The notes beneath the pieces are model-generated. The model had not been told where the DNA came from. It worked only from the letters and a program-made list of their open reading frames with translations, and ran no database searches. A program made the position numbers and the translations under genes. A stretch of 64,000 nucleotides of DNA from the NCBI GenBank assembly GCA_964427895.1, contig CAYRUZ010000001.1, forward strand, positions 31,480-95,479, given 5' to 3'. Every line of letters starts with the position of its first letter. Within the stretch, counting starts at the first letter, position 1. The stretch is from an uncultured Candidatus Peribacteria bacterium (GTDB taxonomy: Bacteria; Patescibacteriota; Gracilibacteria; Peribacterales; Peribacteraceae). This document shows positions 1 through 64,000 of this stretch, in pieces.

Positions 1-1
1 G

Positions 2-928
2 CTCCGTGATGTTCGCCACTGGCTCGACCACTGGGCGCTGCGCACCGCTCCTCCGCATGTGCTGGCAATCTTCCGCATTGCCTTCGGCCTTTTCCTCCTC
101 CTCTACTGGGGCCTGCGCCTGCCGCATGTCCCGATGATGTTCTCCGTCGAAGGATTGCTCCTGCCGAACATTCCCGGGCTCGCGCCCTCGTGGATGCAGA
201 CATTGTTCCATCCAACGCCCCTGTGGGCCTGGATCACGTACGCGGCGATGATGACCAGTCTCGTGCTCTTCACCGTCGGCGCGCTCTTCCGGCCCGCCAC
301 GTTCGTCGCCATCGTTCTGTACTTCTACTACTGGCAGCTGTCGCTGCACCTGCTGCCGACATCTTTCGACCGCCTCTTCGGTTTCACGTTCTTCGTCCTG
401 CTGTTCTCGGGTGCCGATCGCACGTTCTCGCTGCGCATGTGGTGGCGAGAAGGTTCGTGGATGGCCTGGGAACCGATTTCGGTCCTCCCGCAGCGCATCT
501 TGGCGCTTCAGATCACCGCGACGTATTGGGGCGTGGGCTGGCAGAAGATGGTCCTGCCGGATTGGCAGGGGGGAGAGATGCTGCCGTATTCCTTCGTCGG
601 GACGTGGGGTACCCCCGTGGCCTACTGGATGGTCCGCCAGAACTGGCCGATGGAGTTCTACGATTGGTCGGTGCTCACCGTGATGGCGTTCGAGTTCTTC
701 CTGCCCTTCGGTTTATGGGTGCCAGGCTGGAGATGGTTCTTCTACGCCGGCGGCCTCATCTTCCACTCCCTCATTTGGATCTTCCTGGATATCTGGTGGT
801 TCATGGTCTTGGTTCCCGCGTACATCGTGTTCTTCGAGCCGGAAGCGATAGCGGTATTTCTGCAGAAAATGGCCAAAAAACGCATTCGCGGGCTGCATCT
901 GCCGGCGGTGACGGGGTACCGGTCATAA
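2..928 (+). CDS. HTTM-domain (vitamin K-dependent gamma-carboxylase-like) polytopic membrane protein; 5' end outside the window
   Basis: The frame is open from nt 2, with no stop before the GTG at 59. It has the N-terminal LAIFRIAFGLFLLLYW motif and a Trp/Phe-rich multi-TM layout typical of HTTM domains. The layout resembles the N-terminal 300 aa of 56305..57627. Confidence 0.65.
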   Translation, partial: LRDVRHWLDHWALRTAPPHVLAIFRIAFGLFLLLYWGLRLPHVPMMFSVEGLLLPNIPGLAPSWMQTLFHPTPLWAWITYAAMMTSLVLFTVGALFRPATFVAIVLYFYYWQLSLHLLPTSFDRLFGFTFFVLLFSGADRTFSLRMWWREGSWMAWEPISVLPQRILALQITATYWGVGWQKMVLPDWQGGEMLPYSFVGTWGTPVAYWMVRQNWPMEFYDWSVLTVMAFEFFLPFGLWVPGWRWFFYAGGLIFHSLIWIFLDIWWFMVLVPAYIVFFEPEAIAVFLQKMAKKRIRGLHLPAVTGYRS

Positions 929-959
929 AGCGATTGCAAAATATCGTCGGTGAATTTCA

Positions 960-1232
960 ATGCCACTCTTTTGCATTGCGGAAAAGTTGGGGAAAGATAC
1001 GGCGCACATGATCCAATCCGTCTCCGCATCGCGGCTCCACGACATTGATTCCAAGATCCTCGATTTGTTGGAAGAACGAGCGGCAATCGCCGCAGATTTG
1101 GAGGAGGACGGCGAGGACGAAAATCCGCTCGAAACCGTGCAATGGTGGCAGGAAGAGGCGATCGAGCGCGGCCTCGACGACGAATCGGCCGTGGAGCGCA
1201 TCGCCCGCAGCCTCACGATGCTGCGCAAATAA
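960..1232 (+). CDS. Small acidic hypothetical protein (weak AroQ chorismate-mutase-like helix motif RLHDIDSKILDLLEERAAIAADL)
   Basis: 90-aa ORF with ATG start, filling the gap between the HTTM gene and the pilT promoter. The motif resemblance is by eye only. Confidence 0.35.
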   Translation: MPLFCIAEKLGKDTAHMIQSVSASRLHDIDSKILDLLEERAAIAADLEEDGEDENPLETVQWWQEEAIERGLDDESAVERIARSLTMLRK

Positions 1233-1239
1233 GCGCTTA

Positions 1240-1268
1240 TTGAGCCAAAAGCCGAAAAAGCGTATAAT
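1240..1268 (+). promoter_or_regulatory. sigma70-type promoter of pilT (TTGAGC-17 nt-TATAAT)
   Basis: TTGAGC at 1240..1245, a 17-nt spacer, and TATAAT at 1263..1268. The pilT ATG at 1275 lies only 6 nt after the -10 box, implying a leaderless or near-leaderless mRNA. Confidence 0.6.
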
Positions 1269-1274
1269 AGTTTG

Positions 1275-2294
1275 ATGCTATCGCCCGATCAGATTTTCGC
1301 GCAAGCGGCCCAACTGGGTGCGTCCGACGTGCATATCGTCGTGGGATCGCCCCCCGTCGCGCGCGTTGACGGCGTGCTGCAGGCCATGGATGGCGACGAG
1401 CTGACGGCCGCGGATGCTGCGTCGTTCGTCAAAGCCGTGCTCGGGCCCGTCATCTGGAAGACCTTTGAGGAAACGAAAGAAGCAGATTCGTCCTTCGAGA
1501 CGAAGGACGGCAAGCGCATCCGTATCAACTGCCACGTCACGCGCGGAGCCCCCAGCCTTGTCGCACGCATCATTCCGACCGCGATTCCCAGCATGGACGA
1601 GTTGGGCTTCCCGCCCGTGGCAAAGGAACTGGCATCGCTGCGCGACGGCTTGCTGCTCTTCACGGGACCGACGGGCGCCGGAAAATCCACGTCGATGGCC
1701 TCCATCATCCGCTACATCGCGGATGCGCGTCCGGCCAACATCATCACGCTCGAAGACCCGATCGAATATCTCTTTGAATCCGACAAGGGCATCATCCGCC
1801 AGCGCCAGTACGGCGAGGATTTCCTCTCGTTCCCCGAAGCCCTCAAGCACGTCCTGCGCCAGGACCCCGACGTGGTGATGGTGGGTGAGATGCGCGACCC
1901 GGAGACCATCGCCGCAGCCCTGACGCTTGCGGAAACCGGCCATCTCATTCTCGCCACGCTGCACACGCCCAACGCCGTGCAGACGGTGGACCGTATCGTC
2001 GACGTCTTCCCTCCGCATCAGCAGAACCAAGTGCGCATGCAGCTGTCGCTCTCATTGCGCGCCGTATTCGCGCAGCGCTTGCTGCCCAAGGTCGGCGGGG
2101 GACGCGTGGCGCAGCGCGAGATTTTGCTCAACACGCCGGCAGTGGCGAATGTCATTCGCGAGAACCGCATGGCCGAAATGAAGAGCGTGATGCAGACGGC
2201 GGCCGAAGAAGGCATGCAGACGTTCGAGAAAGACGCCAAGCGCTTGCTCAAAGCGGGTCTGATCGATGAGGAGACGATGAAGGCAGTGAGCTGA
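1275..2294 (+). CDS. pilT: Type IV pilus twitching-motility ATPase PilT
   Basis: Walker A GPTGAGKST, ITLEDPIEY, MVGEMRD and ATLHT motifs. The length of about 340 aa is typical of PilT. The ATG at 1275 is preferred over the TTG at 1272. Confidence 0.9.
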   Translation: MLSPDQIFAQAAQLGASDVHIVVGSPPVARVDGVLQAMDGDELTAADAASFVKAVLGPVIWKTFEETKEADSSFETKDGKRIRINCHVTRGAPSLVARIIPTAIPSMDELGFPPVAKELASLRDGLLLFTGPTGAGKSTSMASIIRYIADARPANIITLEDPIEYLFESDKGIIRQRQYGEDFLSFPEALKHVLRQDPDVVMVGEMRDPETIAAALTLAETGHLILATLHTPNAVQTVDRIVDVFPPHQQNQVRMQLSLSLRAVFAQRLLPKVGGGRVAQREILLNTPAVANVIRENRMAEMKSVMQTAAEEGMQTFEKDAKRLLKAGLIDEETMKAVS

Positions 2295-2401
2295 TGTTCT
2301 GCTAGGCGAAAGAACGTATCTTTTGTTTATTTAGAGCCAAAATTTGATATGTATATTTTGCTTTTCTCTTCCAGTTGAGTCAAGTAAACTAGTCTATTGT
2401 C

Positions 2402-3952
2402 ATGAACGCGCTCCCTTCCAGCATTGAGTCAGCCCTTTCTGAGGCAGGCTTTTCGATGACCGAAATCCTCGTTGTCCAGCGGCTCGTGCAAGAGCCGGCG
2501 ATTACGATACGGCAACTAGCAGCGAAGACGGGGAAAAGTACCGGCGTCCTGGATCAGGCGATGAAGAAACTTTTGCGGAAGAGAATTGTAAATCGCGAAA
2601 TCATTAACGATTCCCCGAAATATACACTCAATTCTTTGGCGTCGGTTTCCCAATGGATTTTGCAGGATGTGCAGAGCAAGAGAGACGCGCTGCTACGGCG
2701 ATATCAAAATTTCGAGTCTTTCATGGCAACGCTCGAAATGGATAAAGCACGTCCAGAGATGAAGTATTTTGAGGGCGATGAAGGAATGCAGCAGGCATAT
2801 ATGAAACTTTTGGAATCCGGAGAGGAAATGAAGGAATATTTCCCCATTGTTCAAAAAGAAGAAGAGGACCGCTTCCGCGAGTTTCGTGTGAAGTACTTCC
2901 GAGCCCGCCAGGGGAGAAAAATATTTACACGGGTCATCACACATGACACGCCTTTAGGAAGGAGGTACCAGAGCAAAGATGCATTTGAATATCGACAGAC
3001 CGTTTTGATCCCTTCGGAATCTTTCCCCATCGGTTTCGAAAAAATCATCGTGGGTGACACTGTTGCGTGTTTCAATCACGCCGAAAAGAAAGTGTGTTTC
3101 ATTAAGTATGAGGAGTTCGCAAAAGCCGAAAGTGAATTATTCGAAACGCTGTGGAAAGCGAATGTTGGACGGGTGTTGCCTACTGCAAGGCCCCTGCAGT
3201 CTGTCTCACTTAAGACAAAGCTATTTTCACAGCTTAGAGAAGCTTTTTTAAGCCCCAAGTCTTTGGCTATTTTAGCGTTTTGTTGTGTTATATCTGGATT
3301 TTTGACCTATGGTCTGTATAGATACACTTTACGCATAATCATAAACGGAGAAGGCGAGAAAATGATTGAGAGTGCAATTAATAGCGCAGCGAAAATCTCC
3401 GACATCGATTTGTCGCGTATAAGAAAAGCAAACGATATGAAGTCTGAGGAATATCAAAAAGTTTTTGCGATTCTTAATGATATTCGTCATCTGAATAAAA
3501 GCATCAAATATGCTTATGTATTAAGACCGACTGATCAGTTTAATATTTGGGAATTCGTCGCAGACGCAGATTCCAATTACGATCTGCCATCAGAAATAGA
3601 TATGGATAATAATCAAAAAATTACATCTGATGAAGAAAATGTAGCCCCCGGAGTTGCTTATGACATTAAGCAGAGCCCCGAAACAACAATAGACGGTCCT
3701 TACATAGAAAATAATTTTTCAACTGATCAGTGGGGCACTTTTTTAACGGCTGGTGCGCCAATTCTTAATAAGCAAGGCCAGGCGGTCGCTGTCATTGCTT
3801 TAGATCAAGATGTGACAGATATCTATGCTCGGGTTAAGAAAATATTTATACCCTGGTTCGTATTTGGGATTATTTTCCTCGGTACAATCATTTTCCGAAT
3901 CATTCAAATTTCACATTCACTATTTCAATCGTTTACCAAAAAAGCTGCTTAA
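2402..3952 (+). CDS. Membrane-tethered TrmB-family regulator: N-terminal TrmB wHTH and TrmB-like middle domain, then TM, extracytoplasmic Cache/PDC-like sensor, TM
   Basis: The N-terminus (EILVVQRLVQEPAITIRQLAAKTGKSTGVLDQAMKKLLRKRIV) resembles the TrmB HTH of 37520..38278. Hydrophobic helices are LAILAFCCVISGFLTYGLY and IPWFVFGIIFLGTIIFRII. The region between them shares KYAYVLR, EFVADADS, STDQWGT and DVTD with the sensor of the kinase at 4555..6018. Confidence 0.75.
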   Translation: MNALPSSIESALSEAGFSMTEILVVQRLVQEPAITIRQLAAKTGKSTGVLDQAMKKLLRKRIVNREIINDSPKYTLNSLASVSQWILQDVQSKRDALLRRYQNFESFMATLEMDKARPEMKYFEGDEGMQQAYMKLLESGEEMKEYFPIVQKEEEDRFREFRVKYFRARQGRKIFTRVITHDTPLGRRYQSKDAFEYRQTVLIPSESFPIGFEKIIVGDTVACFNHAEKKVCFIKYEEFAKAESELFETLWKANVGRVLPTARPLQSVSLKTKLFSQLREAFLSPKSLAILAFCCVISGFLTYGLYRYTLRIIINGEGEKMIESAINSAAKISDIDLSRIRKANDMKSEEYQKVFAILNDIRHLNKSIKYAYVLRPTDQFNIWEFVADADSNYDLPSEIDMDNNQKITSDEENVAPGVAYDIKQSPETTIDGPYIENNFSTDQWGTFLTAGAPILNKQGQAVAVIALDQDVTDIYARVKKIFIPWFVFGIIFLGTIIFRIIQISHSLFQSFTKKAA

Positions 3953-4004
3953 TTGCCAGATTCGGAATAAAAAGCTTTTACCAGAGAATCTTGCTAAGTG
4001 TCTT

Positions 4005-4514
4005 ATGGAGGGTACGATACCTAGCATGCTTGGAGTTTTGCCGCAGTTCTATAAATTTACTGTCCAAACCGAACATAAGTTCGGAAGAGCGTTGATTGCA
4101 AATCTGCCTATTATCGAAACAGAGATAATTTGTAAGATGGCTGGCCCGCTTATCACTCTTAAGGAGTTTTTTGATAAGTATGAATGGAATTATTGTAATC
4201 CTCTACAGGTAGGTGCAGATCTGTATATTGATTTAATCGAGCCGTATGTGCTGATTAATCATTCTTGTGATCCGAATACGGGGGTAAGAAATAATGGCAT
4301 TTTGTTTGCATTAAGAGATATTCCAGCAGGAGAAGAGCTTACTTTTGATTACTCTACTTCTGTAGATGATGTGACGTGGACCATGGAATGTCAGTGCCAA
4401 AGCCCCAAATGTCGCAAGATTATTGGTGATTTTCAGTCTATCCCGCACGCTCAAAAAGAGTTTTATTTCAACAAAAATGCTCTTACTGCCTATATTAAGT
4501 CTTTGTACTACTGA
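4005..4514 (+). CDS. SET-domain protein (lysine) methyltransferase with post-SET Cys cluster
   Basis: SET signatures INHSCDPN and EELTFDYS, and a post-SET CQCQSPKC cluster. The ATG at 4005 is chosen because the track start at 3825 overlaps the upstream gene by 128 nt. Confidence 0.85.
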   Translation: MEGTIPSMLGVLPQFYKFTVQTEHKFGRALIANLPIIETEIICKMAGPLITLKEFFDKYEWNYCNPLQVGADLYIDLIEPYVLINHSCDPNTGVRNNGILFALRDIPAGEELTFDYSTSVDDVTWTMECQCQSPKCRKIIGDFQSIPHAQKEFYFNKNALTAYIKSLYY

Positions 4515-4515
4515 T

Positions 4516-4544
4516 TTCCTTAAAATCGCCAAAAGTGCTATAAT
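4516..4544 (+). promoter_or_regulatory. Extended -10 promoter in front of the histidine kinase (TTCCTT-17 nt-TGcTATAAT)
   Basis: TGC at 4536..4538 is followed directly by TATAAT at 4539..4544. A weak -35 (TTCCTT) sits at 4516..4521. The ATG at 4555 is 10 nt downstream and no SD is visible. Confidence 0.45.
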
Positions 4545-4554
4545 AACTGGGTAA

Positions 4555-6018
4555 ATGCCCGAAACAAACAAAAATGAGTTTAGGCCGTGGAAAAGCTATT
4601 TGCTGTTATTGGTGAGTGCCACTGTTACTATTTTTGTTACTTTTGTTATTTATAAAAATAATCAGCAAATTTCTATTTGGGCACTACAGCAGAAAGTAGT
4701 TGCAATTGCTGCAACAGCAGCTGCTAACTTTGATCCAAAAAAGTTGGACCAAATTAAGGGGCAAAAAAGTATCAATACGCAGGCTTATAAAGATACTGTT
4801 TTAAAGTTACAACTGATTAGATCACAAAATATTAATCTCAAGTTTGCTTATATCTTAAGAGGAACAAAGGACAAAAATATTTTCGAGTTTGTAGCTGACG
4901 CAGATTCACTACACCCCAATAATCCTATTGATTTGAATTATGATGGGAAAATTGATGACGAAGATGCTCTGACAAAACCTGGGGAAAACTACGATCAGTC
5001 CGAGTATCCTGAATTTGTAGAAAAAGCTTTTAAGGCATTCTATGTTGATGAAGAGCTTTCGACAGATCAGTGGGGTACACACCTTTCGGCAACTGCGCCA
5101 ATTTCAGGCATATACGGTCAAACAAACTATGTAATTGGCGTAGATGTAGATGTAACTGACTTTGTACGGCTTACAAATTTGGCTCTCATACCATTTGTGC
5201 TCTTTGCTGTTTTCCTTTTGCTAATTTTAACTGCATTGACAGTGAGTCTTGTTAAAATGTGGGGCCAGCGTGTTGATGCCCTGCGCGAATTGGATAAGCA
5301 AAAAGACGAACTCTTGAGCATCGTCAGCCACCAGTTGGCCGCTCCGGTGACATCCATCAAGTGGTATCTGGAACTCTTGCTCGACGGAGACACGGGCAAG
5401 CTGACGGATGACCAGACCACTACGCTCAAGAGCATGCAGACCATCTCTGTCGATTTGGCCGACTTGGTGAGCATGATTCTCGATGTATCGCGCATCCAGT
5501 TGGGACGCATGCGTATCGATGCACAGCCGCTCGACCTCAAGGCGTTCTTCGCGGAAATCCTCGATGTCATCGAGCCCAAAGCGAAGGAGAAGCCGGTGAA
5601 CTTCAAGGTCGAAGTGCCCGATGTTCTCCCGACTGTGCTGCTCGATAAACGCCTCACGCGCATGACGGTGGAAAACCTTCTGACGAACGCAGTGAAGTAC
5701 ACGCCGAAGGACGGCAACGTTACGTTCAAGGTGCAGCTGCGTCCGGACAATACGATGTACGTCGAGGTGCGCGACACGGGCTGCGGAATCCCCAAAAAGG
5801 ACCAGGACAAAATCTTCGGCAAGCAGTTCCGCGCCAGCAACGTCCGCAATACCATCGACGGCAACGGATTCGGCTTGTATGTCGCCAAGGGCGCCATCGA
5901 GAGCCAGGACGGCAAGATTTGGTTCGAGAGCGAAGAAGGCCAGGGCACCGCGTTCTTCATCACCCTGCCGTTGAAAGCACCGGAAGTGAAAGAGAAAGAA
6001 GCGCCGAAAGCACAGTAA
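4555..6018 (+). CDS. Sensor histidine kinase (TM, Cache/PDC-like sensor, TM, HisKA, HATPase_c); no cognate response regulator in the window
   Basis: H-box LSIVSHQLAAPVTSI, N-box LLTNAVKYTP, G-boxes DTGCGIP and GFGLYVAKG. Two TM helices flank a roughly 170-aa sensor paralogous to that of 2402..3952. Confidence 0.9.
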   Translation: MPETNKNEFRPWKSYLLLLVSATVTIFVTFVIYKNNQQISIWALQQKVVAIAATAAANFDPKKLDQIKGQKSINTQAYKDTVLKLQLIRSQNINLKFAYILRGTKDKNIFEFVADADSLHPNNPIDLNYDGKIDDEDALTKPGENYDQSEYPEFVEKAFKAFYVDEELSTDQWGTHLSATAPISGIYGQTNYVIGVDVDVTDFVRLTNLALIPFVLFAVFLLLILTALTVSLVKMWGQRVDALRELDKQKDELLSIVSHQLAAPVTSIKWYLELLLDGDTGKLTDDQTTTLKSMQTISVDLADLVSMILDVSRIQLGRMRIDAQPLDLKAFFAEILDVIEPKAKEKPVNFKVEVPDVLPTVLLDKRLTRMTVENLLTNAVKYTPKDGNVTFKVQLRPDNTMYVEVRDTGCGIPKKDQDKIFGKQFRASNVRNTIDGNGFGLYVAKGAIESQDGKIWFESEEGQGTAFFITLPLKAPEVKEKEAPKAQ

Positions 6019-6021
6019 AAT

Positions 6022-6048
6022 CCCACCGAAGCGTCCGGCTTCGGTGGG
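6022..6048. terminator. Hairpin between the convergent kinase and EamA genes (11-bp stem, 5-nt loop)
   Basis: CCCACCGAAGC (6022..6032) pairs perfectly with GCTTCGGTGGG (6038..6048). The flanking AAAA on the plus strand gives a U-run for the minus-strand transcript. Confidence 0.55.
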
Positions 6049-6076
6049 GACCAAGGAGGCAAGTGGGCGACCGGCA

Positions 6077-6505
6077 TCACTTGTTTCCTCCGGATGTCAC
6101 GCAGTAGAGGGCGGCGACACCGAGGACCCATCCGAGTATGGTGCGCCATTCCGGCAGTTCTTGCTTCACCGCGACGTCGATGAGCGTCGCCACGACGGGC
6201 AGCAGGCAGTAGTACATGGTCAGTGTCACTGCCCCGGCATCTTTGTGCAGCGCTTGGAAGTGTGCATGCGCTGCGATCACCGATGCGCCCACCATCAAGA
6301 CGACGAACGTCCATTGCTTCGCGGTAGGCATCTGCACTTCCGGGCGGCTCTGGATGAGCCAGATGAGCGTGAGGACAAACACGCCGCCCGAGTACAGAAG
6401 TGTGAGGAAGCGGGGATGGATGCCCTTCAGCTGGTGGTCCGTCACGCTGATTTCCGCAGCGTAGAAGAACATCGCGATGACGCAGAGAACGTGTGAGTTC
6501 TGCAC
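6077..6505 (-). CDS. Half-size (5-TM) EamA/DMT-family membrane protein
   Basis: 142 aa with five hydrophobic helices and an EamA-like C-terminal segment. GTG start with AAGGAG 6 nt upstream. Confidence 0.6.
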   Translation of the reverse strand: MQNSHVLCVIAMFFYAAEISVTDHQLKGIHPRFLTLLYSGGVFVLTLIWLIQSRPEVQMPTAKQWTFVVLMVGASVIAAHAHFQALHKDAGAVTLTMYYCLLPVVATLIDVAVKQELPEWRTILGWVLGVAALYCVTSGGNK

Positions 6506-6655
6506 GGTTGTACTCCTTCTCTAAGGGTGAAAGGTCGGGTGTTCCGGCGGTTGCCAGAACTCCTCCGATTATACGCTCAAATTGTATAATATAAAATATT
6601 TTTGATATTTGGCCAGAAAGCCGATTGTACGTTGTTTACGCTGCGTAGACGGCGC

Positions 6656-7102
6656 ATGATTGGGCCAATGTGGATCGTATTATCCGTAATGGCTTCTCTT
6701 CTCTGGGGACTGGTCTATGTCCTGTGCGAGCGTCTGTATGCCCATGTGCATGTCACGACGGTCTTGGCGGCGATCTCTTTTGTTGCGTTCATTGGAATGA
6801 GTCTTTTCGGATTGGCACGGGGCACCCTTGGAAGCGACTTGCAGATCATCGCTTCGTCGAAGAGCATTTTGCTTCTGACAATCGCAGTCACGTTGGTATT
6901 CATGATGGCAGAACTCTGCATTGGATTTTCCATCAGCGGACGCAATGCGACCCTCGCTGCACTCATCGAAATCTCTTATCCGTTTTTCACAGCGCTTTTT
7001 GCGGCTGTGCTCTTCCGCGAGAATTACCTCTCCGTCAGCGTGCTCGTCGGAGGACTGTTCATCATGTTCGGCGTGATGATCATTTCCATCTTCAACTACT
7101 GA
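6656..7102 (+). CDS. Half-size (5-TM) EamA/DMT-family membrane protein
   Basis: About 148 aa from the ATG at 6656, with five hydrophobic helices. The EISYPFFTALFAAVLFRE segment is typical of EamA repeats. It is divergent from 6077..6505. The start is uncertain (TTG 6602, ATG 6656 or ATG 6668). Confidence 0.6.
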   Translation: MIGPMWIVLSVMASLLWGLVYVLCERLYAHVHVTTVLAAISFVAFIGMSLFGLARGTLGSDLQIIASSKSILLLTIAVTLVFMMAELCIGFSISGRNATLAALIEISYPFFTALFAAVLFRENYLSVSVLVGGLFIMFGVMIISIFNY

Positions 7103-7121
7103 CACGCGTATACTGCTGTGC

Positions 7122-8867
7122 ATGACGAATGCGCAGATCGCGGCAACGTTCGAGACCATCGCCAAGATCCTCGAGTACGAGAGCGAGAATCCGTTTCGTA
7201 TTCGCGCCTATCAACGCGCCGCCCAGACGATCGCCAACCTCAGCAAGAGCCTGGAAGACATCTACGGCGAGGAGGGGCTTAAAGGCCTGCGCGCTATCGA
7301 CGGCATCGGTGAAGATTTGGCGCTGAAGATCGAAGAACTAACGAAAACGGGCAAATTGGAGTATTTGGCCAAGCTCCAGGCGAAGGTGCCCGAAGGTATT
7401 CTCGCGATGATGGAAGTCGAGGGAGTGGGCCCAAAGAAAGCGAAACAGGTGGCTACCGAATTGAAGGTGAAGACCATCGCCGATCTCGAGAAGGTGGCCA
7501 AGGCCGGCACGCTCGCGCAACTGAAGGGGTGGGGCGAAACTTCTGCATCAAACGTATTGCGCGCCATCGCGCAGAAACGCACGGTCTCGGCGCGCGTGCC
7601 GATCTTCGTCGCGCTCCCCGTCGCGCAGGGCATCGTCGATCTGCTTAAAGATTCCGGACTCTGCAAGAAGGTGGAGATCGCAGGCAGTCTTCGCCGGCGG
7701 CGCGAGAGCATCGGCGACATCGACATCCTCGTAACAAGCACCAAGCCCGAGAAAGTGCTCGATCTTTTTGCCGAGATGGCGAACGTATTGCGCGTGCTCG
7801 CACGCGGTCCCACCAAATGTTCCGTGCTTCTCGCGACAGGCATCCAGTGCGATCTGCGCGTCGTCGAACCCGAGCTCTTCGGTGCCGCCCTGCATTACTT
7901 CACGGGCAGCAAAGATCACAACGTCACGCTGCGCACGATTGCTATCAAGAAAGGCATCACGATGTCCGAATACGGTGTGTTCAAGGGAACCGCGGAGAAG
8001 AAAGGAAAACTCCTCGCCTCGGCGACGGAAGAGGATGTCTTCGGCGCCTTGGGGCTGCCCTATATTCCCCCGGAGATTCGGGAGAACCGCGGCGAAATCG
8101 ATGCTGCGAAGAATGGGAACTTGCCGCGCCTCATCGAAGTGGAAGACATCCGCGGTGATCTGCACTGCCATTCGGATTTCTCCGATGGTGCGCTCAGCAT
8201 GGAGGAGATGGCTGCTGCGGCGCGCAACGCAGGACTCGAGTACATCGTGTTTGCCGATCATGCGTCACCCATGGGCATGGTGGCGGGCATAAAAGAGAAG
8301 AATGCCGCGCAGTATTTCCGCAAGATCGAAGCGGCCCGCAAGAAGGTGAAGGGGATTGAGATCCTCTCGGGTACAGAGGTGGACATCCTCGCGGATGGTT
8401 CGCTGTATCTGCCGGACGATCTGCTGTCGAAGTTCGATTGTGTGGTCGCATCTATTCACGGGGTGTTCAAACAGCCGCGCGAAGAGATGACGGCCCGTCT
8501 CATCAAGGCGATTCACAATCCTCACGTGGATATCATCGGGCACCCTACCACGCGTCTGCTTGGCAAAAGAAACGGCGTAGAGATGGATTTCGAAAGAGTC
8601 CTGCAGGAAGCCAAAAAATACGATACAGTGCTTGAGTTGAATGCGTCGCCCGAACGGTTGGATCTCGACGACATTCATTGCAAGCGTTGCACGGAAGTCG
8701 GAGTGAAATTGAGTATCGATACCGATGCGCACGCGGGCACCGGCTTTGATTACACCTATGGCATCAGTCAGGCGAAGCGCGGATGGGTGACGCCGAGCGA
8801 CGTCATCAACACCCTCCCGCTTGTGAAGCTGCGTGCGTTCCTCATGCAGCACAAAGCGGGGAAGTAG
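7122..8867 (+). CDS. polX: Family X DNA polymerase with C-terminal PHP phosphoesterase domain (PolX)
   Basis: N-terminal HhH region, pol-beta nucleotidyltransferase motif GSLRRRRESIGDIDILV, and PHP motifs DLHCHSDFSDG and DTDAH. Confidence 0.9.
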   Translation: MTNAQIAATFETIAKILEYESENPFRIRAYQRAAQTIANLSKSLEDIYGEEGLKGLRAIDGIGEDLALKIEELTKTGKLEYLAKLQAKVPEGILAMMEVEGVGPKKAKQVATELKVKTIADLEKVAKAGTLAQLKGWGETSASNVLRAIAQKRTVSARVPIFVALPVAQGIVDLLKDSGLCKKVEIAGSLRRRRESIGDIDILVTSTKPEKVLDLFAEMANVLRVLARGPTKCSVLLATGIQCDLRVVEPELFGAALHYFTGSKDHNVTLRTIAIKKGITMSEYGVFKGTAEKKGKLLASATEEDVFGALGLPYIPPEIRENRGEIDAAKNGNLPRLIEVEDIRGDLHCHSDFSDGALSMEEMAAAARNAGLEYIVFADHASPMGMVAGIKEKNAAQYFRKIEAARKKVKGIEILSGTEVDILADGSLYLPDDLLSKFDCVVASIHGVFKQPREEMTARLIKAIHNPHVDIIGHPTTRLLGKRNGVEMDFERVLQEAKKYDTVLELNASPERLDLDDIHCKRCTEVGVKLSIDTDAHAGTGFDYTYGISQAKRGWVTPSDVINTLPLVKLRAFLMQHKAGK

Positions 8868-8960
8868 ATGGTTCTTGCGCGAAGGGGAGACAGGATGATC
8901 TGCTGAAGCACTCCAAGAAGGCGTGTTCCACAAGACCTGCACAATGCACCGCGTGCTACG

Positions 8961-9725
8961 ATGTCCTCCATGCGGTTCTCGCGTGTCGCTCTATGCGTCG
9001 TTTCTGCTCTGCTCTGCGTCTCGTGCACGAAAGAGCGGCCAGCCGGCACCCCGCCCGAGGCATTGTTGCGAGAAAAAGGCCAAGCACTGTTCGGCGGCAA
9101 AATTTTTACGTGGGCGCGGACGAATAAGGCGGGCATCGATACCTTGGCAGTGCGTATTCCGGAGGTGACGCTCAACAACGCGCAAGACGCGGGGTCCGTG
9201 ACGATTGATGTTCCGACGCTTGTGCGCGAGACCACGGTGGTGCGCGACGTGTACGTCGGGTACGACGAGAATGGATCGTCGCCGCACCCGCACGCGCCTC
9301 CCTACCTCGTGGTGCGGCTCTTCACGCTCGAGCCGCAGGATCGCACAGGTATCCTCTGCGGCAATCCGCCGCATGTGGATCAGCACCAACTGCCGTCGAA
9401 CGTACACGTTTGGGGCGCCCGGCCGTACTGCCAAGCGGGGATCGGGTCCATGGCATGGCCGGAAGGGGGAAGCAACGTCGTCCTGCTCGGAACCACGACG
9501 AAGGCGAATGGGGCGGAATTCTCGTACGACGCCGGGTCCATTGTCTCGCTGGGCCTGTTCATCAACATTGATGTTTTGCAAAAGAAGCAGCGCGTCATCA
9601 TCGATATCCCCGAACCGCATGAGTCGTGGTCGCTCCGCTATCCCACCCGTGCAACGATCACCTTCAATGACGAAGATAACGGATACGATGTCGCTTTCAC
9701 CGACTGGGTCTCTCCTGGCAAATGA
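8961..9725 (+). CDS. Hypothetical lipoprotein
   Basis: Signal peptide with a lipobox (ALLCVSC). No recognised catalytic motif. Confidence 0.6.
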   Translation: MSSMRFSRVALCVVSALLCVSCTKERPAGTPPEALLREKGQALFGGKIFTWARTNKAGIDTLAVRIPEVTLNNAQDAGSVTIDVPTLVRETTVVRDVYVGYDENGSSPHPHAPPYLVVRLFTLEPQDRTGILCGNPPHVDQHQLPSNVHVWGARPYCQAGIGSMAWPEGGSNVVLLGTTTKANGAEFSYDAGSIVSLGLFINIDVLQKKQRVIIDIPEPHESWSLRYPTRATITFNDEDNGYDVAFTDWVSPGK

Positions 9726-9862
9726 GCGATCAACGGCCCGCGTCGGCGTGCGAAGACCGTTGCCCGGTGTGTGGCGGCCACCTCACGGAGCGTCGCCTCA
9801 AGAAGCACTGCGATACGTGCGGGATTCTCTGCGAGACGTGTTGCGATAATGGAAAGGCGTGA
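9722..9862 (+). CDS. Unlisted 46-aa Cys-rich zinc-ribbon-like ORF (MSDQRPASACEDRCPVCGGHLTERRLKKHCDTCGILCETCCDNGKA)
   Basis: Its ATG overlaps the upstream TGA (ATGA at 9722..9725). It has CxxC pairs (CPVC, CDTC, CETCC). It is below the 60-aa cutoff of the supplied track; I translated it by hand. Confidence 0.45.
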   Translation: MSDQRPASACEDRCPVCGGHLTERRLKKHCDTCGILCETCCDNGKA

Positions 9863-9904
9863 AGATTCTTGGTACTGCCACTAGTCTCCCGTATTCTTTT
9901 TGCT

Positions 9905-10381
9905 ATGGAAACTGCAGAAACGCTCGTGACTGATTATCTCAATACGCCGCTTGGATGGGTGCGCTTAACGGCGGATGAGAGAGGTCTGCGTTCGTGCGAT
10001 TTCGTCACGAAGCCGGGAAAGGCGCAGGGCATGAATGCCGTGCTGTCCCGTTCCAAGAAGGAGTTCGGGGAGTATTTCGCCGGAAAACGGAAGAGCTTCA
10101 CCATTCCGTTCTCGCGCGGTGGAACCGAATTCCAAAACGCGGTGTGGCATCAGATTGAATCTGTTCCCTTCGGTCAGCGCATGTCGTACGGCGAGATCGC
10201 TCGCAGCATCAAGCGTCCCCGCGCCGTTCGGGCCGTCGGTACCGCAGTGGGCGCCAATCCGCTGCCGGTCGTGGTTCCGTGTCACCGGATCGTGTCGTCC
10301 GGACCGGTCGACGCCGGCCACTTTTCCGCCGGCCGATGGCGCAAGACGTGGCTCTTGCGCCATGAGCAGGAGGGCGAATAG
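9905..10381 (+). CDS. ogt: Methylated-DNA--protein-cysteine methyltransferase
   Basis: Active-site PCHRIV motif and a preceding MSYGEIA..AVG.A.G.NP helix-turn-helix region. The ATG at 9905 is preferred over the TTG at 9869. Confidence 0.85.
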   Translation: METAETLVTDYLNTPLGWVRLTADERGLRSCDFVTKPGKAQGMNAVLSRSKKEFGEYFAGKRKSFTIPFSRGGTEFQNAVWHQIESVPFGQRMSYGEIARSIKRPRAVRAVGTAVGANPLPVVVPCHRIVSSGPVDAGHFSAGRWRKTWLLRHEQEGE

Positions 10382-10472
10382 CCCGAATTTGGCTCTGGAA
10401 GTCAAAAAGAAGCCAGAATTTCGTCGATTTCCCTCTGGACCTCCGCCAAAAAATCTTTACACTCGGCGAACT

Positions 10473-10490
10473 GCGCTCCCTTCGGAGCGC
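10473..10490 (+). other. Stem-loop in the ogt-typA spacer (7-bp stem, CTTC loop)
   Basis: GCGCTCC (10473..10479), CTTC loop, GGAGCGC (10484..10490). A T-run lies just before the typA ATG. Its role (terminator or leader structure) is unknown. Confidence 0.3.
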
Positions 10491-10511
10491 GTGCCAATTT
10501 CTCGCGTTTTT

Positions 10512-12311
10512 ATGCCCATCCGCAACATCGCCATCATCGCACACGTCGACCATGGCAAAACCACCCTCGTCGACGCGCTCCTCAAGCAGGGCGGCGCCTT
10601 CGCGGAACACGAGAAAGATGAGGCCGGAGAATTGATCATGGACAGCAATGCCCAGGAAAAAGAGCGTGGCATCACGATCTTCGCGAAGAACGCGTCGATC
10701 AATTACAAGGACTGCAAGATCAACCTGATCGACACGCCGGGACACGCCGACTTCGGATCCGAAGTGGAGCGCATCCTGCGCACAGTCGACTGCGTGCTGC
10801 TGCTCGTCGACGCCCAGGAAGGGCCGATGCCGCAGACGAAGTTCGTGCTCAAGAAATCGCTCGAGCTCGGCATGAAGCCGATTGTCGTCATCAACAAGAT
10901 CGACAAGCCGGCCGCTCGCCCGATGGAAGTGATCGATATGGTCTTCGATCTTTTCGTCGCGCTCGGTGCCAACGACGAACAGGTCGACTTCCCCTACATC
11001 TTCGCGATTGCTCGCGAAGGGGTGGCGAAGCGCAAGCTTGATGACACGTCCAAGGACCTCACGCCGCTCTTCGACCTCATCATGGAGAAGGTCGCACCGG
11101 CAACCGAAGACACGAGCAAGCCCTTCCGCATGCAGCCGTCCTCCCTCGGATTCGACAACTACGTCGGACGCCTGGGCATCGGCCGCGTGTACGAAGGAGT
11201 GGTGAAGACCGGCGATACGGTGTACATCAAGAAGCCCGATGGCAGCCAGCGCACGGCGAAGATCTCCAAGGTGTACGTCTACAAGGGCCTCAATCGCACA
11301 GAAGTGCCGGAAGGCAAGGCGGGCGACATCGTCATCCTCGCCGGTATCCCCGATATCTACGTGGGAGAGACTATCACGACGGATGAGAAGGCGGAGCCTC
11401 TGCCGGCCATCCACATCGATCCGCCGACGGTCACGATGACCTTCCTCGTCAACAACTCGCCGTTCGCGGGACGCGAAGGCAAGCTCGTCACGACGCGTCA
11501 CATCAAGGCGCGTCTGGAGAAAGAGAAGGAGACGAACGTCGGTCTCGAAGTGGAGGAAATCCCGAACTCCGATGCGTACAAAGTCTCCGGCCGCGGGGAA
11601 CTCCACCTCTCGGTGCTTTTGGAATCCATGCGTCGCGAAGGCTTTGAAATCCAGGTGAGCCGCCCGCAGGTGATCATGCGCGAAACCGCGACTGGTAAGG
11701 AGGAGCCGATCGAGCAGGCCATCATCGACGTGCCGGAGGCTTCAAGCGGAACCATCATCGACATGCTCAGCCGCCGCAAAGGAGAAATGGTCGACATGCG
11801 CACCATGGAAGGACAGACGCGTCTGGAATTCAAAGTCCCGACGCGCGGACTCCTCGGTTTCCGCGGCGAATTCATCATCGAGACCCGTGGCGAAGGCATC
11901 CTGACGCACTCGTTCATCGGTTACGAGCCGTACAAGGGCGATCTGCCGGGCCGCACGCGCGGTTCCATCATTTCCATGATGACCGGCGAGGCGACGGCGT
12001 ACGACCTCTGGAAGATCGAGGAGCGCGGCATTCTCTTCATCACGCCGGGCACCAAGATGTACGAAGGCATGATCATCGGCGAATCCGCCAAGGATCAGGA
12101 CATGGCCGTGAACGTGACGAAGGGAAAGAAGCTCACGAACACGCGCGCATCCGGTACCGACGAAGCGGTGAACCTCACGCCGGTGAAACCGATGAGCCTC
12201 GAGCAGGCTCTCGAGTACATCGATGATGATGAGCTTGTCGAGATCACGCCGGAGAACATCCGCCTGCGCAAGAAGCTCCTGACGGAGAACGAGCGCAAGC
12301 GCGCGAAGTAA
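10512..12311 (+). CDS. typA: Translational GTPase TypA/BipA
   Basis: [27 protein letters not shown] and NKID G-motifs; 599 aa. The upstream 159 codons of the track ORF overlap ogt and are rejected. Confidence 0.92.
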
Positions 12312-13592
12312 TCACGGCAGCTCGTACCGCCGCACGTCCTTCGGTGCCATGTGGCCCTCAGCGTCGTATTTGCCCGTGCCGAGTTGCACTTGGAGGTAAT
12401 CGAAGACCGAGTAGGACAGGCTGTGGTTGTCGTTCCACCGAATGTCATACTGGCTGCTCAATCCCTGGCCCCCATTGAGCGACTCATTCTCCGGGAGCTC
12501 TACGGCAAGCCAACTCGTGTCCTTCTGGAGGTCGATGACGTACAGCCGGTTCTCCGCGCTCGAGTCTTCTTTCGACGTGCGCGGCAGGGCGATATACCGG
12601 TGATTCGTCGAGAGTTTCTCTCCGCCGAAGGTGCTGCGGTAGACATCGTTCACCGCCATCTTCTCGATGCCGAATGTCGGCGTATAGCGGTACAAATCTC
12701 CACCCGGGTGATCGGTCTCCATCAAGATGAACTGCAGCACGACGCCTTCGCAGACTGGCTGTGCGTAGTATCGAAGTGTGTAGTTGTACTCATCCTGAAG
12801 TACGGGAAGGGCCTCCTTCACGCTTTCCAATGACACGCTCTGCGTGCCCGCATCCGTGTCGACGCGGACGATCTGCGCGTCCCACATTTTTTCAGCGGCC
12901 GTTTCGCCGGCATAGAATCCGTAGCGCACTTCGTACCGCACCGCGCAATCGGCGCGGTGATCCAGACGAAGCAGCGGTCCGCGTTCGGCGATTTGCTGGA
13001 ACGTCGTGCTGGGAAGATCCGTGCGTTTATCGAGGACTCGCCAGAGAACGCTCGCGATGTCCTGCCTGCGCACCAATTGTTCGAACGATTCGAGTGAATA
13101 GTGCAGGGCGTTTTTTTCGGCAAGAGTGTCGATATAGGGCTTGAACCAGGGCTGCGTTGGATTGCTCTTCGGGACCGAGAGCTCCAACCCGTTCGCGATG
13201 ATTTTGCTCATCTCCACGAGATTCACAAAGCGCGACGGATGGAAGGTACCGTCCGGATAACCGTTGATGATGCCGAGTTGCACCGCGTTGCACAGGTCGT
13301 CCGCGTACCACACCTCTGCAGGAACATCCGAGAAAGGCGCGTGCCCCTTGCAGCCTCCTCCGACGGGCAGTTGCGAACGCTCGCGCTCGCGCATGATCAC
13401 CTTCACCAATTCCGCCCGGTTGAGATAATTCATGCCCCGGAAATATCCGTCCGCGTAGCCCGGCATCAATCCCTTTTCTTCCATGGAATGGATCGGCTCG
13501 GCGAATGGGTGCGTGTCGGAGACGTCGTTGAACGCCGACGCGGCCGACGGCAGGAACAGCAGAAACGTGAGGGTGTATCGAAGCAATCGCAT
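12312..13592 (-). CDS. Secreted SLH-domain protein
   Basis: Signal peptide MRLLRYTLTFLLFLPSAASA, then SLH-like repeats (FNDVSDTHPFAEPIHSMEEKGLMPGYADGYF, FSDVPAEVWYADDLCNAVQLGIINGYPDGTF). Confidence 0.7.
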   Translation of the reverse strand: MRLLRYTLTFLLFLPSAASAFNDVSDTHPFAEPIHSMEEKGLMPGYADGYFRGMNYLNRAELVKVIMRERERSQLPVGGGCKGHAPFSDVPAEVWYADDLCNAVQLGIINGYPDGTFHPSRFVNLVEMSKIIANGLELSVPKSNPTQPWFKPYIDTLAEKNALHYSLESFEQLVRRQDIASVLWRVLDKRTDLPSTTFQQIAERGPLLRLDHRADCAVRYEVRYGFYAGETAAEKMWDAQIVRVDTDAGTQSVSLESVKEALPVLQDEYNYTLRYYAQPVCEGVVLQFILMETDHPGGDLYRYTPTFGIEKMAVNDVYRSTFGGEKLSTNHRYIALPRTSKEDSSAENRLYVIDLQKDTSWLAVELPENESLNGGQGLSSQYDIRWNDNHSLSYSVFDYLQVQLGTGKYDAEGHMAPKDVRRYELP

Positions 13593-13628
13593 GGAGATCA
13601 GCGTACTCCCAACCTGCGACCAATGCCA

Positions 13629-14747
13629 TTAACGGCTGCTCGGCAGCCCTTTGGGCGTGGGGATGGATGAGCGGATGCGAGCGCTGGCGTCGCGCCAAAT
13701 GCAGGCGGTCCGGTTCGACGTGCCGCACCGCGTCGGCAAATTGTCCCGATAGACCAGCATGCGGAACAAGGAGACGATCATCTCCCTGCGCGACAGCCCG
13801 TGCACGCCGTCGAAGCTCTTGTTGGCGAAGTCGTACAACCCCATCGTCTGGGCGTTTCCCGCTGCTACCGCGAACCAATCCGTGGCTTTCACGTCGCGGA
13901 AGATGGGAGCGGCGAGAGCGGGGATGCGACAGGCTTTCGTGATCATCGTCGCGGCTTCGACGCGGCGAATGCGAGCAGACGGTTTGAACAACGCGGTTCC
14001 TCCGCTCATCGTCACGACGCCGAGCTTATAGGCGGTTTTGACGTACGGGCTGTACCAATCGGTGTCCGTGACGTCGCGGAACGGTTCGGTCGCATCGGCA
14101 ACGAGGGGATTGCCGCAGGCAAGCAGGATCATTTTGAGTCCTTCCGCGCGCGAAACATCGTCGGTCCCGTGCAGCTCGCCGTCCGATTTTCCATCGATGA
14201 TGCCGCGACGCAGCATCTCGATTGCCGCACGTCCTTCTTCATCGGTGATGCGCGTATCAGCGAACGGCGCGTGGTAGCTGGCCACGTCATTGAGGACAGG
14301 ATCCTCGTAATCCGCTACAGGTACGGCTTTCCAATCGGGGCACGCGGAGGCGAAAGCTTTCGCTTGGCCTTCGTATGACGCGCTGCCATTGCGCTCCGAT
14401 GTCATGAGGATTTTTAGAAGACCGAGACATCCGGAGCTTTCCGCGGGAGCGACGGCCGTGGAACGACAGAGGGTTTCATAGCGGCGCTTGTCGTTTTCCG
14501 TGTAGGACTGGCGGTCGATGCGCTTCTGCAAATCCGCGCATACTTCTGCGGTACAGATTTTGTCGTACTGTGCCGAGAGGGTGGAGTATTCGCCGGAGGC
14601 AGGGTCGGCTTGCAACAATTGCGAGCGCAGCTCGCTGCAGGTAGTGCCGGTCGCGGCGGCATGGCCTGTCGCCACAAATCCACCACATGTTGCCGCGGCA
14701 ATGAGAAGCGGGATTGCCGATTGACGCGCACGGGCAAGCAGAATCAC
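13629..14747 (-). CDS. Secreted protein with C-terminal SLH domains
   Basis: N-terminal signal or anchor, a Cys-containing N-terminal half, and SLH-like repeats (FADTRITDEEGRAAIEML, FRDVTDTDWYSPYVKTAYKLGVV, FRDVKATDWFAVAAGNA). GTG start. Confidence 0.65.
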   Translation of the reverse strand: MILLARARQSAIPLLIAAATCGGFVATGHAAATGTTCSELRSQLLQADPASGEYSTLSAQYDKICTAEVCADLQKRIDRQSYTENDKRRYETLCRSTAVAPAESSGCLGLLKILMTSERNGSASYEGQAKAFASACPDWKAVPVADYEDPVLNDVASYHAPFADTRITDEEGRAAIEMLRRGIIDGKSDGELHGTDDVSRAEGLKMILLACGNPLVADATEPFRDVTDTDWYSPYVKTAYKLGVVTMSGGTALFKPSARIRRVEAATMITKACRIPALAAPIFRDVKATDWFAVAAGNAQTMGLYDFANKSFDGVHGLSRREMIVSLFRMLVYRDNLPTRCGTSNRTACIWRDASARIRSSIPTPKGLPSSR

Positions 14748-14784
14748 GCCTCTATTGTACGAAGGGCAAAAACAAGAACAATTG

Positions 14785-15036
14785 TCAGACGCGTCGAAGG
14801 ACGTTAAGCCAGAAGAGCGCGATGAGGCCCACGAGCAGCCCGACCAGCATGGCGCAACTGAAGCTCAGCGGCATGGGCCACCCCAGGCGCAGAGCCTGAA
14901 AAGATCGCGCCCCGACACAGAATGCCAATGCACCGATGACGAGATCCCAGCTCATTTCCCAGCCGCTTTCGCGGTACACGCGACTGGCGGTGTATCCGAG
15001 GAGAAGGCCGATAGAGGTGAAGACCAGCAGGTCCAT
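14785..15036 (-). CDS. Small membrane protein, GlsB/YeaQ/YmgE-like
   Basis: 83 aa with three Gly-rich hydrophobic helices. Family assignment is by eye only. Confidence 0.45.
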   Translation of the reverse strand: MDLLVFTSIGLLLGYTASRVYRESGWEMSWDLVIGALAFCVGARSFQALRLGWPMPLSFSCAMLVGLLVGLIALFWLNVLRRV

Positions 15037-15101
15037 GGCGGTGGGGAGGGGGCTATTGTCTACAAAGACGCAGCGAGCGCCAGATTCTTAAGAGGAAGAT
15101 G

Positions 15102-15130
15102 TTGACATAAAATACATTTTAATTTTAAAT
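15102..15130 (+). promoter_or_regulatory. sigma70-type promoter (TTGACA-17 nt-TTAAAT) of the Cys-repeat protein gene
   Basis: A consensus -35 TTGACA at 15102..15107, a 17-nt AT-rich spacer, and TTAAAT at 15125..15130. It lies 23 nt upstream of the ATG at 15153. Confidence 0.6.
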
Positions 15131-15152
15131 ATACAACCTTTTTCTTCCTTTT

Positions 15153-16115
15153 ATGTTCCGAAGCCTGCGATCCCTCGCCGTCAGTCTGCCGCTGTCCGCC
15201 AGTACGATCGCCATGCTCGTGGGCGGTGCGACCGGTTCCGCCGCCGGGGCATTCGACTTGGGCGGCAGCGCCGACGCGTCGCCGTTCAACGTCGATATCG
15301 GGGCGTATTTCGCTAGCCATCCGGAGTTGTTCGCCAAGGTGAATCCGAGCAACGCCTGCCCTCTTCCGCCCCCCGGTCCGCTGCCGCCGAATTGCCATCG
15401 CGACTGCGAGAACATCTTTGATAATGGAGGATGTCCGGTGTGTACCATCCGCTGCGACGGATCGAGCGGGTACACCCCGTGTCCGCCCGTCGAGCTGCCG
15501 CATGTCGGCAAGGGCTGTTATACGAAGTGCAGCGATGACGTGAATGGTTGCCCGGTCTGCGTGGAAGAGTGCTACGACCTGGGAGACCCCCCGCCTCCGC
15601 CCGTTTCCTGTCCCGACGTGAAGCTTTGGCCGGTCGGTCCGACGTGCTCCAACAAGTGTTCGCGCGATGCCAACGGCTGTACAACCTGCACCGAAGAATG
15701 CTTCCAGCCGCAGCAGGCACCGGCCCCGGATCCGTGGGTGAACATGCCTGCCCCCGCCTGTCCGGAGTTCCGCAAAGACGATCTCGGACCGGGTTGTTAC
15801 TACGCCTGCAAGACCGGTGAAAACGGTTGCCCGGACTGTTGGGCAGAGTGCCCGGCGGCTCCCGCGCCGAGCTGCAAGTCGGAGCCGTTTGCGCCAGCTC
15901 CCAACGGCTGTTTCTACGACTGCACGACCAGCCCGGATTCCTGCCCAGTGTGTAACTTGAAGTGTGATCCGTGGGTGAACATGCCCCCACCCCCTCCCCC
16001 CAGCGGAAACTGCCATACGGGCCCATTTGATCCCGTTGCACCGGGTTGCTTCTACGACTGCGCCGATCGCGGAAACGGCTGCTTTGAATGCTCGGTGAAG
16101 TGCAGCCAATGGTAA
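15153..16115 (+). CDS. Secreted protein made of six copies of a 6-Cys repeat (C-x11-C-x3-C-x6/8-C-x2-C-x3-C) joined by Pro-rich linkers
   Basis: Signal peptide, and 36 Cys in 320 aa at strictly periodic positions (C69/81/85/94/97/101 through C287/299/303/310/313/317). Recurring GC(F/Y)Y.C....NGCP.C...C strings. Confidence 0.8.
   Translation: MFRSLRSLAVSLPLSASTIAMLVGGATGSAAGAFDLGGSADASPFNVDIGAYFASHPELFAKVNPSNACPLPPPGPLPPNCHRDCENIFDNGGCPVCTIRCDGSSGYTPCPPVELPHVGKGCYTKCSDDVNGCPVCVEECYDLGDPPPPPVSCPDVKLWPVGPTCSNKCSRDANGCTTCTEECFQPQQAPAPDPWVNMPAPACPEFRKDDLGPGCYYACKTGENGCPDCWAECPAAPAPSCKSEPFAPAPNGCFYDCTTSPDSCPVCNLKCDPWVNMPPPPPPSGNCHTGPFDPVAPGCFYDCADRGNGCFECSVKCSQW
15729..15985 (+). repeat. Exact 20-nt direct repeat GATCCGTGGGTGAACATGCC (15729..15748 and 15966..15985) inside the Cys-repeat gene
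   Basis: Both copies encode DPWVNMP. They are 237 nt (79 codons, two repeat units) apart. Confidence 0.9.
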
Positions 16116-16128
16116 GCCGACAGAATCA

Positions 16129-16156
16129 TTGACCCGCCGGTCACCGGACGTAGAAT
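16129..16156 (+). promoter_or_regulatory. sigma70-type promoter (TTGACC-16 nt-TAGAAT)
   Basis: TTGACC at 16129..16134 and TAGAAT at 16151..16156. The ATG of the next gene is at 16172 and no SD is visible. Confidence 0.5.
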
Positions 16157-16171
16157 CCCTCCCTTGCCCTC

Positions 16172-16936
16172 ATGCGTCGCACCGCGGTGTCCCTAACGGC
16201 TCTCATCCTGGTGCTCCTTCCGAGGACCGCCTCTGCCCATATTTTCAGCGGAGCGGAATTTCCGGCATACATTTTCAGCGATACGCGCTTCTGGTTCTTT
16301 TTGCTGTGTAACGGCTTGCTCGTGACAGTCGGCGCATGGCACTTGGTGCGCATCATGAAGCGACACCAGCCAGCACCGATCGCGATTGCCGCGAGCATGA
16401 CGACGTTCACGTTTGCCGCGTTCATGACGTCCTATGTTCTGCAGGTATTCCATCAAGTCGAACATGTCGCGCAGGTGTACCAGTATTGGCTCCTGCAACT
16501 TCCCGCGTCGCAGGCTCACGGCATCGTTTTTTTCGCTGATTTGGAGTGGAATCACTTCCTCTTCAATCTGTGTTATGAGATTGCACTTGGCATTTCGGCC
16601 CTCGGCTTCATTCGCGTGTTGTACCGGACGGACAATGCCACGTCGTTCAATCTCTTCGTGGTGTTCTATCCACTTATCATTCAAGGCTGGCACGTGGTTG
16701 AACACAGCGTGCGCATCATGGAACACATGCGGGTAGGATGCAGTCCTTGTCCGGGAATCCTCGACACACTGTTCGGCGTGCCGCTCATACCCCTGCATTA
16801 TTGGTTCGATCTTTCGATGCTTTTCCTGCAGGGAGTCCTGTTCATATGGTTCGGTTTTCCGGCTTACTTCAGGGCTCGGCGAAAATTGAAGATGCAAATG
16901 CGTTTAACCCCGGCGCCCGTCCTGCAGGAGGCGTAA
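16172..16936 (+). CDS. Polytopic membrane protein with duplicated His/Glu motifs (FHQVEHVAQ.. and WHVVEHSVRIMEH..)
   Basis: Signal-like N-terminus and about 6 hydrophobic helices. Two halves each carry xHxVEH followed later by an aromatic/His patch (LEWNHFLFN, PLHYWFDL). No family recognised. Confidence 0.6.
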   Translation: MRRTAVSLTALILVLLPRTASAHIFSGAEFPAYIFSDTRFWFFLLCNGLLVTVGAWHLVRIMKRHQPAPIAIAASMTTFTFAAFMTSYVLQVFHQVEHVAQVYQYWLLQLPASQAHGIVFFADLEWNHFLFNLCYEIALGISALGFIRVLYRTDNATSFNLFVVFYPLIIQGWHVVEHSVRIMEHMRVGCSPCPGILDTLFGVPLIPLHYWFDLSMLFLQGVLFIWFGFPAYFRARRKLKMQMRLTPAPVLQEA

Positions 16937-17278
16937 TCAATACACTCGGGTTCCGGGTGTAATGCTTCCTTCGGGGAAACCAAGAAGCGCTACTCCATTG
17001 TCCGTATCGACGCCCATCGTGAGACACTCCGAGAGAAACGGACCGATTTGCTTCGGTTCGAAGTTCACGACGCAGACGACGAGTCGGCCGACGAGTTGAT
17101 CGGGAGTGTAGAGCTGCGTGATCTGCGCGGAGGATTTCTTCGTTCCCAGTTCGCCGAAATCGATGGTCAGTTTGTACGCGGGTTTGCGAGCCTCGGGGAA
17201 TGCTTCGGCCGCGACGATGCGACCAACGCGCATGTCCACCGTCCGGAATTGATCATAGGAAATCGTGTCCATGGCCAA
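16937..17278 (-). CDS. csaA: tRNA-binding domain protein (CsaA/EMAP-type)
   Basis: F..VDMRVGRIV....FPEARKPAYKL.IDFG...K.SSAQIT and VVNF.P..IG motifs; 113 aa. Confidence 0.8.
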   Translation of the reverse strand: MAMDTISYDQFRTVDMRVGRIVAAEAFPEARKPAYKLTIDFGELGTKKSSAQITQLYTPDQLVGRLVVCVVNFEPKQIGPFLSECLTMGVDTDNGVALLGFPEGSITPGTRVY

Positions 17279-17353
17279 AGGCTAGCTGCTTCTTATCCAC
17301 AATCAAGAACCGCGTCTCTCCCCCGTGAAGAAGAGAGACGCGGCCGCGGTCAC

Positions 17354-17548
17354 TTATCGTTGCGCTTGGTGTGCCGGGGCGGGCGGACCGAAGGGCCCAT
17401 CCAACCGATACTCGGCCCGGACCATCGTCGGGAACGGCGTGTACTGTTGAGGGACGTAGCCCTCGACGTACACAGCCACCGACGTGCGGTGGGTGGAGCA
17501 ACCGGCGAGCGAAAGAAGCAACGCGGAGATCAGGAGAACCGTCTTCAT
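17354..17548 (-). CDS. Small lipoprotein
   Basis: MKTVLLISALLLSLAGC lipobox. GGAGG lies 6 nt upstream of the ATG at 17548. The track start at 17599 is rejected. Confidence 0.5.
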   Translation of the reverse strand: MKTVLLISALLLSLAGCSTHRTSVAVYVEGYVPQQYTPFPTMVRAEYRLDGPFGPPAPAHQAQR

Positions 17549-17669
17549 ACAAACCTCCATGAGTGAGTGGCCTGTGGCAGCCGACCATGGCTGACACATA
17601 CATATTGTACAATAAAATTAACTTTCAGTCACTCTATGCTTCGTCGCATCCATCAGCCAGAATCAAGGC

Positions 17670-18182
17670 ATGAGACAGGTTGTTATCGTCGATGAACAGA
17701 ACAACGAAGTGGGCCTTATGGAGATCGTCGCGGCCCACACCAACGGCGGCACCCTTCACCGTGCATTTTCCGTCTATGTGTTCAGTCCGGACGGAGCGAA
17801 AATCTGCATCCAGCGCCGCAGCGGCAAGAAAATGTTGTGGCCCCACATTTGGGCGAATACGTGCTGCAGTCATCCGTTCCCCGGTGAAAAAACGGACGCT
17901 GCGGCCGTGCGGCGATTGCCGGAGGAGTGCGGCATCAGTTGTCCGCTCGAAGAGGCGACGCACTTCGTGTATCGCGCGGACGATCCGAGTGGTGCCGGGA
18001 CCGAGCACGAATACCTGGCGATTTATCGCGGAACATACGAGGGTGATCTTGTGCCGAATCCAGACGAGATCGAGGAGTGGCGCTGGGTAGACGTCGAGTT
18101 GCTCAAAGAGGAAATGCGCGCGACTCCGCTCGCATTCGCTCCATGGTTCCATCTCGGGCTGAAGGCCCTGACGGGCGAGTGA
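17670..18182 (+). CDS. idi: Isopentenyl-diphosphate delta-isomerase, type 1 (Nudix fold)
   Basis: LHRAFSVYVF, WANTCCSHP and a Nudix-like E..A..R...EE.G segment; 170 aa. Confidence 0.85.
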   Translation: MRQVVIVDEQNNEVGLMEIVAAHTNGGTLHRAFSVYVFSPDGAKICIQRRSGKKMLWPHIWANTCCSHPFPGEKTDAAAVRRLPEECGISCPLEEATHFVYRADDPSGAGTEHEYLAIYRGTYEGDLVPNPDEIEEWRWVDVELLKEEMRATPLAFAPWFHLGLKALTGE

Positions 18183-18728
18183 TCATTCCGCGTAATCGCA
18201 AATGTCTCCCCACAGGCCGCGTTTTTCTTCGCGGGCGCGCAGTTCAAGCCTGTTGTATTCCTCCATCCGGGGCTGGGGATACTTGCGATAGCTGAATGCG
18301 AAGCCGTCGGACACCATGCGCGCATTGATGTCTTCGCCGTCTAAGCGCACGTAGCGCAGCAGCCGCCCGAAGACGTCGCGGTCTTCGGCCGGATTCGTTT
18401 CGAGCTCGATGTCGCGGTCGCTCAGGAGCTCCTTCAGCCTGTTCGACGCTTCCTTGCCGAAGCATTGCACGGGTTTGCTGGGATGCACCGTTTCTGGCGT
18501 GTCGATGCCGAGCATGCGCACTCGTTCGGTCGTTCCATCTGCAAGGAGGACGTCGAAAGTATCTCCGTCGATCGTTCGTATCACGTGCGGGAGCACAGTT
18601 TCTTCCGTCGCGCCGTTTGCTTCTTCGGTAATTTCTTGTGCCACGGATGCGGGTTGCCCCGTGCGTGTCAGCAGGAACAACGCAGGCAAAACGAGGAGCA
18701 CGACGAGCAACGGTGCGGCTTTTTTCAT
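18183..18728 (-). CDS. Secreted thermonuclease (staphylococcal nuclease fold)
   Basis: Signal peptide MKKAAPLLVVLLVLPALF. SNase motifs IDGDTFDV, RVRMLGIDTPE and GRLLRYV. Confidence 0.85.
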   Translation of the reverse strand: MKKAAPLLVVLLVLPALFLLTRTGQPASVAQEITEEANGATEETVLPHVIRTIDGDTFDVLLADGTTERVRMLGIDTPETVHPSKPVQCFGKEASNRLKELLSDRDIELETNPAEDRDVFGRLLRYVRLDGEDINARMVSDGFAFSYRKYPQPRMEEYNRLELRAREEKRGLWGDICDYAE

Positions 18729-19270
18729 AGACCGGGTGACAATTCATCGCTCCCTTCCGCCGTCGACGTCGGACGCGAGCTGCGACGGTCCGTGGGGGGC
18801 CTGCGTCGCTGCTTCGGGGCGTCCGCGTCCTCGCGCAACGTCAAACGGTCGATGCCGTGGATGCGTACCTCTTTCCAGTAGAAATCGAGCAGGGGATTCT
18901 CGGCATGGCGGAAATAGGCGTCCGACATAGAGTCGAGAGTCTGTTGTCCGTACTCCGCGACCAAATCCCGGTGCGTCAGTCGAGCGACAAGCTCATCCCA
19001 GAAGACATCGTTGTCATAGCGGTGCAGCACGTCTTTCGTTTCTGCGATGAGTCGTTCGGAAGGCCCCCATTCGCCGTTCTCTTCTTGCCGCGCCAAATCG
19101 CTGTGGCCGGCGTCCTCTGCGCGTCCGCACAGGGCGAAAAGCAGGTCGTTCGCTTCCTGTTGCAAAGGGGAGAGTTCGCGCGGATCGGTCCAATCGTTCA
19201 TCACCGCCTCGCCGATCGCAGCCAAGCGCAGCAGGGTGGCGAACTCTTCGCGTGAAAGGGGGAGATGCAT
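18725..19270 (-). CDS. Acidic cytoplasmic hypothetical protein, translationally coupled to the nuclease gene
   Basis: 181 aa with no signal peptide. It is rich in Asp/Glu and has a basic, disordered-looking C-terminal tail. Its stop overlaps the nuclease ATG (ATGA at 18725..18728). Confidence 0.55.
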   Translation of the reverse strand: MHLPLSREEFATLLRLAAIGEAVMNDWTDPRELSPLQQEANDLLFALCGRAEDAGHSDLARQEENGEWGPSERLIAETKDVLHRYDNDVFWDELVARLTHRDLVAEYGQQTLDSMSDAYFRHAENPLLDFYWKEVRIHGIDRLTLREDADAPKQRRRPPTDRRSSRPTSTAEGSDELSPGL

Positions 19271-19488
19271 GCCTCAATAGTACCCCGATCGGGCAAGGGG
19301 CAACGCCAATCCGTTCCGGAATTTTGCGGTGCGTCACAACGGCTGAAGTGAATTGTTATCATTCTTGGTTTTTGGCGTTCTAGATGCCCAGAGAACGCTT
19401 ATTGCAGGATTATTTTTTTATTCTACAATGCGCGCACTGGAGTCTCAGCAGTTGAGACCGATCTTTCGTTCCTCCGCAGGAGTTCGCT

Positions 19489-19947
19489 GTGAAGAATCTG
19501 ATGTCGACGCGACGATGGCTCGTTGCCCTCGCCGCCGTGACGGCCGTTCTCGTTCTGGCCGTCGTGTATTGCAAACCCGCGCAACGAGAAGAAACACACG
19601 AGGTGCTCGTCTGCTCCGCCGCCGAAGGGAAGACCTACGATATCCCCGGAGGCAGCTGCACGCTGTACCCCGACGCGCCGACGGGCCGCCTGTCATGCGC
19701 GCTGGTCCAGCAGAAGGGCCGCTATCCCGAACAGGGGAAGCGGGTCAACAAGCGCTGCACCGAAGCCATCTTCGTCATCGACGGCGAGCTCATTCTTACG
19801 CTCTCCGACAGGACGGTGACACTCAAGAAGAACGATGTCGTCTATGTCACGCCGGGCCAGCCTTACGCCATCGAAGGTACGGCGACAGTCTTCGTGTTCA
19901 TAGAACCGAAGTGGGACAAGACGCAGAACGTCCCGGCTGAAGATTGA
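19489..19947 (+). CDS. Cupin-domain protein with N-terminal signal or anchor
   Basis: GTG start with AGGAG 7 nt upstream. The C-terminal FVIDGELILTL....V.L.KNDVVYV.PGQPY.IEG pattern looks like a cupin barrel. Confidence 0.55.
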   Translation: MKNLMSTRRWLVALAAVTAVLVLAVVYCKPAQREETHEVLVCSAAEGKTYDIPGGSCTLYPDAPTGRLSCALVQQKGRYPEQGKRVNKRCTEAIFVIDGELILTLSDRTVTLKKNDVVYVTPGQPYAIEGTATVFVFIEPKWDKTQNVPAED

Positions 19948-19957
19948 TTCCAGTCCG

Positions 19958-19987
19958 CTCCGGCCGCGCGCATGCGCGCGGCCGGAG
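19958..19987. terminator. Bidirectional hairpin: perfect 14-bp GC-rich palindrome CTCCGGCCGCGCGC-AT-GCGCGCGGCCGGAG
   Basis: It fills the 45-nt gap between the convergent genes ending at 19947 (+) and 19993 (-). No U-tract. Confidence 0.65.
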
Positions 19988-19992
19988 AGACA

Positions 19993-21129
19993 TCATTGTT
20001 TCGCGTCTTTCTGCACGGGACATTTCCCTACGCTTTCCTTCGGATCGAGGCTGATCAAGGTGAACTTCTTCTTTTTGCGGTCGTACGAGTACACATCCGT
20101 GGTGTCGTTCTTGTCGTCATTATCCAGGCGCTCAACAGCGACGCAGATCACCGTCGAGGCATCATCGCTTAAGAGGGCATCCTGGCAGCTGATGCGTTGA
20201 GCGAGAGATTCCGTCGTGTCGAACAAAACGTTGCTGAATGGTCCGCTGGAAAAGACGAGGAACGTGCCGCTGCCGCTGATGGACTGCACTTCGCCGCGGC
20301 CGATGTTCTGGGCTTTCATCCGGACGCGCCCTGTTTGATCCGTATACGCTTCGGTCTTGCCGTCTTTCGTGTAGTACGTTTGGAAGAAGGACGAGTACGC
20401 GAAACGCCCGTCTGCGCGCAGGCGGAGTCCGTACGATGTTGAACGCACCCCGCTCATGGGGATGAAAACCGTGCCGCTCGAGAGCGGCGTATACGCCTGC
20501 GCCACGGTCGTGGTAAGGGCGGCGTTTTTCCTGTCATAGACGAATCCATACACGGCATTCACGTCTTTCCGCCAAGCGAAGAACACGTATCGGCCGCTAT
20601 CGCTGACGGCCAAAGGAGGCAGGTGGCTCAACGGGGACGACGTGGTCTTTTTTACAGTGCTGGTAGTCTGCATCGCGATGCTCGTATCGGTCTTCGCTTT
20701 AATGTCATGAACATGCAGGACCGGCTGCCCGTAATCCCCATCGAGCGTCAGCCAGTAGAGCGTGGCTCCGGAATTGTCGATGACGACGTCTTCACCGATG
20801 TCCGGCAGCTTCTTCGTGTCTTTCTTTTTCAGGTCCCGGAGGAAAAGGCCGTCAAAGTTGCTGTAGTCGCTGCGGAAAACAACGTACCGCGCATCGCGGC
20901 TCATACTCACGAGTTTGCTTCCGCCGTACAGCCAACCCTGCGGTGCGTACCACGAAGATTGCACGCAGCGTGTCACCGGTGTCGCGGGAGTATCCTTGGT
21001 GTTTTCGCCCGCCCTCGTGCGCGTCAAAACGGCAGTCTGCGACGTATACAAAGCAGTCGACATGCCGATGGCTGCGGCGATGCCGAGCATCGAAGCGACG
21101 ATGGCCGTGTGGCGCAGATACGAAGGCAT
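19993..21129 (-). CDS. Membrane-anchored or secreted PD40/TolB-like beta-propeller repeat protein
   Basis: N-terminal hydrophobic helix (IVASMLGIAAAIGMSTALY) and recurring S.D(A/G)RY(V/F)(V/F)F-type repeats. The ATG at 21129 is chosen because the track start overlaps the upstream gene. Confidence 0.55.
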   Translation of the reverse strand: MPSYLRHTAIVASMLGIAAAIGMSTALYTSQTAVLTRTRAGENTKDTPATPVTRCVQSSWYAPQGWLYGGSKLVSMSRDARYVVFRSDYSNFDGLFLRDLKKKDTKKLPDIGEDVVIDNSGATLYWLTLDGDYGQPVLHVHDIKAKTDTSIAMQTTSTVKKTTSSPLSHLPPLAVSDSGRYVFFAWRKDVNAVYGFVYDRKNAALTTTVAQAYTPLSSGTVFIPMSGVRSTSYGLRLRADGRFAYSSFFQTYYTKDGKTEAYTDQTGRVRMKAQNIGRGEVQSISGSGTFLVFSSGPFSNVLFDTTESLAQRISCQDALLSDDASTVICVAVERLDNDDKNDTTDVYSYDRKKKKFTLISLDPKESVGKCPVQKDAKQ

Positions 21130-21188
21130 ACGTCCGCGGAAGAACGCCAAAAGACTACGCTTTTCGCGCGTGATGGCAACGAAGACGA

Positions 21189-21917
21189 CTATGCGGACAG
21201 ACGTTTTGCATCCAGATATTTTCGACGCAGTGCGGCATCGAAGCGTTCGATCGCGTAGCGCAGTGCGGTGCGCGGCATGGTAGCCGCGTGCTCGTCGAGA
21301 AACTTCCGCAGGGCAGCCGTGTCCTTCTTGCCGGCTTCGCGCAGCATCCATCCAACCGCCTTGTGTATGAGGTCATGCGGGTGGCCCAGCAGGGCGCGGG
21401 CGATGCGGAAAGTCGGCTTCAAATCCCCGCGGCGGATGAACGCCCATGTGCTGACGATCGCTACGCGCTGTGTCCACAAGTGCGTCGATGCCGCGAGTTC
21501 GTCCAGCGTCCGAGCGTCCGTACCGATAAGCCACTCACCCAGAATGTAGGGCGCCGAGCCGTCGACGAGATCCCAATTGTTCACCCGGTCCAAGCGCGAC
21601 AAATACAAATCAACGATGCGATGTTGCTCGGCACGGTCCGCGTGCTCGAATTGCATGACCAATATTTCCAGACCCGCGAGGCGCACTTCGTGCAGGGGGC
21701 TCTCCAGTAATTCCACTATCCCCGATCGCGATAGCGCCTTGTGCTCCTTGGCAACGCGGCGGATAAGCGGGACGGTCACGCCGAGGAAGCGGTCGCCCTC
21801 GGCATACTCGCCCTTGCCCGCTTTGAAAAAGCGGGGGAAAAATGCGGCTTTCTTGCTATCCGCAAGGGCTTTGAGCGCGCGGATTACGTCTGCCGACGTA
21901 GGGGAGGCAACGGTCAT
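21189..21917 (-). CDS. DNA alkylation repair protein (AlkD-like HEAT-repeat glycosylase family)
   Basis: FFPRFFK.G.GEYAEGDRFLGV.VP..R..AK, NNWDLVD and W..RVAIV motifs characteristic of the family. Confidence 0.75.
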   Translation of the reverse strand: MTVASPTSADVIRALKALADSKKAAFFPRFFKAGKGEYAEGDRFLGVTVPLIRRVAKEHKALSRSGIVELLESPLHEVRLAGLEILVMQFEHADRAEQHRIVDLYLSRLDRVNNWDLVDGSAPYILGEWLIGTDARTLDELAASTHLWTQRVAIVSTWAFIRRGDLKPTFRIARALLGHPHDLIHKAVGWMLREAGKKDTAALRKFLDEHAATMPRTALRYAIERFDAALRRKYLDAKRLSA

Positions 21918-23857
21918 TGAATGCGCACCTTGCGTCGGTAATTTTCCGCTGCGCGGGCATCACCCGCTTTTTCCGCGATGTCCGCCAGAGTCTGGTATTG
22001 CAGGGAGATTTCCTTCTCGCCGCCCGCCAGTTCTATCGCTCGCTGAAAAGCGTCCAAGGCGTTTGACCAGTCTCCTTGCTGTGCCAGGAGGATGCCTCGC
22101 GCTTCGAGCGGTTCATATCTGTACGGCTTCATCTTCTCTGCTGCATCAAGGGCTCCAAGCGCCTCGCCGTCTCTGCGTTGCAGGGTGAGAAGGTACGCGA
22201 GGACGATTTGGGCACGCATAGAATTGGACGACTCGTTGATCGCTCTTCGTGCCTCGCGCTCGAGTGTCGGCAGAATCGCGGGGTCCAGCGTCGTGACGGA
22301 AAAGGGATTGGCCAGGATGCTCGGCGAGAGCGCGCGATATCCCAGCGCGTTCACGCGATCGATGTTGTTCGTCGCGCGGAGATAGACCGCCGCGTCGTCG
22401 TCGAGGTACACAGGTATCCATTGTCCGTCCGTGTCGAGGATCGAGATGTACGGTGAGGGCGATAGCCGGATGTACGGTGAGTAATAGATGACGGCGGAAT
22501 CGATCGCGTATTTGTCGACGAGCGATCGCCACGTCGCCGCATTGTCGCCTGCGTGGAATGCATTGAAGAGGAACGAATATCCGTAATCGACGTTGCGCCC
22601 GTCGACGAACACTGGCTGCCCGCGATAGAGGAGATATCCGCCCGCTTCATACGTATTGAACGCCCGAAGCGGGAGATTCACCGCGTCCAGAAAATCGGCT
22701 GCGCCTTGGAGCGGTTCGGCCGCGCCGAAGCCGGTCCATCCGTTGCGCCCTGCAAAGAATGCGGTGTCCCGGGAGATCAGAACACCTGCGATGAGGACCG
22801 TGAGAGCGAAGATTCCGCCCCATACATATGCACTGCGCTCAATGGCATGCAGAACATCCTGCCATCGGTTGTTGCCGCGCAATTCCATCACTATCACGCC
22901 CAGTGCCGCAAAAATGAAAAAGGGTTCATGCCGTCTGGCACTCAATGACAGTGCGCCGAAAACGACAAGGACGAGGAGAGAGAAGACCGGGAAGCGGCGG
23001 CTCCACACTGCGGCTCCCGCTGCCGCTATCCACGGCAGCCAGAACAGTCCGGCGTATTCAAGAGGCGGACGCGCCGACCATTCCTGGATGAAGACGATGC
23101 TTTGATCGCTCAGCAGTTGAGAGAGGTAATCGAACACCGCCGTCGGATGGGGAGTGAGCAAGAGCCCGAAGCATCCGATGACGATCGTGAGGGCGGCCCA
23201 TGCCAGCTCGGTACGCAGCGAGGAATCCCCGAGGCGTTTCCATGTGCCCAAGACGCGTTGGCAGTAAGCGGCCACAACGAGCCCCAGCCCCAGCAGGGCC
23301 GCTCCCCCGTGGAGATTGCTCCATAGAGCTGTGAAGAAGAAGGTCGCACCGGCGAACAGCGAGCGCGTACGGGTGGTTGGTACGTGGTTCTCCATCAAGC
23401 GGACACAGCCGAAGAACGCCAGCGCAAACAGCGCGAAGCTCCACAATTGGGGACGATCCATCAGGGCTCCGCGTATGGAAAGCGCGAACGGAACGGCGAT
23501 GAGGAAGTATGTCCATGCGCGTCGCCAGTCGATGGCGAGAAGCGCTGCAAAGGCGAGCGCTGTCATCACGATACGCATCACGATCAGGCCCACGGAACCG
23601 CCGAGATCGAACACGATCGACAGCACGATCTGCGCCAGCCATTCATGGGTGGCGAGGTACGGCTGTCCGACGCGCGTGAAAGCGAAGGGTTCCACTGCGA
23701 TCAAACCATGTGTCTCTCGCATCAAGCGGCCGGAGGCGATGTGCCACCACACGTCGTAATCGACCACTTTGAAAACGGCGACCCATCCAATGAGAAGTAG
23801 AAGGACAACAAAGGCGGCGATGTGGACCGCAGGGCGGCGATCAATAGACCATGACAT
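21914..23857 (-). CDS. Large polytopic membrane protein with C-terminal TPR repeats (GT-C-like?)
   Basis: About 12 hydrophobic helices, then a soluble domain and TPR-like repeats (ALGALDAAEKM.., WSNALDAFQRAIEL). Its stop overlaps the AlkD-like ATG (ATGA). The ATG at 23857 is preferred over the TTG at 23884. Confidence 0.6.
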   Translation of the reverse strand: MSWSIDRRPAVHIAAFVVLLLLIGWVAVFKVVDYDVWWHIASGRLMRETHGLIAVEPFAFTRVGQPYLATHEWLAQIVLSIVFDLGGSVGLIVMRIVMTALAFAALLAIDWRRAWTYFLIAVPFALSIRGALMDRPQLWSFALFALAFFGCVRLMENHVPTTRTRSLFAGATFFFTALWSNLHGGAALLGLGLVVAAYCQRVLGTWKRLGDSSLRTELAWAALTIVIGCFGLLLTPHPTAVFDYLSQLLSDQSIVFIQEWSARPPLEYAGLFWLPWIAAAGAAVWSRRFPVFSLLVLVVFGALSLSARRHEPFFIFAALGVIVMELRGNNRWQDVLHAIERSAYVWGGIFALTVLIAGVLISRDTAFFAGRNGWTGFGAAEPLQGAADFLDAVNLPLRAFNTYEAGGYLLYRGQPVFVDGRNVDYGYSFLFNAFHAGDNAATWRSLVDKYAIDSAVIYYSPYIRLSPSPYISILDTDGQWIPVYLDDDAAVYLRATNNIDRVNALGYRALSPSILANPFSVTTLDPAILPTLEREARRAINESSNSMRAQIVLAYLLTLQRRDGEALGALDAAEKMKPYRYEPLEARGILLAQQGDWSNALDAFQRAIELAGGEKEISLQYQTLADIAEKAGDARAAENYRRKVRIQ

Positions 23858-23882
23858 GCCGCCAAGTGTAGAGACTCGGGAC

Positions 23883-23912
23883 AAAAAAAGAACCGCCCGG
23901 GAAGGGCGGTCC
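23883..23912 (-). terminator. Rho-independent terminator after the DsbA-like gene
   Basis: The minus strand reads GGACCGCCC-TTCCC-GGGCGGTTC followed by TTTTTTT. That is a 9-bp stem (one G-U pair), 20 nt after the stop at 23933. Confidence 0.75.
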
Positions 23913-23932
23913 TGTTTCAGTGTGACGGATTC

Positions 23933-24688
23933 TTACTTCGCCATTTCGTCGAAGGCCTTCTGGAAGGATGCGTACGAAGCGGCACCGCTGATGAATTGGC
24001 TCTGGTTGTTCTTACCGATAATCCAGAAGCCCGGCGTTCCGGTGATGCCGGATGCTGCTCCGTCGGACTGATCTTTCGTGATTTCCGGCTTGCGCTTGTC
24101 GCCGTCGAGACAGGCGTCGAAGCTGGAGGCGTTCAGGCCGATATCCTTCGCGTACCCCTTGAAAGTCGCTGACGGATCACTGAGGCCCTTCCAATCCGCC
24201 AGTTTGCTGAAGAGCGCATCGTGCATTTCCCAGAACTTGCCTTGCATGTCTGCGCATCCGGCGGCCTCTGCCGCCTTAGGGGCGTTGGGGTGGATGGTGA
24301 GGGGATAGTCGCGGATGACGTAGCGTACCTTTCCGGTGTCGACGTAATCCTTCTTAATGGAGGAGAACGTCTGCAGGAAATGCCGCTGGCAGTACGGACA
24401 CTGGAAGTCCGTGAATTCGATGAGGGTCACCGGCGCAGTCTTGCTGCCGAGCATGGGGTCGTCATCGACCGTCGCGGGGGTGCGCTGCACGGATGATTTG
24501 GACGAAGCAACGGCAGTGGGATTGGCCGCTTGCTGTTGCTGCTGGGGCGCCGCGGGGGCCGGTGCGTCTCCGCCCATGAAGATGAGTCCGTTGGGGAAGT
24601 TCGCGTGGAATGTGCTGCCGATCATGAAGCAAGCCAGGCCGACGAAGGCGACGAACCACGGATTGCCGAGACGAGGAGTGGGGGGCAT
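23933..24688 (-). CDS. DsbA-family thiol:disulfide oxidoreductase (membrane-anchored)
   Basis: N-terminal TM helix, a Gln/Ala-rich linker and a thioredoxin-fold CPYC active site (FTDFQCPYCQRH). Confidence 0.8.
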   Translation of the reverse strand: MPPTPRLGNPWFVAFVGLACFMIGSTFHANFPNGLIFMGGDAPAPAAPQQQQQAANPTAVASSKSSVQRTPATVDDDPMLGSKTAPVTLIEFTDFQCPYCQRHFLQTFSSIKKDYVDTGKVRYVIRDYPLTIHPNAPKAAEAAGCADMQGKFWEMHDALFSKLADWKGLSDPSATFKGYAKDIGLNASSFDACLDGDKRKPEITKDQSDGAASGITGTPGFWIIGKNNQSQFISGAASYASFQKAFDEMAK

Positions 24689-24907
24689 AGAAAGGAAAAA
24701 AATGTGACGATGGGATCGTACTGCCCGAATTCTGTCCAGAGAATGGTAGACCGATGGACAGGGTGGGTTGTTCAGTATGTGATGGATTCCCAGGCGCAGG
24801 AATTGGCTTATGGATAAGTAAAAAACGGGGCGGCGGAAGTGCCCGTCTTTTCCCGAGTGATCTCTTAGGACCCTTGTTTGTCTAGCATTTTTCCTGTACT
24901 AGCCTAG

Positions 24908-26308
<1,401 letters not shown>

Positions 26309-26309
26309 C

Positions 26310-26726
26310 ATGCTCGTCGAATTGATCACCTCCGAAGGCAGTGCATTCAGCGGCGAGGCGGCGTCCGTCACGCTGCCCAGCGGCGATGGGGAAATCACGA
26401 TATTGCCCCATCACTCGCCGCTCATCTCCACGGTCGTGCCGGGCACGGTGATCGTCCGGTCAGGCCAAGATGAGCAGTTCTTCGCCGTATCGCGAGGCGT
26501 GGTCCAGGTAGGAGGCGACATGGTGCGCGTCATTTCCGACATCGCCGACCGTGCCGAAACGCTGGAGGAGGATGCCATCGAACTCGCGAAGAAGCGTGCA
26601 GAGGAATTGCTCCAGGCTCGTCGCTCCGATTCCGAGGAATTCGCCGATGCCCGCGCGACGCTCGAGCGCGAAATCGCCCGCATTACCACCATCCATCGCC
26701 TCCGCACCCGCCGCCGCCGCGCCTAG
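26310..26726 (+). CDS. atpC: F1 ATP synthase epsilon subunit
   Basis: 138 aa, starting 1 nt after the atpD stop. N-terminal beta-sandwich-like region (ITILPHHSPLIS.V.PG.V.V) and a C-terminal helical hairpin. Confidence 0.8.
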   Translation: MLVELITSEGSAFSGEAASVTLPSGDGEITILPHHSPLISTVVPGTVIVRSGQDEQFFAVSRGVVQVGGDMVRVISDIADRAETLEEDAIELAKKRAEELLQARRSDSEEFADARATLEREIARITTIHRLRTRRRRA

Positions 26727-26727
26727 C

Positions 26728-27086
26728 ATGCTGCAGAACGAACCCACTCCGCCGGCCCATCCGCACAAAGACGTCTCACCCAAGGACAGCACGATGCTGG
26801 GTTTTGGCTTCGCCCTCGACCTGGGGTACACGATCGCGATCCCCGCTGTCCTTTTCGGATTGCTTGGGGGATACCTCGACAAGCGCATGGGATCGTCCCC
26901 GCTCTATCTCTTCCTGTGTTTGGGGTTCGCGTTCTTCATCTCGTTCATGATCGTTTGGCGAAAGGTGAAGGAGATCATGGCGCGCATGCCCAAGGTGCTT
27001 CCCAAGAAGAAGGTGAAGCCGGTAGACGAGGATATCGCCCGAGAACAGGAAGCTCTCCACGACCTTTTCCGTCCCCCCAGTGAACA

Positions 27087-27090
<4 letters not shown>
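26728..27090 (+). CDS. Small 2-TM protein in the AtpZ/AtpI position
   Basis: Two hydrophobic helices (LGFGFALDLGYTIAIPAVLFGLLGGYLD, LYLFLCLGFAFFISFMIVW) immediately upstream of atpB, overlapping it by ATGA. The start is uncertain (26728 or 26794). Confidence 0.5.
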
Positions 27091-28176
<1,086 letters not shown>

Positions 28177-28204
28177 ATCTCTATCGTTTCCTCCCCGCCG
28201 CTTT

Positions 28205-28714
28205 ATGGCTGACCTACTCAACGCGCTTGGCATCCAATGGCCCGTCTTGCTCGCACAGATCGTGAACTTCGCGATCCTCGTGTTCATCCTCGCGCGCTAC
28301 GTCTACAAGCCGTTGATCGGCGTCATTGACCGCCGACGGCAGGTCATCGCCGACTCCATGCGGCAGGCGAAGGAAATCGAGCAGAACAAAGAAGAACTCG
28401 ATCGCGAGCGCGTCGCCATCCTTCGTAAGGCCGACGAGCAGGCCGGCGCCCTCCTGGAGCGCGCGAAGAAGGAAGCGGATGCCATTCGCGTTGAAATCGA
28501 GGCGACCGCGAAGGCGACCGCCAAGAGCACGCTCAACAAAGGCAGGGAGCAGCTCGAACATGAGCGCAGCACGATGATGCGTGACATCCAGCATCAGTTG
28601 GCCCATGCCATCGTCCTCTCCGCCGAGAAGATCCTCCGCCGCGAATTTTCCAAGGAAGACCAGGAAGCATTCGAGGAGGAGTTGAAAAAGAATCTTCCGT
28701 CCATGCTCTCATGA
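28205..28714 (+). CDS. atpF: Fo ATP synthase subunit b
   Basis: N-terminal TM helix followed by a long charged coiled-coil; correct operon position. Confidence 0.8.
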   Translation: MADLLNALGIQWPVLLAQIVNFAILVFILARYVYKPLIGVIDRRRQVIADSMRQAKEIEQNKEELDRERVAILRKADEQAGALLERAKKEADAIRVEIEATAKATAKSTLNKGREQLEHERSTMMRDIQHQLAHAIVLSAEKILRREFSKEDQEAFEEELKKNLPSMLS

Positions 28715-29115
28715 GGATTCGCCCCATCCACGTCGCGCGATCGCTCATCGATACCGTCGAGTCCACGCCGGACATCGACGTCGGTGAGGCGTGCGTGGAG
28801 GCTTTCCGGCTCCTGCGTGCCCGTTGCCCAGGAATGCCGCCCCGGCAGTTCGTCGCATTGGTCGAACGGGAGGCGAAACGCCGTGGATCGGTTATGTCCG
28901 GCATGCTCTTTGTTCCCACCGATCCTTCGATGAAGGCCGAAATCGTCGAAAAGGCCCTTACGCAGAAGTCGGGTACGACCGTTCACGTCGATCGCGCCGT
29001 GGAACCCGAGCTCATCGGGGGCGCCGTTCTCTTCCTTGAGCACCGCCGTCTCGACAGCAGCGTGCAAGGCGCACTCCGCGCACTCCTGAATTCTTTTCTT
29101 GAACCCCTCGAGTAA
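28711..29115 (+). CDS. atpH: F1 ATP synthase delta (OSCP) subunit, short form (134 aa)
   Basis: Operon position between atpF and atpA (ATGA overlap with atpF). C-terminal V.P.LIGG......R.D.S..G.L motif. Confidence 0.7.
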   Translation: MRIRPIHVARSLIDTVESTPDIDVGEACVEAFRLLRARCPGMPPRQFVALVEREAKRRGSVMSGMLFVPTDPSMKAEIVEKALTQKSGTTVHVDRAVEPELIGGAVLFLEHRRLDSSVQGALRALLNSFLEPLE

Positions 29116-29130
29116 TTCACCCTTTTTCCC

Positions 29131-30639
<1,509 letters not shown>

Positions 30640-30650
30640 CGCTTTCTTCC

Positions 30651-31589
30651 ATGGCACGCAGCCTCCGCGATATCCGGCGAAAAATGAAGGCGGTCAAATC
30701 GACCCGCCAAGTGACCAAAGCCATGGAGCTTGTCGCCGCGAGCAAAATGCGCCGCGCCGTCCAGCATGCCCAGGCTCTGCGCCGGTACGCCTTGCATGCG
30801 TGGGACATTCTCCTCAGCATCGGACGCAGCATGAAGACCGGGGAACACACGTTCATCATGCAGCGCAAAGTGAAGCGTGTTCTCGGCATCGTCTTCACCT
30901 CGGACCGCGGCCTCTGCGGACCGCTCAACGCCCAGTTGATGCGATCGATGCAGCAGTACCTCAAGCGCGTGTCCGAGCTGAAGTCGTTCGAGACGATGGA
31001 CTTCATCACCGTCGGCCGCAAGGGCCACCAGATGCTTACGCGCCAGGGACGGACGGTCATCGCGACGTTCCCGTCTCTCAGCAACCACCCGACCATCAAG
31101 GACGTATTGCCCATCGCGAAGTTGGCCATCGACGAGTTCAAGAAGGGCACGTATGACCACGTCGTGCTCGTGTACACCGATTTCATCTCACCCATCCTGC
31201 AGCAGGCGGCGGTGAAGGTGCTCCTGCCCTTCTCGCCGAGCGAAGTGCGCGAAGTACTCGATTCTTTGGCGGAGAGCAGGCGCCGCACGAAAGAGGAGGC
31301 CGATATCCACCATATCGAAATCGGCAAGGGTCAGGAGTATTTGTTCGAGCCGACGCCCGAAGAGGTGCTCGACGTCATTCTGCCCCAGCTCACGGAAATC
31401 CAGATCTTCCAGGCCGTCCTGGAATCCGTCGCATCGGAACACTCATCCCGCATGATGGCCATGCACAACGCGACCGACAACGCATCGGAACTTCTGAACG
31501 ACATCACGCTTACCTACAACCAAACGCGTCAGGCGAACATCACCGCTGAGCTTGCCGAACTCTCGGCCAGCAAAGCCGCGCTCGACTGA
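30651..31589 (+). CDS. atpG: F1 ATP synthase gamma subunit
   Basis: N-terminal IRRKMKAVKSTRQVTKAMELVAASKMRRA and C-terminal NQTRQANITAEL..I..GA.AL motifs. Confidence 0.9.
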   Translation: MARSLRDIRRKMKAVKSTRQVTKAMELVAASKMRRAVQHAQALRRYALHAWDILLSIGRSMKTGEHTFIMQRKVKRVLGIVFTSDRGLCGPLNAQLMRSMQQYLKRVSELKSFETMDFITVGRKGHQMLTRQGRTVIATFPSLSNHPTIKDVLPIAKLAIDEFKKGTYDHVVLVYTDFISPILQQAAVKVLLPFSPSEVREVLDSLAESRRRTKEEADIHHIEIGKGQEYLFEPTPEEVLDVILPQLTEIQIFQAVLESVASEHSSRMMAMHNATDNASELLNDITLTYNQTRQANITAELAELSASKAALD

Positions 31590-32465
31590 TCAGGGCAGAT
31601 AGCGCGCTAGGTCCGTCGTGTTTTCCATCATGATGCGCGGCAGCTTGAACATGTCATCGTTCTCCGTGGAAACACGCGGGTCCATCAGCGTTCCGGTGAT
31701 GTAGCCGGCCCTCTTCGCGCTTTCGCGCACTTCCTCGTCGTGGGCCGTCCCGGGGTAGGCCACATGGCGGACGGGTTTGCCGGTGATCGCTTCGAGCGCT
31801 TTGCGGCTGTCGACGAATTCCTTGTCGATCTCCTCGACGGGCAGCGGCGGAAGGGCGCGATGGGTGACCGTGTGCGATTCGATATCCATGCCCTTATCCG
31901 ACAATTCCTTCGCTTTGGTCGCTTCGATCACGTTGGGGTTCGAGAGGCGGTTCGTGATGAGATAGAACACGCCGATCTGGTGCCGCGCCTCCATGACGGG
32001 CACCGCGAGGTCGTACTGCGTGATGTCGTTGTCATCGAAGGTCACGACCACCGGCTTGGACGGCCCTTTCACGGCGCCGGAGCGGATGTCCGCGTAGGTA
32101 TCGAGCGAGACGGTCGTGTAGCCCTTATCGACCAGCCACTGCATCTGCTTCTCGAAATTCTCGGGCGTCACGCTCATCTTGGCGCTCCATGTGTCTGCAG
32201 CACCCTCCCACACGCGGATGCGGTGATACACAAGGATGGGAATGTGCAGCCCGGTGGGGGAAGTGAATGCCGCCGGTGCCGCGGACGAACGTGACGAACT
32301 GCTCCAGGACGATTCCACGCCCTGAACGGAGGCGGAAGTGCATGCGCACAGCACGGAGGCGGCGCAGAGCAGGACGGTGGTGAAACGCGAGGTCGACACA
32401 GGGGACTGAGTGTAGCAAGACCGTTCATCGGGTACAGCCGGATGTTTCTTTTCGGCGATTGACAC
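31590..32465 (-). CDS. Polysaccharide deacetylase (NodB homology domain), secreted or lipoprotein
   Basis: ILVYHRI, TFDDN and ESHTVTH metal/catalytic motifs. The N-terminal hydrophobic segment contains Cys. Confidence 0.8.
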   Translation of the reverse strand: MSIAEKKHPAVPDERSCYTQSPVSTSRFTTVLLCAASVLCACTSASVQGVESSWSSSSRSSAAPAAFTSPTGLHIPILVYHRIRVWEGAADTWSAKMSVTPENFEKQMQWLVDKGYTTVSLDTYADIRSGAVKGPSKPVVVTFDDNDITQYDLAVPVMEARHQIGVFYLITNRLSNPNVIEATKAKELSDKGMDIESHTVTHRALPPLPVEEIDKEFVDSRKALEAITGKPVRHVAYPGTAHDEEVRESAKRAGYITGTLMDPRVSTENDDMFKLPRIMMENTTDLARYLP

Positions 32466-32513
32466 CCGGAATGCAGTGCCGCAGGATAGTATCGATTTTC
32501 CCCCTTCCTTGCC

Positions 32514-33032
32514 ATGAACCGCACCCGCATGCTTTCGATTCTCGCCCTCTCAACCCTCGCGCTTTCTGCGTGTTCCTGGTTCGGCAATAATGCTGTAGAA
32601 AACGCCATGGAAGACAGGATTCAAGATGAAACCGGACAAGATGCTGATGTCCAGATTAATGGCGATAGTATGGAGGTGACTACTGATGAGGGCACTGCAA
32701 AGATCGGAGGGGATGTTCCGTCGGACTGGCCGACCGATGTGCCTGTCTATGAGGGGGCGGATGTTCAGTATTCCGGATCGCAAAATCCGGCGAACGGCCG
32801 GCCGGGTCATATGATGGTGATGCAATCGACTGATTCCTCCGAAGATGTGTACGCATTTTACAAGCAGGAACTTGTAAACAATGGTTGGACGGTTGAATCC
32901 CAGGCGAACGCAGCCGGCGCCAGTACTCTCGTTGCCAAGAAAGAAGGACGTACGGTGTCGCTGTTGGTCACACCCGTGCAGGATGCAACGGCTATTAGCA
33001 TTGGCATCGAGGACGACGAAGTACAGGAATAA
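32514..33032 (+). CDS. Hypothetical acidic lipoprotein
   Basis: Lipobox LALSAC after a signal peptide. No recognised domain. Confidence 0.6.
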   Translation: MNRTRMLSILALSTLALSACSWFGNNAVENAMEDRIQDETGQDADVQINGDSMEVTTDEGTAKIGGDVPSDWPTDVPVYEGADVQYSGSQNPANGRPGHMMVMQSTDSSEDVYAFYKQELVNNGWTVESQANAAGASTLVAKKEGRTVSLLVTPVQDATAISIGIEDDEVQE

Positions 33033-33082
33033 TCTATCGCAGTAGTCCGTGGCCTGTGCGTAGAAAGCGCTTCTGCTTCGGA

Positions 33083-33670
33083 CTATTTTCGTGCCACTTT
33101 CAGCGCCCTGCCCCACCACAGTAATTGCGAGAGCATTTTGTCAGCCGCTCCATTCAGGGATGCGTCATTTTCAGGCTGCCACTGGGCTTTGCCCATTAAG
33201 ATGGGGAAGAACGTGTGGCCGGGGATATGGACGCTGTCGCGCGCAGAAGCCATATGCAGCTCGATGCACACTTGCCGCAGGTGTTCGACGGCTCGTGACC
33301 CGCCGACGCTGCCGTAGGAAACGAAGCCGACGGCTTTGTTCTGCCATTCGTAGTAGATGCAATCGAGAGCGTTCTTCAGAACGGCGGGGAAGCTGTGGTT
33401 GTACTCCGGCGTCACGACGATGAACGCATCGAGCGAGCGGATTTTATCCGCCCATTTTTGGACGACCTCGTTTTCATACTTCCCGTCGGTGATCATGGAT
33501 GGCGTCTTGGCCGAGTCGTAGAACGGCATCGGATAATCACGAAGGTCGAGAAGTTCGACAGAGACGTTTTCCTCCTTTTTCGCTCGCTCGAAAATCCATT
33601 GGGCGGGCTTGTCACTGAAACGCTGCTGGCGCGTGCTGCCGACGATCACGCCGATGTTCAATTCTTGCAT
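33083..33670 (-). CDS. NADPH-dependent FMN reductase family protein
   Basis: N-terminal NIGVIVGSTRQQRFS flavodoxin-like motif and TPEYNHSFP. The ATG at 33670 is preferred over the TTG at 33685. Confidence 0.8.
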   Translation of the reverse strand: MQELNIGVIVGSTRQQRFSDKPAQWIFERAKKEENVSVELLDLRDYPMPFYDSAKTPSMITDGKYENEVVQKWADKIRSLDAFIVVTPEYNHSFPAVLKNALDCIYYEWQNKAVGFVSYGSVGGSRAVEHLRQVCIELHMASARDSVHIPGHTFFPILMGKAQWQPENDASLNGAADKMLSQLLWWGRALKVARK

Positions 33671-33740
33671 GGGATACGGGGGCAAAGAGATACGAAACTA
33701 GGGACGATTCTACGCCAGTTTCCAGGCGGAGTTTCTGATT

Positions 33741-34974
33741 TTATCCATGTATTAATCCCTTGAGCGAGCGAATGACGGCGCGCGCTTGCTCAAGCGACGT
33801 CGTGAGGTGCGTCGGAAGAAAAAGAATGCCGCGGTTGCCTGGTACGCCGCGCAAGTCCTCTTGAAGCAGGTGAGAGCTGGCCCGTATGGGTTCCGGGGTA
33901 AGCACCAGGCTGTCCCATATGCCATTATCCAGATGAATGTTCTCGGACTGCAGACGTTTGCGGATCTCGTCCGCGTTTTCGACGAAGACGGGGAAGTGCT
34001 GCAATGGCAAACCGTCGCTCACTCCATCGGGGATCAACCATCCATTCGCTTGCGCCTCTCGCGTACTCCGTCACGAGAGCACGCCGGTGATCGTTCATGT
34101 CGCGCAGCGTGTCCCACTGATCCAGCACCATGTAGGCATAGATGTTCGGCATCGCGTGGACGGCATCATGTTGCACCGGGCCCCATCCGCTCTCGGGTAT
34201 CTGCTTGAATGACACTTTGATCCGCTCGCAGAACGCCAGAAATTTTTCGCCGAGCCCGACTGCATAGAGCGGACGCGCCATGACCTGCAGCAATGGGAAG
34301 AGTTGTATGAGGAAGATATAGCGTCGCGAAGGCGGCAGAGCGTCGTTCAGTTTTTCCTCTATCTTCTGGGCTAAAATTGAATCCCTGCAAATAACCGCTC
34401 CTCCGCTCACACCGCAAAAAGGTTTTTCGCGTCCGAAGCTGAAGAGCGTCACATCACCGAAACTTCCAAGATGACGCGGCCCCGTTTCATCGGGGCAGCA
34501 ATGCGCGCAATCTTCGATCAGCACGATGCCCTTCTCTTTGCAGATTGCTTTCAGTTCCGCGGCGTGTCCGTCGAGCCCGAACGTGTGCTGGCAAATCACG
34601 GCGCGTGTTTTCGGAGTGATCAGGCGGCGCACGGAGGTGACATCCAACCCCAACGTCTGGGGATTCACGTCCGCATAGATGATGGTTGCGCCCGCTGCTT
34701 TCACCGTCTTGTAGACCGACGCGCAGGTGTAGCCCGCAACGATGACTTCGCCGCCATCGGCGCAGCCGATGCTTTGGATGACGGTGAACAGCGCGTGGCG
34801 GCCCATGGCGAACAGGAACACTTCTCCTTGGAAACGATCGCCGAGTGCCCGGCGCAAACGCTCAAGGCTTTCCCCTTTCACGTACCTGGGCACGGCCAGC
34901 AACGCGCCGCTGAGGCGCAAAAATTGCCGCGTATCACAGTGCGGCGCAAGCCAAAGGGAGATGGGCCATCGCAT
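33741..34974 (-). pseudogene. DegT/DnrJ/EryC1/StrS-type PLP aminotransferase interrupted by a frameshift near 34030..34050
   Basis: The N-terminal 310 aa (including FSFGREKPF with the putative PLP Lys) are in ORF 33925..34974. The C-terminal part (IPDGVSDGLPLQHFPVFVENADEIRKRL...) continues in the +1 frame as ORF 33741..34037. Confidence 0.6.
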
Positions 34975-35075
34975 AAACGGACGCTTTCAGGCTACATCTT
35001 TCCTTGGGGAAGTTCGAGCGGGGATTGAGCAAAAAAAACAGCAAAAGAGGGACTTTGGGTAACGCCTCTTTTCCT

Positions 35076-35819
35076 TCATTCTTCGAGCAGAGCGGCAAGA
35101 AAGCGCCGTGTCCGCTCGTGGCTTGGGTGAGCGAGCAGTTTCGCGGTCGCGCCTCTTTCGACGATCCTCCCCTGGTCCATGAAAACCATCTCATCGGCGA
35201 TGTTTCGGGCGAATCCTATTTCGTGAGTCGCCATCACGATGGTGCGTTTCTTCTCGAGTGCCACGTCTCGGATGGCTGCGAGAACCTCGCGCTTCAATTC
35301 CGGATCGAGTGATGACGTCACTTCGTCCAACAGCAGTGCCGTCGGTTGCATGGCGAGCGCGCGGACGATCGCGACTCGTTGTTGCTGGCCGCCGGACAAT
35401 GCAGACGGGTAGGCATCCGCATAACCCTCCAATCCGATCCGTCTCAACAACGCATGCGCCTCCTTTTCTGCTTCGGAACGGTCCTGCCCCATGACGATGA
35501 TCGGTGCATCCGTGACGTTTTGTAGCACCGTTCGATGTGGCCACAGGTTGAACTGCTGGAAAACCATGGCGATATTCCGGCGGAGGAGAGTGGCGTCCGA
35601 TTGTTCGCCGGATGTGATGCAGTAATCCCCATAGTCTATCGATCCAACATCGACCGGGACGAGACCGTTCAAGCAGCGAAGCAGCGTCGATTTTCCCGCA
35701 CCGCTGGGGCCGATTATGCACACGATGGATCCCGCCTTTATCCGCAGGTCGATGTCCCGCAGGATGCGGTGACCGTCCACGGTGGCGGACATGCCGGTGA
35801 TGACGATGTCGTTCGTCAT
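35076..35819 (-). CDS. Polar amino-acid ABC transporter ATP-binding protein
   Basis: Walker A GPSGAGKST, signature LSGGQQQRV and Walker B LLLDE; 247 aa from the ATG at 35819 (ATGA overlap with the permease). Confidence 0.9.
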   Translation of the reverse strand: MTNDIVITGMSATVDGHRILRDIDLRIKAGSIVCIIGPSGAGKSTLLRCLNGLVPVDVGSIDYGDYCITSGEQSDATLLRRNIAMVFQQFNLWPHRTVLQNVTDAPIIVMGQDRSEAEKEAHALLRRIGLEGYADAYPSALSGGQQQRVAIVRALAMQPTALLLDEVTSSLDPELKREVLAAIRDVALEKKRTIVMATHEIGFARNIADEMVFMDQGRIVERGATAKLLAHPSHERTRRFLAALLEE

Positions 35820-36502
35820 GCGCTGAGGAGGGTCGTTGAACGGATTCCGGTAGAGAAGCGCTTTTCGAGCAAGCGTGAGGCCGCGATGCAAGGGGCGATC
35901 AGAACGAGGTACATCACCGCTACGGCCGTGTAGATCTCCAGGGGGCGGAAGGTCTCGCTGATCAGGATGTTCGCTCTGTGGAGGATCTCGTTGACTGCAA
36001 TCACCGATGTCAGTGACGAGTTTTTCATTTCCGTGATGTACAACCCCAGCATGTTCGGGATCATCGTCCTGACGGCCTGCGGGAGGATCACGTGGAGCAT
36101 GGTTGCGTTGCGCGTCATGCCCAGAGCCAGTCCGGATTCGAATTGGCTCTGGGGGATCGATTCGATGGATGCGCGGATCGTTTCCGAGACGAACGCCGAG
36201 AGGTGGAGAGAGAGGGCGATGGTCGCGGCCGAGAAGGGTGCCATGCGCCAATCGACGACCGTCGGTACCACGTAGTAGATCCAGATGAGAACGACGAGCG
36301 TAGGAAGAGCACGGAACAATTCGACGTATGCCCTGGCCATTGCGGCAAACACGGGGTTCTTCGATCCGCGCACCGTGGTAACCACTGCTCCCAGGAGTGT
36401 GCCGAGGATCGATACCAGGAGCGCCAATCCGAGTGTGACGAGCGCTCCTTCAGCGAAGATTCCGCGGTAGTGCCAGATGATGTCCCAGTGCCATGTGTAC
36501 AT
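35816..36502 (-). CDS. Polar amino-acid ABC transporter permease
   Basis: About 5 TM helices and an EAA-like loop (ESGLALGMTRN). The ATG at 36502 is 2 nt after the binding-protein stop. Confidence 0.85.
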   Translation of the reverse strand: MYTWHWDIIWHYRGIFAEGALVTLGLALLVSILGTLLGAVVTTVRGSKNPVFAAMARAYVELFRALPTLVVLIWIYYVVPTVVDWRMAPFSAATIALSLHLSAFVSETIRASIESIPQSQFESGLALGMTRNATMLHVILPQAVRTMIPNMLGLYITEMKNSSLTSVIAVNEILHRANILISETFRPLEIYTAVAVMYLVLIAPCIAASRLLEKRFSTGIRSTTLLSA

Positions 36503-36504
36503 GA

Positions 36505-37359
36505 TCAGCGGATGGAGTAGTTCTTCACTTCGTGTAACCAATGCGCGTCGTACTTCTTCTCGAGGTCGCTCCACACGCCGCTCGTTTCCATATAGAGGAG
36601 CGAGTTGTCGATGAAGAGGTGGAATGCGGAGTCCTCAAGCCGCATCGGCCAGGCATCCGGATTGATGTCGAACGGGGAAGATCCGAAGAGATCTATGGTC
36701 TCGGAGTGCGCGTCGGCGAACAACTTGATGGTCACCGCGTCGGCGATGCCGATGTCGGCGCGTCCCGACGACACCTCGAGGAGGAAGCGGGAGAGATCGG
36801 ATGATTCCACGTCGATGGGCACGATGGTCGCGTTCGGCAGGTGCTCCTTGGCGTAGATGTGGCCGGATTCGCCGTTGGCGACCGCAACGCGGATGCCGGG
36901 CTTGTTGGCGTCTTCGATGGTTGCGAAGCGCGTGTCGCCGCGGCGCACGAGCGCGCTGTTGCCCGCGTAGAAGAGCGGGCGGGAGAAGGCGACTGCTGCC
37001 GCGCGGGGCACTTTCACGAAGAGCGACGTGCCGATGTCACACTCGCCGGACGCCACGGCGGTCGCCATGTTTCCGAATGTGGATTCGTGGTACTCCGTTT
37101 TCACGTTGATCTGCTTCGCGATGTATTCGAGTGCGTCGATGTCGTGGCCGCTGAGTTTTCCCGTGGCGGGATCCTTGATCACGGCGGGAGGCCAGACCGC
37201 GTAGCAGACTTTCATCACGCCGGCCTTTTGGATGTTCGACAACGCGTCGCTGCTGAGTGTCGCGGCCGCATCGGAACCTCGCAGCAGGGTGATGGCCGAG
37301 AGGCACAAGGCGATGAGCGACAAGATCGTGACGCTCGTGACGGATGAGGGAGACTTCAT
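36505..37359 (-). CDS. Amino-acid ABC transporter substrate-binding protein (family 3)
   Basis: Signal peptide, about 284 aa, periplasmic-binding-protein-like sequence, first gene of the ABC operon. Confidence 0.8.
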   Translation of the reverse strand: MKSPSSVTSVTILSLIALCLSAITLLRGSDAAATLSSDALSNIQKAGVMKVCYAVWPPAVIKDPATGKLSGHDIDALEYIAKQINVKTEYHESTFGNMATAVASGECDIGTSLFVKVPRAAAVAFSRPLFYAGNSALVRRGDTRFATIEDANKPGIRVAVANGESGHIYAKEHLPNATIVPIDVESSDLSRFLLEVSSGRADIGIADAVTIKLFADAHSETIDLFGSSPFDINPDAWPMRLEDSAFHLFIDNSLLYMETSGVWSDLEKKYDAHWLHEVKNYSIR

Positions 37360-37441
37360 GGTATTAGACGTAATAAATAAAATGTTTCATAGTTATATAT
37401 AAAAATGTTGAAATGATCAAAAATATGAAAATAAATTTGGA

Positions 37442-37465
37442 AAAGATAATCGTTTTATTATCTTT
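37442..37465. promoter_or_regulatory. Perfect inverted repeat AAAGATAAT-N6-ATTATCTTT in the AT-rich divergent control region
   Basis: 9-bp arms at 37442..37450 and 37457..37465, lying 20 nt upstream of the -35 of the TrmB-family gene. Candidate operator. Confidence 0.4.
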
Positions 37466-37484
37466 AATAAGCCATTTATATTTG

Positions 37485-37513
37485 TTGATGAAATTTCAAC
37501 AAAATGATACTAT
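37485..37513 (+). promoter_or_regulatory. sigma70-type promoter (TTGATG-17 nt-TACTAT) of the TrmB-family gene
   Basis: TTGATG at 37485..37490 and TACTAT at 37508..37513. The GTG start at 37520 is 6 nt downstream (leaderless geometry). Confidence 0.55.
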
Positions 37514-37519
37514 TAAGGG

Positions 37520-38278
37520 GTGATTCAGCCTCTCCTCAAGCAGCTGGGCCTCTCTGAAAAGGAGATCGTCGTGTATCTCGCCATCCTGCAGCAGGGGAAA
37601 GTCTCCCCGGCAGACATCGCGACTCTGACGAATATCAACCGGACGACGGTGTATTCGGTCGCGAAGGAGTTGTTGAAGAAGAACCTGATCCGCGAGGAGA
37701 GCGGCAAGACGACGTATTGGATGGCCCGGCCTCCGGAGGACTTGAGCGTGCTCATCGAGCGGGAAAAGGAGGCGCTGCGGAAGAAGGAGCATTTGCTGCA
37801 GAGCGCGGTGAACGAACTCAAGCCGTTGATGGCCGGGATGCGGTACAGCATGCCCACGCTCACGTTCATCGACGAAAATCGCCTTGATGCTTACATGCGT
37901 TCCGAGAGCAAGAAGTGGACTGACAGCATCGTCAGGACCGACGGCCTCTGGCATGGCTTTCAGGACGACAGCTTCGTGGAGCACTACGAGGGCTGGGTCG
38001 ACTGGTATTGGCATTTGCCGATGTCCCAGCAGATCGTCCTCCATCTCTTCACCAACGATTCGTCGATCGAAAAGCGCATGCACCAGAAGAAGTACGAGCG
38101 CCGCCAAATGAAGTATTGGAAAGGCGGCGAAGTGTCCTCAACATTGTGGATCTGCGGAGAGTACATCGTCGTGATCGCGACCCGCTCCCGCCCCCACTAC
38201 TTGATCGAGATCCACGATCGTCTGCTCAGCGCGACGTTGCGCACGATGTTCGGCGATCTCTGGTCCAAGGAGAAGTGA
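37520..38278 (+). CDS. TrmB-family transcriptional regulator (soluble)
   Basis: N-terminal LGLSEKEIVVYLAILQQGKVSPADIATLTNINRTTVYSVAKELLKKNLI wHTH plus a TrmB-like C-terminal domain. Confidence 0.8.
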   Translation: MIQPLLKQLGLSEKEIVVYLAILQQGKVSPADIATLTNINRTTVYSVAKELLKKNLIREESGKTTYWMARPPEDLSVLIEREKEALRKKEHLLQSAVNELKPLMAGMRYSMPTLTFIDENRLDAYMRSESKKWTDSIVRTDGLWHGFQDDSFVEHYEGWVDWYWHLPMSQQIVLHLFTNDSSIEKRMHQKKYERRQMKYWKGGEVSSTLWICGEYIVVIATRSRPHYLIEIHDRLLSATLRTMFGDLWSKEK

Positions 38279-38704
38279 TCAACGCCAGAGCGTGACGATC
38301 AATGAGATGATGATGAACGAGACGAGGTGGTACCCGATGTTGAAGAGGTACAGTTCCATCTTGCGTCGCTCCCACAGCACCCCGTTGAGGAATGTTGTCG
38401 CGATGAACGTGAACCACACAAGTACCGCAAAGAAAATCGCAGCCGCGGGTCCGGTCAAGTCGAGCGCCGCCGAAAGGTGCGCCATGCCGAGCGCGATGAC
38501 GAGTTGCTGGAAGAACGCAGCCACCATCTGCGGGGCCATCGCTGCCATCCCTTTCGCCTTCATGGCATCCACCTCCGATTGGGGAATCTCCATGAGCTTC
38601 ATCCAGTGCGTGCCGAAGACCGGGCCGTGCCACATGAAACCGACGACGTAGGCGACGACAGCGGCGACCAAGACGGCCGTGAAATTGATGTTGGAGAGAT
38701 CCAT
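38279..38704 (-). CDS. DUF1761-like small membrane protein
   Basis: INFTAVLVAAVVAYVVGFMWHGPVFG..W motif and about 4 TM helices. The ATG at 38704 is chosen. Confidence 0.55.
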   Translation of the reverse strand: MDLSNINFTAVLVAAVVAYVVGFMWHGPVFGTHWMKLMEIPQSEVDAMKAKGMAAMAPQMVAAFFQQLVIALGMAHLSAALDLTGPAAAIFFAVLVWFTFIATTFLNGVLWERRKMELYLFNIGYHLVSFIIISLIVTLWR

Positions 38705-38801
38705 GGTCGAGGGGGAAGACGATGAAAAACCTATGCCAAATGACGCATGCATGCAATGGGGGTGTACCATGGTTCGCGTTTCAGTCACTACCGCCCGTAC
38801 G

Positions 38802-39221
38802 ATGAACATGTTCAAGCCCGTCAAAGCGACCACGGTGAAGGAATACCTCGCGTCTGTTTCCCCCGAGCGCAAAGAGCTGGTGGAATTTCTCCATGCGCTT
38901 ATTCAGAAGTCCGCACCATCGCTCAAGCCGCACGTCGCTGCCACTATGCTCTGGTACGGTTCATTTCCATACCGGAACTACAAGAAGGAAATGATCGAAT
39001 GGCCGGTCATCGGACTCGTGAATCAGAAGCAGTACGTCAGTGTGTACGTTTGCTCGATCGTCGACGGCGAGTATGTAGCCGAGAAACACAAGAAGGATCT
39101 GGGGAAGGTGAGTGTCGGAAAGAGCTGCATCCGCATCAAGAAGATCGAAGACGTCAACGTGGAGGGTCTGAAAAAGGTTTTTCAAATTGCCGAAAAGCAT
39201 CCGGGTTTGCGCGAAGAATAA
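38802..39221 (+). CDS. DUF1801 (YdhG-like) domain protein
   Basis: The VKEYLASVSPERKELVEFLHALIQKSAP start is typical of the family. The ATG at 38802 is chosen. Confidence 0.6.
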   Translation: MNMFKPVKATTVKEYLASVSPERKELVEFLHALIQKSAPSLKPHVAATMLWYGSFPYRNYKKEMIEWPVIGLVNQKQYVSVYVCSIVDGEYVAEKHKKDLGKVSVGKSCIRIKKIEDVNVEGLKKVFQIAEKHPGLREE

Positions 39222-39269
39222 TCGGCCATCACGTTCCTGGACCGATAGACGTGTGATACCCTCGCGGGT

Positions 39270-40178
39270 ATGCAGAAGATCATCCCCCATCTTTGGTTCG
39301 ACACGCAGGCGAAGGAAGCCGCGGAATTTTACGTCGCGGCATTCGGCGGGGATTCGAAGATCACGCACGCGTCAAAATTGAAAAACACCCCGTCGGGCGA
39401 TTGCGACATCATGTCGTTCACGCTCAATGGGTTCGACTTCATGGCCATCAGCGCCGGTCCGTACTTCACGTTCAATCCGTCGATCTCCTTCATGCTCAAC
39501 TTCGATCCCTCGAAGGACGAGAAGGCGCGCGAGCACCTCGATGTGCTCTGGTCCAAGTTGTCCGACGGAGGAGAAGCATTGATGCCTTTGGACAAATATC
39601 CGTTCAGCGAACGCTACGGATGGATCATGGATAAGTATGGCGTTACCTGGCAGCTCATCCTGACCAATCCGGAGGGAGATCCCCGCCCGTTCATCATTCC
39701 GTCGCTGATGTTCACGGGTGATAACACCGGCAGGGCCGAAGAAGCGATGGATTTTTACGTGTCGGTCTTCAAAGACGCAAAGCGTGGCATGACGGCCTAC
39801 TACCCCGAAGGAGCGGCTCCGGAAAAAGACGCGAAAGTCATGTTTGCCGATTTCCTGTTGGAAGGTCAGTGGTTCGCGGCAATGGACAGCGGACGCATGC
39901 ATACCTTCGGTTTCAACGAGGCTGTTTCTTTGCTCATCCGTTGCCAAGATCAAAGCGATATCGATCACTACTGGGAAAAGCTTTCAGCCCTGCCGGAAGC
40001 CGAACAGTGCGGGTGGCTGAAGGATAAATTCGGTCTGTCGTGGCAGGTGAGTCCGACAGAAATGGATGCCATCATGAACAGCGGAGATCAGGCGAAGATC
40101 GATCGCGTCACCCAGGCGTTTTTGAAGATGAAGAAGTTCGACCTTGCCTCGCTGAGGAAAGCGGCCGAGGGAAAATGA
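39270..40178 (+). CDS. Tandem PhnB-like / 3-demethylubiquinone-9 3-methyltransferase-domain protein (VOC/glyoxalase superfamily)
   Basis: MQKIIPHLWFDTQAKEAAEFYVAAFG at the N-terminus, and a second similar half (IIPSLMFTGDNTGRAEEAMDFYVSVF). Confidence 0.75.
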   Translation: MQKIIPHLWFDTQAKEAAEFYVAAFGGDSKITHASKLKNTPSGDCDIMSFTLNGFDFMAISAGPYFTFNPSISFMLNFDPSKDEKAREHLDVLWSKLSDGGEALMPLDKYPFSERYGWIMDKYGVTWQLILTNPEGDPRPFIIPSLMFTGDNTGRAEEAMDFYVSVFKDAKRGMTAYYPEGAAPEKDAKVMFADFLLEGQWFAAMDSGRMHTFGFNEAVSLLIRCQDQSDIDHYWEKLSALPEAEQCGWLKDKFGLSWQVSPTEMDAIMNSGDQAKIDRVTQAFLKMKKFDLASLRKAAEGK

Positions 40179-40215
40179 TGCGTAACTTTCCGGTGCCGTA
40201 TCCGTATACCTTTGC

Positions 40216-40611
40216 ATGAAGAACACGCTGCTCATCGTCGGTCTCTTCGCCTTCGTGGTCCTGGTTTGCGCTTTTTTCGCTCTTAACGCGTACATCTATC
40301 ATCAAAAACAGGGGGATCCCGCCGACATCCATGCCTATCGCGGGACGTTGACGGGTGAAATGGAGTGCCTCCCCCACCTCGGAGACGGGCCGCATACCAT
40401 GGAATGCGCGATTGGCATGCGCACCGATGCTGGTGAACACTACGCGCTGGATTTCTCCGCCATGTCCCAGCTGGCGCCCTCCATCGATACCGGTGAGCGC
40501 TTCACCGCGAACGGGATGATCACCCCGATCGAACTCCTCAGTACCGATCATTGGAAGAAGTACAGCGTGCAGGGAATCTTCTCCGTCACCGATTCGGTGA
40601 AGAAGTTGTAG
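40216..40611 (+). CDS. Hypothetical membrane-anchored protein
   Basis: N-terminal TM helix LLIVGLFAFVVLVCAFFALNAYIY. No recognised domain. Confidence 0.5.
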   Translation: MKNTLLIVGLFAFVVLVCAFFALNAYIYHQKQGDPADIHAYRGTLTGEMECLPHLGDGPHTMECAIGMRTDAGEHYALDFSAMSQLAPSIDTGERFTANGMITPIELLSTDHWKKYSVQGIFSVTDSVKKL

Positions 40612-40644
40612 CGTCATCGTGAAGGGCGGTCGGTCGCAGGCCGA

Positions 40645-42156
40645 TTAGAGCACCTTCGACATCCGCTCTTCCACGCACATCAGGTCGATGGGCACGAGCG
40701 CTTCCGAGAGGCAGTTGATAATGGCTGTTTGGCAGCGGTCTCCTGTCAGGCATGGAGCGCAGTTGCCGCACGCTCCGCCTGAAGCGTCAGGGATGCATTC
40801 GCCGCTGTTGCAGTATCCGATGGCCGAACAATTTTCCGCAGTCATTTCACAATAGGTGCCCGACGCCCCTTCGGGGCAGGAGCAAAGCATATTGTCCGTG
40901 TCTGCAGTCAGATTGCCACTGAAGGTGGGAGTGCACGTCCCGCCGTTCATGCAGGGCGCGGCGACGCAGTACGTCAGATACACCGTCATCGTCATCGTCT
41001 TCGACGCCGCGGCATAGATACCGCTCGCTGCTTGGTTGGCGGTGATGGTCGTGGTTCCATACGCCCCGACGATATCCGCTGTGCTGCCGACGATGCTTAC
41101 CAGGCTTGTGTTGCCACTGACGAACGTGAAGCTTCCGGGGCTGTTTGACGTGGGAGAGAGCGTGAAATTTTCGTCTATGTGCGATTTCGTCAGATTGCCG
41201 AACGTGATGCTCGGTGCGATGCCCTGCACCGTGAGCGTGGCCGTTGCGGAGTTGGAACGGAAGCTGCCAGCAGCCGCTTGCGTGGCCGTGATGGTTGCCG
41301 TGCCGACGCCCACGATGGTGACGGTATTGCCCGCGATGGTTGCTACGGTCGTGTTCCCGCTGCTGTAAGTGAAGTATCCCGTGCTGTTGGAGAGGGTGGT
41401 GAGGGTAAAATTCGCGTCGCCGTATGTCTTCGTCATATCCTCGAAGGTGATTACCGGCGTGCTCATCTCAGAATTGTCTACGCGGTTGCCGCCGCCCCCT
41501 CCTCCCCGCGGACGAATAAACACGGACGAGGAGGAGATGGAGGACTCGCTTGTTGCTCCGCTTCGGCCGGCGCTTTGAAGGAGAAAGCGGTAAATCATTC
41601 CGGCAACGTCCCCGCGGGTGATGTCGCGTACGGCGTCGAAGTCCTTTTCAACAACAATCCCGTAGCCGATTGCCGTATCGATGTAGGGCGCATACCACGC
41701 TGCTGGATCGATGCCGGCAACCGATGAGGCGGATGATCTGTTCGGCAGCAGCCCCAGGGCGGCGAGGATCATTTTGATTGCCTCGGCCGCATTCACCGTA
41801 TCATCCGGGCGGAAGGTTCCATCAGGATATCCCTGCACCCATCCACGTTCTTTGGCGTAGCACACATAGGCGGCGAACCATTCCTCGTGCACGTCGGGGA
41901 AACAGTCGTGAAAGTCGCCCGCTGCCGGATGCGTGCCGTCATTCGCGACAAGAATTTTTAGTAGTTCCGCTCGGTTCACCGTTCTGTCCGGTTTGAACGT
42001 GCCGTCGGGATAGCCGCCGATGATCTCGTGGGCGAACAAATAGTCTATCGCGTCCTGTGCTGGGTGGCCGGTGATGTCGGAGAGCCCAAATGCCCACGTA
42101 CTTTGTGTGATGCTTGCGCAACACAACACGATCCCGATGCGATGACCGATACGCAT
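40645..42156 (-). CDS. Surface protein: signal peptide, three SLH domains, two Ig-like repeats, and a C-terminal EGF-like/Cys-rich module
   Basis: SLH repeats with the GYPDGTF(K/R)PD motif. There are two roughly 80-aa repeats (ITFxxxTKxYGDxNFTL....T.TA.QAA.G....A). The C-terminus has YCVAAPCMNGGTCTP...CSCPEGASGTYCE plus 10 more Cys. Confidence 0.75.
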   Translation of the reverse strand: MRIGHRIGIVLCCASITQSTWAFGLSDITGHPAQDAIDYLFAHEIIGGYPDGTFKPDRTVNRAELLKILVANDGTHPAAGDFHDCFPDVHEEWFAAYVCYAKERGWVQGYPDGTFRPDDTVNAAEAIKMILAALGLLPNRSSASSVAGIDPAAWYAPYIDTAIGYGIVVEKDFDAVRDITRGDVAGMIYRFLLQSAGRSGATSESSISSSSVFIRPRGGGGGGNRVDNSEMSTPVITFEDMTKTYGDANFTLTTLSNSTGYFTYSSGNTTVATIAGNTVTIVGVGTATITATQAAAGSFRSNSATATLTVQGIAPSITFGNLTKSHIDENFTLSPTSNSPGSFTFVSGNTSLVSIVGSTADIVGAYGTTTITANQAASGIYAAASKTMTMTVYLTYCVAAPCMNGGTCTPTFSGNLTADTDNMLCSCPEGASGTYCEMTAENCSAIGYCNSGECIPDASGGACGNCAPCLTGDRCQTAIINCLSEALVPIDLMCVEERMSKVL

Positions 42157-42262
42157 CGAAGGTCAGTTTAACGCTCCGTACCGGCGATTCAGCTTGTCAT
42201 TTTGCCTCCCCGGTACTGTTGCACAGTTGATGATTCTCGGCGCGTGGGCATAGACTGCGTTC

Positions 42263-42823
42263 ATGAACATCCGCTCTCTGGCGCTGCGCGCCTCCGTCGT
42301 CTCATCCCTCTTCCTCGTCGCCGCGCCCAACGCGTTGGCCTTGCCTTTGTTGCGTCCGATCATTCTTCCGCAGAGCAGTTCCAGTGTGAGCAGCGACTCA
42401 TCCGTCGGCGCCACGAGTTCCTCGTCTTCGGTCATCCGTCCGCTGCAGAAGCTGCTTCTTCCTCCGCCCGGCGGTTCTTCCAGCTCCGTCTCCAGCGCGT
42501 CGTCGCTGAAAATCCCCAAGCCGCTACCGAAGAACGACCTCCTCGAATACTGCAAAGGTATCAAGCTGCTCCTGCAGAAAGGTTCCTCGATGACATCTGT
42601 CGACTCCACAGTCGTCGATCAGTTTAGCTTGAGTATCGACATGCTGACGAAGGCCAATGCGTTGTGTGAATCGATGCTGAGCACGCTCGGTGTTTCGTCA
42701 TCGTCTTCGACGGCTGCTTCCGCTGACTCGAGCTGCGTTAAATCAGGCACGCAGAAAGTCGGCGAAATCACCCTCTGCAAGTATCTGTGCGACGGCAAAG
42801 TAAAAGTGGGAAAGTGTTGGTAG
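42263..42823 (+). CDS. Ser-rich secreted hypothetical protein
   Basis: Signal peptide (LFLVAAPNALA), poly-Ser low-complexity tracts and a Cys-containing C-terminus. Confidence 0.45.
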   Translation: MNIRSLALRASVVSSLFLVAAPNALALPLLRPIILPQSSSSVSSDSSVGATSSSSSVIRPLQKLLLPPPGGSSSSVSSASSLKIPKPLPKNDLLEYCKGIKLLLQKGSSMTSVDSTVVDQFSLSIDMLTKANALCESMLSTLGVSSSSSTAASADSSCVKSGTQKVGEITLCKYLCDGKVKVGKCW

Positions 42824-42872
42824 ATGCTCTCTACAACCTCTTTTCCACTTATGTACGAGATACGAAGACTAT

Positions 42873-44516
42873 TTACTCTATTTTTAGCATCCCCATCATC
42901 CCATTGCTGAGGTGCTCGGCGATGTGGCAGTGGAACATCCAATCGCCAGGGTTGCTTGCATCGAGGAGGATATCCACGGCATGTCCCGCTCGGACGAGCA
43001 CCGTGTCTTTCCAGACGAGATCATCGTTCTTCACTCCGTTATCCGCGAGCACCAAGAACCGCTGGCCATGAAAGTGGATTGGATGCTGCATGGGATGTGC
43101 CGAATCCGCGCTATTCACGATACGAATTTTTAACTGGTCACCCTTCTTCGCGGTGTAGGTAATTTTATCGTTCGCCGCGTCAGTCGCTTCATCGATAATC
43201 TTCCACTGCATCATGCTTCCCATGGCGTTCGTATTCATCATGCCGGCCGTATCTTCCCACTCGATACCGTCCTTGGGCACGTTTCCCATCATCATTCCTC
43301 CATGCCCCATCGCATTACCCATCATGCTCAAATCAAGGAGCAACGTGTGATCGGGCTCTTTGGCAAAAGCCGCTCGGAAAGGATCGATGCTCTTCACCAC
43401 GTCGGCATTCGTGCGCAGTGTCTTGAATTCCGGCAGTCGGTCGGTATCAACGACACCGCCGACAATCTTTGCTGAGACAACTGCTGCGGGGTGTGCAGGA
43501 TCATCTGCTTCGATGAAGGGAACGGTGACACCTACTGATCTGCCATGATTGACGTCATCATCCCAAAAATACATCTCAGCGATTACGCGTTCAGACGGAG
43601 ACAGCGTGAAAGAGTCCGCGAAGAATTCTTTTTCGTATCGGCCGCTGTCCCCGCCGACAATCTTCAGTAGGCTGCCCTTTGGCTGTTGGATCCGATAGGT
43701 ACGAGTATTGGATGCATTAAGGATGGAGAAACGTACGACACTGCCGAGGCCTATCTCCAGTGGCTCAGGCTCTTTGCCATTCACGAGGAATACATTTCCA
43801 AAACGACCCATCAGTGTGTGGTCAGCATTTTGGCTACCATAAGGAACTGGCGACCCGTCCTCCGCGACCAGGAGGTCATTGAGGATGAGTGCCTGCTCGC
43901 TATCGACTGATGCATATGCGTCCGACTTACTCGGTGCGACAAGGATGGCACCATAGAGACCCATCGGTTGTTCCACATCTTCGCGAACGTGCGTGTGATA
44001 CCAGTACATCCCTTCATCGGGCACGGTAATTGTGTACTCATAAGAGCCGCCTGTGGGTATGGCCTCCTGCGTGACGCCATCAGTACCGTCATTCTTATTG
44101 TCTACACGAATGCCGTGCCAGTGAACGGTGGTAGGTAAGTCGATATTGTTGGTGACTTTTACGGTAAAGGTCGATCCTTGTTTGGCGCTGATCGTTGGCC
44201 CCGGGATTTCACCGTTGTAGCCGTACATGGCCATCTCTTTACCACCTATTTTTTTGCGAACTAGTGTGGGGTTAAGACTGATAGTCGATCCATTCTCGAC
44301 TTTAAGCACTTCGCTAGGCTTTGCTTCGGGAAAAGAGGATACCTCTTCTCCTTGCCCAGGAAGGAACGCCGCTCCGTTCTGTTGCATATTCATTCCCATG
44401 CCATGCTCTTGGTTCATCATATTATGATGCTCCTGCATCATGCCTCCATTGCCCATCGAAGGAGCACAGGCAGCAAGCAACAAAGTTCCTATGGTAATAG
44501 TCGAAAGGTGCTTCAT
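42873..44516 (-). CDS. Multicopper oxidase (CueO/PcoA-like) lipoprotein with Met-rich inserts
   Basis: Copper-site motifs HWHGI, HTHV, HPIHFHG and [13 protein letters not shown]. Met/His-rich tracts ([28 protein letters not shown]). Lipobox LLAAC. The ATG at 44516 overlaps the copA stop (ATGA). Confidence 0.85.
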
Positions 44517-46843
44517 AAACTGAGGCGGGCAAAAAGGAAGAAAAGACATGCAAAGCCGACGGTCATAATTATCGGTGCGATATCCGATAGCCAATTTTTT
44601 TTCTGTGGCTCAAAGCCCTTCAGCAAGAGTGAGTTCGAAACTACTGACACAGAGCTGAAAGCCATAGCAAGGCCGGCCAGTTCTGGCCGTAACTCAATTC
44701 CCCAGTGGATGAAGAGTCTCGCTGCGATGGGAATGCCGATGATGTTGTAAAACAGAGCAAAGAAGAGATTCTGTTTCACCTTGCCCATAGTGGCACGACT
44801 TAACTGAATCGCTGTTACCACGTCTCGAAGATCGTTTTTTACAAGAACGATGCCGCCAGTTTCCATCGCAATGTCTGTGCCACTGCCCATGGCAATACCA
44901 AGGTCTGCTTGTGCGAGGGCAGGACTGTCATTGATCCCATCTCCGACCATTGCAACTCGCTTTCCTTGTAATTGGAGACTCTTCACCTCGTTCGCTTTCT
45001 GCTCTGGCAGCACTTCCGCAAGCACCTTCTTGATGTCGACTTTCGCCGCAATCGCTTCTGCTGTGCGTCTGTTATCACCCGTGATCATGTATATCTCGAT
45101 CCCCATGGATTCGAGCGAGCGGACTGCGTCGCTCGACGTTTCTTTCGGCGTGTCGGCTACCGCGACTATGCCCAATACTTTCTGTTTGTCCGCGAGGAGC
45201 ATGGCCGTCTTTCCTTCGCTCTCCAGCCTTTGCATCTCCGCTTCCGCATCAGTCGAGGAAATATCCCCGCGTGACATCAACGCCCGATTGCCGAGTAAGT
45301 AGGTAACTCCGCCGACTGTGCCTTCCACGCCCAAGCCCGGCATGGCGTGGAAATCGTCGCATGGTTGCAGAGGAATAACTTTTTCCTTCGCGTGACGCAC
45401 GATGCTCTCGGCCAGCGGATGCTCGGAGCCTTGTTCGATGCTTCCGGCGAGGCGAAGGATGTCTTCCTGCGAAGAGCCGCCGAAGGCTATGACATCGGTC
45501 ACAGTGGGTTTCCCCTTCGTCAGCGTCCCGGTTTTGTCGAAGACGATGGTGTCGATCCTTTGGGCTGCTTCGAGCGGTTCTCCTCCTCGAATAAGGATTC
45601 CGTATTCTGCTCCTTTACCGGTCGCAACCATGATGCTCGTGGGAGTGGCGAGGCCAAGTGCGCACGGACACGCGATGACGAGAACGGATACGGTCGCCAA
45701 CAGCGCGAAGCTCAAGGTCGCGCCGATCAGCAGCCATCCGACGAGCGTCAAAATTGCGACGATGATCACGGCCGGCACGAACCATGAAGAGACCCAATCG
45801 GCGAAATCCTGGATCGCAGCCTTAGACCCTTGCGCTTCCTCGACGAACGCGATGATGCGTGCGAGCGCGGTTTCGCTGCCCACTTTCTCCGCACGCAATT
45901 CGATGGATCCTTTCCCGTTCATCGTCGCGCCGAAGACGCGGTCGCCTTCCTTCTTCTCTACGGGGATGCTTTCGCCGGTGAGCATCGACTCATCGACGGA
46001 CGTCAAACCTTTCACGACGACGCCATCGACCGGGATCTTCTCCCCGGGACGTACCACGATGATGTCGCCGACGCGGACTTCTTCCACCGGAATGTCGATG
46101 GTCTGGCCATCGCGCAACACCCGCGCGGTCTTCGCCTGGAGGCTCATTAATTTCTGGATCGCTTCGCTGGTTCGTCCCTTAGCTCGCGCTTCCATCCACT
46201 TGCCAAGCAAGACGAAGGTGATGAGGAAGGCCGCGACTTCGAAGTACAGGTCCGGAATGTCTCCGAACAGTGAACCGGTGGCGATCGCATGGGCGGCAAG
46301 ATGGTAGGCGCTGTAGAGGTAGGCCGTCAGCGTGCCGATGGCGATGAGGCTGTCCATGCTGAAGCTCAGCATGCGAAGGCTCGACCAGAATCCCTTGAAG
46401 AATCCTCTACCCAGCCAAAATTCCACGGGGGTCGCGAGCACAAACGACGCGATACCCATGAACGGCATCAGTGCATCATTGAGAGGGTTGCGCGGCAAAA
46501 ACGCCAGCGCCATGAACCCCATCATCGGTAGGCTGAGGCTTAGTCCTGCGAAGAAGGCCCGTCGGTATTCTGCGATTTCTGCTTCTTGGCGCTTCCGATC
46601 CATTTCCACTCCGTGGCTGCCATGCTCGTGGCGGACGCTCGCGCCGTAGCCCGCAGATTGCACGGCCGAAACGAGATGTTCCTCATCAGTAAGTGCGGGA
46701 TCGAAATAGATATGCGCTTTCGCTGCGGCGAGGTTCACGCTCGCGTCGATTACACCGGCGGTTTTCTTCAGCTTGCGCGTTACGAGCGCCGCACAGCTGG
46801 CGCAGTGCATGCCGTTGATGTCGAGGGTGCAATTCGATGCCAT
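44513..46843 (-). CDS. copA: Copper-translocating P1B-type ATPase
   Basis: HMA GMHCASC, TM CPC motif ([11 protein letters not shown]), DKTGT, GDGIND. The start is taken at [14 protein letters not shown] (46843), but an upstream in-frame ATG at 46879 is possible. Confidence 0.9.
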
Positions 46844-46847
46844 ACGC

Positions 46848-47063
46848 TCAGGTAGCAGGTTGAATGCGGTATTTGTCATCGAGCGATTCGATTTCCCGTA
46901 TCCAATCTTGAAGGGAGAACCCATCGTCGTGTTCCAGCGTGACCAGCTTCGTCTCGATGTTCACGTCGGCATTACGTATCGCCGGGAAATCGCCGCTCAC
47001 GTCTTTGATGAGCGCTGTGCACGCTTGGCAGTGGATTCCTGGAATGCTGAGAGTCGTAATCAT
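46848..47063 (-). CDS. copZ: HMA-domain copper chaperone (CopZ-like)
   Basis: 71 aa from [19 protein letters not shown], which is the MxCxxC-type metal-binding motif. Confidence 0.7.
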
Positions 47064-47073
47064 AAGAGGGGAG

Positions 47074-48417
47074 TTATATGACGTTGAAAGAACCCCGGAC
47101 CATGCCCATGGAGCACATGAATCCGAGATGGCCCTTTTGCTGGGGTGTGAATTCAATAACATTTTGCCCTTGCTGCAGGGCTCGAGAGATATTCATGGAG
47201 GGGATGGTAAGTACGCTTGTACAGCCGAAGGCGTCAGTTCCATCGACGATCCATCGGACAGGAACGCCAGCCTTGATCGTAATCAGGTTCGGTTCGTAAC
47301 TCCCGTGGGAAGTGACTTTCATCGATACCTCTTGCACGTCGCTCAAGACCTGTTCTGTCGACATGAGAGGTTCCTGACGGTTGGATGGCAAGGCATCCCC
47401 GAGTCCCGTCAGCGCGAAGCCGTTCTGCAGGTTGAAGAGTGCGAGGAACAACACGAGCGTGCCCGAGAAACGGAGGAACATGCGAGACGCAGCTCCTTTC
47501 GTTGTTGCGGACACCGCACTAATACCGAGCAGTGACGGCAACGTGCCGAGGGCAAAGGTGAACATGAGGAGTGCGCCAGTCAAAAAACTGCCAGATCCTA
47601 GTGCTGCGAGTTGCAGTGATTGGGTAAATCCGCACGGCAGGAAGAAGGTTAGTGCGCCCAGAGTGAGCGGAGCTGCCGGGTGGTCGCTATCAGATAAGCC
47701 CGCAATCCAGTGCGAGAGTTTCTTGGGTGGTCGAATCGGGAAGCTACCCTTTGGGATGAACCCAAGAATCGTCAGAGCCAAATAAATCATGACTAAGGCG
47801 ATGATGATGTTTGCGTAGCCAGTCGTACGAGCGCTAAGTGAAATCGATTGGCCGAGCAATCCAACGATACCTCCAAAAGTGAAATATCCAGCAAGCCGTC
47901 CCATATTAAATGAGAGCAACGGGGCCAACTTCTGCCAAGTGGTCTCAGCTCTGTGCAATTCGTTATGTCTCGCGGCAAGTGCAAGAAGTAGCCCCCCCGT
48001 GACCGCCAGACAGCTGCTCATGCCTGCGACGAGTCCGATCAGGAAGGTGCCGCCGAGCGAGAGAGCACCAGATGTTGAAGGGGCAAACGAAGAAAGATCA
48101 AATGTCCGTAGAATCAGCCAGCCAGCCACAATGATGAGTAGCGACGCAGCGATGTCGATCCATATCTGTGTCTTTGGAGCGATTTCACCTTTCTGAACAA
48201 GACGATAGCCCGCTTTCGTAATCACTTCGGAGATAGCCTCATTGTTTGAAATTCCTTTCTTGGATCCGGTCAGACGCACGACGCCGGTCCGATGATCAGC
48301 GTGGACGTGCGTAATGCCCGGCAATGCGCGCAATTTTCTTTCAAGGAGAAGCTCGCAGCTCGAGCACGTCATATCCGCGACATGCATTGTGTGATGATGT
48401 GATGATGCCTCTGGCAT
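47074..48417 (-). CDS. Fusion protein: His-rich N-terminus and HMA domain, polytopic TauE/DsbD-like membrane domain, C-terminal cupredoxin-like domain
   Basis: MPEASSHHHTMHVADMTCSSC (HMA), about 8 hydrophobic helices, and a C-terminal beta-rich domain with VRWIVDG....GC.....P and HLGFMCSMGM Cu-ligand-like residues. Confidence 0.7.
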   Translation of the reverse strand: MPEASSHHHTMHVADMTCSSCELLLERKLRALPGITHVHADHRTGVVRLTGSKKGISNNEAISEVITKAGYRLVQKGEIAPKTQIWIDIAASLLIIVAGWLILRTFDLSSFAPSTSGALSLGGTFLIGLVAGMSSCLAVTGGLLLALAARHNELHRAETTWQKLAPLLSFNMGRLAGYFTFGGIVGLLGQSISLSARTTGYANIIIALVMIYLALTILGFIPKGSFPIRPPKKLSHWIAGLSDSDHPAAPLTLGALTFFLPCGFTQSLQLAALGSGSFLTGALLMFTFALGTLPSLLGISAVSATTKGAASRMFLRFSGTLVLFLALFNLQNGFALTGLGDALPSNRQEPLMSTEQVLSDVQEVSMKVTSHGSYEPNLITIKAGVPVRWIVDGTDAFGCTSVLTIPSMNISRALQQGQNVIEFTPQQKGHLGFMCSMGMVRGSFNVI

Positions 48418-48460
48418 AGAAAAGAAAAGAAGAAATACAAGAATACTCCTTTTCTTGTTT

Positions 48461-48781
48461 CTACAGTCGACGTACGACGTCCATCGCTATACCAGGCGGT
48501 CCGGGCGATGTAGTCGGGGCAACACGAAGACTTCCCGTTTTGCCTGTCGGCACAACGCAGGATGGGTACGAAAAAGCGACGCAATGCATCGAGAAGGACA
48601 CACTTACAGTTATCGGCAGAGCCTCCTCAACAGCGGAAAAACAGTGCCCGTCGCATGCAGCGGTTTCGTGATGGGTCATGCCGTCTTGCATGTCCATTGC
48701 CTGTGCCATGGGCATCATGCAAAAACTTCCGAGCAACAGATGGACGCTGAAGGCCGCTGAAACGATAGATGCCAACCGCAT
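48461..48781 (-). CDS. Small secreted Met/His/Cys-rich hypothetical protein at the head of the copper cluster
   Basis: Signal-like MRLASIVSAAFSVHLLLGSFC followed by MMPMAQAMDMQDGMTHHETAACDGHC. Coding status is uncertain. Confidence 0.35.
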   Translation of the reverse strand: MRLASIVSAAFSVHLLLGSFCMMPMAQAMDMQDGMTHHETAACDGHCFSAVEEALPITVSVSFSMHCVAFSYPSCVVPTGKTGSLRVAPTTSPGPPGIAMDVVRRL

Positions 48782-48842
48782 TCCGGCTAAGTGTAACGTA
48801 TTTCCCGGGTATGCAGGCAACAGGTTGTCGGCTTTTTGTTTC

Positions 48843-50267
48843 TCAATGAACAGAAACTGCGTTCGAGGCCGATCGCGACACACGCAAACCGAAGCCGGCG
48901 ATGCACGAAGCCGCGAGCACGAAGACCGCTCCGATGAGAAATGCCACATGGTATCCCCCGACGAGAGCAGCTTCCTGGGTCGCGCCCGCTGCCAGCAGCA
49001 TGCCCGTTTTGGATGCCGCGGCGCTCGCGAGGATCGAGAGGCCCAAGGCTCCTCCCATCATGAAGGCGGTGTTCACGAGGCCAGATGCCAATCCTGATTC
49101 ACTTTCGGACACATCGTTCATCGCGGCGAGCAGCATCGGGTTGAAGGCGATGCCCGCGCCGATGCCGAGAAGAATCATGTTCGGCAGGATGTCGCACAGG
49201 AACTGGCCCTCCAGCGGCGCGCGCGTGAAGAGCAGCAATCCAGATGCAACGAACAGGAGCCCGGCGGTCAGGGATGCTCGAATGCCGAAGTGCAGCACGA
49301 TCTTTGCGGAGAGGCCGAGGGAGAACGCCGCCATGATCAGGTTCGACGGCAGGAACGAGAGCCCCACCTGCATCGGCGTGTAATGCAGCACGAGCTGCAT
49401 GTAGAGCGCCGAGAGGAAGAACCATGCAAACATGCCGCCGGCCCACAGGACACCCGTGAGGTTGGCGACGCGGACGTTACGCAGGCGGAAAAGCCCGAGT
49501 GGCATGAGCGGGAAGCGCACGCGTGATTCGATGATGAGGAAGGCGATCATCATGACGGCCGCCAGCCCGAGTGTCCCCAGCGTCTGCACGGACGTCCATC
49601 CCGCCTGGTTGCCATTCACGATGGCGAACACCGCGAGGACGAGAGATGTCGTCACGGTGATGGCTCCGGCGAAATCCAGATGTCCGATTGATCCCTGCCC
49701 GTCCGTTTTGGGAAGCAGCATGACCGACAAGACGAAGACGAGCACGCCGATGGGAATATTGATGAGGAAGATCCAGTGCCAGTCGAAGGAGCCGGTGAGG
49801 ATGCCGCCGAGCAGGACACCGACCGATCCTCCGCCGGACGCCACGAATCCGAAGATGCCCATCGCCTTCGCGCGCTCCACCGGCTCCTGGAACAGATTCA
49901 TCACGAGCGAGAGCGCGACGGCGGAAATGATCGCTGCGCCCAAACCTTGGATGGCGCGCAACGTGATGAGGAACGTCTGCGACTGAGCCAATCCGCATCC
50001 GAGCGATGCCAACGTGAAAGCGGCGATGCCATAGAGGAAGATCCTGCGTTGTCCGAAGAGATCGCCCATGCGTCCGCCGAGGAGCAGGAAGCCGCCGAAG
50101 GTGAGCATGTAGGCGTTCACCACCCACGCGAGGGAATCGACCGTGAAGCCGAGGTCTGTGCGGATGGAGGGAAGCGCGACGTTCACGATCGTCGTGTCGA
50201 GCACTTCCATGAGCGTGCCAAGGCACAGGACGATGAGTGCGAGCCAACGTTTGGGGTCTTTCTGCAT
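48843..50267 (-). CDS. MFS transporter, DHA2 (14-TMS, EmrB/QacA-like) family
   Basis: LALIVLCLGTLMEVLDTTIVNVALPSI start, the GGRMGDLFGQRR motif, and about 14 hydrophobic helices. The ATG at 50267 is chosen. Confidence 0.85.
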   Translation of the reverse strand: MQKDPKRWLALIVLCLGTLMEVLDTTIVNVALPSIRTDLGFTVDSLAWVVNAYMLTFGGFLLLGGRMGDLFGQRRIFLYGIAAFTLASLGCGLAQSQTFLITLRAIQGLGAAIISAVALSLVMNLFQEPVERAKAMGIFGFVASGGGSVGVLLGGILTGSFDWHWIFLINIPIGVLVFVLSVMLLPKTDGQGSIGHLDFAGAITVTTSLVLAVFAIVNGNQAGWTSVQTLGTLGLAAVMMIAFLIIESRVRFPLMPLGLFRLRNVRVANLTGVLWAGGMFAWFFLSALYMQLVLHYTPMQVGLSFLPSNLIMAAFSLGLSAKIVLHFGIRASLTAGLLFVASGLLLFTRAPLEGQFLCDILPNMILLGIGAGIAFNPMLLAAMNDVSESESGLASGLVNTAFMMGGALGLSILASAAASKTGMLLAAGATQEAALVGGYHVAFLIGAVFVLAASCIAGFGLRVSRSASNAVSVH

Positions 50268-50291
50268 GGGATGGCAGTGTACACTGGGTGC

Positions 50292-50471
50292 ATGAAGTTT
50301 CTCCTTTTTGTCGTCATCGCCCTCGCCATCGGCGGAGGCATCTACTACGTCATGCTGTCGCAGAATGCCGGCACCGCGCAACAGGCCCAGCAGAATGCTG
50401 GTTCGGCCAAGGCGGCGGCCGACAGCTACAACAAGCAGCAGGAAGACCTGATGCGGCAATTGGGCCAGTAA
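50292..50471 (+). CDS. 59-aa single-TM protein (MKFLLFVVIALAIGGGIYYVML..., Gln/Ala-rich tail)
   Basis: Hand-translated from the ATG at 50292, inside a longer track ORF. It is divergent from the MFS gene. Coding status is uncertain. Confidence 0.35.
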   Translation: MKFLLFVVIALAIGGGIYYVMLSQNAGTAQQAQQNAGSAKAAADSYNKQQEDLMRQLGQ

Positions 50472-50533
50472 TTTGAAGAAGAAGCGCTGAAAGGGGTTGA
50501 TTTTGACAGAATAAATAAATATTTTGCCTTCCT

Positions 50534-52042
50534 TTGAATAAGGTTCTCTCTCCTTTAGAGGCGCACTTCGAGCCATTCCGGCAGTCCACGATCGGACGGA
50601 AAGACGCCGTCACGACGCCTTTTGGCGAGATGCCGAAGCTGTACGCCGACACGACCGCGACGGGCCTGCCCGATTCCCGCGTCGAAGCGGCCGTCCTGGA
50701 GATCAAACGTCAGCTGGCCAATACGCACACGACGTCCAATTTCACCGGTGACCTCACCACGCAGCGGTATCACTTCGCTTCCTGCGTCATCAAGGAGCAC
50801 GTGCACGCGAACGACGATGACGTCTTGATCACGGAGGGGTCGGGAATGACCGCCGCCATCAACAAGCTCGTGCGGCTGATGGGCTTGTATCTCCCTCCCC
50901 AGTGGAAAGAGCGGGTGAACATTCCCGAAGCAGAGCGTCCGGTCGTGTTCATCACGCACATGGAACATCACAGCAACATCCTCCCGTGGGAGGAGAGCAT
51001 CGCCGAGGTCGTGATGCTCGATCGCTCGCCCGACGGCACCAGTTCCCCCGAGCAACTCGCGCAGCTCTGCAAGCGCTACGCCCCGCGCCCGTTGATCGGA
51101 TCGTTCACCGCGGCATCCAACGTGACCGGAATCCGCACCCCGTACCGCGATTTGTCCCGCGTGCTGCACCAGCATGGGGGAGTGTGCGTCGTGGATTTCG
51201 CAGCGTCTGCACCCTACGACCGCATCGACATGCATCCCGACGATGAAAATGAGCGCATCGATGCCGTCGTGTTTTCGCCGCACAAGTTCCAGGGCGGCGT
51301 CGAAACGCCGGGTGTGTTGGTCGCCAACAAGGCGTTGATGAAGAATACCGTGCCGGATCGACCGGGCGGGGGAACCGTGGAAGCCGTGGATCGATGGGGA
51401 GGCCGCTGGTACGTGCCGGAACATGAAACACGCGAGGACGGCGGCACGCCCGCCATCATCGGTCGCATGCGCGCCGCGCTCGCGATCGTCCTGAAGCAGA
51501 ACATGGGCGAGGAACAGATCGCTCTGCGTGAGCGCGAACTGATCAGCCGTTTCATGGACGGCATGGCTGCAATCGACGGCACGCACGTCTTTGAGGCGCA
51601 GAACCGCAACCGGCTCGGCATCGTGTCCTTCTACATGGACGGCGTCCCCCACGGCTTACTGGCCGCGTTGCTCAATGATCGCTTCGGCATTCAGGTGCGT
51701 AATGGCTGCTCGTGCGCCGGACCGTACGGCCACGTCTTGTTGGATATCACGCGCGAGCGTTCCGCCGAAATCATCCGCCACATCGTCGACGGCGATGCGA
51801 GCGCCAAGCCGGGATGGGTACGCGTATCACTGCATCCCACGATGCTGAACGACGAAGTGGATCAGATCCTCTGCGCCCTACGCGAAATACGGTCGAATAT
51901 CGACGCGTGGAAACACGACTACACGCAGGTCGAAGGGACGACGGACTTCGTCTGCAAACGGGGCACCCCCGGGCAGGACATCGAATCAGTCTTCCTTATG
52001 AATGGTCGCCGTTTGTCGTCAGACGGTAACCGCGATTCGTGA
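50534..52042 (+). CDS. Class V aminotransferase-fold PLP enzyme (cysteine desulfurase/selenocysteine lyase-like)
   Basis: ITHMEHHSNILPW and the FSPHKF (PLP Lys) motif; about 500 aa. The TTG start at 50534 is uncertain. Confidence 0.75.
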   Translation: MNKVLSPLEAHFEPFRQSTIGRKDAVTTPFGEMPKLYADTTATGLPDSRVEAAVLEIKRQLANTHTTSNFTGDLTTQRYHFASCVIKEHVHANDDDVLITEGSGMTAAINKLVRLMGLYLPPQWKERVNIPEAERPVVFITHMEHHSNILPWEESIAEVVMLDRSPDGTSSPEQLAQLCKRYAPRPLIGSFTAASNVTGIRTPYRDLSRVLHQHGGVCVVDFAASAPYDRIDMHPDDENERIDAVVFSPHKFQGGVETPGVLVANKALMKNTVPDRPGGGTVEAVDRWGGRWYVPEHETREDGGTPAIIGRMRAALAIVLKQNMGEEQIALRERELISRFMDGMAAIDGTHVFEAQNRNRLGIVSFYMDGVPHGLLAALLNDRFGIQVRNGCSCAGPYGHVLLDITRERSAEIIRHIVDGDASAKPGWVRVSLHPTMLNDEVDQILCALREIRSNIDAWKHDYTQVEGTTDFVCKRGTPGQDIESVFLMNGRRLSSDGNRDS

Positions 52043-52379
52043 GAGTCTCAAGCTGGCAGCGTTTGCGGTGGGCGATCAGCCGGATCGACCGCAACAGCGT
52101 GAACGTCGCAGTTTCCGCCACGCTCAAACGTTCGGCCAGCGTAGAGCGCGAGAGCGGTTCCTCCGCTTCGCACAGGGCTCGAAGCATTTCACGTCCTTTC
52201 GGCGTCAGTTCGTGGAGCACGTCGGTAAAGAGATCGTAGGTCACGCGGCGCGTCTGTTGCTCCCGCGCGGCGACCTCTTGCGAGCCGCTCGTGCGCTCGC
52301 GGACGATCGAGGCAAAATCTTCCAATACTTCGCCGAGCGCGGAAGCGCAGCCTTTGCCGTAGGGAATCGTTCTACGCAT
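51996..52379 (-). CDS. Stand-alone OmpR/PhoB-type winged-helix DNA-binding protein (no receiver domain)
   Basis: LTPKGREMLRALCEAEEPLSRSTLAERL....TLLRSIRLIAHRKR....TLTNRGYRL resembles the Trans_reg_C pattern. Confidence 0.55.
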   Translation of the reverse strand: MRRTIPYGKGCASALGEVLEDFASIVRERTSGSQEVAAREQQTRRVTYDLFTDVLHELTPKGREMLRALCEAEEPLSRSTLAERLSVAETATFTLLRSIRLIAHRKRCQLETLTNRGYRLTTNGDHS

Positions 52380-53019
52380 CGTTCTCGAAGAGGATGTCCT
52401 CGCATTGCAAACGACGTGCGACCTCGCGCAGCGAACCCGTCACGAGCGCCCCGTGGTTCGTTCTCTGTTCCGCGTCAACGATGGGGAACAGTGCTTCTTC
52501 GTTGGGTGCGCTCAATATGCCGCAGATGGCGGTGGTAAGAGCGGTCTCCAGCACGTCGATGCCGGCGCTCATGCAGGCCAACTGGCGTTCCTTGCGTGTG
52601 TCGTTACCCATCACCATGGTTGCCGCGCGCGAAACAGTCGGTATCAAGTGCTCGTTGATCGGCAGCGCCGGCTTCACGTTGGTCGCGAGGAGATTGAGCA
52701 CGCCGAATTCCAATCGGTCGCGTTCGTACAGGGCGGGGCGATTGCGGCCCATCACGCCGTTCCATTTGCCGGCCCATCCGCTTTCCCATCGCGCGTCCGC
52801 GACGATGTCGTCCCATCGCTTCTCCATGAATTTAGTCGGATAGGTTCCACGGAGGATTCGAAGGATCTCCCATCTGCTCTCATCCACCAGGTCGCCGGGC
52901 TGCAATTTCTCCGCGGGTCCGCGCGCCGCCTGGAGAAGGGCGACGTTCTTGTACAGTGGTGCGTATGGCAATTGCACGCCGATCACGCGGTCGGCCACTC
53001 CGGAGGGGGTGAGCTCCAT
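52372..53019 (-). CDS. Hypothetical protein (215 aa), co-transcribed with the wHTH gene (8-nt overlap)
   Basis: Long ORF with host-like codon usage. No TM helix, signal peptide or recognised motif. Confidence 0.5.
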   Translation of the reverse strand: MELTPSGVADRVIGVQLPYAPLYKNVALLQAARGPAEKLQPGDLVDESRWEILRILRGTYPTKFMEKRWDDIVADARWESGWAGKWNGVMGRNRPALYERDRLEFGVLNLLATNVKPALPINEHLIPTVSRAATMVMGNDTRKERQLACMSAGIDVLETALTTAICGILSAPNEEALFPIVDAEQRTNHGALVTGSLREVARRLQCEDILFENDA

Positions 53020-53065
53020 ATGCGCATTATGATTTTTTTTGTAATTCTGTCAATTACCCGTCGTA

Positions 53066-53503
53066 TCACAGTTTCTGGGCCAATTCGACGATGATGCCCT
53101 CCGGGCCGCGCAGGTAACACAGCTTGTAGATGCCCGCGTACGTCTCGATGTCGCCCATCAGTGTCGCACCGTGCTTGCGTTGGAGTAGCGACACGATGGA
53201 TTCCACGTCATCCACCGCGAAACAGAGATGGCGCATGCCCAGGGTGTTGGCGGCGGACGGTTGCGGCCCCTTCTCATCGACGGGCGAAAAAAATTGAACC
53301 AGCTCAACCGCGGGCTCACCGCCCGGTACGCCCAACATGACGATGGTATCGCGCACGTCCTTCAAGCCGATGATGCGTCCCACCCACTCGCCCTCTATCT
53401 CCATCTCCCCGAGCACTTCCAGCCCGAGATCGAGGAAGAACGCCTTCGCCGCTTCGATGTCCTGGACGTTGATGCCCACGTGGTCCATGCGCTGAATGGT
53501 CAT
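53066..53503 (-). CDS. VOC-family (glyoxalase/bleomycin-resistance/dioxygenase fold) protein
   Basis: The MDHVGINVQDIEAAKAFFLDLGLEV start and the HLCFAVDD second-half motif. Confidence 0.8.
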   Translation of the reverse strand: MTIQRMDHVGINVQDIEAAKAFFLDLGLEVLGEMEIEGEWVGRIIGLKDVRDTIVMLGVPGGEPAVELVQFFSPVDEKGPQPSAANTLGMRHLCFAVDDVESIVSLLQRKHGATLMGDIETYAGIYKLCYLRGPEGIIVELAQKL

Positions 53504-53651
53504 GGTGTCACTGTATCATGCTGTCGGCGGCGGCGTGCTCTGATGTCCACCGCGTTTGACCATGCATGAATGCACAGCGAATCCCCGCAATGCTTTCGCA
53601 CTGCGGGGGTCGCCCCTTTCTATGGCAAGACTGTGGTAGTGAATTTCAGGC

Positions 53652-54392
53652 TTACGCGGCTGCCTTCTTGGCGGAGAACCCGCGGAACGGGTGCCGGGCC
53701 GCCTTTGCGCGGGCGATGCGTTCGTCCGGCGTCAGCCCGCCGGTGAGGGCGTCGGCCAAGAGGCCCAGCGTGCAGAGATAATTGAGCCCGTAGATTCCGT
53801 ACATCGACACTTCGAGCGCTTCGCCGGAAAGGAATTTCTTGGGGTCGAAGGTCGGGTTCGCGGCTTCACCTTGCGGGGCCAGACCGGCGAAGGGATGAAT
53901 GAACACCCCGACCACCAGCACGTGCTTCTTCGCGGCTTCGTCCGGGAACCATTTGTTTTCGTACGCGTCGCAGACGGCCCGCGCGATCCCTTCTTGTGCA
54001 GCGCCCCACATCTGGACGGCGCGCTGCAACGAGTCGGTTTTCACTTTGGTGATCATCGCGGTCCGCACGGGGGGAGCGAGGTTGGGCGCGACGACGGATT
54101 GCATGTTGTTGTATCCGTGCGCCTGCTTCGTCATCGCATCGCTGAACGCGAATCCGACGGGGCCTTCTTTCATGCCGTACAGCCCGTCATGGTGCTGGAT
54201 TTCGAATCCCAGACCGTCATTCCCCACGAGGCACTCGCAGGGGTTCATGTAGAAGTCGTCGGCGCGGTGATCTTTGACCTTTCCGAGCGGTCCGCTCCAA
54301 TCGACGACGAGTTCCGGCCGGGACTGCGCATCCAGCTTGTACGCGCCGATGTAGTCCAAAATCTGAGCCATCAAAGAGGTGGCACTACTCAT
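53652..54392 (-). CDS. Hypothetical protein (246 aa)
   Basis: ATG with AGGAGAA 6 nt upstream. No TM helix, signal peptide or recognised family. Confidence 0.55.
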   Translation of the reverse strand: MSSATSLMAQILDYIGAYKLDAQSRPELVVDWSGPLGKVKDHRADDFYMNPCECLVGNDGLGFEIQHHDGLYGMKEGPVGFAFSDAMTKQAHGYNNMQSVVAPNLAPPVRTAMITKVKTDSLQRAVQMWGAAQEGIARAVCDAYENKWFPDEAAKKHVLVVGVFIHPFAGLAPQGEAANPTFDPKKFLSGEALEVSMYGIYGLNYLCTLGLLADALTGGLTPDERIARAKAARHPFRGFSAKKAAA

Positions 54393-54881
54393 GAGACGTT
54401 CTCCTGTGACTGGTGGACTCCTTTCTCAAGGGAGCCCACGGGTGAATGTCCGGCACGGTCGTGTGCTCGGACGCGGATTCCCTCTGCTTCCCGACGCGGG
54501 ACGAGGTTTTCTGTTGCCCTTATATCGACAAGATACAGGTGCGTCCTATGTACGCAGCGCATACGCAGAACACACCTGTACCAGCGTTCCATCACTACCG
54601 ATCCTGCCAAGGAGCGAAAAAGCCCCAACAACAGACATAGTTGAGGACGCGGTATTTAAGACAAAATTTACCATATTATCAAATAGCTCAGCGGCGCGAT
54701 TTCTTTAGGTGCTAACGAGAGTCAATAACGCTGCTTCCTTCCAGTGAAGGAAGATGAATTTCAAGCAACTGTGGGAAAATCATCGCCTGAATGGTGATGC
54801 AGCTGTAGCCAAACTGTATCTATGTCGACGCATGCGCATCGCAAGGCTTCATCAGCGCACTGCACCGTTTACCTGATCAGT

Positions 54882-56057
54882 TCATCCGAACAGATCGACT
54901 GACTGCGACGTCCCAGGGACCCGAATGGAAACGCCGCCCATCTGCTGTGCCAGGTTGATAGCAGCAATGCCGCCGGACTGTTGGATTTTACTGCGGATGT
55001 CTCCGACGGTGTGAAGTTCGCCGGGGATGAGCTCTCCGCCCCCGCGGTAGGCTTTGGGCAGGGGGGTGCGTTGCTTGTTATAAAACGTATTGCTGAACTG
55101 AGCGACAGCTGGACGCAGGGCAAACGTGGACAGAGTGTTGGTCGAGCTGCCTGCAGGGATTCTCTGCTGCACGTAGGGGTAGAATACGGCTGTATCTTTC
55201 TTGGCGTTCGAGACCCAGTAGATTTGGGGTCCCTCTTTGGAAATTTGTCGGAAGGCGGGACTGCGCAGGATGGCGTCGGCCGTTTGTGGGAACACATCAC
55301 GCACAGCTTGTTCGATTTCGGCTTTCACTGGCGCTGCGTTCTTCCGTAATGCCACCTCTGTCAGTTGAGCAGCGAAGGCCCAGAGTTGGGCTTCGGACTC
55401 CTCTTGAAACACCGTGGCAGCGGCGATGTACAGCGCCTCGATCGTTTTGCCAAAGAAGTCGATGTCTTCGAAATCCGGGGGGCACAGCCCGTCGGTACTG
55501 CGCGACAGTTCGCGTCGCCAGCCCCAGGTGCCGGTAGTAGTCAGCTGATCGTCGTGACTCGGTCGAGCGAAGCGCTCCAAGCCCATGGCCAGCGCTTCTT
55601 CGGGGCCGCGCATGAGTGTTGAAATTGCGTGCCGAGTCGCCAGGTGAATAGATTCATGTGTCAGGAAGCTTGTGATGAGTTCCAGTGTTTGCCCATGCAG
55701 GAGATCAACAGGCGAGAGGCCGAGACGCATGGTGATGTCGTCTGACTTGAGTGACACTTCCCTCTGCCCATTCGTTTGCCGCACCTGGTAGGCATGCGAT
55801 TCCACGTACGCGGCGGGGCCATTTTCGCCGATCTGGTTTGAGCGCAAGAACCCGCCGAGCGTCACTTCGCGCGGCGCGTGTTGCAGGAGCACATCAGGGA
55901 GGGAGCGTCCAAGTATGCTGCGGTACGTACGCGTGGCGAGTCCGCACAAGTCTTCTACTTGTGCAGTAGTCAGTCCAAGTTGCCTGAGGCTGTTCTTTCC
56001 TTCGCGGTTGGGCGGTGAGTCTGCCTCAGGAACAAAACGAACATCAGGGATGGCCAT
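54882..56057 (-). CDS. Hypothetical protein with HExxH motif (putative zinc metallopeptidase)
   Basis: LTHESIHLATRH (HExxH, with a further His 5 residues later). No signal peptide. Immediately downstream of tRNA-Asn. Confidence 0.55.
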   Translation of the reverse strand: MAIPDVRFVPEADSPPNREGKNSLRQLGLTTAQVEDLCGLATRTYRSILGRSLPDVLLQHAPREVTLGGFLRSNQIGENGPAAYVESHAYQVRQTNGQREVSLKSDDITMRLGLSPVDLLHGQTLELITSFLTHESIHLATRHAISTLMRGPEEALAMGLERFARPSHDDQLTTTGTWGWRRELSRSTDGLCPPDFEDIDFFGKTIEALYIAAATVFQEESEAQLWAFAAQLTEVALRKNAAPVKAEIEQAVRDVFPQTADAILRSPAFRQISKEGPQIYWVSNAKKDTAVFYPYVQQRIPAGSSTNTLSTFALRPAVAQFSNTFYNKQRTPLPKAYRGGGELIPGELHTVGDIRSKIQQSGGIAAINLAQQMGGVSIRVPGTSQSVDLFG

Positions 56058-56172
56058 TCTTGGAATTAATTACATTATTTCTTATATTTGTCAAATTCAG
56101 GATTGCCGTGCGCAGTTTCACTCCATCAGCGTGTCGCTCTCAGAAAGGTTACAGGGCCCCGATAGCACGAAA

Positions 56173-56247
56173 TGGCTCCCCGACTTGGACTCGAACCAAG
56201 AACCTTGGCGTTAACAGCGCCCTGCTCTACCATTGAGCTATCGGGGA
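56173..56247 (-). tRNA. tRNA-Asn (anticodon GUU), CCA encoded
   Basis: Hand-folded cloverleaf: TCCCCGA-TA-GCTC-AATGGTA-GAGC-A-GGGCG-CTGTTAA-CGCCA-AGGTT-CTTGG-TTCGAGT-CCAAG-TCGGGGA-G-CCA. There is one G-A mismatch at the top of the anticodon stem. Confidence 0.9.
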
Positions 56248-56304
56248 ACGATAGTTGCGTGCGAACGGAGTATACGAAAACCCTTTAGCTTTTCCAGAGG
56301 GAAA

Positions 56305-57627
56305 TTAGGCGTGTTTGAGCAAACCGAGGTGTTTGCACGATCGGCGGCTCGCCACGCGGTCGTACACGCGCCGTCCCACGGGTGCCACGCCCGGCAAATA
56401 GAGGAACGGAAGGATGATCCAGAACGGCGGAAGGTGCCGCGCGAGGGCGCGCACGCCATCAAAACCCTCGAGCGTGCGACCATCGGGGAAACGCACGTGC
56501 ATCGAACGCTGCAGGTCTTCCAGCTTCAGATCGGGAGCCACCTGCGGGCGGATCACGTCGTCGTACAGATCCACAACGTGCAGTCGCCGCAGCCAGTCGC
56601 TGACGAGGAAAGCAGTGATCCAGTTCTGGCAGAACGAGCAGCTGCCGTCGTACAGCACGACGATCTGTCCTTTCCATTTCTTGTTGCAGTGTGCGCGCAG
56701 CACATCGAAGTCCTCGCCCAGCAGCAGTCCGAAGTAGCCGGTGAACATCGCCAGCGAGAAGATGCCGGCATCCATGATCACCAGGATGCCGAAGTGCAGG
56801 AGGAAACAGCCGTAAATAAGGAAGCGGCGCAGAGAGTACTTGTGCATCCGGCGCGGCAGCAGCGCGCGGCGGACGGGCGTGGGAATCAGCAGGAGGGCCC
56901 ACGAAAGTTGAATGAGTATGGTCAGGTAATTGGCGAGTCCCGTACCCGGCGTCAGGAGATTGATGGCCCAGAGCGGCCAGCGCGTGAACTCCAGGTCGTG
57001 CAGCGACACCACGACGCCCGATCCTTGGCGCCAGAGCGGATCGAGCAGCTTGTACCAGGCGGCAGTCACGTAGACCACGATGTACTGCCACAGGAGCAGG
57101 CGGTAGGGCCATGCGGGTTGCGACCCGGGAGGGAGCAGCGTCTTGTGCTCCGCCCAGTGCGTGCGCTGCGCGAAGAATCGGTCGAGGGAGAACGCCGACA
57201 CGTTGGGGGCCAGCAGCAGGATGTAGCCGAGCACGCGCATCATCGTGTCGCCGCCGGCGAACATGAAGAACGTGTGTTCCTGGAAACTGAAGAGCAGGAT
57301 GACGCTCACGATGGTGGAAAGCTTGGGGCGGAAGCCGATCATCATGCTCGTCAGTGCGAGCAAGAAGAGGATGTACAACGCAACCACGGCCGGGGGAGCG
57401 GTGATGGTGTCGAGCAGCGTGAAGCGGTAATCGCTGCGGACGATCGTCGGGATGATGGACTGCGGGAAGTACCCCTCTCCGCTGTAGTAGCTCACCACGT
57501 CCGGTGCCTGGCAGAGAAAGAAGAACAGGTTGCTCGCCGCCCAGGACGCGCGCATCAATCCGAAGCCGAGCGACGGGATGGGGGCGAAGAAGAAGTCGTG
57601 CGCGATGGTGGCGATGCGGCGCAGCAT
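56305..57627 (-). CDS. Fusion of an HTTM (vitamin K-dependent gamma-carboxylase-like) membrane domain with a C-terminal DCC-type (DUF393) CxxC thiol-disulfide oxidoreductase domain
   Basis: N-terminal 300 aa are polytopic with an HTTM-like start (IAHDFFFAPIPSLGFGLMRASW). The C-terminus has VVLYDGSCSFCQNW (Cys330/Cys333 at 56629..56640), which is the YDG.C..C signature of DCC proteins. Its ATG at 57627 overlaps the upstream stop (TAATG). Confidence 0.7.
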   Translation of the reverse strand: MLRRIATIAHDFFFAPIPSLGFGLMRASWAASNLFFFLCQAPDVVSYYSGEGYFPQSIIPTIVRSDYRFTLLDTITAPPAVVALYILFLLALTSMMIGFRPKLSTIVSVILLFSFQEHTFFMFAGGDTMMRVLGYILLLAPNVSAFSLDRFFAQRTHWAEHKTLLPPGSQPAWPYRLLLWQYIVVYVTAAWYKLLDPLWRQGSGVVVSLHDLEFTRWPLWAINLLTPGTGLANYLTILIQLSWALLLIPTPVRRALLPRRMHKYSLRRFLIYGCFLLHFGILVIMDAGIFSLAMFTGYFGLLLGEDFDVLRAHCNKKWKGQIVVLYDGSCSFCQNWITAFLVSDWLRRLHVVDLYDDVIRPQVAPDLKLEDLQRSMHVRFPDGRTLEGFDGVRALARHLPPFWIILPFLYLPGVAPVGRRVYDRVASRRSCKHLGLLKHA

Positions 57628-58205
57628 TAGAGCGGAAGGGGATCGACCCAGTCGGGCGTTTGGCAGCGGGTGTACCAGGTATCTTCCCACACGGTCCAAT
57701 CCGGTTCCCACTGGCTCCACCACTGATAGTTGGCAGTGCGCTCCGGCATGGGCGGGTCATAGTACGGGTTGGCGAAGTGCAGGTAGGTGCCCGACGCCAT
57801 GCGCAGCTGGATGCATTTGCGCTGGAGGTAGCGCTCGCGCACGGGCCAGCGGTCATTGCCGTCGAAGCTGCGGAGCATCGATGTCTCGGCTTCGTTCTGC
57901 CACCACGGGAGCGCGGCGAACGACAAATCTTTCTTCGGCGTCCATTTGCCATCCTTCCACACGTCGATGCGGCTGGTCATTACGCGCTCCAACGATCCTT
58001 GGGAGAACAACCCCCAGTTCTGCCACTGACTCGTACTCAGAAGGTACGCGCGCGTGTACGGTTCGCTGCCCAGGCGCAGGTCCTGCAGCCACTGGCGCGG
58101 ATCGCGGTCCGGGATGCACCACAGCCCGATAGCCGCCATGTGGTACAGGCAGAAGGAGGCAATCGCAAACTTGGCCAAAGGTTGAGTAAATCGCGAAAAA
58201 CGCAT
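57627..58205 (-). CDS. Trp-rich membrane-anchored hypothetical protein (16 Trp in 192 aa)
   Basis: N-terminal TM helix (FAIASFCLYHMAAIGLWCI) followed by a soluble domain with WW/WxxW strings (PWWQNE, YQWWSQWEPDWTVWEDTWY). Tightly coupled to the genes on both sides. Confidence 0.6.
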   Translation of the reverse strand: MRFSRFTQPLAKFAIASFCLYHMAAIGLWCIPDRDPRQWLQDLRLGSEPYTRAYLLSTSQWQNWGLFSQGSLERVMTSRIDVWKDGKWTPKKDLSFAALPWWQNEAETSMLRSFDGNDRWPVRERYLQRKCIQLRMASGTYLHFANPYYDPPMPERTANYQWWSQWEPDWTVWEDTWYTRCQTPDWVDPLPL

Positions 58206-58207
58206 GT

Positions 58208-59416
58208 TCAGCGAACGGGGCGCAGCAGGACGATTTCACGTCCCACAAACTGATCGCCGCGGCGGTACGTGAGGCTCTTGTGCCCGTCTTCCAGGTCGAT
58301 GCCCGGAGGAAGGACCGCCTCGAAACCTGCGTCGGCGATCGCATCCCATACGCGCTCGAGCCTCTGCGGACCGGTACGCTGGTACCAGACCGGGAAGCTG
58401 AGAACGAGAGGAATGTCTTTGAGGGTCTCCGCTGCGTTCTTGAGGAACGCGATCTCCAGTTTGTCCGCCTCCGCGCGCATGCCCTGCACGTCCTTCACGG
58501 TCGGGCGGGACGACAAGGCCGGTCCGAGCATCGTCTCGGAGACGACGAGGTCCGGTACGTCCTTGAGTGCGAACGGTTTGAGGGCGTCTTGCTTCCATAC
58601 CTGGCTCTTCACCTCGGATTTCTTGATGGTGCTCACTTTGCGCAGCCACTCGATGTTCTTCTGGCAACCGGTCACCGCTTTTTCGGATTTGTCGGAGGCG
58701 AGCACGTTCCAGCCGCGCGCCAGGCATTCCAAGGGAATGACGCCCGTTCCGCAGAAGGGGTCGAGCACCGTCAGCTGCTTCTTCGTTTTCTTTTCGTCGG
58801 GAAGAAGTGACCAGGCGAAATTGATCATCATCTGCGCCAGTTTGGGAGGCAGCAAGCCGGCGCGCGTGTCGCGCACGGGTTTCTCCATATCGCGCAGCGT
58901 GTACGCGTCCGCGTCCTGCGCGGCGATCGTCTTGCCGACGAACAGGAAGTCCTCGTCCCCGAGGATGACGATCTCGCAGCCGCCGCTGCCGTCCGCGATG
59001 CCCGTGTCATGGAGCAGCGGAGTGACGGCCGGCTTGTGTTCGTTGCCCACGTAGCGTGCGCTGCGGCCCGCTTTCTTCAGCGCGTCCTTACATGTGCGGT
59101 AGAGATCGCGGATCACACGCGGCGCAACGCCCGCGCCGCGGAGTGCGAACGTCACCTTGCCTTTTACTCCTTCCGTTTCCGTCACGAGCATCTGCGGGAC
59201 GTCCCCCAGCGAGGGTTCCGCTCCGCTGATGTTCTGTGCGAGCAGCATGGTGCCGCCCCAATTTTTCAAATCCTCCGCCGTGAGCGTTCGTGACGTGTTG
59301 AAGACCGCGACCGAGCGGGCGATGACACGTTGAAGCGTGAAGTCGGGGATGCAGGCGCTCAATTCGGCGATGCTCAGGCGCGGCTGATTGCCCAGGAAGG
59401 CGGCGTACTGCGGCAT
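58208..59416 (-). CDS. Class I SAM-dependent (RNA?) methyltransferase with N-terminal THUMP-like region
   Basis: SAM motif I VLDPFCGTGVIPLE and LASD. The ATG at 59416 is preferred over the TTG at 59437. Confidence 0.65.
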   Translation of the reverse strand: MPQYAAFLGNQPRLSIAELSACIPDFTLQRVIARSVAVFNTSRTLTAEDLKNWGGTMLLAQNISGAEPSLGDVPQMLVTETEGVKGKVTFALRGAGVAPRVIRDLYRTCKDALKKAGRSARYVGNEHKPAVTPLLHDTGIADGSGGCEIVILGDEDFLFVGKTIAAQDADAYTLRDMEKPVRDTRAGLLPPKLAQMMINFAWSLLPDEKKTKKQLTVLDPFCGTGVIPLECLARGWNVLASDKSEKAVTGCQKNIEWLRKVSTIKKSEVKSQVWKQDALKPFALKDVPDLVVSETMLGPALSSRPTVKDVQGMRAEADKLEIAFLKNAAETLKDIPLVLSFPVWYQRTGPQRLERVWDAIADAGFEAVLPPGIDLEDGHKSLTYRRGDQFVGREIVLLRPVR

Positions 59417-59484
59417 GTGCGCAGAATAGCGCGTCAAACTCCGGACGAAATGCTTTCAGACGGGACACCGACTATCGATGCAAG

Positions 59485-60867
59485 TCAATCGCGCACGGAC
59501 CGGACCGCTCCGGGCAGCAATGCACAGAAGAGAAGAGTGGCGATCGGGGCCAAATGGATGAGTCCACGGCCGTAACCGGTTTGGAACGTCGCCTCCACGG
59601 ACAGTGACGTGAAGAGATACAGCGGCAACTGACCGACGAAGAGCAGGATGGTGAATACTGCCAGCGGGCGCAGGCGGCCGAAGGCCTCCGACCGGCGCCA
59701 CACCAGGAGGATGGGAAGCAGTAGCGGCAGCAGCATCCAGTTTCCCTCGAAGAACAGCTGCGTGACGATCGCCTCCGGCGCCGCCGACTGCCAGCCGAGA
59801 CTGAGGCCCGTCACGGCTTTTGCGTTTCCGAACGTCATGCCGTGAGCCCACTTGTACGTCACCCACGGCACGAGAACCGCGGCAACAATCCAGAAGGCCC
59901 ACAGTGCCGCGGAGAGATCACGGCCGCGTCCCCGCACCAGGAGCAAGATCCACAGGACGGCGATGCCGGGCAGATAGAGCAAAATCGCTTCGTTCTTGGT
60001 AAACACGAGCGCTGCCGTCGCGATCGCCGAAACGCGCAGCAGCGAGGTTCGCGCGTCGCCGTCGTTCGCCTCCGCGAGACACAATGTACTGACGGCTACG
60101 AAGAGGAGACTGGCGAGGAAGACGTCGGCATAGGTGTTGGTGCCGTGCATCAGCAGTAACGGCAGGCTGACGAGCAGGCACGTGCCGAGGGCCGCCCACC
60201 ACGCGGTGGTCAGGCGCCGCAACGCGCAGAAGAAGAGTCCCAGCAAGCAGACGAACCATGCGAGGTGCACGATGTTCACGAGCGGCTCGCTCCATGTGCC
60301 AGCCAAAGTCGCTAGGAAGGATTTCGCCAGCGGGACGGCCGGAGGGTACGAGGACACGCCGGTCGGGGCCTGTTCGGGCGTGCTTCCCGGCAGCAGGATT
60401 TGCACGGACTGCGTTTCGAAGAAGACCTTCGCGCGGAAGTTCCAGTTGTCGAGTGAGTCATCCAGGAACGTCGGCGTCAGCACCAAGAAGGTGACGCCCA
60501 TCGTCACGACCTTCACCGCCGTCCACGCACCGAGCAGCAGGACGATGACTTTCGCCCACAGGGGAGTCTTGCCCGAATCGGGAAGAACCGGGCCACGGGC
60601 GAAGAACGGTCGGTGCAGCAGCAGGCACAGCAACGTCAGCCCGACAAGGAGGAACGCGCACAGCCAGATCCACACCATCCTCGTGAGCTCAACACCGAGT
60701 ACATTCGCAAAAAGCGCAACGAATGGCAAAAGCGCCGAGCCCAGCAGAAAGCCTAAAAGTGCACGTTCCATTCGCGAGAGGACCGGTGTGCGTTCAACGG
60801 CGCACAGCGCCAGCCAACCAAGTGCTGCAAGCAGAGTGAAACCGATGACTGCGGCGAGAATGGTCAT
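59485..60867 (-). CDS. Polytopic membrane protein, GT-C/ArnT-PMT-like putative glycosyltransferase
   Basis: About 12 TM helices in a layout resembling family-39/83 glycosyltransferases. No motif was confirmed. Confidence 0.5.
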   Translation of the reverse strand: MTILAAVIGFTLLAALGWLALCAVERTPVLSRMERALLGFLLGSALLPFVALFANVLGVELTRMVWIWLCAFLLVGLTLLCLLLHRPFFARGPVLPDSGKTPLWAKVIVLLLGAWTAVKVVTMGVTFLVLTPTFLDDSLDNWNFRAKVFFETQSVQILLPGSTPEQAPTGVSSYPPAVPLAKSFLATLAGTWSEPLVNIVHLAWFVCLLGLFFCALRRLTTAWWAALGTCLLVSLPLLLMHGTNTYADVFLASLLFVAVSTLCLAEANDGDARTSLLRVSAIATAALVFTKNEAILLYLPGIAVLWILLLVRGRGRDLSAALWAFWIVAAVLVPWVTYKWAHGMTFGNAKAVTGLSLGWQSAAPEAIVTQLFFEGNWMLLPLLLPILLVWRRSEAFGRLRPLAVFTILLFVGQLPLYLFTSLSVEATFQTGYGRGLIHLAPIATLLFCALLPGAVRSVRD

Positions 60868-62009
60868 TGTTCGACGAAGACGAAAGAATAGTCGGATGTT
60901 CTGCTCACTTCCTTTCCGCGTCCGAGGACCGTGCCGTCATCCAGCACGAGAGCGCCCGATTGAGTATGCACATCAGGGCGATGGAAGACGATCCACGTGG
61001 TGATGTCATCGGGGAACGGGGCTTGCTGCACCGGACGCGCGGGGCTCAGGAAGTACTGCGCGTATGGGAAGACGGGGATGCCTTTCGGCGCCAACAACCC
61101 GACGGAGTTCTGCCCCGTGGTAAATGGCGAAGCCGATTCGAGTAGCCCGTAGAGATCTTCCGTTCCGCGCAGGGTGCGTTCCGAGGTCGGACGCTGCACG
61201 TAGTTTGACCAATCGGTGCGGACGTAGGACAGGAATTCGGCGCCCATGCGCACGTCGAGCAACATCCATGCCGCTGCCGAACCGATGATAAGGCCCAGGA
61301 GAGCGCCCGTCGCTATGCGCTTCTCGCGGATCCACGCTGCCAGCGCGAAGCCGGCGCACATGAGGATGGTGAAGGCATAGATCCAGCGATTACCCGAGTG
61401 GGCATACGGAGGAAAGTGATCGTAGAGTTCATCGATGCCGGTTTCGCTCTTTGCCAGCAGAGGGCCCCACAAGAAATTGATGCTGTGGGCGCGGAACTCG
61501 TTGAGCGTCCAGAAGCTGCGCAGGGAGTGCGACCACCGCTCTGCAGCCGTGTACTGCGTCAGTTCAAGTCCTTCGAGATACAGCGCGCCGCCCTCAGGAA
61601 GAGAGAAGCCGATGCGATCGGTGCGAGGGTCCCATTCCGGCAGGTCGGCCGCTGGGATGTTTGCGACGACCTCTCCCGGTCGCAGGGTGAAGGGGTAGAT
61701 GTTGAAGTTGCCCTGCTCCTTGTCCAGGGAATGCCACAGGAATTGCATCTGGGTCGTGTCCGGCACCTGCAAATGCGCCGTGATATCGTGGATGGAAATG
61801 GCGCTTGTGACGGGGCGCTCGACGATTCCGTCCTTCGCGAAGATCAGCACCGGCTGGCCTCCCACATCGCGCACCTGCACGTTGTGCAACAGCCACAAAT
61901 TATCCAGGCGCACGTCGACCGTCTGCTTCGCCGAAGCGGCGACAGGCAGTGCGATGAGCAGGAAGGCGAGAAGCGAGAAACCGCGGCGCATCGGAGGCGA
62001 GTGTAGCAT
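60864..62009 (-). CDS. Hypothetical membrane protein (signal peptide, large extracytoplasmic domain, about 3 TM helices)
   Basis: Its ATG is 1 nt after the alaS stop, and its own stop overlaps the next ATG (ATGA). Confidence 0.55.
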   Translation of the reverse strand: MLHSPPMRRGFSLLAFLLIALPVAASAKQTVDVRLDNLWLLHNVQVRDVGGQPVLIFAKDGIVERPVTSAISIHDITAHLQVPDTTQMQFLWHSLDKEQGNFNIYPFTLRPGEVVANIPAADLPEWDPRTDRIGFSLPEGGALYLEGLELTQYTAAERWSHSLRSFWTLNEFRAHSINFLWGPLLAKSETGIDELYDHFPPYAHSGNRWIYAFTILMCAGFALAAWIREKRIATGALLGLIIGSAAAWMLLDVRMGAEFLSYVRTDWSNYVQRPTSERTLRGTEDLYGLLESASPFTTGQNSVGLLAPKGIPVFPYAQYFLSPARPVQQAPFPDDITTWIVFHRPDVHTQSGALVLDDGTVLGRGKEVSRTSDYSFVFVEQ

Positions 62010-62010
62010 G

Positions 62011-63816
62011 TCAGGCTGCCTGTCCGGCGGTTTCGATGTCCGCGGGTCCGCCCGAAACGACCGCCTTGATGCGGCGCACGCCGGCAGAAGAGCTCTCCTC
62101 TTTCTGGATCTTGAAGGCGCCGATCATGCCGGTGCGGGCCACATGCGGGCCGCCGCAGATTTCTTTGCTGAACGATCCGTCGCCGACGACATAGACCTTC
62201 ACCTCGCTGCCGTATCGGTCGTCGAAGACGCCGATGGCGCCTTCCGCTTTGGCGCCATCCACCGTCGTGAGGTGGTAGGCCACCGGCAGATCCTTCTGGA
62301 TCTGCTCGTTCACCAGCCGCTCCGCTTCCGCGATCTGCTCGGGCGTCATCTTGTCGGGATGGTTGAAGTCGAAGCGCAGGCGCTCGGCCGTGATGTTGCT
62401 GCCCTTCTGCTGGATATGCGTGCCCAGCACCGTGCGCAGCGCGGCATTGAGCAGGTGCGTTGCGGTGTGCAGCTTCGTCGTCTCCGCGCTATGGTCGGCC
62501 AGGCCTCCCTTGAATTTCTGCTCGGCTCCGGCGCGGCTCTTGGCCTGGTGTTCCTCGAACGCTTGCTGGAAACCCGCTTCGTCCACCGTGCGTCCGTCCT
62601 CCGCCGCGAGTTCCTTGGTCAGCTCGATGGGGAAGCCGTAGGTGTCGTAGAGATGGAAGGCCGTCAGACCGTCGATGGGCCCAGAGGTCTTGCGGTAGTG
62701 CTTCATTCCTTCCTCCAGCGTCTTGCTGAACTGCGCCTCCTCTTTCTGCAGCACGTCGACGATCTCCGCCTTCTTCTGGCCGAGGTACCCGTACGCGCCG
62801 ACGTACTGGTCGATCACTTTGTGCGCGACGACGGCGACGAACGCCCCCTGTACGCCGAGCGTGCGGCCGTTGCGAATTGCCCGGCGAATGATGCGGCGCA
62901 GCACGTAGCCTTGGTCCACGTTGGACGGCCTCACGCCGTCGGCGATCATGAACGTCGCTGCTTTCAGGTGGTCGGCGATGATGCGGCTGTGGCGGACGTG
63001 GTCGGCCGTTTTTCCTGCCTCAGACGTCAGCTGCCCGATGGTATCCATGATCGGTTTGAAGGAGTCCGTGTCGTACACGCTCTTCACTCCCTGCAGTACG
63101 CCGGCCACGCGCTCCAAGCCCATGCCGGTATCGACGTTCTGCTGCGCGAGAGGGACGAACGTGCCGTCCGCCTGCTTGTTGTACTGCATGAAGACGTCGT
63201 TCCAGATCTCCAGCCAGTTGGCGTCATCGTTCGCCGGGTTGCTGCCCGCGGGCGGCAGGTCGCTCGGTCCCACCCAGTAGAACATCTCCGTGTCCGGGCC
63301 GCAGGGTCCGGTCATGCCGGCGGGTCCCCACCAGTTCTTGGCCTTGGGCAAAAAGCCGATGCGCTCGCGCGGCACGCCGAGTTTCTCCCAGATGCCGGCC
63401 GATTCCTCGTCCTTCGGGGCATCGCTGTCTCCCTCGAAACACGTGACGGCGAACTTTGCGAGCGGGATCTCCAGCACCTTCGTGATGAATTCGAAGCTCA
63501 TCGAGATCGCACCTTCCTTAAAGTAGTCGCCCAAACTCCAGTTGCCGAGCATCTCGAACATCGTGAGGTGGCTCGCGTCGCCCACTTCGTCGATGTCGCC
63601 GGTGCGCACGCAACGCTGCACGTCGGTGAGGCGCTTGCCCGCGGGATGCGGTTCGCCGAGGAGGTAGGGGACGAGCGGATGCATGCCCGCTGTGGTAAAC
63701 AGCACCGTCGGATCGTTCTCCGGAACGAGCGGTGCGCCGGGAATAACGGCGTGCTGCTTCGATTTGAAAAAGTCGAGGTAGGCTTGGCGGATCTGGTCGG
63801 TCGTCAAAGGCTTCAT
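62011..63816 (-). CDS. alaS: Alanine--tRNA ligase, short form (601 aa; catalytic and editing domains, no C-Ala domain)
   Basis: FTTAGM and the class II core. Editing-site HTATHLL (HxxxH) and CGGPHV (CxxxH). The protein ends about 40 aa after the second motif. The ATG at 63816 is chosen. Confidence 0.9.
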   Translation of the reverse strand: MKPLTTDQIRQAYLDFFKSKQHAVIPGAPLVPENDPTVLFTTAGMHPLVPYLLGEPHPAGKRLTDVQRCVRTGDIDEVGDASHLTMFEMLGNWSLGDYFKEGAISMSFEFITKVLEIPLAKFAVTCFEGDSDAPKDEESAGIWEKLGVPRERIGFLPKAKNWWGPAGMTGPCGPDTEMFYWVGPSDLPPAGSNPANDDANWLEIWNDVFMQYNKQADGTFVPLAQQNVDTGMGLERVAGVLQGVKSVYDTDSFKPIMDTIGQLTSEAGKTADHVRHSRIIADHLKAATFMIADGVRPSNVDQGYVLRRIIRRAIRNGRTLGVQGAFVAVVAHKVIDQYVGAYGYLGQKKAEIVDVLQKEEAQFSKTLEEGMKHYRKTSGPIDGLTAFHLYDTYGFPIELTKELAAEDGRTVDEAGFQQAFEEHQAKSRAGAEQKFKGGLADHSAETTKLHTATHLLNAALRTVLGTHIQQKGSNITAERLRFDFNHPDKMTPEQIAEAERLVNEQIQKDLPVAYHLTTVDGAKAEGAIGVFDDRYGSEVKVYVVGDGSFSKEICGGPHVARTGMIGAFKIQKEESSSAGVRRIKAVVSGGPADIETAGQAA

Positions 63817-64000
63817 AGCCAGCGGAGTGTACCATCGGGCCGCCGGGACGCCACGGGACGCCTTTCGCGTGGTAGTATTTGCTCCACATGTCCTTCGGCT
63901 CACCCGTACCGGCCGGAAAACGGTGGTTCGACTACATTGGCACAATCGCGGGGCTCGTCCTGCTGGTCCTCGCGCTGTCGGCGCTGCACCACATCGTGCG

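What the first reader, a model, noticed from the sequence alone, without database searches (positions are those of the whole stretch)
3250..5290. AT-rich mosaic block with borders inside two ORFs; one TM-sensor-TM module sits on two different outputs
Hand GC counts of single 60-nt lines give 55% at 2401, 47% at 3001, 38% at 3301, 33% at 3601, 40% at 4201, 40% at 4861 and 57% at 5341. The return to high GC happens within about 50 nt near 5250-5290, inside the histidine-kinase ORF just after its second TM helix. The shift also appears in synonymous codon choice. Inside the block I see gca/gct, aaa, gat and att; after 5290 I see gcc/gcg, aag, gac and atc. So it is not only an amino-acid composition effect. 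The block contains exactly three things: the TM-sensor-TM C-terminal part of the TrmB-type protein (2402..3952), the whole SET-domain gene, and the TM-sensor-TM N-terminal part of the kinase (4555..6018). The two sensor domains are clearly paralogous, sharing K(Y/F)AY(V/I)LR, (W/F)EFVADADS, STDQWGT and DVTD. My inference is that a sensor(-SET-sensor) cassette of foreign or different compositional history was grafted onto resident GC-rich output domains. The three genes could then respond to one extracellular cue through three outputs: DNA binding, phosphorylation and protein methylation. No response regulator is encoded anywhere in the window.
Basis: partly seen in the sequence, partly recalled or inferred. 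Interest (0 to 1): 0.7.

Follow-up and report, generated by a model that had tools for sequence, protein, structure and literature searches.

The report
AT-rich swappable sensor block in Peribacteria
The AT-rich stretch is real and is the variable core of a signalling locus shared by a whole class of uncultured bacteria: the outward-facing sensor parts of two genes are exchanged between lineages at the membrane/cytoplasm joint and stay AT-rich, so it is not a one-off foreign graft in this genome.

Summary
Window 3206..5270 has 37% GC against 58.6% elsewhere. GC3 jumps from 0.32 to 0.80 inside the histidine-kinase ORF at codons 234-253, just after TM2. It falls from 0.54 to 0.32 inside the TrmB-like ORF about 20 codons before TM1. 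The two TM-sensor-TM modules are paralogous (33% identity, E 4e-29) and have a Cache/PDC fold.

The genome is a Candidatus Peribacteria (CPR) genome. Both architectures, and the order PilT / TrmB-like-Cache / cargo / Cache-HK, are conserved in more than 80 relatives.

- 38 of 83 orthologous kinases show the same intragenic GC3 step at the same place.
- Sensor and kinase similarities are uncorrelated (Mantel r about 0).
- Pairs with 88-95% identical kinases have 31-54% identical sensors, and identity collapses at residues about 232-245.
- Related genomes with 83-88% identical flanks share no DNA similarity across the block.
- The cargo gene, SET here, differs between genomes.
- Sister lineages keep AT-rich sensors although synonymous sites are saturated, so this is not un-ameliorated recent import.

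Best reading: a replacement-type variable island whose edges lie inside two sensor genes. Why it stays AT-rich is unresolved. I rate it a new variant of a known kind, interest 0.6.

The parts
1272..2294 (+). PilT-like ATPase. Conserved left neighbour of the locus with genome-typical composition (GC3 about 0.8).
   Evidence: Pfam T2SSE E 2e-43. GC3 profile. Syntenic in about 35 related loci.
2402..3205 (+). Cytoplasmic TrmB-like DNA-binding part of the 516-aa membrane-anchored regulator: winged HTH, long helix, then an alpha/beta domain. GC3 0.54, intermediate.
   Evidence: AF2 model pLDDT 85.5. Foldseek matches TrmBL2 over 261-271 alignment columns, E 2e-11. Pfam gives only a weak HTH_24 hit, E 0.003, below cut-off. 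Several homologues carry PF01978 TrmB or MarR.
3206..3952 (+). AT-rich C-terminal part of the same ORF: TM1 (residues 287-305), an extracytoplasmic Cache-like module, and TM2 (residues 483-501). GC3 0.32.
   Evidence: Change point at codon about 268. TM segments. 33% identical to the HK sensor, E 4e-29. Relatives carry 1-5 such modules in tandem in one ORF.
3599..3634 (+). Degenerate EF-hand-like loop DMDNNQKITSDE inside the TrmB-linked Cache module.
   Evidence: Loose pattern match at residue 400.
4026..4514 (+). SET-domain methyltransferase. It is 162 aa from the ATG at 4026, or 169 aa from the in-frame ATG at 4005; the 229-aa ORF starting at 3825 overlaps the upstream gene. It has no TM segment, GC3 0.3-0.45, and is cargo of the variable block.
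   Evidence: Pfam SET 48.2 bits against a 22.4 cut-off. Called as 162 aa in L002. Motifs NHSCDPN, ELTFDY and post-SET CxCx4C are visible in the translation. PDB sequence hits ASH1L and BurB at E about 1e-10.
4555..5256 (+). AT-rich sensor part of the histidine kinase: TM1 (residues 14-32), extracytoplasmic single Cache/PDC domain, and TM2 (residues 209-227). GC3 0.32.
   Evidence: AF2 pLDDT 93.6. Foldseek matches WalK, Tlp3, KinD, DctB and CitA sensors, E 2e-5 to 2e-3, probability 1.0. No Pfam hit for the window copy.
4930..4965 (+). Canonical EF-hand-type loop DLNYDGKIDDED (HK residues 126-137) in an insertion of the Cache domain.
   Evidence: The strict pattern D-x-[DN]-x-[DN]-G-x-[ILV]-x3-[DE] occurs in 135 of 212 sensor modules. 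D126, N128 and G131 are invariant or nearly so.
5257..5314 (+). Junction interval (HK codons 234-253, from the end of TM2 to the start of DHp). This is where GC3 steps from 0.32 to 0.80 and where similarity between orthologues collapses.
   Evidence: Change point. Breakpoints in six close pairs at residues about 232-245. Median change point in 38 orthologues is residue 251, IQR 235-265.
5287..6018 (+). Kinase core: DHp (HisKA, phospho-acceptor His259 at nt 5329-5331) and the catalytic ATP-binding domain. GC3 about 0.8.
   Evidence: Pfam HisKA E 7e-11 and HATPase_c E 1e-26. H259 and the N, G1, F and G2 box residues are invariant in 28 sequences.
6022..6048 (-). GC-rich hairpin between the convergent HK and EamA genes. 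It is a likely transcription terminator and marks the end of the unit.
   Evidence: Terminator-like site with 11 pairs, 8 of them GC.
6077..6505 (-). EamA-family transporter, a conserved right neighbour.
   Evidence: Pfam EamA E 8e-12. Synteny.

Best explanation
**What the block is (shown).** Window about 3206-5270 is the variable core of a locus conserved across Candidatus Peribacteria. The locus order is PilT, then a TrmB-like membrane-anchored regulator carrying 1-5 extracytoplasmic TM-Cache-TM modules, then a variable cargo gene or genes (SET in this genome), then a Cache-type histidine kinase, then EamA and PolX.

**What varies and what does not (shown).** The cytoplasmic output parts, the TrmB-like domain and the DHp/CA kinase core, belong to the conserved genome backbone. 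The DNA between them behaves like a replacement-type flexible island. That DNA comprises the sensor modules of both flanking genes plus the cargo.
- It comes in discrete, old sensor types, at least 10 for the kinase.
- Within a type the sensor is well conserved.
- The types are distributed without regard to the kinase or the neighbouring genes.
- Close relatives differ by wholesale replacement, deletion, reordering or inversion. The end points fall at the membrane/cytoplasm domain joints: about 20 codons before TM1 on the left and at the TM2-DHp joint on the right.

**Composition (shown, cause inferred).** The island stays AT-rich (GC3 0.2-0.4) in hosts whose other genes have GC3 0.4-0.9, and it does so over times long enough to saturate synonymous sites. 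The composition is therefore maintained rather than a fading trace of one recent import. I infer that the GC-raising force acting on the backbone does not act on a segment whose alleles are too divergent to recombine. That force could be GC-biased gene conversion tied to homologous recombination, or selection. Occasional re-import from AT-rich relatives may add to the effect.

**Function (inferred from the families).** Each Cache module would bind an extracellular small ligand, and most carry an EF-hand-like Ca-binding loop. In the kinase the signal would pass through TM2 to DHp, leading to autophosphorylation of His259 and transfer to a response regulator encoded elsewhere. In the TrmB-like protein the sensor would control a membrane-tethered DNA-binding domain, with ToxR/CadC-like logic.
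For: 1. Conserved architectures and synteny. Over 100 full-length HK relatives at 49-74% identity. TrmB-like proteins with Cache modules. Conserved gene order in 80 loci.
2. Recurrent compositional step. HK sensor GC3 is 0.2-0.4 in nearly all loci. 38 of 83 kinases have a significant upward step, with a median change point at residue 251. The sensor lies at least 0.2 below host genes in 57 of 68 loci; the slope against host GC3 is 0.19 for the sensor and 0.52 for the kinase.
3. Decoupled histories. Spearman correlation of sensor against kinase identity is 0.015. Mantel tests give sensor half against sensor half r 0.42 (p 0.001), DHp against CA r 0.31 (p 0.001), and sensor against kinase r -0.06 to 0.08, not significant.
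4. Breakpoints. Six pairs with kinases 87-95% identical have sensors 31-45% identical, and identity collapses at residues about 232-245.
5. The same pattern in the other gene. TrmB-like domain 98% against adjacent sensor 46% (L010/L028), and 95% against 44% (L022/L027).
6. Whole-block replacement. L010 and L028 flanks are 83-88% nt identical over kilobases. There is no nt similarity from inside the TrmB sensor to HK TM2, and the HK is inverted relative to the flanks. L003/L012 behave the same way. In all 8 related genome pairs the non-alignable inner segment is AT-richer.
7. Old, conserved types. Same-type sensors are 64-72% identical across hosts whose PilT is 63-76% and TrmB-like domain 47-58% identical. 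Hosts with PilT 82-93% identical carry different types at 35-53%.
8. Variable cargo, all AT-rich: SET, class I and NNMT-type methyltransferases, spermidine synthase, deoxyhypusine synthase, an aldehyde-dehydrogenase-like protein, and EamA.
9. Maintained AT-richness. For WIN/L083, L003/L084, L020/L013 and L026/L021, sensor 4-fold identity is 0.31-0.36 against a chance value of 0.25-0.33 (d4 >= 1.9). Sensor GC4 is 0.21-0.39 on both sides, in hosts with GC3 0.43-0.9 (three of the four pairs include a host at or above 0.64).
10. Lineages where the sensor is as conserved as the kinase have host-like sensor GC3: L044/L045 at 0.94 and 0.90 identity with GC3 0.68-0.77, and L050/L053.
Against: - No conspecific strains were available. 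The closest relative is 74% identical, and JGI metagenomes gave at most 64%. Replacement is therefore inferred between species, not seen within a population.
- The HK family contains old paralogues. HKs co-binned in one MAG have kinases only 53-61% identical, so part of the global decoupling could reflect paralogue sorting. The syntenic close pairs are the cleaner evidence.
- No near-identical sensor is shared by distant hosts, so no transfer event is caught in the act.
- The cause of the AT-richness is not demonstrated. The 4-fold-site distance in the very GC-biased kinase of WIN/L083 (0.54) cannot be compared reliably with the saturated sensor.
- Contig ends are not enriched next to the block, as strain heterogeneity might have predicted.
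- In some loci the whole HK is AT-rich (L010, L015, L028, L037, L058, L063), so the right border is not fixed at TM2.
Confidence: 0.65

Rival explanations
1. One reading: a single, fairly recent graft. A foreign AT-rich sensor-SET-sensor cassette was inserted into this genome, created the two fusions with resident GC-rich output domains, and has not yet ameliorated.
For: A sharp GC3 step inside the HK ORF. A shift in codon usage. Paralogous sensors on either side of SET.
Against: Both fusions are ancestral in the class. The nearest relative L083 shares the sensor type and the step, with sensor and kinase about equally diverged at 72% and 78%. Synonymous sites are saturated, yet both lineages remain AT-rich. 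The two sensors belong to different old subfamilies and switch independently. There is no integrase, tRNA or border repeat.
Confidence: 0.07
2. No exchange at all. The sensors simply diverge very fast in place under diversifying selection, and mutational AT bias together with weak codon selection makes them AT-rich. The apparent 'types' would be an artefact of saturation.
For: On average sensors are less conserved than kinases, 46% against 65%. Mutation in bacteria is generally AT-biased (established knowledge; gBGC framework in PMC4450053).
Against: Within a type, sensors are as conserved as PilT across distant hosts (64-72%), while close hosts differ at 35-53%. The two sensor halves co-vary but are unlinked to the kinase. 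Gene content, module number, module order and gene orientation change inside the block. SET, a cytoplasmic enzyme, is equally AT-rich.
Confidence: 0.15
3. Frequent horizontal flow from a low-GC reservoir, either AT-rich Peribacteria or their mobile elements. In this view sensors and cargo are always 'young' in any high-GC host, and that alone explains the AT-richness.
For: Low-GC Peribacteria exist (loci with 36-41% GC and GC3 0.25-0.45) and carry the same sensor types, for example type B in L048, L055 and L067. Type switching between close hosts requires a source.
Against: No near-identical sensor is shared between a high-GC and a low-GC host. The best cross-host identities are at most 74% with saturated synonymous sites. 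Sister pairs appear to have inherited their sensor vertically and still did not ameliorate. No match was found on viral contigs and no mobility genes lie in the locus.
Confidence: 0.12
4. Selection on translation. AT-ending, rare codons are favoured in the segments that must be inserted into or moved across the membrane.
For: Both borders lie next to TM helices, and the step recurs in two gene families.
Against: The cytoplasmic SET and other cargo enzymes are just as AT-rich. In several lineages the cytoplasmic kinase core is AT-rich too. Other membrane or secreted proteins in the window are GC-rich: the only other stretches below 47% GC are three 300-500 nt patches, and the membrane ORF 59..928 and the lipoprotein-like ORF 8961..9725 lie in stretches of roughly 50-64% and 59% GC. 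Some lineages have GC-rich sensors.
Confidence: 0.02
5. Assembly or binning chimera that joins reads from a low-GC and a high-GC organism.
For: The source is a metagenome-assembled genome.
Against: Contigs filed under two further sample accessions span the junction at 99.97-100% identity, although whether those samples differ from the window's source is not known. One ORF reads through in frame with a conserved family architecture. The same step appears in dozens of MAGs from different studies.
Confidence: 0.01

Closest known systems
Replacement-type flexible genomic islands, for example O-antigen or glycocalyx islands (concept summarised in PMC10872708)
   Same: The position is the same in related genomes. 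Versions show little or no DNA similarity despite a similar role. The flanks are conserved and the content is outward-facing. Here the island is also AT-richer than the backbone, a property I recall as typical of such islands but did not find stated in PMC10872708.
   Different: This island is only about 2-4 kb. Its edges lie inside two signalling genes at domain joints, so what is replaced is a protein domain rather than a set of whole genes. It was seen between species of a class, not between strains of one species. No tRNA flanks it.
Staphylococcus aureus agr variable region (part of agrB, agrD, and the sensor half of agrC; PMC8768832)
   Same: A variable block has its borders inside two ORFs with a whole small gene between them. 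The sensor half of a histidine kinase varies while the kinase core does not. The types do not follow the phylogeny, which is explained by rare homologous recombination.
   Different: No signal-peptide gene or processing enzyme is present here. The sensor is an extracytoplasmic Cache domain, not a polytopic membrane sensor. The left-hand gene is a transcription regulator. There is a strong compositional contrast. No cognate response regulator lies adjacent.
Cache/PDC-type sensor histidine kinases (WalK, KinD, DctB, CitA) and Cache chemoreceptors (Tlp3, PctA)
   Same: TM - extracytoplasmic PDC fold - TM, followed by DHp and CA. Fold match at Foldseek probability 1.0.
   Different: The sequence family has no Pfam model of its own, and only a few members reach marginal Cache hits. 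It has a conserved EF-hand-like loop insertion. There is no HAMP domain between TM2 and DHp: the first HisKA match starts at residue 249, about 20 residues after TM2.
TrmB/TrmBL2 family regulators, and membrane-tethered one-component regulators (ToxR, CadC)
   Same: The N-terminal 260 residues match TrmBL2 over the full length at the fold level. The topology, with a cytoplasmic DNA-binding domain, a TM segment and an outside sensor, resembles ToxR and CadC.
   Different: The known TrmB proteins I am aware of are soluble and sugar-responsive or chromatin-like. Here the domain is fused to 1-5 TM-Cache-TM modules. ToxR and CadC use an OmpR-type wHTH and a single TM.
Small bacterial SET-domain methyltransferases (protein lysine methyltransferases; BurB, a SET-type methionine S-methyltransferase, PMC12542666)
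   Same: SET core with NHSCxPN and ELxFDY motifs and a post-SET Cys cluster. Sequence match to ASH1L, MLL and BurB.
   Different: The substrate is unknown. In relatives its place in the locus is taken by unrelated SAM or polyamine enzymes.

Membership tests
Class I (HisKA-type) sensor histidine kinase | DHp domain with a phospho-acceptor His in an H-box | tested here: met
   PF00512 at 42.4 bits against a 26.9 cut-off, residues 249-316. H259 is invariant in 28 sequences.
Class I (HisKA-type) sensor histidine kinase | HATPase_c catalytic domain with N, G1, F and G2 boxes | tested here: met
   PF02518 at 93.9 bits. N374/N378, D407-G409-G411, F421 and G436-G438-G440 are invariant.
Class I (HisKA-type) sensor histidine kinase | Cognate response regulator (receiver domain), usually adjacent | tested here: not met
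   No receiver domain in the 64 kb at E <= 10. Receivers are adjacent in only a few related loci. This is an orphan kinase; a partner elsewhere in the genome cannot be tested here.
Cache/PDC extracytoplasmic sensor domain | PDC fold (long N-terminal helix plus a five-stranded sheet) between two TM helices | tested here: met
   AF2 pLDDT 93.6. Foldseek matches WalK, Tlp3, KinD, DctB and CitA, E 2e-5 to 2e-3, probability 1.0, TM-score 0.39-0.45. TM helices at residues 14-32 and 209-227.
Cache/PDC extracytoplasmic sensor domain | Match to a curated Cache sequence model | tested here: not met
   No Pfam or NCBIfam hit for either window sensor. Only 1-2 of the 58 family members match any single Cache or PDC model, at E 0.002-0.006. 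A few homologues carry precomputed PF02743, PF17202 or PF22673.
TrmB family transcription regulator | N-terminal TrmB-type winged HTH (PF01978) | tested here: inconclusive
   The window protein gives only HTH_24 at E 0.003, below cut-off. About 15 of the 120 listed homologues have PF01978 on record.
TrmB family transcription regulator | Full TrmB architecture (wHTH, long helix, C-terminal alpha/beta domain) | tested here: met
   Foldseek matches TrmBL2 (5bqt, 5bpi, 5bpd) at E 2e-11 over 261-271 alignment columns.
SET-domain methyltransferase | SET domain above the curated threshold, with catalytic motifs | tested here: met
   PF00856 at 48.2 bits against a 22.4 cut-off. NHSCDPN, ELTFDY and CxCx4C are visible in the translation. 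PDB hits at E about 1e-10.
Replacement-type flexible genomic island | Same locus in related genomes with conserved flanks and non-homologous or highly divergent content | tested here: met
   L010/L028, L022/L056, L022/L027 and L003/L012. Eight related pairs. Variable cargo.
Replacement-type flexible genomic island | Variation among strains of one species, with exchange by homologous recombination in the flanks | not testable with these tools
   No conspecific genomes were found. The closest relative is 74% aa identical, and metagenome hits reach at most 64%.
agr-like signal/receptor specificity locus | Variable block with borders inside two ORFs, including the sensor half of the kinase, with types not following the phylogeny | tested here: met
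agr-like signal/receptor specificity locus | A gene for the signal and its processing enzyme inside the block | tested here: not met
   The block in the window holds only SET. No small secreted-peptide ORF or AgrB-like protein was identified.
Classical mobile genomic island | Integrase or transposase, a tRNA target, and flanking direct repeats | tested here: not met
   There are no border repeats; the repeats found are the shared sensor motifs. The only tRNA is at 56173. The neighbours are PilT, EamA and PolX.

The most novel reading that the evidence does not exclude
The block could be a class-wide 'specificity cassette' system of CPR bacteria. In this reading, discrete and ancient types of an EF-hand-bearing Cache sensor are swapped at the TM2-DHp joint together with SAM- or polyamine-type cargo enzymes. 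The cargo seen so far includes SET/BurB-like, NNMT-like and class I methyltransferases, spermidine synthase and deoxyhypusine synthase. These enzymes would make or modify the cognate small-molecule cue, giving an agr-like signal-plus-receptor pherotype locus. Its AT-rich composition would be kept because its alleles cannot recombine with one another and so escape GC-biased gene conversion. If that held, the intragenic GC3 step would be a direct natural readout of gBGC in an uncultured phylum.
Probability: 0.12. Interest if true: 0.85.

Novelty: new variant of a known kind. Interest (0 to 1): 0.6.

Why it matters
It shows a whole bacterial class re-tuning what it senses by swapping the outward-facing domain of otherwise conserved signalling proteins at a fixed joint. 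This is natural domain-swap engineering of a Cache histidine kinase and of a membrane-tethered TrmB-like regulator.

The GC3 contrast of 0.3 against 0.8 lies inside a single reading frame and recurs in dozens of lineages. Because both halves share one mRNA and one expression level, this is an unusually clean natural experiment on what sets base composition in bacteria: recombination-linked GC bias, horizontal flow, or selection.

It also defines a previously unmodelled Cache subfamily with an EF-hand-like loop, and a new architecture in which a TrmB-like domain carries 1-5 TM-Cache-TM modules. Both occur in Candidate Phyla Radiation bacteria, whose signalling is almost unknown. One full-text search for Peribacteria together with histidine kinase found no relevant paper.

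Tried and rejected
- Assembly chimera: rejected.
- Border repeats or site-specific recombination sites: none. The only notable repeats are the conserved sensor motifs.
- Mobile-element hallmarks (tRNA, Rfam families, integrase): none in or next to the block.
- Phage carriage of the sensor. A degenerate EFVADADS DNA pattern gave one viral contig that is a chance match with no homology.
- Closer relatives of the window's kinase in JGI metagenomes, sought to catch a recent swap: best hit 64%.
- Exchange between the TrmB-linked and HK-linked sensors, or intralocus cassette donation: rejected. The two are separate subfamilies, and within-locus paralogues have a median identity of 34% and a maximum of 52%.
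- Concerted evolution of kinase cores among paralogues as the cause of the decoupling: not supported. Co-binned paralogues are 53-61% identical. L011/L038 are 89% identical with a 100%-identical nt stretch, but they come from different bins.
- Contig breaks enriched at the block, as a sign of strain heterogeneity: no asymmetry, 11 upstream against 12 downstream within 2.5 kb.
- Comparing synonymous distances of sensor and kinase to date the two halves: inconclusive, because the sensor is saturated and the kinase is extremely GC-biased.
- Translation-speed selection for exported domains: rejected (see rival explanations).
- Promoter and terminator scan: counts are not above the shuffled expectation, so it is uninformative about co-transcription. 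The one clear feature is the hairpin after the HK.

Full report

Yes.

- The window has 57.8% GC. In 700-nt windows outside the region the mean is 0.586 (sd 0.033, minimum 0.479). Inside 3200-5300 the mean is 0.371, z = -6.5.
- It is the only low-GC stretch of this size in the 64 kb; three 300-500 nt patches also fall below 47%.
- Third-codon-position GC in the kinase ORF 4555..6018 is about 0.3 for codons 1-235 and 0.75-0.9 afterwards. The maximum-likelihood change point lies at codons 234-253 (nt 5257-5314), with a log-likelihood gain of 58. TM2 is residues 209-227.
- In ORF 2402..3952 the change point is at codon about 268 (nt about 3206), roughly 20 codons before TM1 (residues 287-305). 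It is weaker, 0.54 to 0.32 with a gain of 13. The N-terminal part of that gene is intermediate, not backbone-like.
- Synonymous codon choice differs strongly for Ala, Ile, Phe, Asn, Asp and Leu.
- The two TM-sensor-TM regions are paralogous: 33% identity over 219 residues, E 4e-29.
- No receiver domain is detectable in the window.
- The junction is not an assembly artefact. Contigs filed under two further sample accessions carry it at 99.97-100% identity; whether either sample also yielded the window genome is not known.

**2. What the parts are**

*Kinase.* It has HisKA and HATPase_c domains with invariant H259 and catalytic boxes. An AlphaFold model of residues 1-245 (pLDDT 93.6) shows TM1, a PDC/Cache fold and TM2. 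Its best PDB matches are the extracytoplasmic sensors of WalK, Tlp3, KinD, DctB and CitA, with Foldseek probability 1.0.

*Sensor sequence family.* At the sequence level it is an unmodelled subfamily. The window copies have no Pfam or NCBIfam hit, and only a few relatives give marginal Cache hits. The family is small: 777 representatives at E <= 0.001 among 1.84 billion proteins. It occurs in two contexts, kinases of about 475 aa and TrmB-like proteins with 1-5 modules. Most modules carry a canonical EF-hand-type loop, DLNYDGKIDDED in the kinase; the strict pattern occurs in 135 of 212 modules.

*The 516-aa protein.* Its N-terminal 260 residues match the archaeal TrmBL2 over the full length (E 2e-11). 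'TrmB-type' therefore holds at the fold level, although Pfam gives only a sub-threshold HTH hit.

*SET gene.* It is most likely 162-169 aa, starting at 4026 or 4005. It is above the Pfam threshold and has NHSCDPN, ELTFDY and a post-SET CxCx4C motif. It has no TM segment. Its best solved-structure matches are ASH1L/MLL and BurB. BurB is a SET-type methionine S-methyltransferase (PMC12542666).

**3. The wider picture**

The organism is a Candidatus Peribacteria or Peregrinibacteria (CPR) bacterium.

- The full-length Cache-HK has over 100 relatives at 49-74% identity.
- The TrmB-like-Cache protein has a similar number of relatives, mostly with two modules. What looked like solo sensors upstream are extra modules inside the same ORF, giving ORFs of about 520, 750, 1010 and 1250 aa.
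- Gene order is conserved in 80 loci from GTDB species representatives: PilT, TrmB-like, cargo, HK, EamA, PolX.

The fusions are therefore old. They were not created in this genome.

**4. The compositional step recurs**

- In the 80 loci the HK sensor has GC3 0.2-0.4 almost everywhere, while PilT, PolX and the TrmB-like domain range from 0.4 to 0.9.
- 38 of 83 kinases show a significant upward step of at least 0.2. The median change point is at window residue 251, IQR 235-265.
- The sensor lies at least 0.2 below host genes in 57 of 68 loci. Its slope on host GC3 is 0.19, against 0.52 for the kinase core.
- The closest relative, L083 (63% GC), has the same step, 0.36 to 0.90.
- The border is not fixed. 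In several lineages the whole HK is AT-rich. In a few lineages, which lack TrmB-linked sensors, the sensor is as GC-rich as the host.

**5. Sensor and output have different histories**

- Across 83 kinases, sensor identity and kinase identity are uncorrelated (Spearman 0.015).
- A Mantel test with internal controls shows that the decoupling is specific to the joint. The two sensor halves co-vary (r 0.42, p 0.001) and DHp and CA co-vary (r 0.31, p 0.001). Sensor against kinase gives r -0.06 to 0.08, not significant.
- Pairs with kinases 87-95% identical have sensors 31-45% identical. In six such pairs identity collapses from at least 95% to at most 45% at residues about 232-245, where the GC3 step lies in the window.
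- The TrmB-like gene behaves the same way: domain 98% against adjacent sensor 46% (L010/L028), and 95% against 44% (L022/L027).
- At the DNA level, L010 and L028 share 83-88% identity over kilobases of flank. They share nothing from inside the TrmB sensor to HK TM2, and the HK is inverted relative to its flanks. L003/L012, L022/L056 and L022/L027 are similar, and the last pair includes module reordering.
- In all eight related genome pairs the non-alignable inner segment is AT-richer than the aligned flanks.

*Sensor types.* HK sensors fall into at least 10 types that are scattered over the kinase tree. Within a type they are 64-72% identical across hosts whose PilT is only 63-76% identical. 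Hosts with PilT 82-93% identical can carry different types at 35-53%. The variation is therefore between discrete old types, not diffuse fast evolution.

*Independence of the two sensors.* HK-linked and TrmB-linked sensors are separate subfamilies. They switch independently.

*Cargo.* The cargo between the two genes varies: SET in either orientation, class I and NNMT-type methyltransferases, spermidine synthase with a PNP_UDP_1-family (nucleoside phosphorylase superfamily) protein and a phosphoribosyltransferase, deoxyhypusine synthase, an aldehyde-dehydrogenase-like protein, and EamA. All are AT-rich.

**6. Why is it AT-rich?**

*Recent import does not suffice.* In four sister pairs that share a sensor type (WIN/L083, L003/L084, L020/L013, L026/L021), 4-fold sites in the sensor are at chance identity (d4 >= 1.9). 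Both members still have sensor GC4 of 0.21-0.39, in hosts with GC3 0.43-0.9 (three of the four pairs include a host at or above 0.64). With that much turnover, a sequence subject to the host's composition-setting forces would have converged. This is my inference from standard amelioration reasoning.

*Translation-speed selection for exported domains is contradicted.* The cytoplasmic genes in the block are AT-rich, and other membrane proteins in the window are GC-rich.

*What fits.* Lineages where the sensor is as conserved as the kinase have host-like sensor GC3 (L044/L045, L050/L053). This suggests that the GC-raising force acts where sequences remain alignable and can recombine. GC-biased gene conversion has been proposed for bacteria (PMC4450053). 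I cannot test it here, so I present it as the leading inference. Continued flow from AT-rich relatives is a partial alternative.

**7. Comparison with known systems**

The closest kinds are:
- replacement-type flexible genomic islands (PMC10872708);
- the S. aureus agr variable region, whose borders also lie inside two ORFs and include the sensor half of the kinase (PMC8768832).

The differences are the small size, edges at domain joints of two signalling genes, a Cache sensor, a TrmB-like partner, a strong and persistent compositional contrast, and no signal-peptide gene. It lacks every hallmark of a classical mobile island.

**8. Limits**

- No conspecific strains were available.
- The family includes old paralogues.
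- No transfer event is caught in the act.
- Contig breaks are not enriched at the block.
- Ligand, SET substrate, partner response regulator and co-transcription are all untested.

**9. Verdict**

The block is the variable, persistently AT-rich core of a class-wide signalling locus whose sensors are exchanged at domain joints. I rate it a new variant of a known kind, interest 0.6.

Noticed in passing
window 4930-4965 (HK residues 126-137); window 3599-3634 (TrmB-like residues 400-411): The Cache sensor carries a canonical EF-hand-type calcium-binding loop, DLNYDGKIDDED, with a degenerate copy DMDNNQKITSDE in the paralogue. The strict pattern occurs in 135 of 212 modules across the family, which suggests structural or sensed Ca2+.
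   Followed up: partly
window 37520-38278 (+): A 252-aa soluble protein with the same wHTH-plus-domain layout as the N-terminal part of the TrmB-like regulator, but without any TM or sensor module (22% identity, E 5e-4). It sits next to a short AT-rich patch at 37201-37700.
   Followed up: partly
L023:6141-7928, L073:6027-7898, L010:7064-7879, L035:6676-7542, L056:5407-7457, L049:5914-6882: The cargo genes that replace SET in relatives share a SAM/polyamine theme. They include class I and NNMT/PNMT/TEMT methyltransferases, spermidine synthase, a PNP_UDP_1-family (nucleoside phosphorylase superfamily) protein, a phosphoribosyltransferase, deoxyhypusine synthase, and an aldehyde-dehydrogenase-like protein. 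This may hint at what kind of molecule the neighbouring Cache sensors relate to.
   Followed up: partly
L010 versus L028 (L010 6424-8727; L028 8001-9377): In two closely related genomes the histidine-kinase gene is inverted relative to its conserved flanks. Its kinase core is more diverged (73.5% nt) than the flanks (83-88% nt).
   Followed up: no
L011 versus L038, kinase residues about 343-373: A stretch of 98-100% nucleotide identity lies inside kinase cores that are otherwise about 80% identical, attached to sensors only 36% identical. The two contigs come from different bins of one study. This could be a recent gene-conversion tract or the same population binned twice.
   Followed up: no
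window 6022-6048 (-): A strong GC-rich hairpin (11 pairs) lies between the convergent HK and EamA genes and could serve as a terminator for both.
   Followed up: no
window 6077-6505 (-) and 6602-7102 (+): Two short EamA-type half-transporter genes are arranged divergently. EamA genes also appear inside the variable block in some relatives, for example L003, L004 and L080.
   Followed up: no
L004, L011, L021, L046, L050, L052, L053, L060, L066, L073 (record titles): Several contigs carrying this Peribacteria-type locus are filed under unrelated taxa, including Gammaproteobacteria, Flavobacterium, Chthoniobacter, Micrarchaeota, Planctomycetota, Kiritimatiellales and Saccharibacteria. These are probably mis-binned contigs.
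   Followed up: no

What the first reader, a model, noticed from the sequence alone, without database searches (positions are those of the whole stretch)
56305..58205. HTTM (gamma-carboxylase-like) domain fused to a DCC CxxC oxidoreductase, coupled to a Trp-rich partner
The 440-aa protein joins a polytopic HTTM domain to a C-terminal DCC/DUF393 domain carrying the YDGSCSFC redox motif. HTTM is the fold of the vertebrate vitamin K-dependent gamma-glutamyl carboxylase. In the vertebrate vitamin K cycle the carboxylase depends on a separate CxxC thiol oxidoreductase (VKOR) to regenerate the quinol. A covalent fusion of the two activity types therefore suggests a self-contained quinone/thiol-coupled protein-modification or epoxidase module. 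The gene is translationally coupled (TAATG) to an upstream gene for a membrane-anchored protein with 16 Trp in 192 aa. That protein could be a partner or a substrate. The functions of bacterial HTTM and DCC proteins are essentially uncharacterised. The operon continues upstream into a SAM methyltransferase (2-nt gap) and ends next to tRNA-Asn.
Basis: partly seen in the sequence, partly recalled or inferred. Interest (0 to 1): 0.6.

Follow-up and report, generated by a model that had tools for sequence, protein, structure and literature searches.

The report
Split vitamin-K-carboxylase-like membrane enzyme pair
A candidate-phylum (Peribacteria) bacterium carries a two-gene membrane enzyme related to the human vitamin K-dependent carboxylase, fused to a thiol-redox domain; this module has already been described in other bacteria, but this genome shows no way to make quinones.

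Summary
A 440-aa ORF (56305-57627, minus strand) joins a polytopic membrane domain to a C-terminal DCC1-like domain (Pfam E 9e-17, D327-x-x-C330-x-x-C333). It overlaps, by TAATG, a 192-aa gene with 16 Trp.

The membrane domain misses Pfam's HTTM cut-off (18.2 vs 27.7 bits). Its AF2 model (pLDDT 93) hits only human GGCX in the PDB, and profile-profile alignment (E 3e-5) matches K193, W199 and F290 to GGCX K218, W223 and F299. GGCX D263 is Gln here, and the Glu-binding N159/H160 are not kept.

The Trp-rich protein is a divergent DUF5819-like partner. A homologue lies directly upstream of the HTTM gene in all 71 distinct Peribacteria genome loci, including copies without DCC. In three other Patescibacteria it is fused behind HTTM-DCC.

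Topology puts the Lys site outside and the CxxC domain in the cytoplasm. The methyltransferase is a Trm11-like tRNA enzyme and only a lineage-specific neighbour.

A 2026 preprint already describes the DUF5819 + HTTM-DCC pair in Firmicutes, so this is a new member of a known, functionally untested kind. The genome (95% complete) has no MenA/UbiA-type quinone prenyltransferase, VKOR, DsbB or cytochrome bd. That weakens a self-contained vitamin K cycle.

The parts
57627..58205 (-). Partner gene: a 192-aa single-pass membrane protein with 16 Trp, a divergent DUF5819-like family member. It has an N-terminal positively charged stretch, a TM helix (about residues 7-29), and then an extracytoplasmic domain. 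That domain carries the motif SQWQNWGLF (family consensus SQWQxWxxFSPDP) and two invariant Cys (C131, C181).
   Evidence: ORF and TAATG overlap. AF2 model pLDDT 89. Invariant columns. A homologue lies immediately upstream of the HTTM gene in all 76 fetched loci (71 distinct genome loci). Ten of 66 family members weakly match PF19136 DUF5819 (best E 6e-4); the window's own copy does not. It aligns with the C-terminal tails of triple-fusion proteins.
56683..57627 (-). HTTM (GGCX-like) polytopic membrane domain, residues 1-315 of the 440-aa protein, with about 8 TM helices. The predicted active-site Lys193 codon is at 57049-57051.
   Evidence: Pfam HTTM 18.2 bits, below the cut-off. AF2 pLDDT 93. 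Foldseek top 16 PDB hits are all human GGCX (E 4e-6 to 3e-2). hhalign to GGCX gives E 2e-5 and 3e-5. K193, W199 and F290 are 79/79, 79/79 and 78/79 conserved.
56341..56658 (-). DCC1-like (DUF393) thioredoxin-like domain, residues 324-429. The DxxCxxC motif is D327, C330, C333, and the CxxC codons are at 56629-56640. Predicted to be cytoplasmic.
   Evidence: PF04134 E 9.3e-17, above the cut-off. D/C/C is invariant in 69 of 69 DCC-bearing homologues. Topology from the positive-inside rule. Domain order HTTM-DCC-TM-tail in the fusions.

Best explanation
The two overlapping genes encode the Peribacteria version of the bacterial DUF5819-like + HTTM-DCC module. [quoted passage not shown]

Shown:
- The 440-aa protein has the GGCX transmembrane core with Lys193, Trp199 and Phe290 at the positions of GGCX Lys218 (general base), Trp223 and Phe299.
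- It has a conserved redox CxxC in a DCC1-like domain.
- The 192-aa protein is an obligate genomic partner.

Inferred from topology:
- The N-terminus is inside.
- The Lys site lies at the outer leaflet, next to the partner's extracytoplasmic domain.
- The DCC domain is in the cytoplasm.

Inferred mechanism (untested):
- The HTTM/partner complex uses a lipid-soluble redox cofactor (a quinol in characterised relatives) and Lys193 to generate a reactive species on the outer face.
- That species modifies an envelope substrate that is not a Glu-peptide.
- The cytoplasmic CxxC domain, kept reduced by the cell's thiol systems, re-reduces or otherwise services the cofactor. There is no transmembrane Cys relay, so a lipid carrier is the only evident link between the two faces.
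- DCC is an accessory. Some orthologues have lost it.
For: Identity of the domains:
- DCC: Pfam.
- HTTM: Foldseek top 16 PDB hits are all GGCX; hhalign E 2.2e-5 and 3.1e-5 over 205-270 columns.
- Residue mapping and conservation: K193=K218 and W199=W223 in 79/79, F290=F299 in 78/79, H278=H287 in 78/79. Residue roles are taken from PMC12647623 and PMC13486548.

Partner:
- 76/76 fetched loci, that is all 71 distinct genome loci plus 5 loci (two of them the same places as loci), have a homologue directly upstream on the same strand.
- This holds for 8 HTTM genes lacking DCC and for a tandem-duplicated pair.
- HTTM-DCC-TM-partner-like fusions of 597-689 aa occur in three other Patescibacteria.
- The same architecture (DUF5819 protein plus a 447-aa HTTM/DCC1-like protein) was modelled as a GGCX-like complex in bioRxiv 10.64898/2026.08.19.745780.

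Topology:
- K+R-rich loops alternate as expected for N-in with DCC inside.
- No Cys is conserved in the HTTM part.
Against: - No biochemical data exist for any member of this module.
- The window's protein has Gln at the GGCX Asp263 position. Across the family it is Q 38, E 35, H 3. In GGCX only D263E retains partial activity (cited in PMC13486548).
- Asn290 is Ile, and the Glu-binding N159/H160 are not kept.
- The genome (95% complete) has no VKOR, DsbB or cytochrome bd. Its only UbiA-family gene is a HAD-fused DPPR-synthase-like PRK08238 type, not MenA/UbiA.
- Published Peribacteria genomes lack most respiratory components (PMC4736985). An endogenous quinol is therefore not evident.
- The CxxC domain sits on the opposite membrane face from the Lys site.
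- DCC is missing from some orthologues.
- The partner's model has no significant PDB match, and its profile does not align significantly to GGCX (E 0.44).
Confidence: 0.55

Rival explanations
1. This is a self-contained vitamin K cycle. HTTM would act as a quinol epoxidase or gamma-carboxylase. The fused DCC CxxC would play the VKOR role and regenerate quinol from the epoxide or quinone. The Trp-rich protein would be the substrate or a partner.
For: - The catalytic Lys/Trp pair and the CO2-stacking Phe are conserved.
- The CxxC is invariant.
- There is no Cys relay through the membrane, so a quinone would be the natural link.
- Giant-virus GGCX-like epoxidases with Glu/Ile at the D263/N290 positions are linked to VKOR (PMC13486548).
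Against: - No quinone prenyltransferase, VKOR, DsbB or cytochrome bd is found in the genome.
- Gln replaces Asp263 in this protein.
- The Glu-binding residues are absent.
- DCC is cytoplasmic while the Lys site faces out.
- DCC is dispensable in some orthologues.
- The partner behaves as a subunit, being fused in cis elsewhere, and not as a substrate.
Confidence: 0.2
2. This is a quinone-independent maturation or chaperone factor for exported proteins, in the manner of other HTTM-superfamily members (B. subtilis SdpB with SdpA; eukaryotic LMF1). The DCC domain would act as a cytoplasmic redox sensor or regulator.
For: - There is a weak SdpB-family match (TIGR04033 E 1.4e-4, residues 85-295).
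- The genome lacks quinone-related genes.
- Peribacteria export many Cys-rich proteins (PMC4736985) yet have no DsbB or VKOR.
Against: - The SdpB score is far below its cut-off (21.5 vs 178.4 bits).
- There is no SdpA or SdpC match, and no conserved small secreted gene nearby.
- Strict invariance of the residues equivalent to the GGCX general base and its stacking Trp argues for catalysis.
- A cytoplasmic CxxC cannot oxidise exported thiols directly.
Confidence: 0.2
3. The adjacency and the fusion are incidental, arising from assembly or frameshift artefact or from mere synteny, and have no joint function.
For: None found. Only the methyltransferase neighbour behaves like lineage-specific synteny.
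Against: - The fusion is full-length in more than 100 independent assemblies.
- Partner linkage is 76/76 fetched loci (all 71 distinct genome loci), with start/stop overlaps.
- There is a cis-fusion in other lineages.
Confidence: 0.02

Closest known systems
DUF5819 protein + HTTM/DCC1-like protein pair of Melghirimyces thermohalophilus (A0A1G6IAS5 / A0A1G6IBF2), modelled with AlphaFold 3 in bioRxiv 10.64898/2026.08.19.745780
   Same: - The genes are adjacent.
- The partner has an N-terminal TM helix plus a domain of about 160 aa.
- The enzyme is about 440-447 aa, with HTTM followed by DCC1-like at almost the same coordinates (323-431 there, 324-429 here).
- A conserved Lys and a Trp six residues later are present (K189/W195 there, K193/W199 here).
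   Different: - The window's partner does not match Pfam DUF5819 at all. Only 10 of 66 relatives match, and weakly.
- It is unusually Trp-rich, and its FSPxP motif is degenerate (FSQGS).
- The host is a small-genome CPR bacterium without recognisable quinone genes.
- No complex model could be made here.
[quoted passage not shown]
   Same: - The fold of the transmembrane core is shared (Foldseek E about 4e-6, about 320 columns).
- Lys218, Trp223, His287 and Phe299 have equivalents.
- The inferred topology is the same, with the Lys site at the outer or luminal leaflet.
   Different: - Sequence identity is 16-18%.
- The luminal domain (PF22777) is absent from the polypeptide and is replaced by a separate small protein.
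- Asp263 is Gln, Asn290 is Ile, and N159/H160 are not kept.
- A cytoplasmic DCC domain sits where GGCX has a basic cytoplasmic loop.
- No vitamin K-dependent substrates or VKOR are present in the genome.
Giant-virus gamma-carboxylase-like vitamin K epoxidases (VKE/VKED; PMC13486548)
   Same: - It is a truncated GGCX core that keeps the catalytic Lys.
- It has Ile at the Asn290 position and Glu (in about half of this family) at the Asp263 position.
- It lacks the carboxylation-specific region in cis.
- It is coupled to a thiol-redox partner.
   Different: - The viral enzymes pair with VKOR and a sterol or fatty-acid desaturase, not with DCC and a DUF5819-like subunit.
- The window's protein has Gln, not Glu.
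B. subtilis SdpA/SdpB (SDP toxin maturation)
   Same: A small protein plus an HTTM-family polytopic membrane protein are encoded side by side.
   Different: - The SdpB model score is far below its cut-off.
- There is no SdpA match.
- There is no SdpC-like toxin or SdpRI immunity genes.
- SdpB has no DCC domain.

Membership tests
HTTM / GGCX-like membrane domain (PF05090) | Pfam HTTM score at or above the gathering cut-off (27.7 bits) | tested here: not met
   The window protein scores 18.2 bits, E 0.002, and 21.1 bits in the genome scan. Some relatives, and the fused Patescibacteria forms, do pass: precomputed PF05090, and 40.8 bits for L078.
HTTM / GGCX-like membrane domain (PF05090) | Structural similarity of the transmembrane core to solved GGCX | tested here: met
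   For the AF2 model (pLDDT 93.1), the top 16 Foldseek PDB hits are all GGCX. Fifteen have E 3.6e-6 to 6.7e-4, and the sixteenth (9bum_A) has E 2.7e-2. All have probability 1.0 and 306-357 columns; the next hits have E above 0.8. hhalign gives E 2.2e-5 and 3.1e-5.
Vitamin K-dependent carboxylase (GGCX proper) | General base Lys218 with stacking Trp223 | tested here: met
   K193 and W199 align to K218 and W223 and are invariant in 79/79 homologues.
Vitamin K-dependent carboxylase (GGCX proper) | Asp263 and Asn290 contacting the quinol hydroxyls | tested here: not met
   The window has Q240 and I281. Across the family the D263 position is Q 38, E 35, H 3, and the N290 position is Ile in 75/79.
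Vitamin K-dependent carboxylase (GGCX proper) | Glu-substrate binding residues N159/H160/Y395 and the luminal domain (PF22777) in the same chain | tested here: not met
   N159/H160 align to G125/G126. There is no PF22777 match in either protein. The partner's profile versus the GGCX family gives E 0.44.
Vitamin K-dependent carboxylase (GGCX proper) | Quinol- and O2-dependent epoxidase/carboxylase activity | not testable with these tools
   This needs biochemistry. The genome context argues against an endogenous quinone.
DCC1-like thiol-disulfide oxidoreductase (PF04134 / DUF393) | Pfam score above the cut-off and the DxxCxxC motif | tested here: met
   62.7 bits vs 27.8, residues 324-429. D327, C330 and C333 are invariant in 69/69.
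DCC1-like thiol-disulfide oxidoreductase (PF04134 / DUF393) | Thioredoxin-like fold | tested here: inconclusive
   The model shows a beta-alpha-beta...beta-beta-alpha pattern followed by extra helices. Glutaredoxin and PDI hits have only E 1.4-4.6.
DUF5819 + HTTM-DCC two-gene module | A small single-pass membrane protein is encoded immediately upstream of, and co-oriented with, the HTTM gene, and this is conserved across genomes | tested here: met
   76/76 fetched loci (all 71 distinct genome loci) plus the window. There is a cis-fusion in L078-L080.
DUF5819 + HTTM-DCC two-gene module | Partner matches Pfam DUF5819 (PF19136, cut-off 27.1 bits) | tested here: not met
   The window's partner has no match even at E 10. 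Ten of 66 relatives match weakly, with best E 6e-4, far more members than match any other family. The consensus motif WxxFSPDP resembles the DUF5819 motif reported in an earlier scan note, which was not checked independently.
DUF5819 + HTTM-DCC two-gene module | Predicted physical complex in which the partner caps the HTTM pocket | not testable with these tools
   No multimer prediction is available. The only support is the preprint's AF3 model of a Firmicutes pair.
SdpA/SdpB toxin-maturation system | SdpB-family score above the cut-off, an SdpA-family partner, and an SdpC-like precursor nearby | tested here: not met
   TIGR04033 scores 21.5 vs 178.4 bits. There is no SdpA hit for any of the 66 partners. 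Downstream are tRNA-Asn and a non-conserved ORF.
VKOR / DsbB quinone-linked thiol oxidoreductases | Presence of a VKOR or DsbB domain in the locus or genome | tested here: not met
   PF07884 and PF02600 have no match in the whole genome.

The most novel reading that the evidence does not exclude
In a non-respiring CPR bacterium that makes no quinone, the split GGCX-like enzyme with its cytoplasmic CxxC domain would be a thiol-powered membrane redox machine. It would run either on quinone scavenged from a host or neighbour cell, or on a non-quinone lipid cofactor. It would use cytoplasmic reducing power to drive an outer-face modification of envelope proteins or lipids, or simply to consume O2. 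This would be a new physiological role for the GGCX fold and for DCC domains.
Probability: 0.12. Interest if true: 0.75.

Novelty: new member of a known kind. Interest (0 to 1): 0.4.

Why it matters
Bacterial GGCX-like (HTTM) proteins and DCC domains are widespread, and almost none has a known function. This locus adds four points:
1. The DUF5819-type partner family extends well beyond what Pfam detects, into the Candidate Phyla Radiation.
2. Natural HTTM-DCC-partner fusions fix the order and membrane sidedness of the three parts.
3. The general-base Lys and its Trp are invariant, while the acidic partner and the Glu-binding residues are not.
4. The module persists in genomes with no recognisable quinone biosynthesis, VKOR, DsbB or terminal oxidase.

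The fourth point is a concrete challenge to the assumption that all such enzymes depend on vitamin K. It defines a clean test case for cofactor identification.

Tried and rejected
Searches that gave nothing:
- A sequence search of the PDB with the family profile, or with single relatives, found no GGCX. Only structure and profile-profile comparison did.
- Global hhalign gave nonsense; local mode worked.
- The partner's AF2 model had no significant PDB match.
- hhalign of the partner profile against human GGCX, or against a 20-species vertebrate GGCX alignment, was not significant (E 0.33-0.44). The same GGCX stretch, 414-481, came up each time. Sequence-level homology of the partner to the GGCX luminal region is therefore not established.
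- My last homologue search, seeded with GGCX, returned only vertebrate sequences of at least 79% identity and gave too little diversity.
- Pfam found nothing in the C-terminal tails of the triple fusions, or in the small ORFs next to HTTM-only genes in L081.
- The exhaustive profile search with the partner family listed only close relatives in its top 150. It gave 603 hits at E <= 1e-3 and 163 at E <= 1e-30, so it did not bridge to canonical DUF5819.

Readings rejected:
- The SdpAB reading.
- The methyltransferase as part of the module.
- The partner as substrate. It is rejected in favour of subunit because it is fused in cis elsewhere.
- Artefact.

Full report
**1. What is in the sequence**

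On the minus strand there is a run of tightly packed genes:
- a 381-aa ORF (60864-62009);
- a 460-aa polytopic membrane ORF (59485-60867, ATGA overlap);
- a 409-aa methyltransferase (58208-59437);
- a 192-aa ORF (57627-58205), starting 2 nt after the methyltransferase stop;
- a 440-aa ORF (56305-57627), whose ATG overlaps the upstream TAA as TAATG.

tRNA-Asn(GTT) follows at 56173-56247. A longer GTG-initiated frame of 472 aa exists, but 35 homologues align from the ATG-equivalent position. The 192-aa protein has 16 Trp.

**2. The 440-aa protein**

Sequence evidence:
- Pfam gives DCC1-like (PF04134) at residues 324-429 with E 9.3e-17.
- Pfam gives only a sub-threshold HTTM match (18.2 bits against a 27.7 cut-off).
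- NCBIfam gives a weak SdpB-family match, far below its cut-off.

Structural evidence:
- With a 36-sequence alignment (A2), AlphaFold2 gave a model with mean pLDDT 93.1.
- Its top 16 Foldseek hits in the PDB are all human vitamin K-dependent gamma-carboxylase. Fifteen have E 3.6e-6 to 6.7e-4 and the sixteenth has E 2.7e-2, all with probability 1.0 and 306-357 aligned columns. Everything after them has E above 0.8.
- Sequence searches of the PDB did not find GGCX.

Alignment to GGCX:
- I recalled the human GGCX sequence and verified it against PDB chains. It was identical except for two residues, which I corrected.
- I then aligned the family profile to it. hhalign gave E 2.2e-5 over 205 columns against the single sequence, and E 3.1e-5 over 270 columns against a 20-species GGCX alignment.

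| Window residue | GGCX residue |
|---|---|
| K193 | K218 |
| W199 | W223 |
| Q240 | D263 |
| L277 | F286 |
| H278 | H287 |
| I281 | N290 |
| F290 | F299 |
| G125/G126 | N159/H160 |

According to PMC12647623 and PMC13486548, the GGCX residues have these roles:
- K218 is the general base that deprotonates the quinol.
- W223 stacks on K218.
- D263 and N290 contact the quinol hydroxyls.
- F299 holds CO2.
- N159, H160 and Y395 bind the substrate Glu.

Conservation across 79 homologues:
- K193 and W199 are invariant.
- F290 and H278 are 78/79.
- The D263 position is Q (38), E (35) or H (3).
- The N290 position is Ile in 75.
- D327, C330 and C333 are present in all 69 DCC-bearing sequences.

So the deprotonation core is kept. 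The acidic partner is optional, and it is Gln in this window. The Glu-binding site is absent. That pattern resembles the giant-virus "vitamin K epoxidase" domains (Glu and Ile at these positions) more than a true gamma-glutamyl carboxylase.

**3. The 192-aa protein**

Direct searches:
- It has no Pfam or NCBIfam match, even at E 10.
- A whole-genome scan with PF19136 (DUF5819) found nothing.
- A word-seeded search found only two close relatives. These are the 192-aa protein's own relatives P0122 and P0123, which lie on contigs of the same length (7394 and 8941 bases) as those of the HTTM-DCC relatives P0002 and P0003.

Neighbourhoods told the real story:
- In three distant relatives, a 163-206-aa ORF sits in the same place, and these ORFs align with the window's protein.
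- I fetched 71 Peribacteria genome loci and searched their ORFs with a profile of the small protein.
- All 76 loci then in hand (the 71 distinct genome loci plus 5, two of which are the same places) have a homologue directly upstream on the same strand, usually overlapping the HTTM start.
- This holds for eight HTTM genes that lack the DCC domain, with no separate DCC ORF nearby.
- It also holds for a tandem duplication of the whole pair (L037).

Family features:
- A 66-member alignment (A3) shows invariant Y54, Q62, W64, F67, C131, P152 and C181.
- The consensus motif is SQWQxWxxFSPDP. The window's copy reads SQWQNWGLFSQGS.
- When each member was scanned against Pfam, 10 of 66 matched DUF5819 weakly (best E 6e-4). 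No other family matched more than 4.
- The AF2 model (pLDDT 89) has an N-terminal TM helix, a second long helix and a small alpha/beta domain. It has no significant PDB neighbour.
- An exhaustive profile search found 163 cluster representatives at E <= 1e-30 and 603 at E <= 1e-3.

**4. Rosetta-stone fusions and topology**

A scan of 301 Patescibacteria genomes found the HTTM-DCC protein in 12. In three genomes outside the window's family, the gene is 597-689 aa long. These proteins run HTTM, then DCC1-like (both confirmed by Pfam), then a basic linker, one TM helix, and a tail of about 190 aa. The tail carries LRLDQxWNMFSPxP and two Cys at the positions of C131 and C181. hhalign of A3 against these tails gives E 1.9e-4.

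The partner is therefore a subunit that can be fused in cis. One TM helix separates DCC from the partner domain, so the two lie on opposite sides of the membrane.

Loop charges across the family fit an N-in topology, in which the N-terminus and loops 140-172, 248-265 and 304-320 are inside and loops 40-77, 196-218 and 285-289 are outside:
- K+R is 5.2, 3.1 and 4.2 in the inside loops 140-172, 248-265 and 304-320. The N-terminal segment (residues 1-19) has 2.8.
- K+R is 1.2 and 0 in the outside loops 196-218 and 285-289. Loop 40-77 has K+R 2.8 but D+E 4.3, so it is net negative.

This places K193 at the outer end of a TM helix, as in GGCX, and DCC in the cytoplasm. The partner's basic N-terminus and single TM helix place its domain outside. 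No Cys is conserved in the HTTM part, so there is no thiol relay across the membrane.

**5. Context**

Named relatives are all Candidatus Peribacteria or Peregrinibacteria. The genome is 1.35 Mb, 60% GC and 95% complete. In the order, 101 of 151 genomes have a match. Most matches are full-length, some are HTTM-only, and some are stand-alone DCC.

The methyltransferase:
- Its best PDB match is archaeal tRNA (guanine10-N2)-dimethyltransferase (E 1e-5), alongside TIGR01177/UPF0020-type hits.
- It lies upstream in 62 of 71 Peribacteria loci.
- It is absent from second-copy loci (L069, L070, L074) and from the non-Peribacteria loci.
- It is a housekeeping neighbour kept by synteny.

Quinone-related genes in the genome:
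- There is one HTTM and one DCC, both in this gene.
- There is no VKOR, DsbB or cytochrome bd.
- The single UbiA-family gene is a HAD-fused, DPPR-synthase-like PRK08238 protein, not MenA or UbiA.
- Published complete Peribacteria genomes lack most respiratory components but have a mevalonate pathway and many Cys-rich exported proteins (PMC4736985).

**6. What is known**

A bioRxiv preprint of August 2026 (10.64898/2026.08.19.745780) describes the adjacent DUF5819 and HTTM/DCC1-like proteins of Melghirimyces thermohalophilus.
- Its AF3 complex resembles whole GGCX.
- The partner's TM helix overlays a GGCX helix, and its domain overlays one side of the GGCX clamp.
- Conserved Lys189, Trp195 and Phe273 surround the modelled menaquinol.
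- The preprint notes that MloH of malonomycin biosynthesis is the fused form.
- The window's enzyme has the same length and domain coordinates.

Earlier notes of this scan report the same module in at least 11 other genomes. I treated these as leads. My own data agree on the strict partner linkage and on rejecting the SdpABC reading.

**7. Verdict**

- the partner is a subunit, not a substrate;
- the methyltransferase is unrelated;
- DCC is a cytoplasmic thioredoxin-like accessory, not a VKOR equivalent;
- the organism appears to lack quinones;
- one of the quinol-contacting residues is not conserved here.

The locus is a new, divergent member of a recently recognised but biochemically untested module. 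Its main added value is the CPR setting, the natural triple fusions that fix the topology, and the tension between a conserved GGCX-type base and a quinone-less genome.

Noticed in passing
58208-59437 (-): A 409-aa SAM methyltransferase whose best PDB match is archaeal tRNA (guanine10-N2)-dimethyltransferase (Trm11/TrmG10-like, E 1e-5). It has an N-terminal domain of about 200 aa with no match. It lies upstream of the pair in 62 of 71 Peribacteria loci but not elsewhere.
   Followed up: partly
59485-62009 (-): A 460-aa polytopic membrane protein and a 381-aa protein are translationally coupled (ATGA) and have no Pfam or NCBIfam match. They are syntenic upstream of the methyltransferase in 37 and 30 of 71 Peribacteria loci. 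They could be envelope-modification proteins.
   Followed up: partly
L078:1303-3372(-), L079:1377-3170(-), L080:1273-3270(-): Single polypeptides of 597-689 aa in other Patescibacteria combine HTTM, DCC1-like, one TM helix and a partner-like tail (motif DQxWNMFSPxP, two Cys). Pfam does not recognise the tail.
   Followed up: yes
L057, L059, L061, L064, L072 (syntenic) and L069, L070, L074 (second copies); L037:3417-7105: Some Peribacteria orthologues and paralogues of the HTTM gene lack the DCC domain, with no separate DCC ORF nearby. One genome has the whole pair duplicated in tandem. Other genomes of the order have only stand-alone DCC proteins of 111-150 aa that score 110-177 bits against the fused domain.
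   Followed up: partly
56305-56350 (-), C-terminus of the 440-aa protein: Most homologues end in a conserved R-x-x-C-x-x-G-x-x-C motif after the DCC domain. The window's protein keeps only the first Cys (C437) and ends ...CKHLGLLKHA. A possible second Cys pair is therefore lost here.
   Followed up: no
genome contig C19:8057-9595 (-): The only UbiA-family gene of the genome is a 512-aa fusion of a HAD-like phosphatase domain to a DPPR-synthase-like prenyltransferase (NCBIfam PRK08238, 538 bits). A 473-aa membrane ORF lies next to it. This is probably envelope glycolipid or arabinan-type chemistry, not quinone synthesis.
   Followed up: partly
54882-56057 (-): A 391-aa ORF downstream of tRNA-Asn has no family match and no homologue in any of the 71 related loci. 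It is a lineage-specific gene of unknown function.
   Followed up: partly
L081:1531-5487: Another Patescibacteria genome has two divergently placed HTTM-only genes (306 and 335 aa). Each is preceded by an overlapping ORF of about 180 aa that neither my partner profile nor Pfam recognises. These may be still more divergent partners.
   Followed up: partly
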